A stretch of 63,250 nucleotides of DNA, the filler included, from Ministeria vibrans ATCC 50519 (lineage: Eukaryota; Protista; Filasterea), in assembly GCA_943704425.1 (NCBI GenBank). It is 8 parts of 8 records of this genome, joined end to end, with 100 filler letters (N's around TTAATTAATTAA, not from the genome) between each part and the next. Parts side by side here need not be neighbours in the genome. Positions count along the whole stretch, not along the records: positions 50,719 to 63,250 come from CALSCP010000026.1; 7 more parts are not named here. One strand, written 5' to 3'. Positions 1 to 63,250 of the stretch are shown here, piece by piece (the stretch's first letter is position 1; every line of letters begins with the position of its first letter). Under the pieces are notes generated by a model, which did not search any database, was not told where the DNA came from, and saw nothing but the letters and a program-made list of their open reading frames with translations. The position numbers and the translations under genes were made by a program.

Positions 1-69
1 AGAGAGAGAGAGAGAGAAAGGAGGGAGAAAGAAACAAAGTGATAGAGAGAGAGAGAGAAACAAAGTGAT

Positions 70-157
<88 letters not shown>

Positions 158-250
158 AGTGATAAAGAGAGAGAGAGAAAAACACAGTGATACAAAGAGA
201 GAGAGAGAAACAAAGTGATAAAGAGAGAGAGAGAGAGAGATAGTGATAGA
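1..250. repeat. (GA)n microsatellite with interspersed AAACAAAGTGATA core (intronic satellite)
   Basis: Directly visible; the same core recurs in many other introns. Confidence 0.95.
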
Positions 251-279
251 AAAGAAAACCAATAGAGAACGACAGAGGA

Positions 280-3200
280 AACATGCATGAGATTTGGTCC
301 TTCGATCGTTGACGTGTTTCATACTGGTGGATTTGATGTGATTTAAATTTTTCAGGTGCGATGGGTGGTAGATTTGGCCACGAACAGCCTTGAAGGAGAG
401 TAGGCGACACTGGACCGTCTCAGCCTCATACGAGAAAAGCTTTGCCGGATCGATATCAACAAAGGGCCCTAAAGTGTAAGAAAAATAGTAATAATTTATG
501 AGGTGACGAAGTTGTGTTAGAGTGCACAAAAGAAGACGTACGGTCAGAGCCGGCGACGGTAACCATGTCAACAGGAACAGGGAGGACCAAGTTGACAGCC
601 AGACCGCTCGAAAGGATCTTGGGGAAGTGCTTTGCCATGGTCGTCTCGGTCAGATTCCAAAAGTTCTTCAGAAACATCACGTCGCCCTTTTGCATTTCGC
701 GCGTGATGAGCTCGGCGCGTTTTTCCGTTTGCATAAAGTACTGCGCATACGTGCGAGAAGAACAAAACAAACAAAAGAACGAAGAGCGTATTGAGAAAAC
801 CATTCATACAACAGAGAAGAGCGTATGATAGGATACCATAGGTTGAGTGAAGACGGTCGTGGCGACTTGGAGAAACTCGCTCTGGTGCTTGTTGTAACCA
901 CGCGAGAAGGCAGTCATGGTGACAATAATGGTCTTGAGCACCAGACGCAGGCGGTCGGGGTACTGCAATAAAGAGAATACACGTCATGTCAGCCTCTGTC
1001 GCTGGCTCGCTTTGTCTTTCACAGCGTACCTGAAAACCAAACTTGGAGCCGTAGAAGAGATCCTTGTCCATTCGATCGACAGTGTCGAGAATGTCAGAAT
1101 GGTCGCCGGGCGGGAAGAGCGAATCGCATGTACACTGTTCAGCAATAAGACGCGCCAGGTGGAGGAGTTCTTGCAGTTTGTTGAGCAGCTGATGATAGCT
1201 ACTGATGTGCTTGAAGTGCGTGTCGCTGTACGGTTTGGATGTGACGCTGTGACGGTCTGCTTCGCTCAACAGCAACTTCTCACACAGCTTGTTCATACAT
1301 GCGACAGTGACATCGATGAGTGAACGGAAGCCATTGCCACGCGTGTTGCTGTCAAAGTCAAAGACATCCGCTGCAAAGGACAGCCAGAACATGTCTGTCG
1401 CAATGTTATTCACACACGACAGTCCCTCCGCACAGCACTCTGTATGCAAAGCAATGCGCAAAGCATGTGTTAAAAATTCCATCCTCCGATTGCTCACTCC
1501 ATTGTTCTTCCTATCTCCTCTCCTTTTTCTCATTTACTTACGGTGCAGAAGTGCGGCATTTTTTTGTGCGGGAGTCAGCGAAAAGTACAGTTGGTTGTCC
1601 TTAAGGGCACGAGAGAGTTTCTACAAGATAAGGAGGAAGTCCATCAGCAAATGAAGCGTATCTGTTGTTGATTTTGATGATGCAAAGTACGTTGATAGAG
1701 ACACGGCCATGATCGACGTGATTGGTGCGCCAGGCCTTGTTTGACTGTGTGAGGTTGAGGCACAGACCCACTTGAGTGTCGCAGTACTCTTTGAGACTGT
1801 GGCGCAGTTGTGGGGGCACCACAAGCACCCCAAGACGATTACGAGTGGGACGTAACAAAGTGCTGTTCTGGAGAGCAAGCGGCAAACGCTCGGCCGGCTC
1901 GACGGCCGCTGCTGGCAGCTGCAACGTGGAGTCGTCGGTAGTGGAGTCGTCGGCAGTGTTGTCGCGTTCGAGGTCGCCGGCGGTGCCCTCGTTGAACGTA
2001 CCGAGACCCTCATCGAGTGCCAAGTCAACGTCGGACCCCTCGAGGTGGCGCTGCAGCGAGTCGAGATCGCCACCAAACATGGCTGTCCAGTCCTCCTCCT
2101 GATCGACGGGCGCAACAGTGGAAGAACTCGTGTCTGACTCAAATACTTCGTCGACGCTCTCTGACGAGGTATTGGGGCCAACAAAGCGCGTATGCCCGGA
2201 GGAGGACACATTTTGCTGTCTAGGGACATCACCAGTGGAGCCGGAGAGGTCCACGGTGAGGGCACGGGGAGGAAGCGACTTGCGAGCATTTCGGAAGCCA
2301 GAAGGCGAGAGGGGTCGTCCGGCAGTTGGACTCATTGGCCTTGACGATGTCGACGGCTTGACGACCTCTTCGGAGTTGGGCGAGCCACGACTGGACGGGC
2401 GTTGTGTCAGGTTGAGTTGAGAGAGAGTTTTGGAGCGGTCCTCCATTTTGAAGGCGCCACGACGAAGGAGGCGTGGCGAGAGTGCTCGTGACGAGGTGGG
2501 CGACGAGGGAGTGGAGCTGTTGTGGGCGGTGCTGTTGGCGCGACCGACCACTTTGCGGTCTAAGTTGTCGTCACGACGGAGCGATACAGACGTATCGGAG
2601 GCACGGGGCGAGTTTCGAGCGTAGGCGTTGGTGCGCATAATCACTTGTTCCATTGGCGGCTTGGAGTTGACAAGCAGTGGCATGCTGTGCGAGACCGCCG
2701 AGTCTTCAAAGCGCAAGTCCTTGCCAAGGTTGATAGAAGCGGCGGCAGCAAGAGCAGCAGAGGATGAGAAGGGATCCTCCTTGGTGCTGGTGTCCTCAAT
2801 GTTTGTGGTGTCAGCGTTGTTTGTAGTGTCAGTGTTGGCGGTGGCGTCGGGGTCGCTGGTGGAGGAGACGCCAGACTTGCGATTGAGGCAAATCGTGCCA
2901 TTGTCCCAAGTGGGGGTGGGAGTGCTGATGGAGCGCAGACGGCGCAGCGGCGGTCGAGATTGCTTGCCATGACAAGGAGTGCCCTGCTCTGTCAAATCGG
3001 CTGTTGACGAGTCGAGTTCGCCGTCTGACTTGACCCCATCACCGTCGTGTGAGCGCACGACCGAGCTGCGCTTCTTTGGGGGAGCACGCGACGCGCCCGG
3101 CTCGTCACCTTTGCCAACGTCGTTGCCCTTGGTGGTGGTGGTGGTGTCTTTCCTTAAGGGTGTTTTTGATTTCTTGGGTGGAAGTGGGGGTGGTGCATCG

Positions 3201-4186
3201 CCGCCGGATGGAGGTGCCTGGGGAGCAAGTGTCGGTGTTGGTGTCTCTGTAGTCGTTGTTGTCGGTGTGCTTGTTTCTGTGGTGGTCGCTTCTGTTGGGG
3301 GCACATCTTCCTCCTTGTGGGGCGACGCAGGGCTGCTATTGCTCTCAAGAGCGGCACCGCTGCTTTCGGGAAGCGGCTTGTCGGCAACAGTTTGCGAGGA
3401 GATGAGGGCTATCTTGGTGAGATTTTGGGCGGCAGGGTGCATCGACTCACGCGGAGAGTTTGGCAATGAGCGAGACGGGGAATTAAGCCTGGGGTCGAGG
3501 ACCGTGTCGGGATCGACGGCCAACGACGAGCGACGGCGTCGTCCTGTCTTGAGCGGGTCAAAGCGAGAGAGGGGGCGCGGTGAGGTTGGGTGCTGACCCG
3601 GCGATGGGGCACGATCCACTTGTGGCGTGTCTCTCGTAAAGTTGTGCGCCGACGAAGCGGTGGAAGCCGCGTTGGGGTTCGCTGTGATCAGATCGGCCTC
3701 GGGATTCTGCATGGAGTCGAGGGTCGAAGCGCGCTTGCGCAGCTTGGGACGTGCGCTCTCCGTCGTTGGCGCAATGGCAGACGCCGTGGTGAGCTGCGTG
3801 GACGTGGCGCGTCGCCCAAAGAACGCCAATGGACTGGTGAGACTGGCTGACGGCATTGAAGAGGTGGAGCTGCGGTCGTGCGAGGCGAGGGCGTTGCGCA
3901 CTGCCGAGATGGCCATTTGCGTAATGGCCGCTTCGTTGTTTGCGCCGTCGACGCACGCAGCAAAGACGAGACGAGCGGCGAGTGTTGCAGCAACCTCAGC
4001 GGCCATTGAGGCATCACCGCTGGCGACGGCAAGCCGGAGGAGCTCGTCGCCGCCCCGCTGGGACGTCTCGAAAAAGACAGGGGCTCGGGCCACATCGAAA
4101 GAGACACTACTGGAGCTCCCAGGTGCGTTTGAGCTGGTCGACGGAGCCGCGGGACTCGACGAAGGACTCTCATTCCGACGCCGCAT
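280..4186 (-). CDS. LIPE: Hormone-sensitive lipase-like protein (HSL_N domain) with ~830-aa low-complexity N-terminal extension; multi-exon, 3' part runs off the window
   Basis: Exon 4186-1691 splices (GTACTT..TGTAG) in phase to KLSRALKDNQLYFS. Later exons give FDFDSNTRGNGFRSL, FYGSKFGFQ, FLKNFWNLTE and CRLLSFKAVRGQ, all matching HSL_N motifs (FDLD...NGYRSL, FYGRCLGFQ, FWKAFWNITE). Confidence 0.8.
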
Positions 4187-4298
4187 GACGTTCAAGTGGG
4201 CCGTGCGTCCTTTGACACCTTCACTTGCGTTTGTCGTTTTTTTGTTCTTCTTTTTTTTCTTTTTTTTTAAAAAAAAGAATTAGTAGTTGTACGACAAA

Positions 4299-4339
4299 TG
4301 ACGTCAGAACACAAAAGTCCCTCAGTCGCTAGCGGGAAA
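4299..4339. promoter_or_regulatory. Divergent HSL/RUVBL2 promoter with CRE palindrome (TGACGTCA, 4299-4306) and E2F-like site (GCGGGAAA, 4332-4339)
   Basis: Exact motif matches between the head-to-head start codons at 4186 and 4755. Confidence 0.4.
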
Positions 4340-4748
4340 AAGACGTCTGGGGACGCAGCGGCGAAGGGGAAGCGTCCTAGAATGCAACGCCGGACCGGAA
4401 GCGACAAGCGACAGAGAGAGCGGGAGAGGAAGAAAGTGAAAAATTGACTGGTAAGTCAGATCGGATTCATCGGAATTCATCCGTCTCATCGGGAATGAGA
4501 TCAGCACGCCCAAACGCAATGGTTCTGCGCTGGAACGGTCACAGTGCATTTGGTGTGTGTTAAGTATAGCATATTGGACGCGATGAGCTCAGTACGGAGT
4601 AATGATAGGGTGATCAGAGGTGACAGACAACATTTGAACCACAATAGGTATTTCACTTTGACTCTTATTAACCCTTTTCTTATTTCTCTGATCAATCAAA
4701 TTTTTTGATTTTTCTTTTGATTTTTTTTTGCATTGCCCACTACTCTAA

Positions 4749-7045
<2,297 letters not shown>

Positions 7046-7446
7046 GAAAGGAAAAATGGCTCCGATCAATCAACAAGCAAAAATGAAAAGCCAGAAATAC
7101 GATTATTATAGTATCTCTGCTCCTCCTATTGTTTTGTGGGCGATATTATAGACTCCTTTCACTGTGCTGTCTTCGTGCCGATCGCTCGTTCCTCTTTGAG
7201 GTACCCAAAAGTCGAATGTTCCTTTCGCAACACTGAATCGGAGACAATCCGCACCGCCCCATCGCCATGCACCATCGTGAAGTGCGACGGGGCGTCTGCG
7301 TGCTCAACCGCGTGCCTCGCTCGTGTGCTTTGCGATGTGTGTTTTTCAGTTGTGTGACGAAACGTTCAAAAGTTTCCATTTTGTTATTTCGAGCTCACCA
7401 GCTGTGCATTTAACTCACCTGTCGCTTGTTCCCGATAGATACTCGA

Positions 7447-7614
7447 ATGTCAGAGCAATCTGTGGCGTCCGCTCGCGCTGCCATCCTCTACTACAACGCT
7501 GCCGAGAAAAAATGGGTTCCGTCAAACGGCACGGGCTACTCACGCGTCGACCTGTACCGCCACACTGCCCAGGGCACCTACCGCGTGGTCGGCCGTAACA
7601 TCCAAGACAAAACC
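7447..7614 (+). CDS. Ena/VASP-type EVH1 domain, first exon only; no downstream exons found on this contig
   Basis: MSEQSVASARAAILYYNAAEKKWVP...YSRVDLYRHTAQGTYRVVGRNIQD followed by donor GTACGT. Confidence 0.8.
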
Positions 7615-7657
7615 GTACGTTTCTTGCCCGTTTTCTCGTCAGCGGTCGATAAAGTGT

Positions 7658-7693
<36 letters not shown>

Positions 7694-7756
7694 CGCTCTA
7701 AACGCCAAAAGGTTTAAAAAGAAAGAAAGAAAATACAAGTGGGGAGGGGAATATTA

Positions 7757-9538
7757 TCACACGTTCTTCTTTCTCCTTCTCGCGGGTGAGCGAGTTCGAC
7801 GAGCAGGAGAGCGATCGCGCACTCCACGGCCATTGAGAATCCCTGCAGCTGCTGCTACTGGTGCTGGCTCTCTGCGTGTCTCGCGCACAAACACCTCTTC
7901 GTCATCTTCCTCCTCATTGTTATTGTTGACATTCCCTTCGATATCATGTTGTTGTTGTTGTTGCTGCTGCTGCTCTTCACGTTGGCGACGCCGACGCTCG
8001 GCCACCGCCAGCCATCGCCCTCGCTGTTGGTTTCCATCATTATTGCCATACAGAAAAGCTCGCTCGCGCTCTAGCGAACCCGCCATTGCTTCTCCAAGTG
8101 ACTCCAAATATCCTTGCCGCTCCTCTTCCGGCAATGCGCGTTGAGCCTCCAACACTGCACGCAGTCGTCGCACCAGCTCGGGCACACGATATACAGTCAC
8201 CAGAATGAAAAGCAGCACAATAAGAATCATCCAGTCGAGTACAACACTGTCCCAAGCCGTGGTCAGCAGCGCATGTGCAGAAGCATTCCACACACGATGT
8301 GGCACCTCTCGAACCACCGCTGCGAGACGCCACGGCGCCACACAGACAAGCAGCAGAGCCCGCAACAGCGAGGCAAGCTGAAAGTCTTCGGGACGTGGAG
8401 GTGGCGCTGGCACCCGCGCAGGAACAAGGCGCCACACGGCTTGGACAAGTCGTTTGAGAACACACCCCATAAAGCGCACCACACGCTCAAGAGCTCGACC
8501 ACAAGCACATGCCAGATTGTGGGCCAGTCGAGCTGGTTTCACCAACAGCGCAGTTAGAATGGGCTCCAACACTCGGCGCCACAATCCTTTGACGATAATC
8601 ACACTAAGACGTACCACGATGCGCACTACTCGAGCGATAGGACGGCACACACGTCGCCGAGCAAAGCGAAGAGCGTTTTGCAAGGTCCTTGCGACCTCGC
8701 CAAACACTACATCATGCCAAATATACGTTCCATGTTCCCAGTCCACACAAAAGACCCGCCAGACGTGATGCAGTGCTACAAACCGACAGAAGACCACAAG
8801 TGTGAGGAGACCAGCGAGTACGGTCAGCTCCAGCGCTATAAATTGAAAGGAGTGCATCATTATACGCACGTAGCGCGCCTTGTCGACAGCGTGCCGCGGC
8901 CAGCGACTATTCTCCCCAAGAAAGAACAGTACAAGTCGACGTGCAATAATCAGATCAACGACAAGGCGCAACAGAGCGCCAACATAGCCATACGACGTGA
9001 CGTGGTCGAGTGTCAGAAAGATCGATGTTGCTGTGAAATACGCCAGACATGCGAGCGTTCCACCAACGCCCACGTCGATGGCGCCCATCGCGGCCGACTC
9101 GCTCACAAGAGTATAATAGTCTTGGCGGGCACGTGGAAGCGCACGCCAAGGGAACATCGCAAAGACGAAGACGAGGAGGACGCATCGCACCAGGTCGTTT
9201 GCAACGCGTTTGCCAATCGAAAAAATCGCACCGCTCAACGCCGTCGCGAGCGTCGGCTTGTCCACCAGGTGCACATCAAAGTCCACCCAACTATCTGTGC
9301 GCAGGCACTCGTCCAAAAACGACTCATAGACAATTTTCACGCCGAGTCGACGAGCCGTTGCGACTTTTCGAGTCGGTGGATTCATTTCGTTTGGATGAAT
9401 CACAAGCACGTCTGTTTGGCGCGTCACATGGCCATCCCATACTCCACCGTGGCGACGAATAAGTGCAATTGTTTCTTGGCGGGTGCCAGCCATCATTGTG
9501 CCGCTGACGCAAACGCGTTTGTTGGCCAGACACTGCAT
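7757..9538 (-). CDS. Intronless protein with N-terminal BRCT domain, multiple hydrophobic/TM segments and a charged C-terminal tail
   Basis: 593-aa ORF; LANKRVCVSG...LIRRHGG...VTRQTDVLV...KVATARRLGVKIVYESFLDECL fits the BRCT pattern. Confidence 0.75.
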   Translation of the reverse strand: MQCLANKRVCVSGTMMAGTRQETIALIRRHGGVWDGHVTRQTDVLVIHPNEMNPPTRKVATARRLGVKIVYESFLDECLRTDSWVDFDVHLVDKPTLATALSGAIFSIGKRVANDLVRCVLLVFVFAMFPWRALPRARQDYYTLVSESAAMGAIDVGVGGTLACLAYFTATSIFLTLDHVTSYGYVGALLRLVVDLIIARRLVLFFLGENSRWPRHAVDKARYVRIMMHSFQFIALELTVLAGLLTLVVFCRFVALHHVWRVFCVDWEHGTYIWHDVVFGEVARTLQNALRFARRRVCRPIARVVRIVVRLSVIIVKGLWRRVLEPILTALLVKPARLAHNLACACGRALERVVRFMGCVLKRLVQAVWRLVPARVPAPPPRPEDFQLASLLRALLLVCVAPWRLAAVVREVPHRVWNASAHALLTTAWDSVVLDWMILIVLLFILVTVYRVPELVRRLRAVLEAQRALPEEERQGYLESLGEAMAGSLERERAFLYGNNDGNQQRGRWLAVAERRRRQREEQQQQQQQQHDIEGNVNNNNEEEDDEEVFVRETRREPAPVAAAAGILNGRGVRDRSPARRTRSPARRRKKNV

Positions 9539-9780
9539 TTTAATAAAATAATAGTAGTACCATTAATTATTTTTCATTTTCTGATCATCATGAATTAATA
9601 TGACTAAAACATCTATGATCTTATTGATCCATCTTCTTATTCTTCTACAAAAGCTTGAAACTTGAAAGAATCCTCTATTTACTATTACAATTTACATATA
9701 AATTATTATTCTTTATTATTATTATTATAGCATTTACAATCAATAGTATTATTGTTATAATAAATATTATTGTTAGTTAG

Positions 9781-10718
9781 TTAGTCGAAAACGGAGGCAA
9801 GTCGCTCCACAAGGGCTTTGAGCTGGTCGTTCTCTGCCTGCAATTGTGTCAGGTCGGTTGCGCCCTTGCAGTGGTCCTCCGCATTGGCCCGATACACCGC
9901 CATCTCCGATTCAAGCGAACGAAGTGTACCCTCAAGATCCACCCGGTGTGCACGGTCATTCTCAAGTCTATTGCACACACAAACACAAACAACAGATATT
10001 ACACCACACGCTGCCACACAACAAAACACACCTACCGAATACGAATGTTGGCAACTTCAGCTCGTCTCATAGCGTCCGAGTTTGGCAGATGCAGCTCTTG
10101 TGGCGCCACACGACTCTGTCGCTTCTTACGACGCACCGTTTGTTTCTGGGCGCTCTTGGCTGCGGAGATAGCCGCTCGCAGTCGGTCCTCGTCGTTGGCC
10201 GCCGTGCTGTTTCGCAAGCACTCAATCTCGCGCTTGAGCGACGCAACTTCGGTTTGATGGGCCTCGTAGACGGCCGTGAGATGCGTCAGCTCCTCATTGA
10301 GGTGCAGGTATCGCTCGCGATGCCGTCGAATCTCCGAATTTGAACTGAGGCGGTCACGTTCCTCCGTGAGGCGTGCCAAATCTACCTCGAGATGGGTCAG
10401 GCGCCCTGAAATAGCGTCGCGTTCGTCGTGTATGGCCGCCAGCTGCAGTTCGACAGACAGCTTTGAAGTTCGTCTGTCCATTGCTCCCGTGCTGTGGCCA
10501 CCAACACTGCCGCCGCCCCCCCCGCCAGTAGAGCTGTTGCTACTTTCCCTTCGCGACGGTTCCGGAATCGCCAGGGTTGTGCCATCGCAGGCTGAGCTGG
10601 CTCGGTTGCGTCCAATCCCAAACGAGAACAGGCCCTTCCTCTTCTTTCCCGAGTCGCTCTCCTGATCCCAAAAGCCGACCTGAATATCCTCCGCAGCGTC
10701 AGGATAAAACTCTGCCAT
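9781..10718 (-). CDS. Coiled-coil protein of unknown function, 2 exons
   Basis: 228-aa ORF with heptad pattern, intron about 10033-9968, last exon LENDRAHRVDLEG...LASVFD*. Confidence 0.6.
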
Positions 10719-10825
10719 GCTTCTTGGACGATACTTGCGTGTCTCCGAGTGCAGTCACAATACTGACCGACTGATCACTCAAAAATTATAAAAATAATTA
10801 TTTTTTTTTATCTGTGGAAACAGCC

Positions 10826-11242
10826 ATGGCCACACGGCTCTTGTTGTTTCTCGCTTGTGCTCTAATTGCACACGCGCAAAGTAAGCCTTTTGTTTTCGTT
10901 TTTTTTTTTGTTATCGTTATCTGTGTTCTGTCGGACAGTCTCTCGATCGAACGTCGATCAACACTCACTGCATCCCCTCTCCAGCTTTGACCTGCAACGC
11001 GCCGTCGGCCGATCTTGTCGTTGCCGCCGGTGAGACCTCCTCCTTCTCCGGCACGACTTGCAACGTCCAAAGCGTGGTTGTTGACGGAACTCTCCTTGTC
11101 GATGGAACCCTCGACCTAACTACTCAATCCTTCACCGTCAACGTGGGCGGCGTCGTCAATGTCATCTCCTCATCAGGCGCTGTCACATGGACCAGTCGTA
11201 CGTGCAGCTCGTGCGGTGGCTCTGGTGGAGGTTCGTTCATTC
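10826..11242 (+). CDS. N-terminus of a secreted beta-rich protein, truncated by contig end; possibly the start of, or a paralog of, the 15787-20874 gene
   Basis: Signal peptide MATRLLLFLACALIAHAQ, GTAAG intron, then LTCNAPSADLVV...TSRTCSSCGGSGGGS. Confidence 0.6.
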
Positions 11243-11313
11243 GTAAGCCGTTCAAATGTAGATTTTACGATGTATTCGTAATAATAACAACACTACTATC
11301 AACAGAAAATCGC

Positions 11314-11413
11314 NNNNNNNNNNNNNNNNNNNNNNNNNNNNNNNNNNNNNNNNNNNNTTAATTAATTAANNNNNNNNNNNNNNNNNNNNNNNNNNNNNNN
11401 NNNNNNNNNNNNN
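11314..11413. other. Artificial contig linker N-TTAATTAATTAA-N; also at 15687-15786, 20875-20974, 39080-39179, 42154-42253, 44486-44585 and 50619-50718
   Basis: Identical 100-nt spacer with stop codons in all frames. Confidence 0.98.
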
Positions 11414-11494
11414 TTCCCGAACGGTTCTGCCACTACCGAACGCCCGGCAATCCACACAGGAGTTTGCTGGGGAAGGAAGAAATGAATAAAACTG

Positions 11495-11544
11495 AACCCT
11501 AACCCTAACCCTAACCCTAACCACCCTAACCCTAACCCTAACCC
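11495..11544 (+). repeat. Interstitial telomeric tract (CCCTAA)x7 with one 3-nt interruption
   Basis: Direct reading; preceded by AATAAA. Confidence 0.95.
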
Positions 11545-12367
11545 GGATTTTTATTGCCGACCAATCCTACGCGTCACAAACAGCCAATACAAATGGAGAA
11601 AGCCAAACAAACGCACCGTCATCCAACACCTCCCCACCTTCTCCACACCACGCAAATAACCAAAACACAATTGACATGGATTCCATTTGCATATGCCACC
11701 GCAAGCGGGGCTCCCAAGGGTCATACATGACCAAGTGAACGCTAAACACAACCAACTCCCAACCAACCAGCCAGCGTACAATACAGGCAACACCCTCGCA
11801 GGAAACAGCAGACCCCGTCCACGATCAAAACCTTGTAAGTCGTAACACATCAAACTGGCAAACACACAGCAGCTATTGCGGCACAGGCGGCAAACCGAGG
11901 AGCGATGCATTGATGAGAAACGTCAATGACACTCTCAACTTTGTTTTCAGACAGTCCAAAAAACTGCGAGAACGACCCACGCAAGAAAGCTGTCGCCCGC
12001 CATCGCACCGCACCCGCCACCACACTAACGACATACTTAGAATGTGTCAAGGCACAAAGAGTAACCCACGGTCGGCCGGCGAGCAGAGTGAAGCGAAAAA
12101 AAAAACGAAATAAGGAAAAAAAAACACAAAAAAAAATGCAGCCTCTAAAAAAAGCTTCATAAAATTAACAATCCTCACACAAAATAACCAGAATCAGCCG
12201 CAACCCCAACCATCAGCACACTAAAAATCAAGAGTCCACCTCTAAGCTCACACGGCGGACCGCGATTGTGCCTCAGGAGGGAACATAAACTTCACAATAA
12301 AAAATAACTTCAAAATAACTTCAAAAAACCCCCTAAACTCAAATTTCCGGCCGTGGACACAGAAACG

Positions 12368-13990
12368 ATGCACCCCCACGCATGCTTACTGTTTGACTGG
12401 ACAGACTGAGTGCTGCTAATCTGCTATTTGGGGCAGCGAGTAAAAAGAAATGAAGTCGATTCAAAAGTCGTGCGGATTTCGCTACTGTTATCAGTGAAGT
12501 TAAAGACCCCGTTAAAAACTATGCGTAGACGACGCTAATTGCGCTTGATATGTCCCGCTCTCTCCACACAACTAATCATACATATAATACGATGGAGTTT
12601 ATCATCCCGCAGCGGCTTTATAAGCGCTTGTGTTTTTGGAAACAAACGGAATGTTGCAAATATCTTTTCAAAAGTCAAAATCTTCACACAGCGCAATTCC
12701 TCTTGCTGCAATATGCCCCGGGGAATTCCACAGTCAATAATACTAAAGTGCACGGTCATTACGTTTGCTTGCCATGCGGAATGTAAAAGGGTTGCATTTT
12801 TGACGTCGAAGTCAATTTCTCAGCCAACTGTTTCTTCTCATGGATGTTGTTGTTTTTCTAAGCCAATGCGCCGCTCGCAAAATACCCCGCGCTTCTTTGG
12901 ACCAAACAACAGCCAGCCACTGATGGTATCATTTCCGCGCGGTCGGAACGAATAGAAACGTGCCATTTTTTGAGGATATGCAAAGCGTTTTCTCGGCACA
13001 ATTTCGCAAAATAATCGCAAACACACGCTTTTGCCTTCTTCCCCTTGGGATGTAAACAACCTAATATACGTATCCAGTATCTCAATGCTACAATGATCCA
13101 TTGGGATTGGCGAGAAGGCGTTGTGCGGGACGGTTGTTTCACCTTTCGTGTCGAGAAATGCGAGTTGTGTTGCTTCGGTATCCCTTTCGGATAAAAATAC
13201 TAATAACAACATTGATTATTTTGTTGTTATTTTTAAAAACAATCAAACAAAACAGTCGACTCTTTGCCAACAATACTTATTTTGTCTTCCTGATCGACCC
13301 AGCAAAACATTTCAGACCCCATACAGGACCCGTACGCTACTTAGCAATTCTCTGTTTTTTTTTTTTTTTTCCTTTTGGAAGTCCCGAGGCTAGGGCAAAA
13401 GCTTCACTGTACAAGACAATCTAACCATCCGAAGCGGCTGATTCGCCCCCGCATGAGCCGAAGCAAACATCCTAGCTAGGAGACTTTTTTGCATGCGAAC
13501 TGTCTCATATGGGAACTGTTCGTGAGCGTTTTTCTTCTTTTTCGTTCCTCGCTCGAGTCGGAAGTTGGGCGAATTTATGTTTGCTTGTTCTTTCATGTAA
13601 TTCAAGGGTACGCGTTGGCAAAGATCCCGGTGATTGCAAGGCAGCGGCACATCTTCTTTCATTTTCGGTTTTGACCTCTCCTTTGATTTTGGATTAATTT
13701 TGTCTTTCATTTATCTCGCTCAAATGACGGAAGTTAGGCGATATTCTGTTTGAATCTGTCGCCATATGATTTAAGGGTGTATTTGGCGGGGTATCCGGCA
13801 ATTTCAAGACGGCGGCACGCCTTTTTATATTTCGTTTGCGACCCCTCGAACGAAACTATTTTATTTTTCTCGCTCGGAACAATCGCGCTGATGATTTGTT
13901 TGTTCTCGTCGCCATGGGATTCATACGGATGGGCAAACCGCGATGGGCTATGGGTTTTTATAATATGCGTGGTGATCGAGGGGGGTGCAT
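12368..13990 (-). mobile_element. Candidate decayed DNA transposon bounded by imperfect inverted repeats
   Basis: ATGCACCCCC at 12368 and GGGGGTGCAT at 13981-13990. The interior is AT-richer and carries broken minus-strand ORFs with weak Harbinger-like and Myb/SANT-like resemblance. Confidence 0.3.
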
Positions 13991-14101
13991 GGACACCCAG
14001 CGTGTTCACCCCCTCGTCGGTGGATGTTTTTTTTGGCATTATCATTCCCCTGCCTGGGAATCATTAATAAATGGATTGTCTTCTTCTTCTATTCAAACAG
14101 G

Positions 14102-14380
14102 ATGCCCCGTTTTTGTCTGCTGCCCTTGCTTGTGCTGGCGACCACCTTCTCTTCAGTCTTATCAAACGTTGTGTACCTTTCCAGCTTCGCAGGAGGGTCG
14201 TGTTCTGCGCCAGCGCTCGCAACCCTGCCACTTGACACTGACACCATTGGATCGACATGTATCAACCTCCCTGTGCCCTTTGGGAGCATGCAATTGATTG
14301 GTAATTCACTCAATTTCTACGACGAAGTACCAACAAAACGTGACACAGCAGACCCAGGAGATCGGAGAGCACGACCGTGA
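14102..14380 (+). pseudogene. Fragment of a signal-peptide protein that switches into apparently unrelated sequence near 14325
   Basis: MPRFCLLPLLVLATTFSSVLS signal peptide, Cys-containing segment, then an abrupt change of character. Confidence 0.4.
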
Positions 14381-14549
14381 CAACAGCCGCCGGACACGTC
14401 GAGACGACCAAAGAGCCACACGCTCATCCATTGGCTGCAGCAGCCGTACCACTCCATCACGACGCATCTGCCCTATCTCATCAACCGCCTTGCATAATTC
14501 GTTCACCGTGTCCCGAGCAGCGACATTGTCGGTCCAGATGCGCACGCTA

Positions 14550-14564
14550 CCCTAACCCTAACCC
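14550..14564 (+). repeat. Short telomeric tract CCCTAACCCTAACCC at the truncation point of the DUF285 gene
   Basis: Direct reading; abuts GCC GTC ACG ACA ATG (AVTTM). Confidence 0.85.
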
Positions 14565-15016
14565 GCCGTCACGACAATGGAGGATATGTTCTACAATGAC
14601 TGGAAGTTCAATGGAAACCTGTCGACCTGGAATGTCAGCAACGTAATGACAATGCGCAGGATGTTCAAGGATTGTTATGTGTACAATCATAACATGGGCT
14701 CTTGGGACGTTTCCAGCGTCACAGGCATGTATTGGATGCTTTACGGCTGCCGAGCCTTTAACCGAGACATATTATCTGGCTGGGACGTATCCTCAGTCTC
14801 TGACATGGATTATTTGGTTCGTGGTGCTTTTGTTTTCAACTAGGTACAGCGTTTTGACAATGAATTTCATGAGCATTTCTCCGCATTCTTCATGACTGCT
14901 CTATTTTTAGGACCTCTCTTCATGGTGTGTCCCTGATTCCTTCACGACCGGCAGAATTTGATTACTTGGCTCACAACTGGTCAAAGGCGCGCCTGGTCTG
15001 TGGCACATGTCCTTGA
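14565..15016 (+). pseudogene. 5'-truncated DUF285/BspA-type surface-repeat pseudogene with one spliceosomal intron
   Basis: Repeats of FNxxLSxWDVSSVTxMxxMF. FN-TAG (expected CAG) at the exon end, intron GTACAG..TTTAG, then DLSSWCV, a frameshift, and a CGTCP* terminus. Confidence 0.8.
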
Positions 15017-15185
15017 ATGGAACTTGAATAAATCGAATCAATTTTGAATTAATGTCCCACGAGGTTCTGATCGACCCCATAACTTATATCAGGACTCGAA
15101 TTATTTAGTTCATGCATCAGTGATTCTCTGAAAAACAAACACGCGTGTACTTCAAACAAACACAACACACAGATAGTGTCTGCTC

Positions 15186-15440
15186 TATTCGAAGAGTTTG
15201 TCAAAGAGTCCAAGACTCTTAATGCGGGCGTACTGCTCCGGAATTTCCTTTAGCAGGTCCTTGCACAGCGATGCAGAGTCCACATGTACCTAGAAAGGAG
15301 TTTCATAATAATAAGAAATGAGTTGCTACTTTAGCTCGTAATTTTGAATAACACATATGTGTCGTTTGGTTAGAGTTGGGGTTTGAAGGGAGCGCTGTTG
15401 CAAATATTCGAACAAGCGCAATGTTGACGTTGCCGAGAAT
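15186..15440 (-). CDS. C-terminal exons of an unidentified gene
   Basis: Acceptor CTAG followed by VHVDSASLCKDLLKEIPEQYARIKSLGLFDKLFE*. Confidence 0.4.
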
Positions 15441-15570
15441 TATGAGTATTTTGATATTAATAAAAATAACAAACCTGCATCTGCCGGTGTCCCATATTAT
15501 AATACCACTATTAGTTTGACGATAATAATAAAATAATATAACAAAATAATCATAATACTAAATTTAATTA

Positions 15571-15686
<116 letters not shown>

Positions 15687-15786
15687 NNNNNNNNNNNNNN
15701 NNNNNNNNNNNNNNNNNNNNNNNNNNNNNNTTAATTAATTAANNNNNNNNNNNNNNNNNNNNNNNNNNNNNNNNNNNNNNNNNNNN

Positions 15787-18700
15787 ACGGGCACATCACA
15801 GGCATCGCCTTGGTAACCGCTGGAACAAAAGCACGTCGAGTTGACGCAAAAGCCATTGGCTCCACAGCCACCAACGCATCCTGTCGTGTCCACCACGGGC
15901 ACGTCACAGGCATCGCCTTGGTAGCCGCTAGAGCAAAAGCATGTCGAGTTGACGCACAAGCCATTGGCTCCACATCCACCAGCGCATCCTGTCACATCCA
16001 CTACCACCTGAGTTTCACAAGCGGCGCCTTGGTAGCCGCTGGAGCAGTAGCATACCGAATTGACACAGGCACCGTTCGTTCCACAACCGCCGGAGCATCC
16101 TGTTGTATCGACGACGGGCGTGGAGCACGAGACCCCCTCAAACCCATTGGTGCAGTAGCAGGTCGAGCCGACACACACACCATTTACGCAGCCAGCAGTG
16201 CAACCCGAAACAGCTGTCGAGGTCTCGCAATTAGCACCCAGGTATCCGTTCGAGCAGTAACAAGAGCCCTGGAAACACTGGCCATTCGCTCCGCACCCGC
16301 CAGCACATGACGTATCCGTCCCATTGCTTGTGCCCACAGTTTGACTGCAGTCGTCACCCGAGAAACCTGACTCACAGTAGCATGTGCCCGAGGCACAAAT
16401 ACCATGAACACACGCCGCATTACACGCACTGTGGTTCGACGAGAGACTGCAGTCACTGCCAACGTATCCCTGGATTGGTTAAAAATGTCAAATAATTGGT
16501 AAATAAAAGAACAACAAGAATTGCATCGTACGATATCACAATGGCACACTTCGGGACCAACACACTGGCCCTGCCCAGTACAATTGGACGAGCACATGGT
16601 GATATCGCACGCAGCTCCGGTGTAGCCAGGCAGGCACTACATCGTACAATGACATTACACGGAGGACAAATCAAGAGAAACAAAAGTAAGAAGAGAGAGA
16701 CAAAAAAACAGTTAATAAAAATGCGCGCGTCGACACACATACCTCGCATGTGTCTCCCGCAACACAGTTACCCGCATGACATCCGCCGCTGCAGGTAATA
16801 ATAGAACAGTCTGTTCCAGCAAAGCCTATAACGGAACAAAAAATTAGTCCCAAGTTACACGACGAGACAAAGTGAAACCACATACCTGATGGACACTGGC
16901 ACACGCCATTATAGCAGTTTCCCCCGTTCTGACAGCTTGCTGTGCACATGAGAGTATCACAGCCGCTACCAGTCCAGCCAGCGTCGCACGCGCACGTGCT
17001 TGGCCCGGAACACACGCCATTTCCACACCCAATGGGACACAGTGCAGTCTCGCACTGCACACCAACAAATCCAGTATAACACGCGCAGATTTCAGGCCCA
17101 ACACAAATTCCATTGCTCGAGCAATCCCCAGTGCACGACAAAGACACTAAAAGTATAACCCGCACGAAACAGAGAGTATAAATACGACGACAAAAAACGG
17201 TACACACACACACACACACACACAGACAGACACTCGCCCGTACCGTTGCACGCGGCGCCAACAAAACCTGCGTTGCACCGACAGTCATCGACGCCCACAC
17301 ACACACCATTGGTCGAGCATCCAAAAGCACACACGGGAGTACTGCAGATAGTACCTGTGGCAATACACATGTTGAATTAATTAGTTTTAAATGAAATAAA
17401 CATAATAATAAGAAACAGTAGTAGAAAAAAGATGTTGAGTTGCAAAGAACGAATGCACCGAATACACAAATAAATCATGGTTTAGTACCTGTCCATCCTT
17501 CAAAGCACACACACTGTGCGGTGCCCGTGGCTGAAGAACAGTAGCCATGGCCACAGCCACTGCCGCAGAAGCCTGGCTGGGAAGCAACATAGATGGTGCC
17601 AGCGACGCCCGGGGCGTATCCATTGCCGGGCACCGCCGACATGATGCCAGTGAAGGTCGATACTACCGAATACACAGCAATGCGACCACCACCGCCACCA
17701 CCGCCGCGGTAAGTGGCAGACGGTGCAGATCCACCGTCGCAATGCAGTTCACCCGAGCCAGAAAAAGTGTGCGTATCAAGCAGCATACCACCCCCACTAC
17801 CGGCGCCTCCGGAGACAGTGCGCGAACAGCAAGCGCTCGCAGATGTCTGCGACGAGTCATCTCCATCCATACGGATGATACCGGACACGGAAAGTCGTGT
17901 CGCCGAGATGTGCACGTAGCCACCCCCGACGCCAGGACTCGCTCGACCCGTCCCGCCAGGGCTACCGGGGTGTGCAGGACGCTGCTCATCGCCGTAGACA
18001 ACACCCCCTACCTGGGCTGTGTAGCCTCCACCACCGGCTCCACCATAGCCGCCTGTGAAAAAGTAGATTAAAGAAAAAGGGCGATAATGAGCGACGAAGT
18101 CCATCACATAAGTAAACAAATATCGTACAAAAGAAAATAATTAAAAAAAATATATTATTGATATTATTTCTATCATCAGCCAATATTTTTATAGTACTTT
18201 ACCTCCACCTGCTCCCTTGTCACCCGATGTCGAATCGCCCATTCCAAGGGGCGCCGGAACGAGATTGGAGGGCAATCCTGCGCCAGTACCTTCAACGAGC
18301 GCACCGAGAGGGATGGAAAACTCGCCCTGGACCGACACTTGAACCATGTCGACGTTGATGGTGGCCGTCGACAGCATGGTGATGTTGCCGCCCACAGTGA
18401 GTGTGGACGCGTCTGGCAGACTTCCGTCCGTCTGTGACACAAACGGCAAGTTCACATTGAGAGTGGCGGCGAGTCCCAGCGACACATCACCCGTCAACGC
18501 AAACGAGTTGGCACCACCGCCACCAAACGAGGCCGTCGCCTGCAGCGACATAGTTGGATTGTAGCTTGAGGCTGCGTGGTACTGTTTGAGGATGAGGTCA
18601 CGTGCGAGACCCATCACTTCACCACCGAGGTCCAGCACAGCGCCAAACAGATGCAAGTCCGTGCCCCAGTTAATGGTGGCGGTCGCGGCGACAGTCGAGT

Positions 18701-20874
18701 GGAACGCCCATTCAACAGATGAGGATGCCGTCAGTGTGCCAGCAATGTCCATGCGACAGGGTGGGCGCGCAATGAACGGCTGCACCACCACCAAATGATC
18801 GTACTGTCGTTGCACGACCCACGCACCGTCCATAAGCTCCACTTCGTTGAGAATGGCCGTCCAGGGCGCTTCGTTCTGCGGGAAATCGTAGATGGTCAGC
18901 GTCGAGGGGTAGTTTGCAACTGTGTCGGTGCCGGCACCCTGAAATGTGAGTCGCTCAAAGGCGAGGACAGTGCCGTTTTGGACACGCCGATAAACGGAAC
19001 CTGCGCCGGCCACCGCGCCAGACGAAATGGGTTGTACGTTGATGTTCCAGTCAAAATTGCTGTCAAGCAGCTGCGAATACATCGCAATGCGTCCACCGCT
19101 GCCAGGGCCACCGCGGTAGGTAGCCGACGGCACACTGCCACCCATGGCAGTGTACGCACCCGTGCCCATAAGCAAACGTGTGCGAACAAAAATGGATCCA
19201 CCCGCACCACCACCACCTACGCAACATGGCGTGATTACAAAAATGATTGATAAAAATAATTATTAATACAATAATAATACTAATATAAAATATTACAAAA
19301 AAATTTGTTAATGTACCTGATCGAGTACGACTACAGCAGGCCGAAGCTGAGGTTTGAACGCCTGGACCTCCATCCACCGAGATGGTACCGAGATTGTTCA
19401 GAATATCACAGGTGATGACCAGAGCGCCACCACCGGAGCCGGCGTAGGAGTTACTCATGAGACCACCGCCCGAGCCGGCACGGGAAGGTGTGTAAAACGT
19501 GCCGTACTGAAGACCACCCGCGGCATTTCTTGTCACACCAACGCCGGCGTGCCCAGCACCACCTGGACCACAATCACCAGTGCACGGTGCGCCTGCACCG
19601 GGTCCGGTGCCACCGGCGTATCCACGCGCGTCTCCATTGATTGCGCCCAGTGTGCGGACATAGAGTGTGCCGCTCACGGTCAGATTGAGTGCGCCACTGT
19701 AGACGGTCGCAAGTTGTAGCGACGCACCCACTGTCATGTCAGTGCCCACTGTCACGACAGCGAGATCGTCGGTGGGGGAGTTGAAAGTGAGAGACGTGTC
19801 GTCGAGCATCAAAACGGACTGGGCAATGCTCACGTCGTAGTTGCTAAAGGTAAGCGAGCACGAATCCTGAAGGGTGAGCGACCCCGAAAGCGACCAAGGG
19901 GTATGCACGCTGCTGGATGACAAGGAAACGATCGAATTGTACGTGCTCAATGGCTGAAGAGACATGGTGCCATTCATGCCAACAATGACACCACCTGCTT
20001 CCAGTGTGAGTAGGGATCCAAGCGACGTCAAGTCGTCGCCCCACTGAAGCAAACCGGTGCTCTCGACGGTACACGAGAAGCGAAGGATAGACGTGACGGG
20101 ACGCGGCGAAATGAGGCGACCAGCAACCGTCACCAAAGAGGGCATCGAGCCTACGACATTGCTAACGACAGTGAGCGAGTCCGACTCTTGAATGAGGATG
20201 TTGGCGCCGCGGACTGGCTGAAATTCGTCCACAACAATGTTGCTGGGCATGTTCGGGGTGGCTGGGTTCTCGTTGGCCGTGAGAATAGTGACACCCGAGA
20301 CAGGCGATCCACCATTTCGGCCTCCTCCGTCAATTAGAAGTTGCTGGAGAAATCCTTTGATATCAATGTAGATCGTGCCTGCAGCACCATCCGGGGAGCC
20401 GTCACCTCCGATCGCTGAGAAGGTAGGTGAGTAAGTGCCAACAAGAGCCTTGGCATAAATGGCAACACGACCGCCCGAACCACCGCCACCGCGGTAGGTA
20501 GAGCTTGTGGTCGAGCCACCGTTAGCTGCGAAGGAGCAGGCCGTTAGTGTAATCGAGTCGGTTACAATCCAAATGGAGCCAGCCGAGCCACCCCCGGAGG
20601 TCTTTGTGCGCGAGCAGCATTGCTCCGCGCTCACTTGCCCGCCGTTGTTGCCATTCATTTGGATAGTGCCCAACAGAACCAACTTGAACGAAAACAGGGC
20701 AAAGGCACCACCGCCCGAGCCACCCGCCGCATTGTTCGTCTTGCCACCCGCACTTCCTGGAAGCGCGGGCTGGAAAAGTGAGCCGTACTGGAGACCCGTT
20801 GCGGAGGAGCCTGCATGGCCAGCGCCGTCACCACCACAGTTGGTTGAACATGTGCCGCCCGCACCAGGTCCCGT
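15787..20874 (-). CDS. Large extracellular protein (both ends missing): Gly-rich GGGxGGRIA beta-repeat modules followed by many tenascin-type EGF repeats
   Basis: Three modules with CCSRTxSGGG...TYRGG(G/P)G(S/G)GGR(I/V)A, then more than 10 CxxGCxxNGxCVxxxCxCxxGYxGxxC repeats; GT-AG introns. Confidence 0.85.
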
Positions 20875-21119
20875 NNNNNNNNNNNNNNNNNNNNNNNNNN
20901 NNNNNNNNNNNNNNNNNNTTAATTAATTAANNNNNNNNNNNNNNNNNNNNNNNNNNNNNNNNNNNNNNNNNNNNATACAACCCTCCTTTACCTATTTGAT
21001 CTCATTAGATTCATCCGCGGGTGTCTGTGCGTATGTGTTTGTGGTGTGTGTGTATATATCTTTGTAGTGGTAATCTTTGTGGTGTCTTTTTGGTGTACGT
21101 TTTCTGACTTTCTATGACG

Positions 21120-23300
21120 CGTCAGATCAAGTCTCGCCAGCTCGTGGGCATGCTGATGCTTGTCTTTATCAAAGACGAGCACAAGCCGTTTCTGACAGTA
21201 AGAGAAGAGCGGTGACTGGTTTCGGGTCTCATTTTATACATTTCTTTTCCGGAATGCATCAACAGGATGTACACAGTCAAGCGACAGGAACCGGCATCAT
21301 GGGCGTCATGGTATGCAGTAGCGCACACAACGCACTTTTTTATTTATCGCCTATTAACCTCTCTTTGGTTGTTCCTCCTTTGCTCCACACAACAGGGAAA
21401 CAAAGGCGGAGTGTCGATTCGCTTTCAGGTGTACGACACAACATTGTGCTTTGTTAACTCGCATTTGGCTGCGTCATCAGGCCAGTGCGAACGTCGCAAC
21501 CAGGACTTCCACGAGATCTGCAAGCGAACCATCTTCAACCAAAAATACACCATATTCGATCACGAGTAAGCCCAGCCAGCCTAACCCGATACATGATACT
21601 CTAACCCGATACCCTTACTCTGACCAGCCAAGCGTATTGGATGGGTGACCTCAATTATCGCATTGCTGCCGACGATGCTGATGTCCGCCATGTCGCCAAT
21701 GACGGCGACTGGTCCTGTCTCTGGGCTCTTGATGAGGTATATCCCTCATCGACACGTTTCATCTTGTGCAACAATCTCAAATAGAGGTTTTACTCTGTGT
21801 GTGTGTTTTCTTCTTCCGTTTTATTCAGTTGTGTCGAGAGCGAAAAGCCAATCGAGTGTTCAACAACTTTGAAGAGGGCCACATTGAGTTTAAGCCCACG
21901 TACAAATACGATCCAGGCACTGACGACTTTGACACAAGGTCAGAAAGATACGAGAGAAGAAAAAGAAACAAAGTGATGGAGAGGGGGGGGGGGAGTGAAA
22001 AAAAGTGATAGAAACAAAGTGAGAGAGAGAGACGGAATACTCACTCTCTACTGCTTCTTCGTCTTTGTGGTGTGTGCATAGTGAGAAGCAACGAGCTCCC
22101 GCATGGTGTGACCGGATTCTATGGAAAGGCCATGGAGTAGAGCAGGTGAGTCTTCATCTTCATGACAAGTGTAGCCAGCACCCAAATCCTAATCATTGTG
22201 TTACCCGCAGCTCTCGTACACATCGCACCCTCAGCTCAAGGGAAGCGACCACAAGCCCATCTCTGCGCTGTTTACGTCGCCTGTCCAGGTCGTTATTCCC
22301 GACCGCTTTCATGCCGTCCGCATGGCTATCATCCACGACCTGGACAAGATGGAGAACGAGTGCATGCCTGACGTTACTCTCAGCACAAGCTTCCTTGACT
22401 ATGGCGATGTCAGATATCTCCAGCCGTACAATCGCGAACTCGTTCTTTCCAATGTTGGTCAAGTAAGTTTCTCTTTCTACTGGGCCTTTGTCACTTTTTT
22501 TTTCTTTCTTCCTCCTCTCTCTATCACTTTGTTTCCTTCTCCCTCCTCTCTCTCTATCACTTTGTTTCTTTCTCCCTCCTCTCTCTCTCTCTCTCTTTTT
22601 CTCTTTTGTACTTATTTGGGATTTTTGGGGGGTTGCTTTTAAGGTGATGGTGCAATTCCGATTCATTCCGAAGCTGGATGATTCGCTTTTCTGCCGCCCG
22701 TGGCTGCGCATCAATCCACCCGTTGGGATGATTGCCCCGGGGCAGAAGGCCACGGTCGACCTCACTGTCTATGTGGACCAGGCAAGCACAGATTACGAGC
22801 GCACGCACTCCCTCGCTCTGATGAGCGCACTCTCACCAAAGCACACACCTCGCACACACCTCGCACACACAACGCACATCACCACCCGCACATTCAACAC
22901 AGTCAAAAGACACTCATTCAATTCCCTGACTTACACGCTTTACAATGATACGCAGTTGAGCGCGGCTCTGCTGAACACGGGCGCGGACAAGATTGAAGAT
23001 ATTCTGATTGTGCATTTGGAGAACGGCAAAGACTACTTTGTTTCACTGCAGGGACACTACTTGGCCACCTGCTTTGCCTATCCCCTTGAGGTACGTCGTG
23101 TCTCTTCTTGCTCACAGTCTGTCTGTCTGTCTGTTGTCAATGCGTGTATCTCTTTCTCTGTCTCTCTGACTCAGTCTGTTGTACTCTCTGCTGTGTCTAT
23201 CTGTCTGTGTGTTGGCCATCTTAACATTGTAATGTGCTTGCAATAGGATTTGTGTCGCAAAGTGGGTCCTGTTCGTGGAAACAACATTGAAGTAACACAA

Positions 23301-23395
<95 letters not shown>

Positions 23396-24640
23396 GAGAG
23401 AAAGAGAGATAGAGGAGAAAGACACAAAGTGATAGAAAGAGAGAAGAAAGAAACAAAGTGATAGAGAGAGAGGCCACCACACATAATCTACTTACACATA
23501 CACACATACACACACAAAACGACAACAGACAGATAAAGACAGTGATGAGGAAGACGAACCACCCACAACAACCACCCCAGCAACAACTACAGTCACTACT
23601 ACGAGTGCCTCTACCGCGGGTGAAGGGGACAGCTCTGCTCTGCTGCGACCTGTCTCTTCTTCCTCACCTGCTGACTCAGTCATTGTTCAGCTACTGCCAA
23701 AGGAACTGTGGCGTCTGGTCGACTATATCATTGACAATGGTCTTGATGTTCCCAATCTCTTCTTTGAGAATGGTCTCGCTGATACGGTCGCGTAAGAAGC
23801 CACACCCACAGTCACAGTTACATACAACCCTCCTTTACCTATTTGATCTCATTAGATTCATCCGCGAGTGTCTGGACACAGGCACTGCGTTCCCTGCGTC
23901 GCTGGGCGACGAGGGCACGCATGCCGTCGCGGAGACTCTCGTGTGCTTCCTCGGCGACCTCCCCTCTCCCATCATCCCCGATGCTCTTTACCAGCAGTGC
24001 ATTGAGTACTCCAGCACTCGAGAGCTATGCTGTCAGGTCTCTCCTAAAAATAATTATATTTTAAACTTTACCATAATTAGTCCCACTCTCTCTCTTCTCA
24101 CAACTCAATCACACAATCACATTTGTTCTCACCAACTGATCCTCTCTCTCACACACAACAAATACACTCTCTATCACTTTGCTTTTTTTCCCTTCTCTCT
24201 CACTTTTGTTTCATTCACTCACTTTCTCACACTCTTTTTGCTATTCTTCAGAAAATTGCGCAACTGCCCAACATCAATTATGCAGTGTTGCTCTATCTCG
24301 TGTCTCTTATGCGTGAGCTCATTCTGCATCGTGAGCAAAACGGTCTTACTCCCGAAAAACTCTGTACGCTTCACTATTACTGTCTACTACTATATTTTTC
24401 TCGCTCAGACTCATTTTGGTTTTGTTCAACAGCGTTTCTGTTTGGCTCAGTTTTGTTGCGGCAGTCGAGACAGTCGCGCAAGAAACAATCTCAGTATTGA
24501 ACTCACTCACACTCACTCGACGTTTCTCATTCATTCATTTTCTCTCTCATTTGTTGTGCAGGAGTGGTTATGAACAGGTCACTGCGGACATTGCGAAGCG
24601 GAAAGCCCGGTTTATTTACCATCTTATTGTGGAAGAGTAA
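21120..24640 (+). CDS. OCRL: Inositol polyphosphate 5-phosphatase OCRL/INPP5B (5-phosphatase, ASH and RhoGAP-like domains), 5'-truncated
   Basis: TGIMGVMGNKGGV, FVNSHLAA, WMGDLNYR, PTYKYDPGTD, PAWCDRILW, SDHKPI, DKMENE, LIVHLENGKDYF, LPKELWRLVDY. Confidence 0.93.
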
Positions 24641-24922
24641 ATATCAATATCCAATTCAGTCCACACGCACGAATAGTCACTCATTGGTCAATAAATTATT
24701 ATTAGTTTAAATATTAAATAGGCTCTCCCTACTCTCTCTCTCTATCACTTTGTTTGTTTCTCCCTACTCTCTCTCTCTCTATCACTTTGTTTGTTTCTCC
24801 CTCCTCTCTCTATCACTTTGTTTGTTTCTCCCTCCTCTCTCTCTCTCTATCACTTTGATTCTTTCCTCTATTACTTGGTTATTCCTCCTTTCTCTCTCTT
24901 TCAGTTGCAGTAAGTCCCCCAT

Positions 24923-26092
24923 TCAAAAGTCATCGTCGTCAGGATCAGCATCGTCATCCTCATCCCTTAGATAATCAGTGCGCTGTGCTGCTCTCATCAT
25001 TGGCAGTCGTCTGCGCTTGCGTGGTGGGCCACCCACAATGTAGGGGTTCTGGTGTGCCGTACGAGACGGTGCACCGCCAGGCCGCCCTCCAACAAACCCT
25101 ATGCTGCTCAGTCCCGCTGCATTCGCACGTGGGGCCTTTGGCGGCGAGTGTGAGCTGGACGAGCCGCTCGTGGCGCTCGAGGCTGGTGCTAAGTCATCCC
25201 CACCAAACGGAACAGACAGGTCCAACGACGGTTGACTCTGCGTCTGACTTCCATAAGAGTTCACCGCATCACCTTTGCTCTTGACTCCGCTTCGTCCACT
25301 CCCCCCAACTGTCCCACTCGCAGCACCACTGCCACCCGCAGACGTGGGCCTTGACCCCTGCGTGCCCAGCACGAAGCGTCGCTCGTCATCACGACTCAGC
25401 TGCAATACATGCTCCAATCGATGTGCACTACGCTGGTGCAGCGACTCCGTCAGCACCACCGGCGACGTACTATTTCCCAGCCAGAACAGTCGCAACGCTG
25501 TCTCCCGCACATCCACCAGCTCGCCTTCACCTCGGCTCATCTGCTGCAGACACCGTCGCATGTTCTGCAGGATCTCGCTCCATATCTTTTGTTTCGACAT
25601 CTTCTGGACATCTTGCAGCTGGCGTATCGTCACATCCTCCGTCCACACATTCTCTCCGTCCATCACGCTGCAACACAACGGCACAACAATCGTTCACACT
25701 CATTGTGACTCTCCTTAAGCGCTCCTCCTCCCCAACAAACAGCCATTGCGCTCGCGAGCCACACACAGGCTCTTTGCTAAGATATACCACATACCCTCAT
25801 GGCAAAACCAAGCAGCTGTGCTTCGCAGTCCTCGAAACAAACTCATTCAGAGTTTTCAAAATGAAAACAACGTATCTCCCTCTCACAAAAAAAAAACACC
25901 AAAAGACCCTATCGAACGCCAGTCAAAGGGGCCACACGCAACCCCACAGACCTACCTCCACCGCCACAGCCAGGCGTGCCCTTCCTCTCTCACCCATGTT
26001 GCCAATGACGCCAAATCAGTTCCATTCAACTTAATGCTGCCCACAAATAAACAACGCTCGCCGCTCAAAACACTCTCGAGCGTCTCTTCCAT
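24923..26092 (-). CDS. XRCC4/XLF/PAXX-superfamily-like protein, 2 exons (26092-25956 and 25667-24923)
   Basis: Spliced WSVMDGENVWTEDVTIRQLQDVQKMSKQKIWSEILQNMRRCL resembles the XRCC4 head ([21 protein letters not shown]...ELRKAL). The disordered tail has NP..KRRR and an acidic end in F. Confidence 0.5.
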
Positions 26093-26325
26093 CAAGTTGG
26101 CAAACACAAAGAATGAAAAAGAATATTACTTTTAACTTTTATTTATTTTTATAAAATGTGACAACAAAATATTCGTGACTGTTGTATTAAAAATATAATA
26201 ATAATAATTATTATTATTATAAAATTATTATTGTTACTATTGCCATTAGTTGCGCCTTCCGTGTCTTTTTATAGTAGGAAAGTAAAAAAAAAAATAGAAA
26301 TTAATATAGTACATTTGACACTGCC

Positions 26326-31940
<5,615 letters not shown>

Positions 31941-32124
31941 GTCCAAAGCGGCCTGTTCCGTAAGGTCTGCGGGAATACGTCGAGAGCACGAGAGAGAAGT
32001 GAGGAAAATCAGGAAATTGATTATTATTTTTGATTTTTGATTTTGATTTTTATTTTTTGGTGGTGAATGATCACAATCAGACTTTAGTTTCAGTTTCACA
32101 CACACAGTTTTTTTAAAAAAAAAT

Positions 32125-33417
32125 ATGAGCATTGTGACGGTTCACGTGACGTCGACCATCTCTCAGGCGACGTCAGAGAGACGGTTTGATAAAGCAACGA
32201 CAATCTCAGCACTCAAAGTACACTTTTGATTGGTGTTTGACTGTTGTCGTGACAACGTGTCGTTTCCTCATCGCTTACGACTTTTTGAATGACTGTGCTG
32301 TTCTCTTTGATTATACGCTACGTCTTCCTTTGCTCTCGATTGAGTTTGCGTTCCTATTTTTTATGTTTCGATCTTTTTATTGGGCGTACCGTTTCAGTCA
32401 GTCACTCACTCACTCACTCACTCACTCACACACACACACACACACCCGTGCACGCTCACGTTCAACTCGTGCACCCTCATCTGTATATAATACATTTCAC
32501 AATGCTCATTCTGTGTCTTCTCTTTGTGTGTGTGACAGTGCAAACTGGAGCTCATCAGTGGTGCGTCTGCGGCCACGATGGTTCTTCAACTGTACGATCC
32601 CCACGACAAGCTTGTCTGTGTCATGGAGAATGGCGATGCCATGCTGGGCTCGTTTCCGGTCGAGGACTACTTTCGAATTCACGTCAGTCACACACATCAC
32701 ACACTGTCATGTTACAAGTGTATTGTGGAATTCTAATATTTTTCCAAGGACAGGTCGTTGAGACCAATCCGTTGCGGAAAGTGGGGGAATTTGAAGACAC
32801 AAGCAAGGTTGAAAAGTATGAAATGGACGACGAAGACTATGCGAAGCGACAAGGTGAGAAGAAGAAAGCGAGGTAAAAGAACGTACAAAGATAAACACGC
32901 GGCCCTACTGTAGACTCTGTTTTGGCGTACAAACAACGCAATAAGCTTGGTCGATTTGCGGATGATGCGGAGGCGAAGGAGCAAGCGATTGATGACGAAG
33001 TAAGACAGACAATTGTATTTTATTGTGTGTGTGAATCTGTCCGTGTGAATGTCTGTGTATCTGTATGTCTCCGTCTGTGTGTGTGTGTGCTGACAAAAGG
33101 GGGGGGGGGCAACTTGTTAGGGAAAAGAGGCTGCTTTGAAGATCAGCGTTGGGGAACGGTGCGTGTTGAAGAAGAGCGACGGATCGATCGATAGTACACG
33201 ACGGGGCAGCATTCAGTTTGTGGGCAAGACCAAGTTTGCGCGGGGCTACTGGGTTGGCGTGGGACTGGACGAGCCGCTGGGCAAGCACGACGGAACAGTA
33301 CAAGGCGCGCGCTACTTTACGTGTGCCAAGAGCTGTGGGGTGATGGTGCGTCCGAGTGGAGTCGATGTGGGTGATTATCCCGAGATTGATCCCTTTGGCA
33401 GTGACGATGAGATGTGA
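32125..33417 (+). CDS. TBCB: Tubulin-folding cofactor B (Ubl + CAP-Gly)
   Basis: SERRFDK, KLELISG, VEKYEMDDEDYAKR, WVGVGLDEPLGKHDGTVQGARYFTC, DYPEID. Confidence 0.95.
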
Positions 33418-33557
33418 AGCACAAACGAGAGAAAGAGAAAGAAAGGAAGAAGAGAGATATATAGGTCGGTTGAGAGAGATATATATAGAGAGGTATATAG
33501 GTCGGTCGAGAGAATGAGTGAATGATGTATATAGTACAGCGTTGGTTCTTTGTTGCG

Positions 33558-35047
33558 TTAGAGATCGTTTCTTCTGCGCCATGCAGAGCACTTTTGAGCG
33601 CATTGAGGGGAGCAGAAGCGATGAAGGAAGGGAGCGCGGGGACCCCAACCGTCGGCAGCGTACGAGAGCTGAGCGGCAATGCGAGTGGCAAGGGCGGACT
33701 CGGTAAAGTGAATGAATGCGTCAAGGTAGACTTGAGCGCAGACAGTGCACGCCCGTCCGCGCGCAAAGAGATCGTTGAGCGAGAAAGAGACTTGGAGGGC
33801 GCGTGGATCGAAACGCATTTGGACAAGCTTGCGAGCACACAGCTCTTGGAGGGTCGGTGGAAAATCGGATGCGTTGTAGTGATTGAGTTGGGTGTGATGA
33901 TCGAATTGGTTGTGACTCAGCTCAAGTGAGGTCAGTTGCATCTGAAGAAGTTCGGCGGGCAGTGCAGCAAGACTGCAGTGGGAAATGTCGAGTGTGCGCA
34001 GCTGTTTAAGGTGGTGAAGACGGTCGGGCAGAGCGGTGAGTGGGAGGTTGTGGGAGACATTGAGCTCAGTGAGACGCGCAAGGAGGAAGAGGGCGGGTGG
34101 GAGGGTTGCGAGGCGATTGCGACGCACGTCGAGCACTGCAAGCGAACGCATAGAAGTGAGACGTGCCGGTAGTTTTTCAAGACGATTGTCGCGGAGACGG
34201 AGGACAGTGAGTTGGGTGAGGGTGGCAATGGAGGGGGGCAGTGTGGTGAGCTGGACACCTGTAAGATCGAGGGAGCTCAGCTTGGAGATGGTAAGGATGC
34301 GTGCGTCGAGCCGCAACATGCGCGTGTTAAGCACCGTGAGTTGTTGTAGGTGTGGCGGTAGTTCGGCGGGAAGTGCTGTGGAGTCGACAGTGAGGCGTGT
34401 TTGGAGTTTCTGTTGGAGTGCACTCGAAGAGGGTGCAGACAATTGTTGCGGTGGAGGAGTCGTGGTGGTGGCAAAGGGTGCGCGTTTCGCTGTGGTCACC
34501 GCACTCGTATGTGCAGGAGTTCGCGTGGCAATGGCCGGTGTGGTCAACCGCTTCTTGGCGGGCGCGGCCGTTGGAGTGCGGTCAATCATGTGCAGAGCGG
34601 CGCGTAGTGCGTCCACGTCAGCCGCCTATAGTGGAGGACGAAGGGTTCAGAGACAAGGAGCTTGCATGTGGGGTGTGTGGTGCGGACCTCACGGATGCAT
34701 ACGTCGACAGGAGGCGAGCGCAGGCGAATGGTCGCTTTACCCTGATCAACATGACCGTTAAAAACACGCTCGACATTTCCCTCCAACTAAGAAAAAGAGA
34801 GCCAAGAGCGTTACGGGAGGCGGAGGGAACTGTGGAGGGGATGCGTGCAGGGCCATACGGTGAGTCGGCGGCCCGTCTTGTTGGCCTGCGTGCAGATGAG
34901 CATGGAAAGACGTGCGGCGAGTGAGTTGACCAGTGCCGTTTGGTGTGCGCCTTCTTTTCCAATGCGGATGCACGCACGCGTTGCGCTTGACCGCCCACCG
35001 TGACCCACTACCGGAATGAGTTCGACCAGGCACGGTATTTCCAGCAT
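33558..35047 (-). CDS. LRR1: LRR1 (CUL2 substrate receptor for CMG helicase unloading)
   Basis: LEGNVERVFNGHVDQGKATIRLRSPPVDVCI, LRRs, BC-box PPTLQELCARKL, C-terminal CxxC...FCSPQC. Confidence 0.85.
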
Positions 35048-35085
35048 AACATACAAAAAAAAAATGTCTGAACTCTGAAATTAAA

Positions 35086-35093
35086 TTTCCCGC
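35086..35093 (+). promoter_or_regulatory. E2F-type site TTTCCCGC in the ~115-bp divergent LRR1/COA6 promoter
   Basis: Exact TTTSSCGC match ~40 bp from the LRR1 ATG. Confidence 0.55.
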
Positions 35094-35161
35094 GCGAGAT
35101 CAAAATACAAAATAAATCAATTTTGTAAATTGTACCAATTGTCTTTTGTTTTTTGTTTGCG

Positions 35162-35700
35162 ATGAAACCACTGACTGCAAGCGACCGACAAAAGTGCCAC
35201 GCATTGCGCGATGTGTATTTCGGGTGTCGTGACGAGGCTGAGTTGGCGATCCAGTCCCGACGCGCTCCTGCCTACCGCAAGGACCCGCTCACGCCCGACG
35301 AGAGCCAGCAGGCGAGGGAGTCGTGCAGGAAACAGTTTGAGGAATACAAGCAGGCGTGTCCTCGTACTTGGGTACGATGAGCCCGAAAGAGAGACTGTGA
35401 AAAAAAAAACTCTCACTCTCTCTATCACTTTGTGTACCTTTCTCTCCCTCTTTCTCTTTCTCTCTCTCACTCTCTCTATATCACTTTGTACCTTTCTTCC
35501 TCCTTTCTATCACTTTGTTTCTCTCTCTATCACTTTGTTTCTCTCTCTCTCTATCACTTTGTTTCTTTCCTCTCTCTCTCTCACTCACTCACTCACTCAC
35601 TCACTCTCGGTCTCTCTTTCAGGTTTCACACTTTGAGAAGCGACGGGCGCTCTTGCGATACAAGGACATGCTTGAGAAGGGCGGTTTCAAGGAAACGTAG
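35162..35700 (+). CDS. COA6: Cytochrome c oxidase assembly factor 6, 2 exons
   Basis: RQKCHALRDVYFGC...CRKQFEEYKQACPRTW|VSHFEKRR (CX9C...CX10C). Confidence 0.85.
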
Positions 35701-35782
35701 CTGTATACTCACTTTGATGTGTGTCTAATTCTTGTGAGATGTAATAAAAATGATGTTTTCTGTATTATAAAAAAGTGTTTGT

Positions 35783-36875
35783 TTAGTCATACGAACGTTT
35801 GGCGTAGTATTCGGAGTTGGCCATGAGGAGACGGATAACGGGATCGCGCATAAAGGCTTCGCTGTGAACAAAGTGCTCCCACACATCACCTTGCATCATG
35901 CCTGTAAGCACTTCGTGTGCGTGGTACATTTTGGGTATGATCCTCTCCGGTTTCACGGCGCCTGCCCCAATGGGCTGTGCGACTGTCACGTCCTCAATAA
36001 ACCTCTCGAGGAATCCTCGCATACGGTCCATTACTTGTGCCACAGTAATGACTGCGGGAGCAGAGTGCGGTGCTTCTGGACGCTCGGAAGGTGCCGGCGC
36101 CAATGTAGGTGTAGCAACAGGAATGATGGGGGTGGTGGGGGTACTGGCGGGCGGCGGTGGCGCTAAAGAAGGAGTGGGTGGCGCGCTGAGCGGTTCTACT
36201 CTACCGCTCACTGTTGGGGGTTGCGTCACCGACTGTGCGACAGCAACGGTGCGCTGGGTGTTGGCAACTGGTGTAGCGGGTGTAGCAGAGGAAATGGGTT
36301 GTGGGACGGCGATGGTGGGTGTTACTGGGGTTCGAGGAGCTGTCCAGCCCATAAAAAAAAAAAGAGAGAGAGGTAGTGTTACTGATACGTTGTGTGTGTG
36401 TGTGTGTGTGTTGTGTTGTGTTGTCTTTGTGGTGTGTGACAGAAATAATTGGATAGAGTTCAACAAACAAAACGGCGGTGGTTGGAGCGAGAGAAGACGG
36501 TGACTGTGATGATGGCGGCACGGGTACCTTCAGAGCGGCTCTTCTTCTTTGGCGATGGCACAACCAAATCGTTTTCGACCGGTCGTTTCTTCTGTCCCTT
36601 CTCAAACAAGAGACGCAGGTCGTTGATGCCCCTTGGCGCACACAGCGGACAGAATTCAATTGTTTTCGCGATGTCCTTGTCTTTCTTGCTGTTGCTCTTC
36701 GCGCTGGCCATTAGAAAAATGGGCATCTGAACCAAAGGAAAGAGACAAATGACAGTTTCACCGGTTGACACAAATGTGAAATGTGTACGTTGCATTCGCC
36801 ACAGTAACGGCCGGAGTCGTGGGGTATACACGCTGTCGAGAAGCACGACCCGATGATTCCATCGGGGACCGACAT
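35783..36875 (-). CDS. Protein with a two-CxxC zinc ribbon and a Pro/Thr-rich linker, function unknown
   Basis: YCGECN|MPIFL...EFCPLCAP, low-complexity middle, helical C-terminus; exon joins partly uncertain. Confidence 0.5.
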
Positions 36876-37059
36876 TGGTGGAGAAAAAAGAAAATTACTA
36901 TAACTCATAATATCATAACTCATTAATTATGAATAGGATCACTCCCAAAATATGATTTTGACAAAGTACAAACAAAATTATTCACTTTCGCTTTCGACTC
37001 CACGTTGCTTCGTTTCTAGCGCGTTATCTTTCCCGATACACGTCAGAGCCACAGCGAAA

Positions 37060-37772
37060 ATGGCGGCGATTCCAGCTGGAAAGCTTTTGTATCTTGCAGT
37101 GCGACAGATCGCAAAGCCCATCGCAAACCAAGTGAAGCGCGGAGCGGCACAGTCGCCGCGCTTCAAGAGGGCGTGCGTATCGTTTGCCCAGACATGGTAC
37201 TCGATGCAGACTAACGTGGGCATTCGGTTTCTGGGCGGAGCGGTCAGTTGAAGTTGAACGGTGTGTTTGATCTGTCGTGTCTCATCTCTCTCCGCCGCGT
37301 TTCCTTTCTCTCTCTCTCTGTGTGTCTGTGTCGCGTCTGCACACATTGCGTATACAGACATACAAAGTACAGCCGCTCTCGGAGAAGCGTGCCGTTGATC
37401 TGGGCTCTGAGGTCATTGGCGAAATGATTATCTTCGCAGTCGCGTCGAGTGTGCTCGTTTTTGAATTTTGGCGCACTCGCGAGAAGGAAGACCGCCTCAA
37501 ACGAGAAGATGCAGCTAAAGAGTGGCAGCAGGTACCAGTGGATTTTTGTTTTTTTTTTGTGTGTATAAGCGTTTACTATTACGTCTTGTGTGGTTGAACA
37601 GGACTCCAAGCTGGAAAGTATTCGCGCAGAGTTGTTGGACTTGCGGAATCATCAAAGAGAAACCGACATGTGGATTCAGAGGCTTAAGCGCGATCGGGCA
37701 AAATGGAAACTTTTGGGCGCTGACAACTCAAAAATGTACAATGATGGAAAGAGCGAGCGTGTAAATGAGTGA
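37060..37772 (+). CDS. OPA3: OPA3-like mitochondrial protein
   Basis: KLLYLAVRQIAKPIAN, VQPLSEKRAVDLGSEVIGEMIIFAVA...EFWR. Confidence 0.92.
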
Positions 37773-38096
37773 TGGTTAACCTTATTTTTTTTTTTTTTAC
37801 TCACAGCTCACTGTTACGAATGGATTTTCTTGTGAGGCGCATTTGGGAGTCCAAAGGGGCAGAAGAGATTTGGCAAAAGGCACATTCACATTGAGACCAA
37901 TTCAATTGTACAATAAAAATTGCATAACAGAAATAATAAAAATCAAAATAAAATTGTCTAACGCTGGCTACCAAAATCGCGAATTGAATCGTGTTTTGTG
38001 TATCTGTGGTCTGTGGTTCCGTCAAATTGATTCTTCTTTTACATTAATGGTCTCTCTTTTCTGTGTGGATGTGTGTGTGTTCGTTTGTGTGAGTCT

Positions 38097-38408
<312 letters not shown>

Positions 38409-39648
38409 TCATCAAAACTATCTTTGAGTATCATACACAGAGAGAGAGAGAGAGAAAGAAGGAAAAAGGGAGAGAAAAGACACACACACACATACAAGCG
38501 ACTTGTGAAAACAATGCACAGCAATGGGTGACGAGGCTGGCGACGTGGCAGCACATTAAGGGTCGACTGGCAATTTCTTTTTTTATGGCCTTTGAACTTG
38601 GACAAAATCAGACACTATTGGCAGCAATGGAGCGCTGGCGGGGCAAGTATAGGAAAGATGGCAGAGGTGTTGAACGAAGGGATGCGGGAAGTTGAGTGTT
38701 GTGACGAGTGTGTCGACAGGAAGAACACAAAAGAACAAAGTTGCAAGTTCGCGTTTGGTTTTGTCGTAAAAAAGAGAGAGAGGGATGACGCAAGAGAGGA
38801 AGCATCCCGAGAGAAGCGTGTGGGGGTGTGTGGGGAAGGTGCATTGCATCACAAGAGACAGGAGAGAGTGTGTGAGGAGGAAAAAAAAGAAGAGAGGAGG
38901 AATGAAAAACTCCCCAAAGGGTATTTCCCAGGCAAACAGGGCCAGTTTGGCGGAGGGAACCAACGCACAAGTGTGCATCAATACGCACGACGCGGCGTAC
39001 AGGGATACAGTGCATCAGCAAATGTGTTACACAATCGTTTTTTTGATTTTTTTTGCCAAGAACAAAAGAGCAAAAAAAANNNNNNNNNNNNNNNNNNNNN
39101 NNNNNNNNNNNNNNNNNNNNNNNTTAATTAATTAANNNNNNNNNNNNNNNNNNNNNNNNNNNNNNNNNNNNNNNNNNNNAAAAAAAAAAAAAAAAAAAAA
39201 AAAAAAACAGAGAGAGAGTGAGGGGTATGCGTATATACGAGTGTAAGAGAGAGAGAAAAAGAGAAAGAGAAAGAGAGAAAGAGAGAGAGAGTACCACTAT
39301 ACGTCATAGCACTTCATGACGCCCCTCCACGGTGGAACTGGTTTCCACATAAGGAGAAGTGATGTTTTTGTTTTTGTTTTCCAAAGAGTGTTTTCAGAGA
39401 GAGAAAAAACATAACTTATAGAACTGTTGCTGAACGACCCGAGTGCGGATTGTGGAGTGAAAGGGACGGGTGCCTTGGGTCTTCCCAGCCAGCAATGCTG
39501 CTAGTGATTGGCAGCGTTGTAATCAAGACTGAGAGTCTTATGTTGGCTTGTATCAATGAAAATCACCTGAAAGTTTAATTAAAAAGGTTGTCCTCAAACA
39601 TAACAATATTTCTATTTGTATGTTGACACAACAGGGTAACAAGTATTT

Positions 39649-41558
39649 TCACAGCTCCTGCTTTGTGTTTTCCGTGGGTGGCTCTGCTGCAGTCAGTTGG
39701 AAGTTTCCACTGGTAAGCTGCTCCTTGAAGAACGCACCAAGCGACTTCTTCGAAAAGGGACCATTGAACCAAGTATGACTCGCAGTCTACAAAGGCAAGA
39801 ATAAGCCACATCATCAAAACATCATTAATTTTCGCTTACTCCGGCAGGGCTAAGAGCACCGATGACGGCCTTTGTCTGGGTCTCTTCAAGACCGTACAAG
39901 ACCTTCCACTTGTCGGCTTCGAGTTTCAAGACGTCGCTGTCGATCCAGACGAAGGGAATTTTGTGCTGCTGAGCGAAGGCGACGCCAGCGCTCTTCAACA
40001 GGGCGAGAAGGTTCTTCCCGGCGGTGCTGGAGCGAGAGAGCACGGCCATGCACAAACGATTGTGCTCATCAGAATCGTATGCGTCGCGCAGATTGTCCAG
40101 GGTGACATACTTAAGGGGCTGTGTACGTGTAAGAGAAAGAGAGAGATATGATCGGTTTGAGTTGGGGGTACCTGCGACTTGCGAAGACGGGCAATGGTGG
40201 CAAAAAAGGCGGTGGGATCGTCGAGAGCGTGTGAGCCAGCACCGTACGGAAGGGAGAGGCGGGCGGTACCAACTTTGATCTTGCGGGCGAGTTTGGCGAG
40301 TGTGGGGTCGATGATGGCGTAGAAGACGACATGGGTCTGCAGACGCAGCGCCGCCCGTTCAAAGTGTCGGTATGCGGCGTCGTCCTCGCTCGCAAAGTGA
40401 CCAAGCACCTTTGCCTCGTCATGGATTCCATCAAAGTCCCGTTTCACATTCTTATGTGTCACAAGACGTACTAAAGAGAGAAAGAAGCGGTCGGCAGAAG
40501 AAAAACCGCAATATTATCTTAGCGAAACGAACCGGCGGGAGAGCGAGTGGCAAGGATCCATCGCGCAAGCAGCTCAGGCGCACTGTAGCCGGGAAACACA
40601 ACAGACACTGCAGATGATGATAATTGATAAGTTGTAAACAGAGATAGAGTGAGACAGAAAAAAGATAAGAGAGAGAGAGAAAGAGAGAGAGGAGGGAGAA
40701 AGAAACAAAGTGATAAGAGAGAGAGAGAAAGAGAGAGAGAAACAAAGTGATAGAAGAGAAAGAGAAGAAAGAGAGAGAAACAAAGTGATAGAGAGAGAAA
40801 CAAATCGAGAGAAACAAAGTGATAGAGAGAGAAACAAAGTGATAGCGTGTGTGTGTCTCTCTGTGTGTATGTATGCATGTGTGTGTGTGACAGACAGAAA
40901 AACACACAGGCGCACACCATAGTCACACGCACAGTCGTACACGATAATCACACAAACAGAGAGACGTACACCATAATCACACAAGAACAAACGCGTACCC
41001 TTCAGTGATCCGCGGAACATGACAATGGTTCCTGCTGATTTGGCTCCTGCGTCGTGACCGGTCGCATAGTCCGCACTCAGATCCATCAGTGCAAAGCGCA
41101 CGCCCATGTCAAACTCCTTGAGGGCTGTTGATGCCCCCTCGAGCAGTGCAGCCGTGTTAGTCCACAGATCATTCGCAGCTGCCACCTTCGACGCATCCAC
41201 CTTTTGCCACCAGCAAGAAAAAGGAAGCACAATCTCAATCGACGCGTTCGCATCAGGGTAAGCACTACCTTTGCCATGGCTTCAGCGGACACGACGAAGC
41301 CCACCTACAAACGAGAGCGGGCGGGTGAGGGCGACACTCTCCCGTGGCGTCACAGCGTACCACCACCGACTGACCGCCGGCCAACAGGCGCGACAGAGTC
41401 TTCTGCGTCAGCACAGGCAGTGCTTCTGAACCACCTGGGGCCGCAGAGACCGCAGAGACCACACAGAGCGTGAGCTACACGTAAAGTCGTTCACTGACAA
41501 TCCCAAACGTAAGTCGTCCATTTATTCACCGTACAACAACAGCGCGTACAAACCCCAT
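39649..41558 (-). CDS. Calsequestrin-like ER protein (signal peptide, three redox-inactive thioredoxin folds, C-terminal KQEL), about 7 exons
   Basis: LLEGASTALKEFDMGVRFALMD; FDGIHDEAKVLGHFASEDDAAYRHFERAA..VVFYAIIDPTLAK; FVWIDSDVLKLEADKWKVLYGL; no CxxC; ends TKQEL*. Confidence 0.7.
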
Positions 41559-41783
41559 CGCAAGGTTTCGCCAACTCAATATACAATAGAAAACGAATGT
41601 ACAAAGCCCACTTAGACCCCCGAAACAAAAAAAAGTAATGAAATGAGCGAAAAATGAAAAATGAAAAAAAGCAGTAACGATTAGCGAACAAGACCGAATA
41701 GACAATAGTAAAATAATATTATAAGAATAATAATTTAGTGCCTCCTGTACTCGATTGTGCTAACGCAGTACCCACAACCCACA

Positions 41784-41826
41784 ATGGCGTCCTTGGAAGA
41801 GATCCTCCAGCACACCATCTCAGCCG
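41784..41826 (+). CDS. First exon of a possible importin-beta-family gene
   Basis: MASLEEILQHTISA|GTATGC resembles the importin-beta N-terminus; very short. Confidence 0.3.
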
Positions 41827-42255
41827 GTATGCTCCAATGGCTCCCTTGCGCGTTTGTGTCGCCCACCGTCCACCCTGTGCTCCACCATCTACACCCATCC
41901 GTTGCACTGTCCATCCTCCTCCCCACAGGCGTCTCCCACCGCGTACATCTGGCCACAACGGGGTTTTGAAACGTTTCGCCCAGTTGCATTTCCGCTCCTT
42001 TGGCGCTTTCCGGCTGATGCCGTCGCCTCCTTGCCCTCCCCCGCCCTACCCCCACCTCCCGTGCCATTGACTCACCCCCTCGTGTCCCCGCCACTCCCGT
42101 TTTTCTCCTCGTTTTCACACGCTTTTACCACTTCACTCTCTCTCTCTTTTTTTNNNNNNNNNNNNNNNNNNNNNNNNNNNNNNNNNNNNNNNNNNNNTTA
42201 ATTAATTAANNNNNNNNNNNNNNNNNNNNNNNNNNNNNNNNNNNNNNNNNNNNGC

Positions 42256-43958
42256 ATGGAAGAGACAGTGAGACGTCTTCTTGGTGAAATGGACCCGTCA
42301 ACAACGAGAACAAACGGAATCGGACGCGCGAGTGAGGCTGGCCACTTGGCAGTGGTTGAACTGTTGCTGGCCGATGCTCGAATTGACTCGGCCGCCGATG
42401 ACAATCACGCCATTCGATACGCCAGTAAAAACGGTCATTCGGCGGTGGTTGAACTGTTGCTAATGGACAGTCGTGTCGATCCGGCAGCTAACGATGGTTC
42501 TGCCATCGGACTTGCCAGTGCGAACGGTCACTTAGCGGTGGCTCGGCTGTTGCTAGTGGACGGTCGTGTTGATCCGGCAGCTAACAGCAACCATGCCATC
42601 CGATACACCAGTGCACACGGTCACTTAGAGGTGGTCCAGCTGTTGCTAGCGGATGGTCGCGTGGATCCGGCAGCCTGCAACAACCATGCCATCCGATACG
42701 CCAGTGCGAACGGTCACTTGGCGGTGGTTCAGCTGTTGTTAGCGGATTGTCGTGTTGATCCGGCAGCTGACAGCAACGATGCCATCCGATACACCAGTGC
42801 GAACGGTCACTTAGAGGTGGTCCAGCTGTTGCTAGCGGATGGTCGCGTGGATCCGGCAGCTAACAGCAACCATGCCATCCGATACGCCAGTGCGAACGGT
42901 CACTTGGCAGTGGCTGAACTGCTACTAGCGGATAGTCGTGTGGATCCGGCAGCTGACAACAACTATGCCATCCGAGGTGCCAGTGAGTACGGTCACTCGA
43001 CTGTGGTCCGGCTATTGCTAGCAGACAGTCGTGTCGATCCGACTGTCGACGACAATTTTGCCATCCAATACGCCAGTAGGAACGGTCACTCGGCGGTGGT
43101 TTAGATCACCGTGTGGATCCAGCAGCCAACAACAATGAGGCCTTCCAATGCGCCTGCTTGAACGGTCGCTTGGCGGTGGTTCAGCTGTTGCTAGCGGACA
43201 GTCGCGTCGATCCGGGAGCCAAAGACAATAAGGCTATCCGATACGCCAGTGATAGCGGCCACTTGGGTGTGGTTGAACTGTTGCTAGCGGACCGCCGTGT
43301 TGATTCGGCAGCTAACAGCAACTATGCCATTCGATTCGCCAGGGTGAACGGTCACTCGGCGGTTGTTCAGCTGCTTCTAGCGGACGGTCGTGTTGATCCG
43401 GCAGCTGACCACAATCGCGCGATTCGATTCGCCAGCGCGAAAGGTCACTCAGCGGTCGTAGAAATGTTACTAGCGGATCGAATTGACCCTGCCGCCAACG
43501 ACAATGAGGTCATCGGACGCGCCAGTGTGAACGGTCACTCGGCAGTGGTCCAGCTGTTGCTAGCGGACGGTCGTGCTGATCCGGCAGCTAACAGCAACGA
43601 TGCCATCCGATACGCCAGTGTGAACGGCCACTTGGCAGTGGCTAAACTGCTACTAGCGGATAGTCGTGTGGATCCGGCAGCTAACAGCAACTATGCCATC
43701 CGAGGTGCCAGTGCGAACGGTCACGATCCTGCCGCCGACGACAATAAAGCCATTCGATACGCCAGTAGGAACGGCCACTCAGCGGTGGTTCAGCTGCTGC
43801 TAGGTGATAGTCGTGTTGATCCGGCAGCCAACGACAATTTTGCCATCCGATTTGCCAGTGCGAACAATCACTCGGCGGTGGTTGAGAACTGTTCCTGGCA
43901 GATGCTCGAATTGACCCTGCCGCCAACGACAATGAAGCTATCTGATACGCCAGTGTGA
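42256..43958 (+). pseudogene. Intronless tandem 34-aa ankyrin-repeat gene (DPAANxNxAIRYASANGHLAVVxLLLADxRV, ~16 units), disrupted
   Basis: Stop and deletion at about 43102-43112, an internal deletion near 43725, and a frameshift near 43888. Confidence 0.85.
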
Positions 43959-44009
43959 ACAGTCACTTTTGGGTGTATCATCTACTGCTAGCGGATAGTC
44001 GAGTGGACT

Positions 44010-44472
44010 ACAATTAAAAATTATTTCATCAATTACTTCTCAATTACCAAAAAATATTTCATCAATTACTTCTCAATTATAGCTGTCTGATACGCCAGTG
44101 TGAACAGTCACTTTTGGGTGTATCATCTACTGCTAGCGGATAGACTTCTCAATTATACCCCAATTATACCTCATCAGTTTTAAGTCACACCCACGAAACA
44201 AAATCTTTGAAAAAAAAAAGTGTGCTTTTGCAGCGCATCCACCAAATTCTCCTCGTACACCACTATGACGTGTCGAACCCCGACACACCTACAGTAAAAC
44301 AGTCCTACACCCTCCCAGACGGCGGGCCCCCTCAGGGGTCACTCGTTAGCCATGCAAGTGTAAATAAATATAAAGCATGGTAAATTAATAAAGCATGGCG
44401 CTTGCACGCCCACACACATCCCCCCTAAGTCACACCCTAAAAACCCACGCCACCTGAAAAAAAAAGTGTGCC
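44010..44472. repeat. Local duplications: tandem CAATTA..TTTCATCAATTACTTCT units, a copy of ~43941-44000 at ~44085-44143, and direct repeats TAAGTCACACCC...GAAAAAAAAAGTGTGC
   Basis: Direct comparison of the sequences. Confidence 0.8.
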
Positions 44473-44759
44473 AAAATAGGCGGATNNNNNNNNNNNNNNN
44501 NNNNNNNNNNNNNNNNNNNNNNNNNNNNNTTAATTAATTAANNNNNNNNNNNNNNNNNNNNNNNNNNNNNNNNNNNNNNNNNNNNGAGCTTCTCAATAGA
44601 AACACAACACAGAAAGAACAGTCACACACAAACACACATGTGATAGCCACTGCAAAGGGATCTCCACCAAGAAGGAACCCAGTATATAGAGTGGTGCGCC
44701 CACAAGTAAAGTGTACAACGACACAGGTTATGATGTTCCACAGTGAAGAACGAACAGTG

Positions 44760-45025
44760 ACTTACATATAATGACTGAGACTTTGCACACACTTCTCGTG
44801 TTCCACAGACCACACTTTGACAGTGGCGTCACGTGACGCGCTTGCAATCCACTTATCATCTGGACTCAGTGCAATTTCATTAATCCAGCTCGCGTGTCCA
44901 GTGAGAGTAGTGAGTGAGTGGCTGATCTGCTCTGGTCCATTTTCGTTCTCCACAAACAATCGCACATCCGACTCACTCCCACACGCAACAACCGTGCGGT
45001 CGACGGGGTGTCGTGAATACGGCAT
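44760..45025 (-). CDS. WD40-repeat protein, partial
   Basis: LTGHASWINEIALSPDDKWIASASRDATVKVW followed by donor GTAAGT. Confidence 0.85.
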
Positions 45026-45750
45026 TTCTAAAGGAAGCAAGAGGCATCAGAACACCCCAGCAGTGCGTGCGAGTGAACAGAGTGTTTGGACGAAAAGTCA
45101 AAAGTCGAAAACAGAAAACGACAAAAAAAAAAAAACTACGACCCATTATCAGAACAGTTTTCGCGCAATGGGACGCTTGCAACAACGTTAAACCCATCCC
45201 ATGGCCAGGAGCGTGCCTCAAAAGAGAGAACTGGCTTTGTGGAGTGAAAATGAAAAACGAACGTTTTGTGAATAAACAACAGACACTTAGAAACGAGTCA
45301 TCTGGGCATTGCAGTGCTATCACAGCATGTAAATACACATCATGATTCATCTGCGCGGTGTGCTAACGCGCATGGAATAGAGAATTCAGAGATACGGACA
45401 ATAGCCCAAATCCAAAGTACACTCCCTGATTCACTCCCTGCCTTATCCCCAGCCCCTTACAGACAGTGAGGTACAGTTCAAATTCTAAAACACCACTGGA
45501 CCGTCGCAATGAATCGACTAAAAACTAACTATTGTTCTTTGTTTGTGATTTATGAATTTATGTTGTGATTGATTTGTGAAGAATAACATATCAACTGTAT
45601 CCCAAGAAAGTTGTTGACTTGTTGTTACTGAGTTGATACTCACTGGTGTTTAAACAGCATGAAGAAAGAATACAAAATAGAGCACTGCAAATGACTTGAA
45701 AACGAGATAATATTTTTTTGATCAATCATTTATTTACTTCTGTTTGAATC

Positions 45751-46909
45751 ATGTCCATCAAAGTAGGAATCATCGGCGGCAGCGGCCTGGACGACCCCAA
45801 CATCCTTGAGGGTCGTCAGGAAACCACTGTGACGACCGACTATGGCAATGTAAGCAAAACCTCACACTCTCTCTCGTGTCCCCTCGCCCTCTCCTCGAAT
45901 TCCGCTGCGGGCCGTGCTGAGAGATCGTGTTCTGACTGCATGTTGCGGTGTAGCCGTCGGATGTGCTGATCACGGGCAAGATCTCGGGCATTGAGTGTGT
46001 TCTTCTGGCGCGGCATGGGCGCAAGCACTCGATTATGCCGACCAACGTGAACTATCGCGCGAACATCGTGGCGCTCAAGAACGCCGGGTGCACCCACGTG
46101 GTGGTGTCGACCGCGTGCGGATCGCTGTGCGAGGAGGTTGCGCCCGGCACGTTTGTCATTCTCGATCAGTTCATTGATCGCACGACCAAGCGCGCATCGA
46201 CGCTCTACGACGGCCAGGACGGCCACCCGCCGGGCGTGTGCCACATGGAGATGGCAACGCCCTTCAACGAGAAGCTGCGCCAGGTGAGGAAGTGAGGGAC
46301 CGCGACGTGTGTTGTGCAGTGCTGAGATGGGTGTGGGTGTGTGTTGCAGGTGCTGGCGACCACCTGCAAGGATCTTGCGTTTCCCGTGCGCGCCGACGGA
46401 ACTGTGGTGACCATCGAGGGACCGCGCTTCTCGTCGCGTGCCGAGAGCCACGTGTTCCGGTCGTGGAATGCGCATGTGATCAACATGACCACTGTTCCAG
46501 AGGTACTACTACTCGCTTAATTCTGCCATGAGACGAGTGACTTAGTGGATGTTCCTTTAATTAGGTTGTCATTGCGAATGAAGCGGGTCTGTTGTACGCG
46601 GCAGTGGCCATGGCCACAGACTATGATTGCTGGAGAGAATCAACGGAAGCGGTGAGAAAGATGGAGAACAAAGAGAAGAGAGACTGAATTGCTGTTGCAG
46701 GTGACGGTGGAGGCGGTGCTTGCGGTGATGGCGAAGAACGCGGAGAAGATGAAGGCAGTGCTGACCACTGCTATTCCACGCATTGCGGAGATGGACTGGA
46801 CGGAGGACATTGCCATGGCACAGGTATGATCGACTGTGTCTTGAGTGTGATTATATAACAATGAGATTTTGTGTTTCAATAGGGGAAAGCAAAGCATTCT
46901 GTGATGTGA
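45751..46909 (+). CDS. MTAP: S-methyl-5'-thioadenosine phosphorylase
   Basis: [59 protein letters not shown]. Confidence 0.97.
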
Positions 46910-47117
46910 TCGTTATGATGTGTGAAGACGAGAGTACACAAGCACGAAGAAACTTTGATAAAAAAACAATTAGTATCAGTCTCTCTGTGCAAGTTGTCTC
47001 TTTTTTTTCACTCTCTTTCCCCTTGATCGATTTGACGTTCCGAAACAATCAAATCTCAATCTATTTCGCACAACTTGATCGAAGTACAAACGAACCGACA
47101 GCGCCACGACGGACAGT

Positions 47118-48247
47118 ATGAGCGCAGGGAACGCCGAGGAGACAGCGGGGACGTGGTACAGCAAAGCACAGGTGGGCAGCCGCGTCGTCGGATTGCACTG
47201 TGCACTGTGGGCCTTGGCTGACTGTGTGCGCTGCTGTAGGAGTACTGGAGCTCGGTGGACCCGACGGTCGACGGGATGCTTGGCGGATTCGCGCACATTT
47301 CACCCATGGTGCGTTCGTCGGAGAGAGAGTGTGTGTGTTGCGCGCGTGGTTGTCTGAAACGGCCCTTGTAGGACATTGAGGACTCCACTGCCTTTCTCTC
47401 GCACTACCTCGACGCCAGCGACGACGCACCCGTAAGACATCCACGCCAGATTGAACGAGCACTGTGTAACTGTGACCATGCAGCGACGGACGGGACGCGC
47501 GCTCGACTGTGGCGCCGGAATCGGTCGCGTCACCAAACGGCTGCTGGCACCGCTCTTTGAAGCGGTTGACATTGTCGAGCAGGACGCGACGTTTTGCGAG
47601 AGAGCCCGCGACTTTGTTGCGAGTCCGAGACTCAAGCAAGTGATCTGCAAGGGACTGCATGAGTTCACGCCGGAACCCAACTCGTATGATGTGGTGTGGT
47701 GTCAGTGGGTTCTGGGGCACCTCAAGGACGGTACGCGCATGAGAACTCGAGAACTCGAGAAGGGAAGGAGAGACAAGAGACAAGACGTAGTAAATGCTGT
47801 ATGCAGATGATCTGATTGGGTTTTTTGGGCGGTGCTGTGCGTCGCTCGTGCCCGGCGGAATGCTCTTTGTCAAGGAGAACAATGCCAAGAGCGGACGCAT
47901 CTTCGACGAAGATGATTCGTCTGTCACACGGTACTCCCGGAAGAACGAGAGAAGAGAATCAAACAAATAGAGCGAGCGAGAGAGAGAGAGAGAGAGATTG
48001 ATAGTGATGCGCACACTCTCACCCCATCTGTATTATTTTCTATTCTTCCTTCCAGGTCTGATAAACTGTTGAAAACACTGTTTCGTCGAGCGAATCTGAC
48101 GTTGGTTGAGGAACGTGTACAAACGCGCTTTCCAAAGGAACTGTTTACGGTCAAAACGTAAGCGAAGAAGTGAAAGAGAGGAGGTAATGAGACAATCTGT
48201 GTAGATACGCACTGGTGCCAAAAGCGCAGAGGAGAGAAGAAGAATAA
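47118..48247 (+). CDS. NTMT1: Alpha-N-terminal protein methyltransferase
   Basis: YWSSVDPTVDGMLGGF, ALDCGAGIGRVTKRLL, YDVVWCQWVLGHL, VKEN, DSSVTR, FPKELFTV. Confidence 0.95.
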
Positions 48248-48476
48248 AGCTTGAAGTCTTCGTTTGTATCAGTGTGCATTTAGTGATTAGTAGCCTGACT
48301 TGACTTATCTCTCGCACATGTGAGCGTTGGCCTGACCGACCTAATTCATAGAGTTTATATACAGACATGACTCGAGACAGACTGAAAACCTTTGTTGAAT
48401 AAACGATCAATATTCGTTTATTATTCATTAATTTAAAACAGCACACCCCTCCCCCCCTCTCCTTATTCACACCAGC

Positions 48477-49211
48477 ATGCAGTCACGAAGGGCCGTTGAA
48501 GTGCTGCGGCACGTCCGTCGCGACATTGCAGCCGATATTCTGCAAAAACGCGCTGGAAAGCCTCTCTTTCCGCTCCTTGCACAGTGCTACCAGCGGGGCG
48601 TTGGCCTGAAAGCGACACGTGCCGTCTGGGACCACTGGTGGCTCGACAACGAACCCGTATGCAAAGGCGTTTTCGCTTCTCCCTTCTCCTCTCTCGCCAC
48701 GTCCGATCGCTCGCACCTCCGCCCCCTCCCGTCTGACCCCTCTTCCCATTGCAGTGTTACTGGACCATCACCAAAGTGAGCTTTGACAGACGGTCCCGGA
48801 CAAAAGGAGCAGTTACGGTTTTGTCATTTTCACTCTCGCTCGTTTTTTTTCACTCACCATCTTCTGAACATTTTCAGGTGTATGGCAAGTTAACGTGGCG
48901 CAACAAGGAAGAGGAAACACCGCGACTGATCAACCGCACAGAAGCGCGTCAGTGGCGCTTGCTTGATGGACCGCCTCAGACGAGAGTAAGGACTCAAGAC
49001 GTACAGACGGTCATATTGAACATTGTGTGTGTGGTGTGTGTGTATGTGTGTTTAGGGACGATCCTTTGTGGAGCTGATTCTGGAAGAGCAAGCAAAGGTC
49101 GACAAGGAAGCACAGGAGGAGCGCGAGAAGGAACTACAAGTGTTGGCGGAAAGAGAACTGCAAAGGAGAGAAGAAGAAGAAGAAGCGAAGAAGAGCACAA
49201 ACGAAGACTAA
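48477..49211 (+). CDS. MRPS34: Mitochondrial ribosomal protein mS34-like
   Basis: LFPLL...GVGLKATRAVW..EP|CYWTITKV...VYGKLTWR...QWRL. Confidence 0.75.
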
Positions 49212-49292
49212 AATAAAAACACCATTCATAACAAGAGTAATAATAATAGCATTAAGAAGGGTCGTTTAATAGAAAGTAAATAGTGAATGTGA

Positions 49293-50575
49293 TCAAGTGG
49301 GCTGAGGATTGATTCCTTTCTCGAGCATGACCTTGGCGACTTCCGGACCATGTGTTTCGCAAAAGTACTTTGTACCAACGGGATAGTATGTCGTCTGAAA
49401 GGGAAAAAAAGGGTGAACGATTGACAAGAGAAGAGAAGCAAAGTGATAAAAAAAGAGGAGAGGAAAGAAATAAAAAAAGTGATAGAAAAAGTAAGGAGAG
49501 AGAAGAAACAAAGTGATAAGAAGAGAAAGAGAGAAGAGAAAAGAAACGAAGTGATAAAAAAAGGAGAAAAAGGAATAGAGAAAAAGAAAGAAAAGAGACA
49601 GAAACAAAGAAAAAAATACGTACGGACACCAAATCGAGACCACAGCCGGGATAGTCACACTTGAAGCAATGCATGTGGAACTTGTGTACGCCGGCCGTGA
49701 CCACTTTTCCCTCGGTGATCACCATCTGGCAACTGAACATCACACGCATACACACAGAACTAGGTTAGAGAGCACATACACCACAGTCAATCAATCTGAC
49801 CTGTGGCATTCATTTCCGGCTGCGCGATTGAAACAGACCATACAGTGCTGTTTGCCTTCAAAGTTGAAGAAATGTCCGTCCATCAGCGACACTCCACACA
49901 TCTACACACGCAAGCAAAGTGAGTCACAAACCAAACCAATCCAAATGCACTCCAATTGTAGGGGGCAGATACCTCACAGGCGAAGCACTCGCGATGCCAT
50001 GTCTTGTCGAGAGTCTCAAGGTACTCTCCAATAATGTCCTGTCCGCACTTGGCACACGTTCCATTTGAGTGCTCACTACACACACACACAGAGGAGAAAG
50101 AAAGAAAGTGATAGAGAGAGAGGAGAAAGAAAGAAAGTGATAGAGAGAGAGGAGAAAGAAAGAAAGTGATAGAGAGAGAGAGAGGAGAAAGAAAGAAAGT
50201 GATAGAGGGATGCAAAGAAAGAAAGTGATAGAGAGAGAGGAGAAAGAAAGAAAGTGATAGAGAGAGAGGAGAAAGAAAGAAAGTGATAGAGGGATACAAA
50301 GAAAGAAAGTGATAGAGGGATGCAAAGAAAGAAAGTGATAGAGAGAGAGGAGAAAGAAACAAAGTGATAGAGAAAGAAAACACTTTTGAGTAACAGTACT
50401 ATTACTATTATAATTATTATTGTTGTTACTTCTGTTGAACACAATTTCCAGTTGCACAATAGGGTTTTCCATTTGCATGAAGGAACTCAATAAGAGCACC
50501 GCCACATGTAGTGCAACAGAAACAGCCACGATGCCACTGTCGGTCCAGCGCAGACATGACCTACACACACACATG
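49293..50575 (-). CDS. Multi-LIM-domain protein (paxillin/Enigma-like), 5'-truncated
   Basis: CAKCGQDIIGEYLETLDKTWHRECFAC, KFHMHCFKCDYPGC, YFCETH. Confidence 0.85.
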
Positions 50576-50720
50576 ATTTCAGCCAAAGTCTCTTACGAAC
50601 CCCCCCCCCCCCCCCCCCNNNNNNNNNNNNNNNNNNNNNNNNNNNNNNNNNNNNNNNNNNNNTTAATTAATTAANNNNNNNNNNNNNNNNNNNNNNNNNN
50701 NNNNNNNNNNNNNNNNNNCT

Positions 50721-52047
50721 CCGCCGACCCCCATCGCCGACCCCTTCCTCCCTCACCCCCCCCGCAACCCCTCCCGTCTCGCCCCCGACTGGTGGGACTA
50801 CTCCACCCTCCCTCGCCACATTCTCAAGGAAGCTGCTGCCCTATCCCCTCTTGATCTCCTCCGCTTGCAGCGTGACGGCTTCTCCGTTCGCTTCTTCGAC
50901 TCCAAAGAGGAGCTTCTTCTTGCGCAAGTCAGTCCGCCTTTCACTTGTTTCCTTGCTCAAGCTCACACGTCATATTTTAGGCACTTGAAGTTGTCAGTGA
51001 GTTCAAACAAGCGACGCCAGACAGTCCCTCAGTCGTCTGTGGCTCATTCTCTTCTGTTTCCCACTTACCACTCGTCGCTCAAGTAACATTCAAACACACG
51101 CTATGTCGCTTGCAGCATTGTCACGCACTTACTCACTGTCTTTACTACGCAGTTGATCAACGGGCTGTCAATGGATTTGTCACACTGTCACATTGTTAGT
51201 GCGTGTGAGTTTTCATCGCCTGGGCCCCATCAGCTCAAACCCAAAGGCTCTTCTTCTTCTTCTTCTTCTTCTTTTTCTTCTTCTTCTTCTTCTCCGCTTG
51301 TCGGCTCTTTCTCGTTCCGCAGTGCTCTCAATCACTCTCTCATTGCGCGACTCACTCCCGAACACTCTTTCCCTCCCCGTAACATCCACTCGCCGTCCTC
51401 CGACGTCAATGCCTTCCGTCGTAAATGGAGCGCCCTTCCTCAATGTGCCCTCCTCCAACTCCCCTTCTCCGACTCCATGGTAACTCCCGTGTCATTATAA
51501 CTATTGTGACTGTTTTTATATAATTTTTTATTTATATTATCTTTTTAATTAATTTTTAATTCATCATCCTTCTAATAGCATTTTGGGCTGAACGACCCTC
51601 CGCGCCGCGCCGGTCCCCACGCGACCACCCCGCCCTCCCGCGACACATACCAACATCTTCCTGCGCGCGCTATCGACCTTCACCCGGCGTCACTTGCCGA
51701 GCACGTCCGTCGTGCGCCCGTCTCCGCCACCGGCGGCTCCTTGGTCACCCTGCCCCACACTGCTGTCTCCATTGGCCCCGCAGAGGCCCTCTCTGTCCGC
51801 AAGATATCCTTTTGGCACGATCCTGATCATGATTCACCTTTCATTCTACGTCTCACTACTCTCATGCTTGGCCGAGTACGTGCTTCGTCGTTTGTTTTGA
51901 ACCCGAACGACTCATGCACTTGTCTTCTCTTAGGCCTACATCGACTCCTCTGTCCCCATTTCTCTCTTTTCCGATCATGCCAGTGTTCAGCTGAACCTCC
52001 TTCGCTCTGCCATTGGCTCGTGCGATCCCGCTCTCTTCTCCTTATGA
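50721..52047 (+). CDS. Divergent homolog of a bacterial glucosamine-6-phosphate isomerase/deaminase-like (NagB fold) family; 5 exons, 5'-truncated
   Basis: SRLAPDWWDYSTL...LQRDGFSVRFFDS; ALEVVSEFKQATPDSP..LPLVAQ; HFGLNDPPRR; IDLHP; PHTAVSIGPAE; DSSVPISLFSDH. Introns at 50928-50980, 51083-51152, 51480-51578 and 51876-51933 keep the frame. Confidence 0.75.
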
Positions 52048-52085
52048 ATAAAATGAAATCTAATCATTCATTTTTTCTCAAAACA

Positions 52086-53321
52086 ATGAGCGAACCGTGG
52101 GATCGCGTTGCTGTCTCGGCCGGTTGTGCGTACGCCTACAACATGGAGCTGATGATGTCGGAGACAGGGCGAACGAGGCCGGACAGATCCGCCAAGTGAG
52201 ATTGGCGCTTGGTTTGCATTGGGCGCCAACGGAAAGATTGTGTGTCGCTTTCCTACAGCCGATGGAGAGCCATGTCGGTCGAAGGGGTTTGTGGGCGAGG
52301 GTGTGCGGGATCATTTTACCATGTGCCATCCCACGAGCAAGCACCGCGTTGTTTGTGTCGTCTGCAATTCGTTTGTTGGTGGGAACGAGCTCAAACGTCA
52401 CGTTTCTTCACACCACAGCAACACATTCACAGCCACCGTTATGGAACACGGGAAGACGGTCTACCTGCGAGAGGTGCGTGCGGCATTGGAGCGCGACGGA
52501 GAAGAGGAGGACGTTGAGGGAGAAGTGGCCAAGGTGTTTGGTCGTGGCGAGTACGAGCGAGTCCCAATGGGATTTGAGACGTGGTTGGCGATGGCACGGG
52601 GCGAGAAGGATGATGAGGAGGACACGAGTGTGTTTGAGATGCTGGGAAATGGCAAGGTGCGGTGTCGGTGTCGATTGGTGGACGGACGAGTGTGTGCGGG
52701 AAAGGGATTTGCGCCCGAGTGGGTTGCGCAGCATTTCTCAAACTCCCATCCTCGGAGTGTGTTCCGCGTCAACTGTGTGGTGTGCAAGGAGGATGTAGCA
52801 TCAGAAAGAATCTCGTTTAAGCGCCACCTGCTGCAATCGCACAGTGATGTATTCACTCGTGGCTGTGACTGGCTGAGAGTGTACTCTTCTCTTGTGCGCA
52901 GTGCTCTGGATAAGCGCAGTGCGAGTGAGTCTGTGATTGTGCGTGAGCTGCAGTTGTTGCGTGAGAGTGAGCGAGCGCCGTCGTCATTTGCTGGTTGGCT
53001 GTTGCGTGCGCAGAAGGAGAGGGAAGAGGGGAGTGGGTGTGGTGCGGTGAGTATCATGTGCTGAGTACGTATCGCACTCGATGTGCCATCTGCTCGCAAT
53101 CAGCGCCAGATGCAGGCAAACTGCGTGTTCACCTCCGCACTCAACACTCGTCCGAGTTTACGAGTGCCGTGTTGGCGTCGAACTGGAGGGGTGTGTACAG
53201 CGAGTGTGTGCGGAGTGCAATGTTGAGAGAGGGAGAGAGTGAGAGTGCGATTGAGAGAGAAATGTCGATTTTGTATGAGCATGAGAAAGCGCCGGGCAAT
53301 TTCCATCAGTGGACTGTATAA
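52086..53321 (+). CDS. Three-repeat C2H2 zinc-finger/helical-module protein with an apparent frameshift near 53020-53035
   Basis: Repeats of CxxC...LKRHxxxxH..F...VY...VRxAL...P..F..W; small first intron at about 52126-52186. Confidence 0.65.
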
Positions 53322-53484
53322 TAACAACCCATCTTCTTGGTTTACTTTGAACAACCCGTATACCTCTGGATTAAGTGAACTGCTTTTACAGTTTCTCGCA
53401 AAGACTAATGGATAGTGTGTTTTTCTAATTTCTTCATTGAGTTCATTCTTTAATCTTTTGTGAGTTTGTTTCGTTCCTCTTGCC

Positions 53485-54198
53485 ATGTCTTCAGAGAGCT
53501 CGGTAGTCGTACCGATCAGCGAAGGAAACCGCGCAGAAGCGTCGTTTAGCACGGTGGACGTTGAGTCTGGCTCAGAGCTGTACCGGAACGCCATCGCCAG
53601 CAGCCTGGGCAAGCTGCGCGACGGCCTGCTGGCCATTGGATCTCCTCAGGAGCGAGTGGAGCTGGTGAACAGTGCGGTGCATGAAGAGGACCGTCTTACT
53701 TTGCTTCATGTACACACAATTCAAAGACAAAGTGTGTGCGTGTGTTTTTTTTTGAAAGTTGGTTTGCTCACACGTTCTCTTTCGCTTTCCTTTCAGGCGG
53801 CCTGTAAGTACGTCCACAAGGTTGATGTGAGTGTAGTTGCACTTCTACTGGACTATGGCGCCGATCCAAACGTCCCTGATCGGTTGGGGTGAGTTGTTTT
53901 AACACTAAGCCAGAGCCCCACTCACACACTCTGTCTGTCTGTCTGTCTTGTTACAGCCGAAACTGCATGCACTACTGCGGCATTGCTGGCAATCTCAGGG
54001 CGATTGTAAGCATACCTCCTGCTTGTAGCCTTTTTAACCATTGATTCGCATTCTGTCCTCTGCAGCATCTTCTTGTCCATCGCGGCAGAGGTGACTTGAG
54101 CCTACGTGACACAGACGGCCTCACTCCTCTCATGCAAGCCAGTCGGTATCGCACACACATACACACACACACACACCACAAAGACACACACAAAGACA

Positions 54199-54261
<63 letters not shown>

Positions 54262-56307
54262 TCATTGTATATCTCACTAACATGTGTCATAGCTTTGGAC
54301 AGGCGCGGGTGGCGCAGTATCTGACCAATGTTGGTTGCAGTGCCAACGAGACAGACAACAACGGATGGGTAAGATTGTACTATCACAAATAATAATAACA
54401 ATTAAGAGGCTCAACTATTCGTTCGTTTGTGCAATGATTGGATTGTAAAGATGTGTGTTAGTAATACGAATGTTACAGTTATTGTTATTTCTGTTTGTAT
54501 TGCGAAAAACAATCAATGTCGAAGCTGAAGTCACTTACAATCTACACACACACACACGCCTACACACAAAACAGAATTCATTGCATTGGGCGTGTCGAAA
54601 TAACCATGTGGGAGTAGTCGATTTGCTTCTTAAGAGTTTCGTAAGCGCAGAAATAAAACAAAAAATACCACTCTCACACCTTTCTTTTTATACTTAATTA
54701 TTTTGATTCGTCAAGTTTGGAGTGCGTGACGTTCGTGACACAAACAACAACGGGGAAACTGCAGCCAAAGTGGCTCAGAATTACGGACACTCTGCGTTGG
54801 CCGAACGAATCGTATGAAACAACAAACAAAGCAAAGAACCAATAATTGAGATTGGCGGGACATTTTAATGATCAGAATCATATGGCTCATTTGTGAGTCT
54901 CTTTTTGTCATCCAGTCATATGATTCTGATAATGATTCTTTAGGCGAAAGAGGAAATTGGAACCAACGGATGTTTATCGGGAGTTTTGGGACGGAAACGG
55001 TCCTACACCTTTTTTGTGTTGTATGTTGTGATGATCAGTTTGGGTCATTTGGATTACTTTTGGCTGATTGATAAGAGTAAGTGTGTTGTGTGCGAGAGAT
55101 TGATTTGTACGCGTGGTTAAGTGTTTAATGGTTTATGAGTAGGGACTGATTTGCAGAGGGTTCTTGATCCCCCTTTTTTGTTCTTGTTTCTTCTGTCTTC
55201 CTGTGTCTTTCTTGCGCTGTTCATGTCCAAACCCGGTTACTACCTCAAACACTCTCCGGTACGCATCCCTAAACCTAAACCTTGACGCTAATAACTCGAA
55301 CTCTCATTAATAGAGTGAGGACAAATCGTCTCGTCCAGTGGGCCCTCTCTGTCCGCGTTGTCACTTTGTCCGTCCACTTCGCACAAAACACTGTCCAAGT
55401 AACCCACAAAGCTCTCAAAAACAATCCATCACACGTCCTGTCACCTCACACGCAGTCCAACAATCACTCACAGTCTCTCACTCGCTCGATCAACACTTAC
55501 TCACCGTCTCTTTTTGTCTTCGTTTTTGTTTTTGTTCGCCTCATTTTCTCAGTTTGTGACCAGTGCTGTGCTAAATGGGATCATCACTGCCTCTGGACAA
55601 ACGGTCAGTCACTCTCTCTTTTATCTAATTATTAGAATTATTCTTATGATGTTTTTATAGGGTGTGTTGGCGTTGGAAATTACCACTTGTTTATTCTGTG
55701 GATTGTCACTCAGGTCATTCATCTTTTAGTTGCGCTTGTCATTGTTACTTCTGGTTAGAAGAAGAAAAAATGTCGATATTAGTTTTGACTTGTTCTTTTT
55801 TTTTGGACCTTAGTGTACTTTGCGGCACCCAAAGATTCGCATGATTTTCAATCGATTTTTGCACTGGTTCTGATTGTGGGGAATCTCATTATGTTTCTGT
55901 ATCCAATGGGATCACTGCATTTGCCCAACGCACTCGATGGGATCACATGCAACGAGGCAAGAACCCTTACCCTAGCTAATGATAGTCCCTAACAAGGCCA
56001 ACCCTACCCCTATCAGCACCTCTAAACCCGAATACCTCTAGAGAGCCGCTGTGGGTCGTCACCGCCAAACTGGTCTTTTTCGTCTTTCGTGGACCTTCCA
56101 AAACCCATTTCGTAACCCCTCTCGTTGGACAAACTTTATGTCAATCTTCACCGACAAAAACGTACAAGGACAAACAATCAATCGCTAATTTCACAACACA
56201 CTAAAAACTTTACGATTTCCACTTCTCTCTTATTTAGAATTGGAAGAACAATCGCAATTGGAATGTGTGCGGCGAAACAAACGAAGATAGAGTCAAAGCG
56301 GAACTGA
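53485..56307 (+). CDS. Ankyrin-repeat DHHC palmitoyltransferase (AKR1/ZDHHC13/17-like)
   Basis: ANK repeats (LLLDYGADPN, GLTPLMQA, LHWAC), CPRCHFVRPLRTKHC..CDQCCAKWDHHCLWTNGCVG, TCNE, QNPF. Confidence 0.92.
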
Positions 56308-56405
56308 TCTTTGGCTCATAACTCAACCTCAAAATTATCAACATTACAATTTTTTTGTTCATTATTACAATCATAATTACAATTACACCATAATAGTAAT
56401 AGTAA

Positions 56406-56442
<37 letters not shown>

Positions 56443-56550
56443 TTATTAATCAAGTGTGTCATATTTTCTCCCTCGGTTCAAAACGGAAATGTGTCTCATA
56501 TTTCCCCTCACACACGACAAAATAATCAGCACAATGCATTCATACCACAT

Positions 56551-58470
56551 TCAATTCGAGTTGGATTGTTTTGATTTGGATTGAGTGATCATTCGCTTTG
56601 CTGAGTCGATTCCCTTTGCGGCAATTTGCTTGATTTGCTTGATTTGAGCGGGAGAGACATGAGCGTTTTTTATGGCAAGAATGGCGTTGGCAAAAAGATG
56701 AATTGCTTCGTGTGGGTCGACGTGGTGTTGGGCGGAGAGAAAAAGAGAGGCCTTTTGGATAAGTGTGAGAGCAAATTCGGGTAAACCCACTTCGTTTTCA
56801 GCCTCTGTGTCTGTTTTGAGCTCACGGAGGAAGTTGAGAGCGTCATTGAGGACAGTGTGTGCCTTGACGGTGTCGCCCGAGGCGGCATGGGCAATGCTGA
56901 GGGCGCGCAGACACACCGCGTACGAGTAGCCCAGGTCGGCTCGGATAGGACGCGCCAAACGCACACCCGTCTGCGCGGCCCGCAGCGCCAGTGCCGGCTC
57001 ACCCACCTCCACCCAAACCTCCACCAGCATTGTCGCGAGCGTCGTGCGTATCGTATGACCCTTGAGCTCAGTCAGACGCCGCGATCGTGCCAGCACATGC
57101 GACGCATACACGCCCAGAGAGCGCAGAAAGTATGTGCGGGCGTCGCCTGAGGGCAGTGCAAGAGCTCGCTTGACACTGCCCAGCAGATCGTGTTCGCACA
57201 CCGTCAGCAGCGAATTCGTTTCAAAGCTGAGCAGGCAGAAGATGTTCTCGCGAAGGATGTCCTGAACAAGTGGATGTACGTAGATGGGGTACTCGGACGT
57301 GGTAGGCTCACGCATGCCTGAAACGTGCGCGAGTGAGCGCATCTGCAGCTCACGCACCATTGGGACAAAGAGCGCCAGAGACGGATCTACGTCGCCCATA
57401 ATAGACTTGGCAACGGACGGCACGAGTGGGTCGTTCTCCATGAATGAGAGCACAGCAAGATTGTGCAGCGCAGTCGAACGCATGGACGACTGGTACAGAC
57501 GAAACACCTGCGTCAGATCCGACTTGAACGCTCGCACTGCGTGCATGAGTTTCGTGCGCTTGTCGCTTCCTTTCTTGCCGGCGATCTTCCAGAGCGTTCC
57601 CAGTCGGTTTCGAAAAAGCGCATCGTGTAATTTATCAACGGTCATCGTCTCGCAATTGTCCACAAGATGGTCTGCGGCGAGTTCAAGTGCGAGAGGCAGA
57701 CCACCAAGGATGTCAACAAGGCGAGACAGTGAGGCGACTGTGACCTCTGTGACGGGAGAAGACGACGACGACGAAGAAGATGAAGTAGTAGTGGTAGTAG
57801 TAGCAGCAGCATCAGAAGTAGAAGTGGTGAGAGTGGTGGTGGGTGAAGAACTGTCGAGGCGACGCTGGAGGTACTCGACTCCGAGACGCCCGTTGAACAT
57901 GGCCAGTTTGAGACGTCCCTGGCGACCCTCGACACTCTCGAGGTTAGCTTGCGTTGTCGTGACAATGACGTCGCCTAGGGCACGCAACGCCTCCGCTTGG
58001 TCTGGCGGGTAGTCAATGGCAGAGTCGATGACGACGAGCGCGCGCTTTGTCGGCGGCAGTGTGGGACGAGCCCAGTCCCATTCGGACGCGAGCGGACGGC
58101 GATGCATTCGCACCCACAGCACAGCGGCGTAGTCGGCGGCGTACCGGTGCGCATACGCCGCTGCCAAGGTGCTCTTCCCCACACCATCGAGCCCAGTCAG
58201 GATGGCAGTGCGGCCGGGCGTGACAGACGCCAAAGAAGACGACGGCGCTTGGAGTATTTCCCGCAGCCGCTCCATCGCTCGCTGACGGCCCATAAAATGC
58301 GGCGTGGGCGGCGGGGGGTCATCAATCTCAATCTGGGTCTCACTGGCGCTGGTGGACGGCAGAGAGCATGCAGCATTGCTGCTGCACAAGTGGCGCCACT
58401 GGGTTAGCACGACAGCACTTCGCTGTGATGCGGCCAGGCGTCCAGCGACAGCCATAAAGCGCGTTGGCAT
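56551..58470 (-). CDS. Intronless STAND NB-ARC NTPase with TPR-like C-terminus and a putative mitochondrial presequence
   Basis: FMGRQ, GLDGVGKS (P-loop), LVVIDS (Walker B), VIVTT, GGLPLALELAA, VHPLVQ; helical TPR-like tail. Confidence 0.85.
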   Translation of the reverse strand: MPTRFMAVAGRLAASQRSAVVLTQWRHLCSSNAACSLPSTSASETQIEIDDPPPPTPHFMGRQRAMERLREILQAPSSSLASVTPGRTAILTGLDGVGKSTLAAAYAHRYAADYAAVLWVRMHRRPLASEWDWARPTLPPTKRALVVIDSAIDYPPDQAEALRALGDVIVTTTQANLESVEGRQGRLKLAMFNGRLGVEYLQRRLDSSSPTTTLTTSTSDAAATTTTTTSSSSSSSSSPVTEVTVASLSRLVDILGGLPLALELAADHLVDNCETMTVDKLHDALFRNRLGTLWKIAGKKGSDKRTKLMHAVRAFKSDLTQVFRLYQSSMRSTALHNLAVLSFMENDPLVPSVAKSIMGDVDPSLALFVPMVRELQMRSLAHVSGMREPTTSEYPIYVHPLVQDILRENIFCLLSFETNSLLTVCEHDLLGSVKRALALPSGDARTYFLRSLGVYASHVLARSRRLTELKGHTIRTTLATMLVEVWVEVGEPALALRAAQTGVRLARPIRADLGYSYAVCLRALSIAHAASGDTVKAHTVLNDALNFLRELKTDTEAENEVGLPEFALTLIQKASLFLSAQHHVDPHEAIHLFANAILAIKNAHVSPAQIKQIKQIAAKGIDSAKRMITQSKSKQSNSN

Positions 58471-58560
58471 GAACACCGCAAAGCACGATGGTGAAGAAGA
58501 CAGAGAGGGAGAGAGAGAGAAGGCAAAAAAAAAGATAGAAATTGATCATTTCATTAGAAT

Positions 58561-59598
58561 TTAGAGGACACCCGCTTCATTCTTGAGTTTGTCGATGAGC
58601 TCATCGACACTCGCGACTCGCGCACCACCCTAAGACAAAAAAAAAAAAAACGAAAAGATAGAAAATCAACCAATGAATCAAAATACAAATGAAACAGCGA
58701 GTAAGTCTACCTTGCGTGCGGGAGTTTCGCTGAGAGAGACGCGTGTGATGCGGGGCGTAATGTCAACACCCAGATCGGCCGCCGAGATGGTCTCAATGGG
58801 CTTCTTCTTGGCCTTCATGATGTTGGGCAGGGTCGCATAGCGCGGCTGGTTCAATCTGGTGTATGCAAGTGTGTGAGTGTCAACGGCGCATGCGATTGGG
58901 TGGGCTACCTGAGATCGGCGGTGATGACACACGGCACTTGGACATTGAGTGTCTCCAGGCCACCGTCCACCTCGCGCGTCACATTCAGACTCCCGTCTTC
59001 CACCTTCACCTCAGAGGCAAATGCTGCCTGAGGCCAGTCCAGCAGCGCAGACAGCATCTGTCCCGTCTGGTTTGCATCGTCGTCAATCGCCTGTTTCCCA
59101 AGAATCACTGTATTCGCCTTGACACCAAGCAGTACAAACGGTCATCCAAAGCGCACAAAACAAAACGGTCTCATCCATCCCACTCACCTCGTTCTTCTCA
59201 ACAATCTTCTGGAACAGCTTGGCGACGGCAAGTGGCTGTAGCGTCTCAAACTCATCATCCGACATCTACATATGAAAATGAGATCCCCTCTTTTTTTTTC
59301 TTCTTCCTATCTCTCTCTCTCTCTGAGTGCGTTGCGCGGCCATTCTCACCTGAACATGCACAGCCCTGTCGGCCCCCATTGCCAAGGCAGTCCGCAGGGT
59401 CTCAGCAGACGCCTTGGGGCCACAGGAGACGGCAATGACTTCACTCGCTTTCTTCTGCTCTTTCATTCGCACTGCCTACACATCGCCAAAACCCCACGCG
59501 TCAGCGTCGATCACCACACACGCCACACAGGGCACACCCTCAACAGAGAGACTGCGCCCATGCTGCGTTCACATATTCTTTTTTGAGGACAGAGAGTG

Positions 59599-59629
<31 letters not shown>

Positions 59630-59821
59630 AGAGAGAGAGAGAGTAACTCATTTTTTGTGTGTGTGTGTGTGTGTTGTGACCTCTTCCACGGCAATCTCAT
59701 CAAAGGGGTTCATGCTATGCTTGACTTGCTGGCGGACGACGCCTGCGCCGGCGGGGGCAAGGCGGACCTTGACGGCGTAGTCGATGGCGCGTTTGCAGCC
59801 CACGATCACTCTCAATGCCAT
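58561..59821 (-). CDS. ETFB: Electron transfer flavoprotein beta subunit
   Basis: [63 protein letters not shown]. Confidence 0.97.
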
Positions 59822-60242
59822 GCTGGGGGGGTGTGCGTGTGGGGCGGTCGGGTGTGCGACTGACAATAGATTGAAAATATTGTGATCATTTTTCAATTTT
59901 CGTATTTCATTCGTGATCTGAAATTTGAAAAAGAGAAAAGAACGGAAACGTAAATAGTACACAAGTAGTACAAAGCAATACAGCGCTTCCACCAGAGAGT
60001 CAGAGACCAAACACCAAAGCGTGAGAAAGAATCAAAAGATGAAGCGCACAATGCACTGACATTTTAACTCATAGTTCATGATCAGGTTTGTTTGTGTCCC
60101 GACTGTGTACTCACACATGGGCTGTTCAGTGATCACACCTGCTCGGCAGTGACACCTGTCTAGGCACTACTCCGCACTTACTCCACCGAGCGCAAAGGAC
60201 ACCACTGGTCAATCTTATATGCAATTCAGTGGATTCCTCTTT

Positions 60243-60269
60243 TTTCGCGCCTTGATCATTTTTTGGCGC
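60243..60269 (+). promoter_or_regulatory. Tandem E2F-type sites TTTCGCGC and TTTGGCGC upstream of MCM3
   Basis: Exact TTTSSCGC matches about 150-180 bp upstream of the ATG at 60421. Confidence 0.6.
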
Positions 60270-60420
60270 CGGCCGGCATTTACTCATTGATCATTCTATT
60301 TCCCTTGAGCCCGCTCTGCCGCCCCCTCCCGTTGCGGCTGATCTTGGTCTCCCACCCCACACGAGTCGACTTCTTCCTCTCCGCTGCCCCTTCAGGCCGG
60401 AGCACTCGTTGTAATCGATC

Positions 60421-63135
<2,715 letters not shown>

Positions 63136-63142
63136 TGACAGG

Positions 63143-63250
<108 letters not shown>

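What the first reader, a model, noticed from the sequence alone, without database searches (positions are those of the whole stretch)
56551..58470. NLR-like NB-ARC-TPR protein with a mitochondrial presequence where the effector domain should be
Seen in sequence: an intronless 639-aa ORF in an intron-rich genome, with a complete NB-ARC motif set (FxGR, GxxGxGKS, hhhhD, GLPLAL, HPLVQ) followed by TPR-like helices. The N-terminus MPTRFMAVAGRLAASQRSAVVLTQWRHLCSS is Arg/Ala/Ser-rich, has no acidic residues and ends in an R-x-L|xS pattern typical of MPP/Icp55 cleavage. The gene starts only ~90 bp after the ETFB stop, on the same strand. Established: fungal and bacterial NB-ARC-TPR proteins normally carry an N-terminal effector (TIR, HeLo, PNP, nuclease) and act in the cytosol. 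Inference: this may be an effector-less STAND sensor imported into mitochondria, i.e. an organellar surveillance system or a domesticated bacterial-type gene.
Basis: partly seen in the sequence, partly recalled or inferred. Interest (0 to 1): 0.8.

Follow-up and report, generated by a model that had tools for sequence, protein, structure and literature searches.

The report
Effector-less NB-ARC–TPR switch, possibly mitochondrial
A single-exon gene in a compact, intron-rich eukaryote encodes a very divergent bacterial-type NB-ARC/TPR "immune-receptor-like" ATPase. Where the killing or signalling domain normally sits, it has only a short leader that looks like a mitochondrial import signal; the import itself is untested, and a vertebrate precedent (NLRX1) exists.

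Summary
On the minus strand, 56551-58470 is an intact 639-aa ORF. It starts 90 nt after the stop of a six-exon ETF-beta gene on the same strand.

- **Family:** it is a real but very divergent NB-ARC-type STAND NTPase. Residues 52-206 are the P-loop domain, 245-417 the helical plus winged-helix part, and 420-639 TPR-like helices. FxGR, Walker A, Walker B, GLPL and the MHD-type His are all conserved against 48 homologues. The sensor-I Arg is lost. Pfam PF00931 itself does not hit.
- **Fold:** an alignment-based AlphaFold model matches a STAND-TPR crystal structure, Apaf-1, CED-4 and plant NLRs.
- **Relatives:** named relatives are bacterial (Streptomyces, Ktedonobacteraceae; TIR- or HTH-NB-ARC-TPR). 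None of 1.84 billion representatives scores better than E=5.7e-10.
- **Origin:** codon usage is native and the gene has no introns. That fits an old, ameliorated bacterial-type acquisition.
- **N-terminus:** there is no room for an effector domain. The upstream spacer has no AG acceptor, so no upstream exon can splice in ahead of the ATG.
- **Import:** residues 1-43 have no acidic residue and 4 Arg, with low-confidence predicted helices. That fits a matrix presequence, but no trained predictor or ortholog could test it.

Verdict: partly supported. This is a new variant of a known kind, since NLRX1 is an analogous mitochondrial NLR.

The parts
56551..58470 (-). Complete single-exon CDS, 639 aa plus stop: the STAND NTPase-TPR gene
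   Evidence: Codon usage is native: GC3 0.63 against ETFB 0.69 and MCM3 0.625, and RSCU r=0.76 against 0.20-0.53 for the other five frames.
58342..58470 (-). Residues 1-43, presequence-like leader (4 Arg, no Asp/Glu/Lys, Ala/Ser/Thr-rich); R26-H27-L28|C29 is a candidate processing site
   Evidence: AlphaFold gives two low-confidence helices (2-13, 16-29) followed by disorder. No Pfam match.
57853..58317 (-). Residues 52-206, P-loop nucleotide-binding domain: FxGR 59-62, Walker A 93-100 (58171-58194), Walker B 145-149 (58024-58038); sensor-I position is T173/Q174 instead of Arg
   Evidence: Five parallel strands with pLDDT 84-95. Sub-threshold AAA_16 and nSTAND hits.
57748..57852 (-). Residues 207-241, Ser/Thr-rich low-complexity insertion that is absent from the homologues
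   Evidence: pLDDT below 50. It is a codon-repeat tract. A weak in-frame GT..AG pair (105 or 114 nt) cannot be excluded.
57220..57738 (-). Residues 245-417, helical domain plus winged helix (ARC; equivalent to DUF7779 in the homologues), with GLPLAL 257-262 (57685-57702) and VHPLVQ 398-403 (57262-57279)
   Evidence: Fold matches to Apaf-1, CED-4 and NRC1.
56554..57213 (-). Residues 420-639, about ten helices, a short TPR-like array
   Evidence: TPR_12 E=2.5e-4, below the cutoff. phmmer aligns 464-585 to the C-terminal parts of several homologues; other members of the hit set carry TPR_10/TPR_12 there, but those particular proteins were not scanned. Helical repeats with pLDDT 60-83. The top fold hit, 6MFV, is a STAND-TPR protein.
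58471..58560 (-). 90-nt pyrimidine-rich spacer between the ETFB stop and the STAND ATG, containing no AG dinucleotide
58561..59821 (-). Upstream neighbour: ETF beta-subunit gene, six exons (59821-59681, 59475-59350, 59265-59188, 59117-58909, 58855-58711, 58629-58561), 255 aa

Best explanation
This is a genuine nuclear gene of an unidentified, compact, intron-rich eukaryote. It encodes a highly divergent member of the bacterial-type NB-ARC / winged-helix / TPR branch of STAND NTPases.

Origin (inferred): it was most likely acquired long ago from bacteria, or as an intronless copy, and has since been fully ameliorated.

Architecture (shown): the usual N-terminal TIR, HTH or other effector domain is missing. 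In its place is a leader of about 45 residues.

Localisation (inferred): the leader most probably acts as a cleavable mitochondrial matrix presequence.

Mechanism (inferred from the family): the TPR array holds the nucleotide-binding module in a closed, ADP-bound state. When a ligand binds the TPRs, nucleotide exchange and oligomerisation follow. With no built-in effector, the output would have to be scaffolding or sequestration of a partner, by analogy with what is proposed for NLRX1 in vertebrate mitochondria. Loss of the sensor-I arginine suggests slow or absent hydrolysis, so the protein would behave as a long-lived switch rather than a cycling enzyme.
For: Gene reality:
- Intact 639-codon ORF.
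- RSCU correlation of 0.76 with the neighbouring ETFB and MCM3 exons, against 0.20-0.53 in the other five frames; GC3 0.63 against 0.69 and 0.625.
- It lies between intron-containing eukaryotic genes, so it is not bacterial contamination.

Family:
- NCBIfam FxSxx_TPR scores 7e-26.
- 797 hits at E<=1e-3 in the exhaustive search. Of the 10 hits scanned, seven carry PF00931, six DUF7779 and seven TPR_10/TPR_12, with TIR or HTH N-termini in seven.
- The conserved motif columns are retained.
- The model built on the alignment has pLDDT 72.8 and pTM 0.71. It matches 6MFV (STAND-TPR, 2e-8), Apaf-1 (1z6t, TM 0.45-0.49), CED-4, the NRC1 NB-ARC (TMt 0.66), MalT and Avs3.
- The ESM Atlas neighbours are NB-ARC plus TPR_12 clusters.

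No effector domain:
- The conserved P52 and the FxGR motif begin the NOD.
- No Pfam match lies in residues 1-58.
- No AG acceptor lies in the 90-nt spacer.

Presequence:
- The first acidic residue is at position 44, with P=0.011 at the protein's own composition. The median position is 6 in 141 homologues.
- Net charge is +4 over the first 30 residues.
- The hydrophobic moment of residues 3-13 sits at the protein's 95th percentile.
- An R-3-like site, RHL|CS, lies at residues 26-30.
- Two predicted helices are followed by a disordered linker.

Precedent: the NLRX1 matrix-targeting sequence (PMC10837482).
Against: - Import is not tested. No TargetP, MitoFates or DeepLoc run, no proteomics and no RNA-seq were available.
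- The amphipathicity of the 18-residue window is ordinary (0.336 against a 95th percentile of 0.468).
- The residue after the proposed cut is Cys, not Ser/Ala.
- Both candidate start codons (M1, M6) have a pyrimidine at -3 (read).
- No ortholog exists in 1.84 billion representatives (best E=5.7e-10). Neither conservation of the leader nor purifying selection could therefore be assessed.
- The organism is unidentified, so a plastid-type transit peptide cannot be formally excluded.
- PF00931 does not hit and the sensor-I Arg is missing. The ATPase could be inactive.
Confidence: 0.5

Rival explanations
1. It is a cytosolic, effector-less NB-ARC-TPR protein. The basic, acid-free leader is only a disordered N-terminal tail. 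The protein acts in the cytosol as a sensor, decoy or regulator, possibly paired with an effector encoded elsewhere.
For: About half of fungal NLRs have no recognisable N-terminal domain (PMC4986451). In the control set, 6 of 141 bacterial homologues also have no acidic residue in their first 29 residues or more, and 19 of 141 have net charge >= +4 in the first 30. The 18-residue hydrophobic moment is unremarkable. pLDDT for residues 1-45 is low.
Against: A 43-residue acid-free, Arg/Ala/Ser-rich start followed by an acidic linker (ETQIEIDD) is the textbook layout of a presequence (established knowledge). It is also the longest acid-free run in the protein.
Confidence: 0.3
2. Translation starts at a downstream Met (M60 or M66), and the first ~60 codons are 5' UTR or a leaky-scanned alternative. 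The main product would then be a bare NOD-TPR protein without any leader.
For: M1 and M6 have a weak start context (T at -3), whereas M66 has G at -3 and G at +4 (sequence). With only 90 nt to ETFB, there is little room for a promoter and 5' UTR.
Against: The frame is open for 85 codons upstream of M60. Codons 1-58 have the same position-specific GC as the rest (GC3 0.655 against 0.644). M60 lies inside the conserved FxGR motif, and M66 would delete that motif together with the conserved P52.
Confidence: 0.08
3. It is a decaying or non-functional relic of a horizontally acquired bacterial STAND gene that happens still to be open.
For: No close relative exists anywhere. The sensor-I Arg is lost, there is a deletion of about 22 residues after strand 2, and a 35-residue low-complexity insertion lies in the NOD. 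PF00931 is not detected.
Against: A 1.9-kb ORF without a stop, native codon usage and retention of every other invariant residue of the family argue for continued selection. The AlphaFold NOD core is confident, with pLDDT 84-95.
Confidence: 0.07
4. The short N-terminus is an amyloid or prion-like signalling motif, like the HET-s, PP or sigma motifs of fungal NLRs and the analogous bacterial motifs. It would activate a separately encoded effector.
For: Short N-terminal motifs replace effector domains in fungal NACHT and NB-ARC-TPR proteins (PMC4986451).
Against: Such systems have an adjacent gene with a matching C-terminal motif. Here the neighbours are ETFB, whose C-terminus is unrelated, and a convergent ankyrin-DHHC gene. 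By eye, the leader has no repeated G/N/Q-rich pattern.
Confidence: 0.03

Closest known systems
Bacterial TIR/HTH-NB-ARC-DUF7779-TPR_10/12 STAND proteins (annotated by NCBI as 'FxSxx-COOH system tetratricopeptide repeat protein', NF040586; e.g. Streptomyces scabiei, Ktedonobacteraceae)
   Same: The order of modules and all key NOD motifs are the same. These are the best sequence matches.
   Different: - Identity is only 18-27%.
- The score of 90.9 bits is far below the 300-bit family cutoff.
- It has no N-terminal domain.
- Its TPR array is much shorter.
- It has a deletion after strand 2 and a Ser/Thr insertion.
- It sits in a eukaryotic chromosome among spliced genes, with no FxSxx peptide or maturase context.
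NLRX1 (vertebrate mitochondrial NLR)
   Same: It is a STAND/NLR whose N-terminal 'effector' position is occupied by a matrix-targeting sequence. The first 39 residues are removed in the matrix (PMC10837482). This is the same design idea as proposed here.
   Different: NLRX1 is NACHT-LRR, not NB-ARC-TPR. No sequence relationship beyond the P-loop was seen in any search, so the resemblance would be convergent. NLRX1's import is shown experimentally; import of this protein is not.
Apaf-1 / CED-4 / plant NLR NB-ARC modules
   Same: The NBD-HD1-WHD fold (Foldseek E 1e-7 to 1e-5, TM up to 0.49 with Apaf-1 and 0.66 on the NRC1 NB-ARC), plus the GLPL and MHD-type His motifs.
   Different: It lacks CARD, CC or TIR domains. 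It has TPR rather than WD40 or LRR repeats. PF00931 is not significant and the sensor-I Arg is absent.
AfsR (Streptomyces SARP-NB-ARC-TPR regulator; PDB 8k60, 8jke)
   Same: It is the best sequence hit among solved structures (E about 1e-3, across the FxGR and Walker A region). It has the same NOD-TPR layout.
   Different: AfsR has an N-terminal DNA-binding SARP/BTAD domain, and this protein does not. The similarity is marginal.
Eukaryotic NB-ARC-TPR proteins (fungi, Ectocarpus, Acanthamoeba)
   Same: The same broad architecture has been reported in several eukaryotic lineages, where the proteins are proposed as pattern-recognition receptors (PMC4053784 and PMC4986451).
   Different: No such eukaryotic protein appeared as a close relative here. 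Those described carry N-terminal domains or motifs and are not reported to be organellar.

Membership tests
NB-ARC / AP-ATPase clade of STAND NTPases | Walker A GxxxxGK[ST] | tested here: met
   G93-LDGVG-K99-S100; G96, G98 and K99 are invariant in 48 homologues
NB-ARC / AP-ATPase clade of STAND NTPases | Walker B hhhhD | tested here: met
   L145-VVI-D149; D149 is invariant. The next residue is S here and N in 41/48 of this clade.
NB-ARC / AP-ATPase clade of STAND NTPases | Sensor-I arginine (RNBS-B 'T[ST]R') | tested here: not met
   The column holds R in 40/48 homologues; the query has T173 (Q174 next)
NB-ARC / AP-ATPase clade of STAND NTPases | GLPL motif in the helical domain and MHD-type His in the winged helix | tested here: met
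   G257-LPLAL-262 and V-H399-PLVQ; L258, P259, A261 and H399 are at least 90% conserved
NB-ARC / AP-ATPase clade of STAND NTPases | Pfam PF00931 at or above its gathering score | tested here: not met
   No PF00931 hit even at E<=1. The best hits are nSTAND_NTPase5 at 27 bits (cutoff 34) and AAA_16 at 26 bits (cutoff 32.6). Seven of ten scanned homologues do carry PF00931.
NB-ARC / AP-ATPase clade of STAND NTPases | NBD-HD1-WHD three-domain fold | tested here: met
   A model with pLDDT 72.8 and pTM 0.71 matches 6MFV, Apaf-1, CED-4, NRC1/2, Sr35, MalT and Avs3 at Foldseek probability 1.00
FxSxx-COOH system TPR protein (NCBIfam NF040586) | Score at or above the equivalog cutoff (300 bits), and genomic association with the FxSxx peptide system | tested here: not met
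   90.9 bits, E=7e-26. The neighbours are ETFB, MCM3 and ankyrin-DHHC.
TPR repeat array | Significant TPR profile match and helical-hairpin repeats | tested here: inconclusive
   TPR_12 scores 21.6 bits, below the 30.1 cutoff, E=2.5e-4. About ten antiparallel helices are predicted. The region aligns to the C-terminal parts of several homologues.
Mitochondrial matrix presequence | 20-60 N-terminal residues rich in Arg/Ala/Ser/Leu, devoid of acidic residues, able to form an amphipathic helix, with Arg at -2/-3 of a cleavage site | tested here: met
   Residues 1-43 hold 4 R and no D/E. The maximum muH over 11 residues is 0.589, equal to the protein's 95th percentile. RHL|CS lies at 26-30. These are my own heuristic measures, not a trained predictor.
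Mitochondrial matrix presequence | Positive call by a trained predictor, or demonstrated import and processing | not testable with these tools
   No TargetP, MitoFates or DeepLoc run, and no localisation or proteome data, were available.
NLRX1-like mitochondrial NLR | NACHT NOD plus LRR sensor, homologous to NLRX1 | tested here: not met
   The NOD is of the NB-ARC type and the repeats are TPR-like. The resemblance is functional analogy only.
Amyloid-signalling NLR (HET-s/PP/sigma-type N-terminal motif) | Adjacent effector gene carrying a matching motif | tested here: not met
   The upstream gene is ETFB and the downstream gene is a convergent ankyrin-DHHC gene; neither has a matching sequence

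The most novel reading that the evidence does not exclude
A unicellular eukaryote has taken a bacterial NB-ARC-TPR immune-type switch, stripped it of its effector domain, and given it a matrix presequence. It now operates inside mitochondria. That would be an independent, convergent counterpart of vertebrate NLRX1 and the first organelle-resident NB-ARC-TPR STAND protein.
Probability: 0.4. Interest if true: 0.65.

Novelty: new variant of a known kind. Interest (0 to 1): 0.5.

Why it matters
STAND/NLR proteins are the common currency of intracellular immunity and cell-death control in bacteria, plants, fungi and animals. Almost all known ones act in the cytosol through a built-in effector domain.

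A second, independently evolved NLR-type switch working inside mitochondria would suggest that organellar surveillance, or regulation by nucleotide-gated oligomerisation, is a recurrent solution rather than a vertebrate oddity. It would also provide a simple, intronless, effector-less model in which to ask what such a switch senses.

If import is not confirmed, this is one more lineage-specific, effector-less NB-ARC-TPR gene of bacterial type in a eukaryote. That would be of modest interest, mainly for the history of gene transfer.

Tried and rejected
- **Exact look-up of the protein, the word search and the exhaustive phmmer search.** No ortholog, paralog or self-hit turned up. Conservation of the leader, dN/dS and a taxon-labelled phylogeny were therefore impossible.
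- **Organism identification.**
  - Rfam found nothing in the piece.
  - The MCM3 exon matches human MCM3 best among solved structures.
  - The best of 5.8 billion proteins is only 64-78% identical to that exon, and the few organism-named hits come from scattered lineages (a fish, yeasts, a nematode, a plant, a myxozoan).
  - Metagenome contig L001, which carries the fullest MCM3 exon match, shows no ETFB/STAND synteny and no STAND relative by tblastn.
  - The organism remains unidentified. Nothing suggests it is human.
- **Single-sequence AlphaFold.** It gave an unusable NOD (pLDDT 48). It was replaced by the alignment-based model.
- **PADLOC.** Only trivial P-loop hits, so the protein is not a known anti-phage Avs-type family.
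- **Mobile-element hypothesis.** No terminal repeats or target-site duplications flank the gene; only microsatellites were found.
- **Recent HGT or contamination.** Rejected because codon usage is native and the neighbours are spliced eukaryotic genes.
- **ETFB-STAND read-through fusion.** The ATG is in frame with the ETFB stop, but a second stop (TGA 58548-58546) intervenes.
- **The AfsR alignment of residues 10-58 to the end of its BTAD domain.** The hit as a whole is marginal (E about 1e-3) and its identities cluster in the FxGR and Walker A region. I did not take it as evidence for a degenerate effector domain.
- **Joined ETFB exons.** The exons were joined only inside a script, to check the reading frame and compute codon statistics. 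No database search was run with the joined protein; searches used single exons by reference.
Full report
**What is there**

The piece (50719-63250) is a gene-dense stretch of a eukaryotic chromosome, rich in (CA)n and (GA)n microsatellites. On the minus strand, 56551-58470 is an uninterrupted ORF of 639 codons.

Directly upstream on the same strand lies a complete electron-transfer-flavoprotein beta-subunit gene. I could model it as six GT-AG exons: 59821-59681, 59475-59350, 59265-59188, 59117-58909, 58855-58711 and 58629-58561. They encode 255 aa. Its fourth exon matches human ETFB at E=4e-25.

The ETFB stop is at 58563-58561 and the STAND ATG at 58470, so the spacer is exactly 90 nt. It is pyrimidine-rich and contains no AG dinucleotide.

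The other neighbours are:
- an MCM3 gene on the plus strand, from about 60780 to the end of the piece
- an ankyrin-repeat / DHHC gene (53464 to about 56000, plus strand)
- a repeated zinc-finger gene (52219-53318)

The exon joining for ETFB was done only inside a script, to check the frame and compute codon statistics. No database search was run with the joined protein.

**Is the ORF a real, native gene?**

- Its GC3 is 0.63, which matches ETFB (0.69) and the MCM3 exons (0.625).
- Its relative synonymous codon usage correlates at r=0.76 with those neighbours. That is higher than ETFB against MCM3 (0.64) and well above its own five alternative frames (0.20-0.53).
- The first 58 codons have the same third-position GC as the rest (0.655 against 0.644).
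- The apparent GC 'island' is only the contrast between one long exon and AT-rich non-coding DNA. ETFB introns are 43% GC.
- No inverted or direct terminal repeats flank the gene.

So it is neither contamination nor a recent insertion. It has no introns, whereas ETFB has five in 768 nt of coding sequence. That is a real outlier for this locus. It fits acquisition as an intronless copy, either bacterial or retroposed, followed by long residence.

**What family is it?**

Pfam's NB-ARC model does not hit, even at E<=1. The best Pfam matches all fall below their cutoffs: nSTAND_NTPase5, AAA_16 and TPR_12. NCBIfam's 'FxSxx-COOH system TPR protein' model, which is an NB-ARC-TPR family, gives E=7e-26. 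At 90.9 bits that is still far under its 300-bit cutoff.

The word search found 18 weak hits. The exhaustive phmmer search of 1.84 billion representatives found 797 hits at E<=1e-3, but none at or below 1e-10; the best was 5.7e-10. Neither search, nor an exact look-up, returned the protein itself.

Of the ten hits scanned against Pfam, seven carry PF00931 (NB-ARC), six DUF7779 (winged helix) and seven TPR_10/TPR_12. Five have a TIR and two an HTH N-terminal domain. The hits that carry organism names are bacterial, from Streptomyces and Ktedonobacteraceae. ESM Atlas neighbours are also NB-ARC plus TPR_12 clusters.

In a 49-sequence alignment the query is 18-27% identical to each homologue, yet it keeps the invariant and near-invariant columns:
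- P52
- F59, G61 and R62
- G93, G96, G98 and K99
- W119
- D149
- T171
- L258, P259 and A261
- H399

It departs from the family in four ways:
- The sensor-I arginine (R in 40 of 48) is T173/Q174.
- About 22 residues are missing after strand 2.
- A 35-residue Ser/Thr tract (207-241) is inserted.
- The TPR part is short.

AlphaFold without an alignment failed on the NOD. With the alignment it gave pLDDT 72.8 and pTM 0.71, with a five-stranded P-loop core at pLDDT 84-95.

Foldseek then returned the following, all at probability 1.00:
- 6MFV, a STAND-TPR protein
- ADP-bound Apaf-1 (TM 0.45-0.49)
- CED-4
- plant NLR NB-ARC modules (NRC1 TMt 0.66)
- MalT
- Avs3

I therefore file it as a very divergent NB-ARC-type STAND NTPase with a TPR-like sensor. 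It is not a member of the FxSxx equivalog, and it is not a recognisable anti-phage Avs family.

**The missing effector**

The conserved NOD begins at P52 in every aligned homologue. In the homologues, a domain of 90-600 residues precedes that point. Here only about 50 residues do, and no profile matches them.

An upstream coding exon is essentially excluded. ETFB occupies the upstream DNA. The ORF's own frame closes at 58548-58546. No AG acceptor exists anywhere in the spacer.

**The leader**

- Residues 1-43 contain four Arg, one His and no Lys, Asp or Glu. They are rich in Ala, Ser and Thr.
- This is the longest acid-free run in the protein. It has a probability of 0.011 at the protein's own acidic-residue frequency.
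- In 141 database homologues that start with Met, the median first acidic residue is at position 6. Only 6 reach position 30.
- The run is followed by an acidic, Pro-rich linker (ETQIEIDDPPPP).
- The model predicts two helices (2-13 and 16-29) at low confidence, then disorder.
- The 11-residue hydrophobic moment at 3-13 is at the protein's 95th percentile. The 18-residue value is ordinary.
- R26-H27-L28|C29-S30 resembles an R-3 processing site, except that Cys follows the cut.

All of this is what a matrix presequence looks like (established knowledge of presequence composition). These are my own heuristic measures, and no trained predictor was available. There are no orthologues with which to test conservation. 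The start-codon contexts of M1 and M6 are weak. The organism is unidentified, so a plastid-type transit peptide cannot be formally excluded. I put mitochondrial import at roughly even odds, somewhat favoured over a purely cytosolic protein.

**How it would work**

- Shown: a P-loop with the Walker A lysine and Walker B aspartate, the GLPL and His-containing winged-helix elements that in Apaf-1 and plant NLRs clamp ADP in the resting state, and a C-terminal helical repeat sensor.
- Inferred from the family: ligand binding to the repeats releases the closed state. That allows nucleotide exchange and oligomerisation.
- Inferred from the architecture: with no built-in effector, the output must be recruitment or sequestration of a partner.
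- Inferred from the sequence: without the sensor-I arginine, hydrolysis is probably slow. That would favour a long-lived 'on' state or a purely scaffolding role.
- Not indicated by any evidence here: what the protein senses.

**Comparison with what is known**

The design 'NLR with a mitochondrial targeting sequence in place of the effector domain' already exists. Vertebrate NLRX1 has a functional matrix-targeting sequence, and its first 39 residues are removed in the matrix (PMC10837482). NLRX1 is NACHT-LRR and unrelated beyond the P-loop, so this would be convergence.

NB-ARC-TPR proteins are known in fungi, brown algae and Acanthamoeba. About half of fungal NLRs lack an annotated N-terminal domain (PMC4986451 and PMC4053784). 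Lack of an effector is therefore not unusual in itself. A full-text search for NB-ARC + TPR + 'mitochondrial targeting' found no paper.

**Verdict**

'Effector-less' and 'bacterial-type' are well supported; 'imported into mitochondria' is plausible but untested.
- It is a new variant of a known kind.
- Interest is moderate. The idea is testable with one GFP fusion and would be a neat case of convergence. It currently rests on composition alone, in an orphan protein from an unidentified lineage.

Noticed in passing
window 52219-53318 (+): An ORF pair encodes three copies of a module of about 110 residues. Each copy has a Cys...Cys...His...His pattern (zf-Di19 E=6e-7) followed by a conserved 'VRSA...ES...E...APxxFxxW' tail. 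It looks like a lineage-specific, largely intronless zinc-finger protein.
   Followed up: partly
window 53464-~56000 (+): Ankyrin-repeat exons are followed by a DHHC cysteine-rich domain split by introns ('C..C...RP.R.KHC' then 'C..C..K.DHHCLW.N'). This looks like an Akr1/ZDHHC13/17-type palmitoyltransferase gene, convergent with the STAND gene. The DHHC part was read by eye; Pfam hit only the ankyrin exons.
   Followed up: partly
window ~60780-63250 (+): An MCM3 gene with several introns is cut by the piece's edge. Its P-loop exon (62818-63135) is most similar to human MCM3 among solved structures. It is only 64-78% identical to the best of 5.8 billion database proteins, so the source lineage appears unsampled in the protein collections.
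   Followed up: partly
window 58471-58563 (-): The STAND ATG is in frame with the ETFB stop codon (90 nt = 30 codons), but a second stop (TGA 58548-58546) intervenes. The spacer is a pyrimidine tract with no AG. The ETFB 3' end and the STAND promoter and 5' UTR must overlap, or the two genes are co-transcribed.
   Followed up: partly
window 57748-57852 (-): The Ser/Thr-rich tract (residues 207-241) is made of repeated ACC/ACT/TCT/TCG codons and is absent from all homologues. In-frame GT..AG pairs of 105 and 114 nt with weak donors exist, so an in-frame intron cannot be excluded without RNA data.
   Followed up: partly
window 56219-56500; 60850-61050; 62120-62300; 63140-63250: Long microsatellites lie in intergenic DNA and introns: (TAT/ATA)n just downstream of the STAND stop, (GA)n and (CA)n inside the first MCM3 intron region, and (CA)n at the end of the piece.
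   Followed up: no
L001 (JGI metagenome 3300056850, contig Ga0558718_01465, 116.6 kb): A eukaryotic metagenome contig carries an MCM3 gene with a similar exon. Its other called genes have weak Pfam hits to MACPF, SGL_GH162 and Swi3. It has no ETFB or STAND gene next to MCM3.
   Followed up: partly
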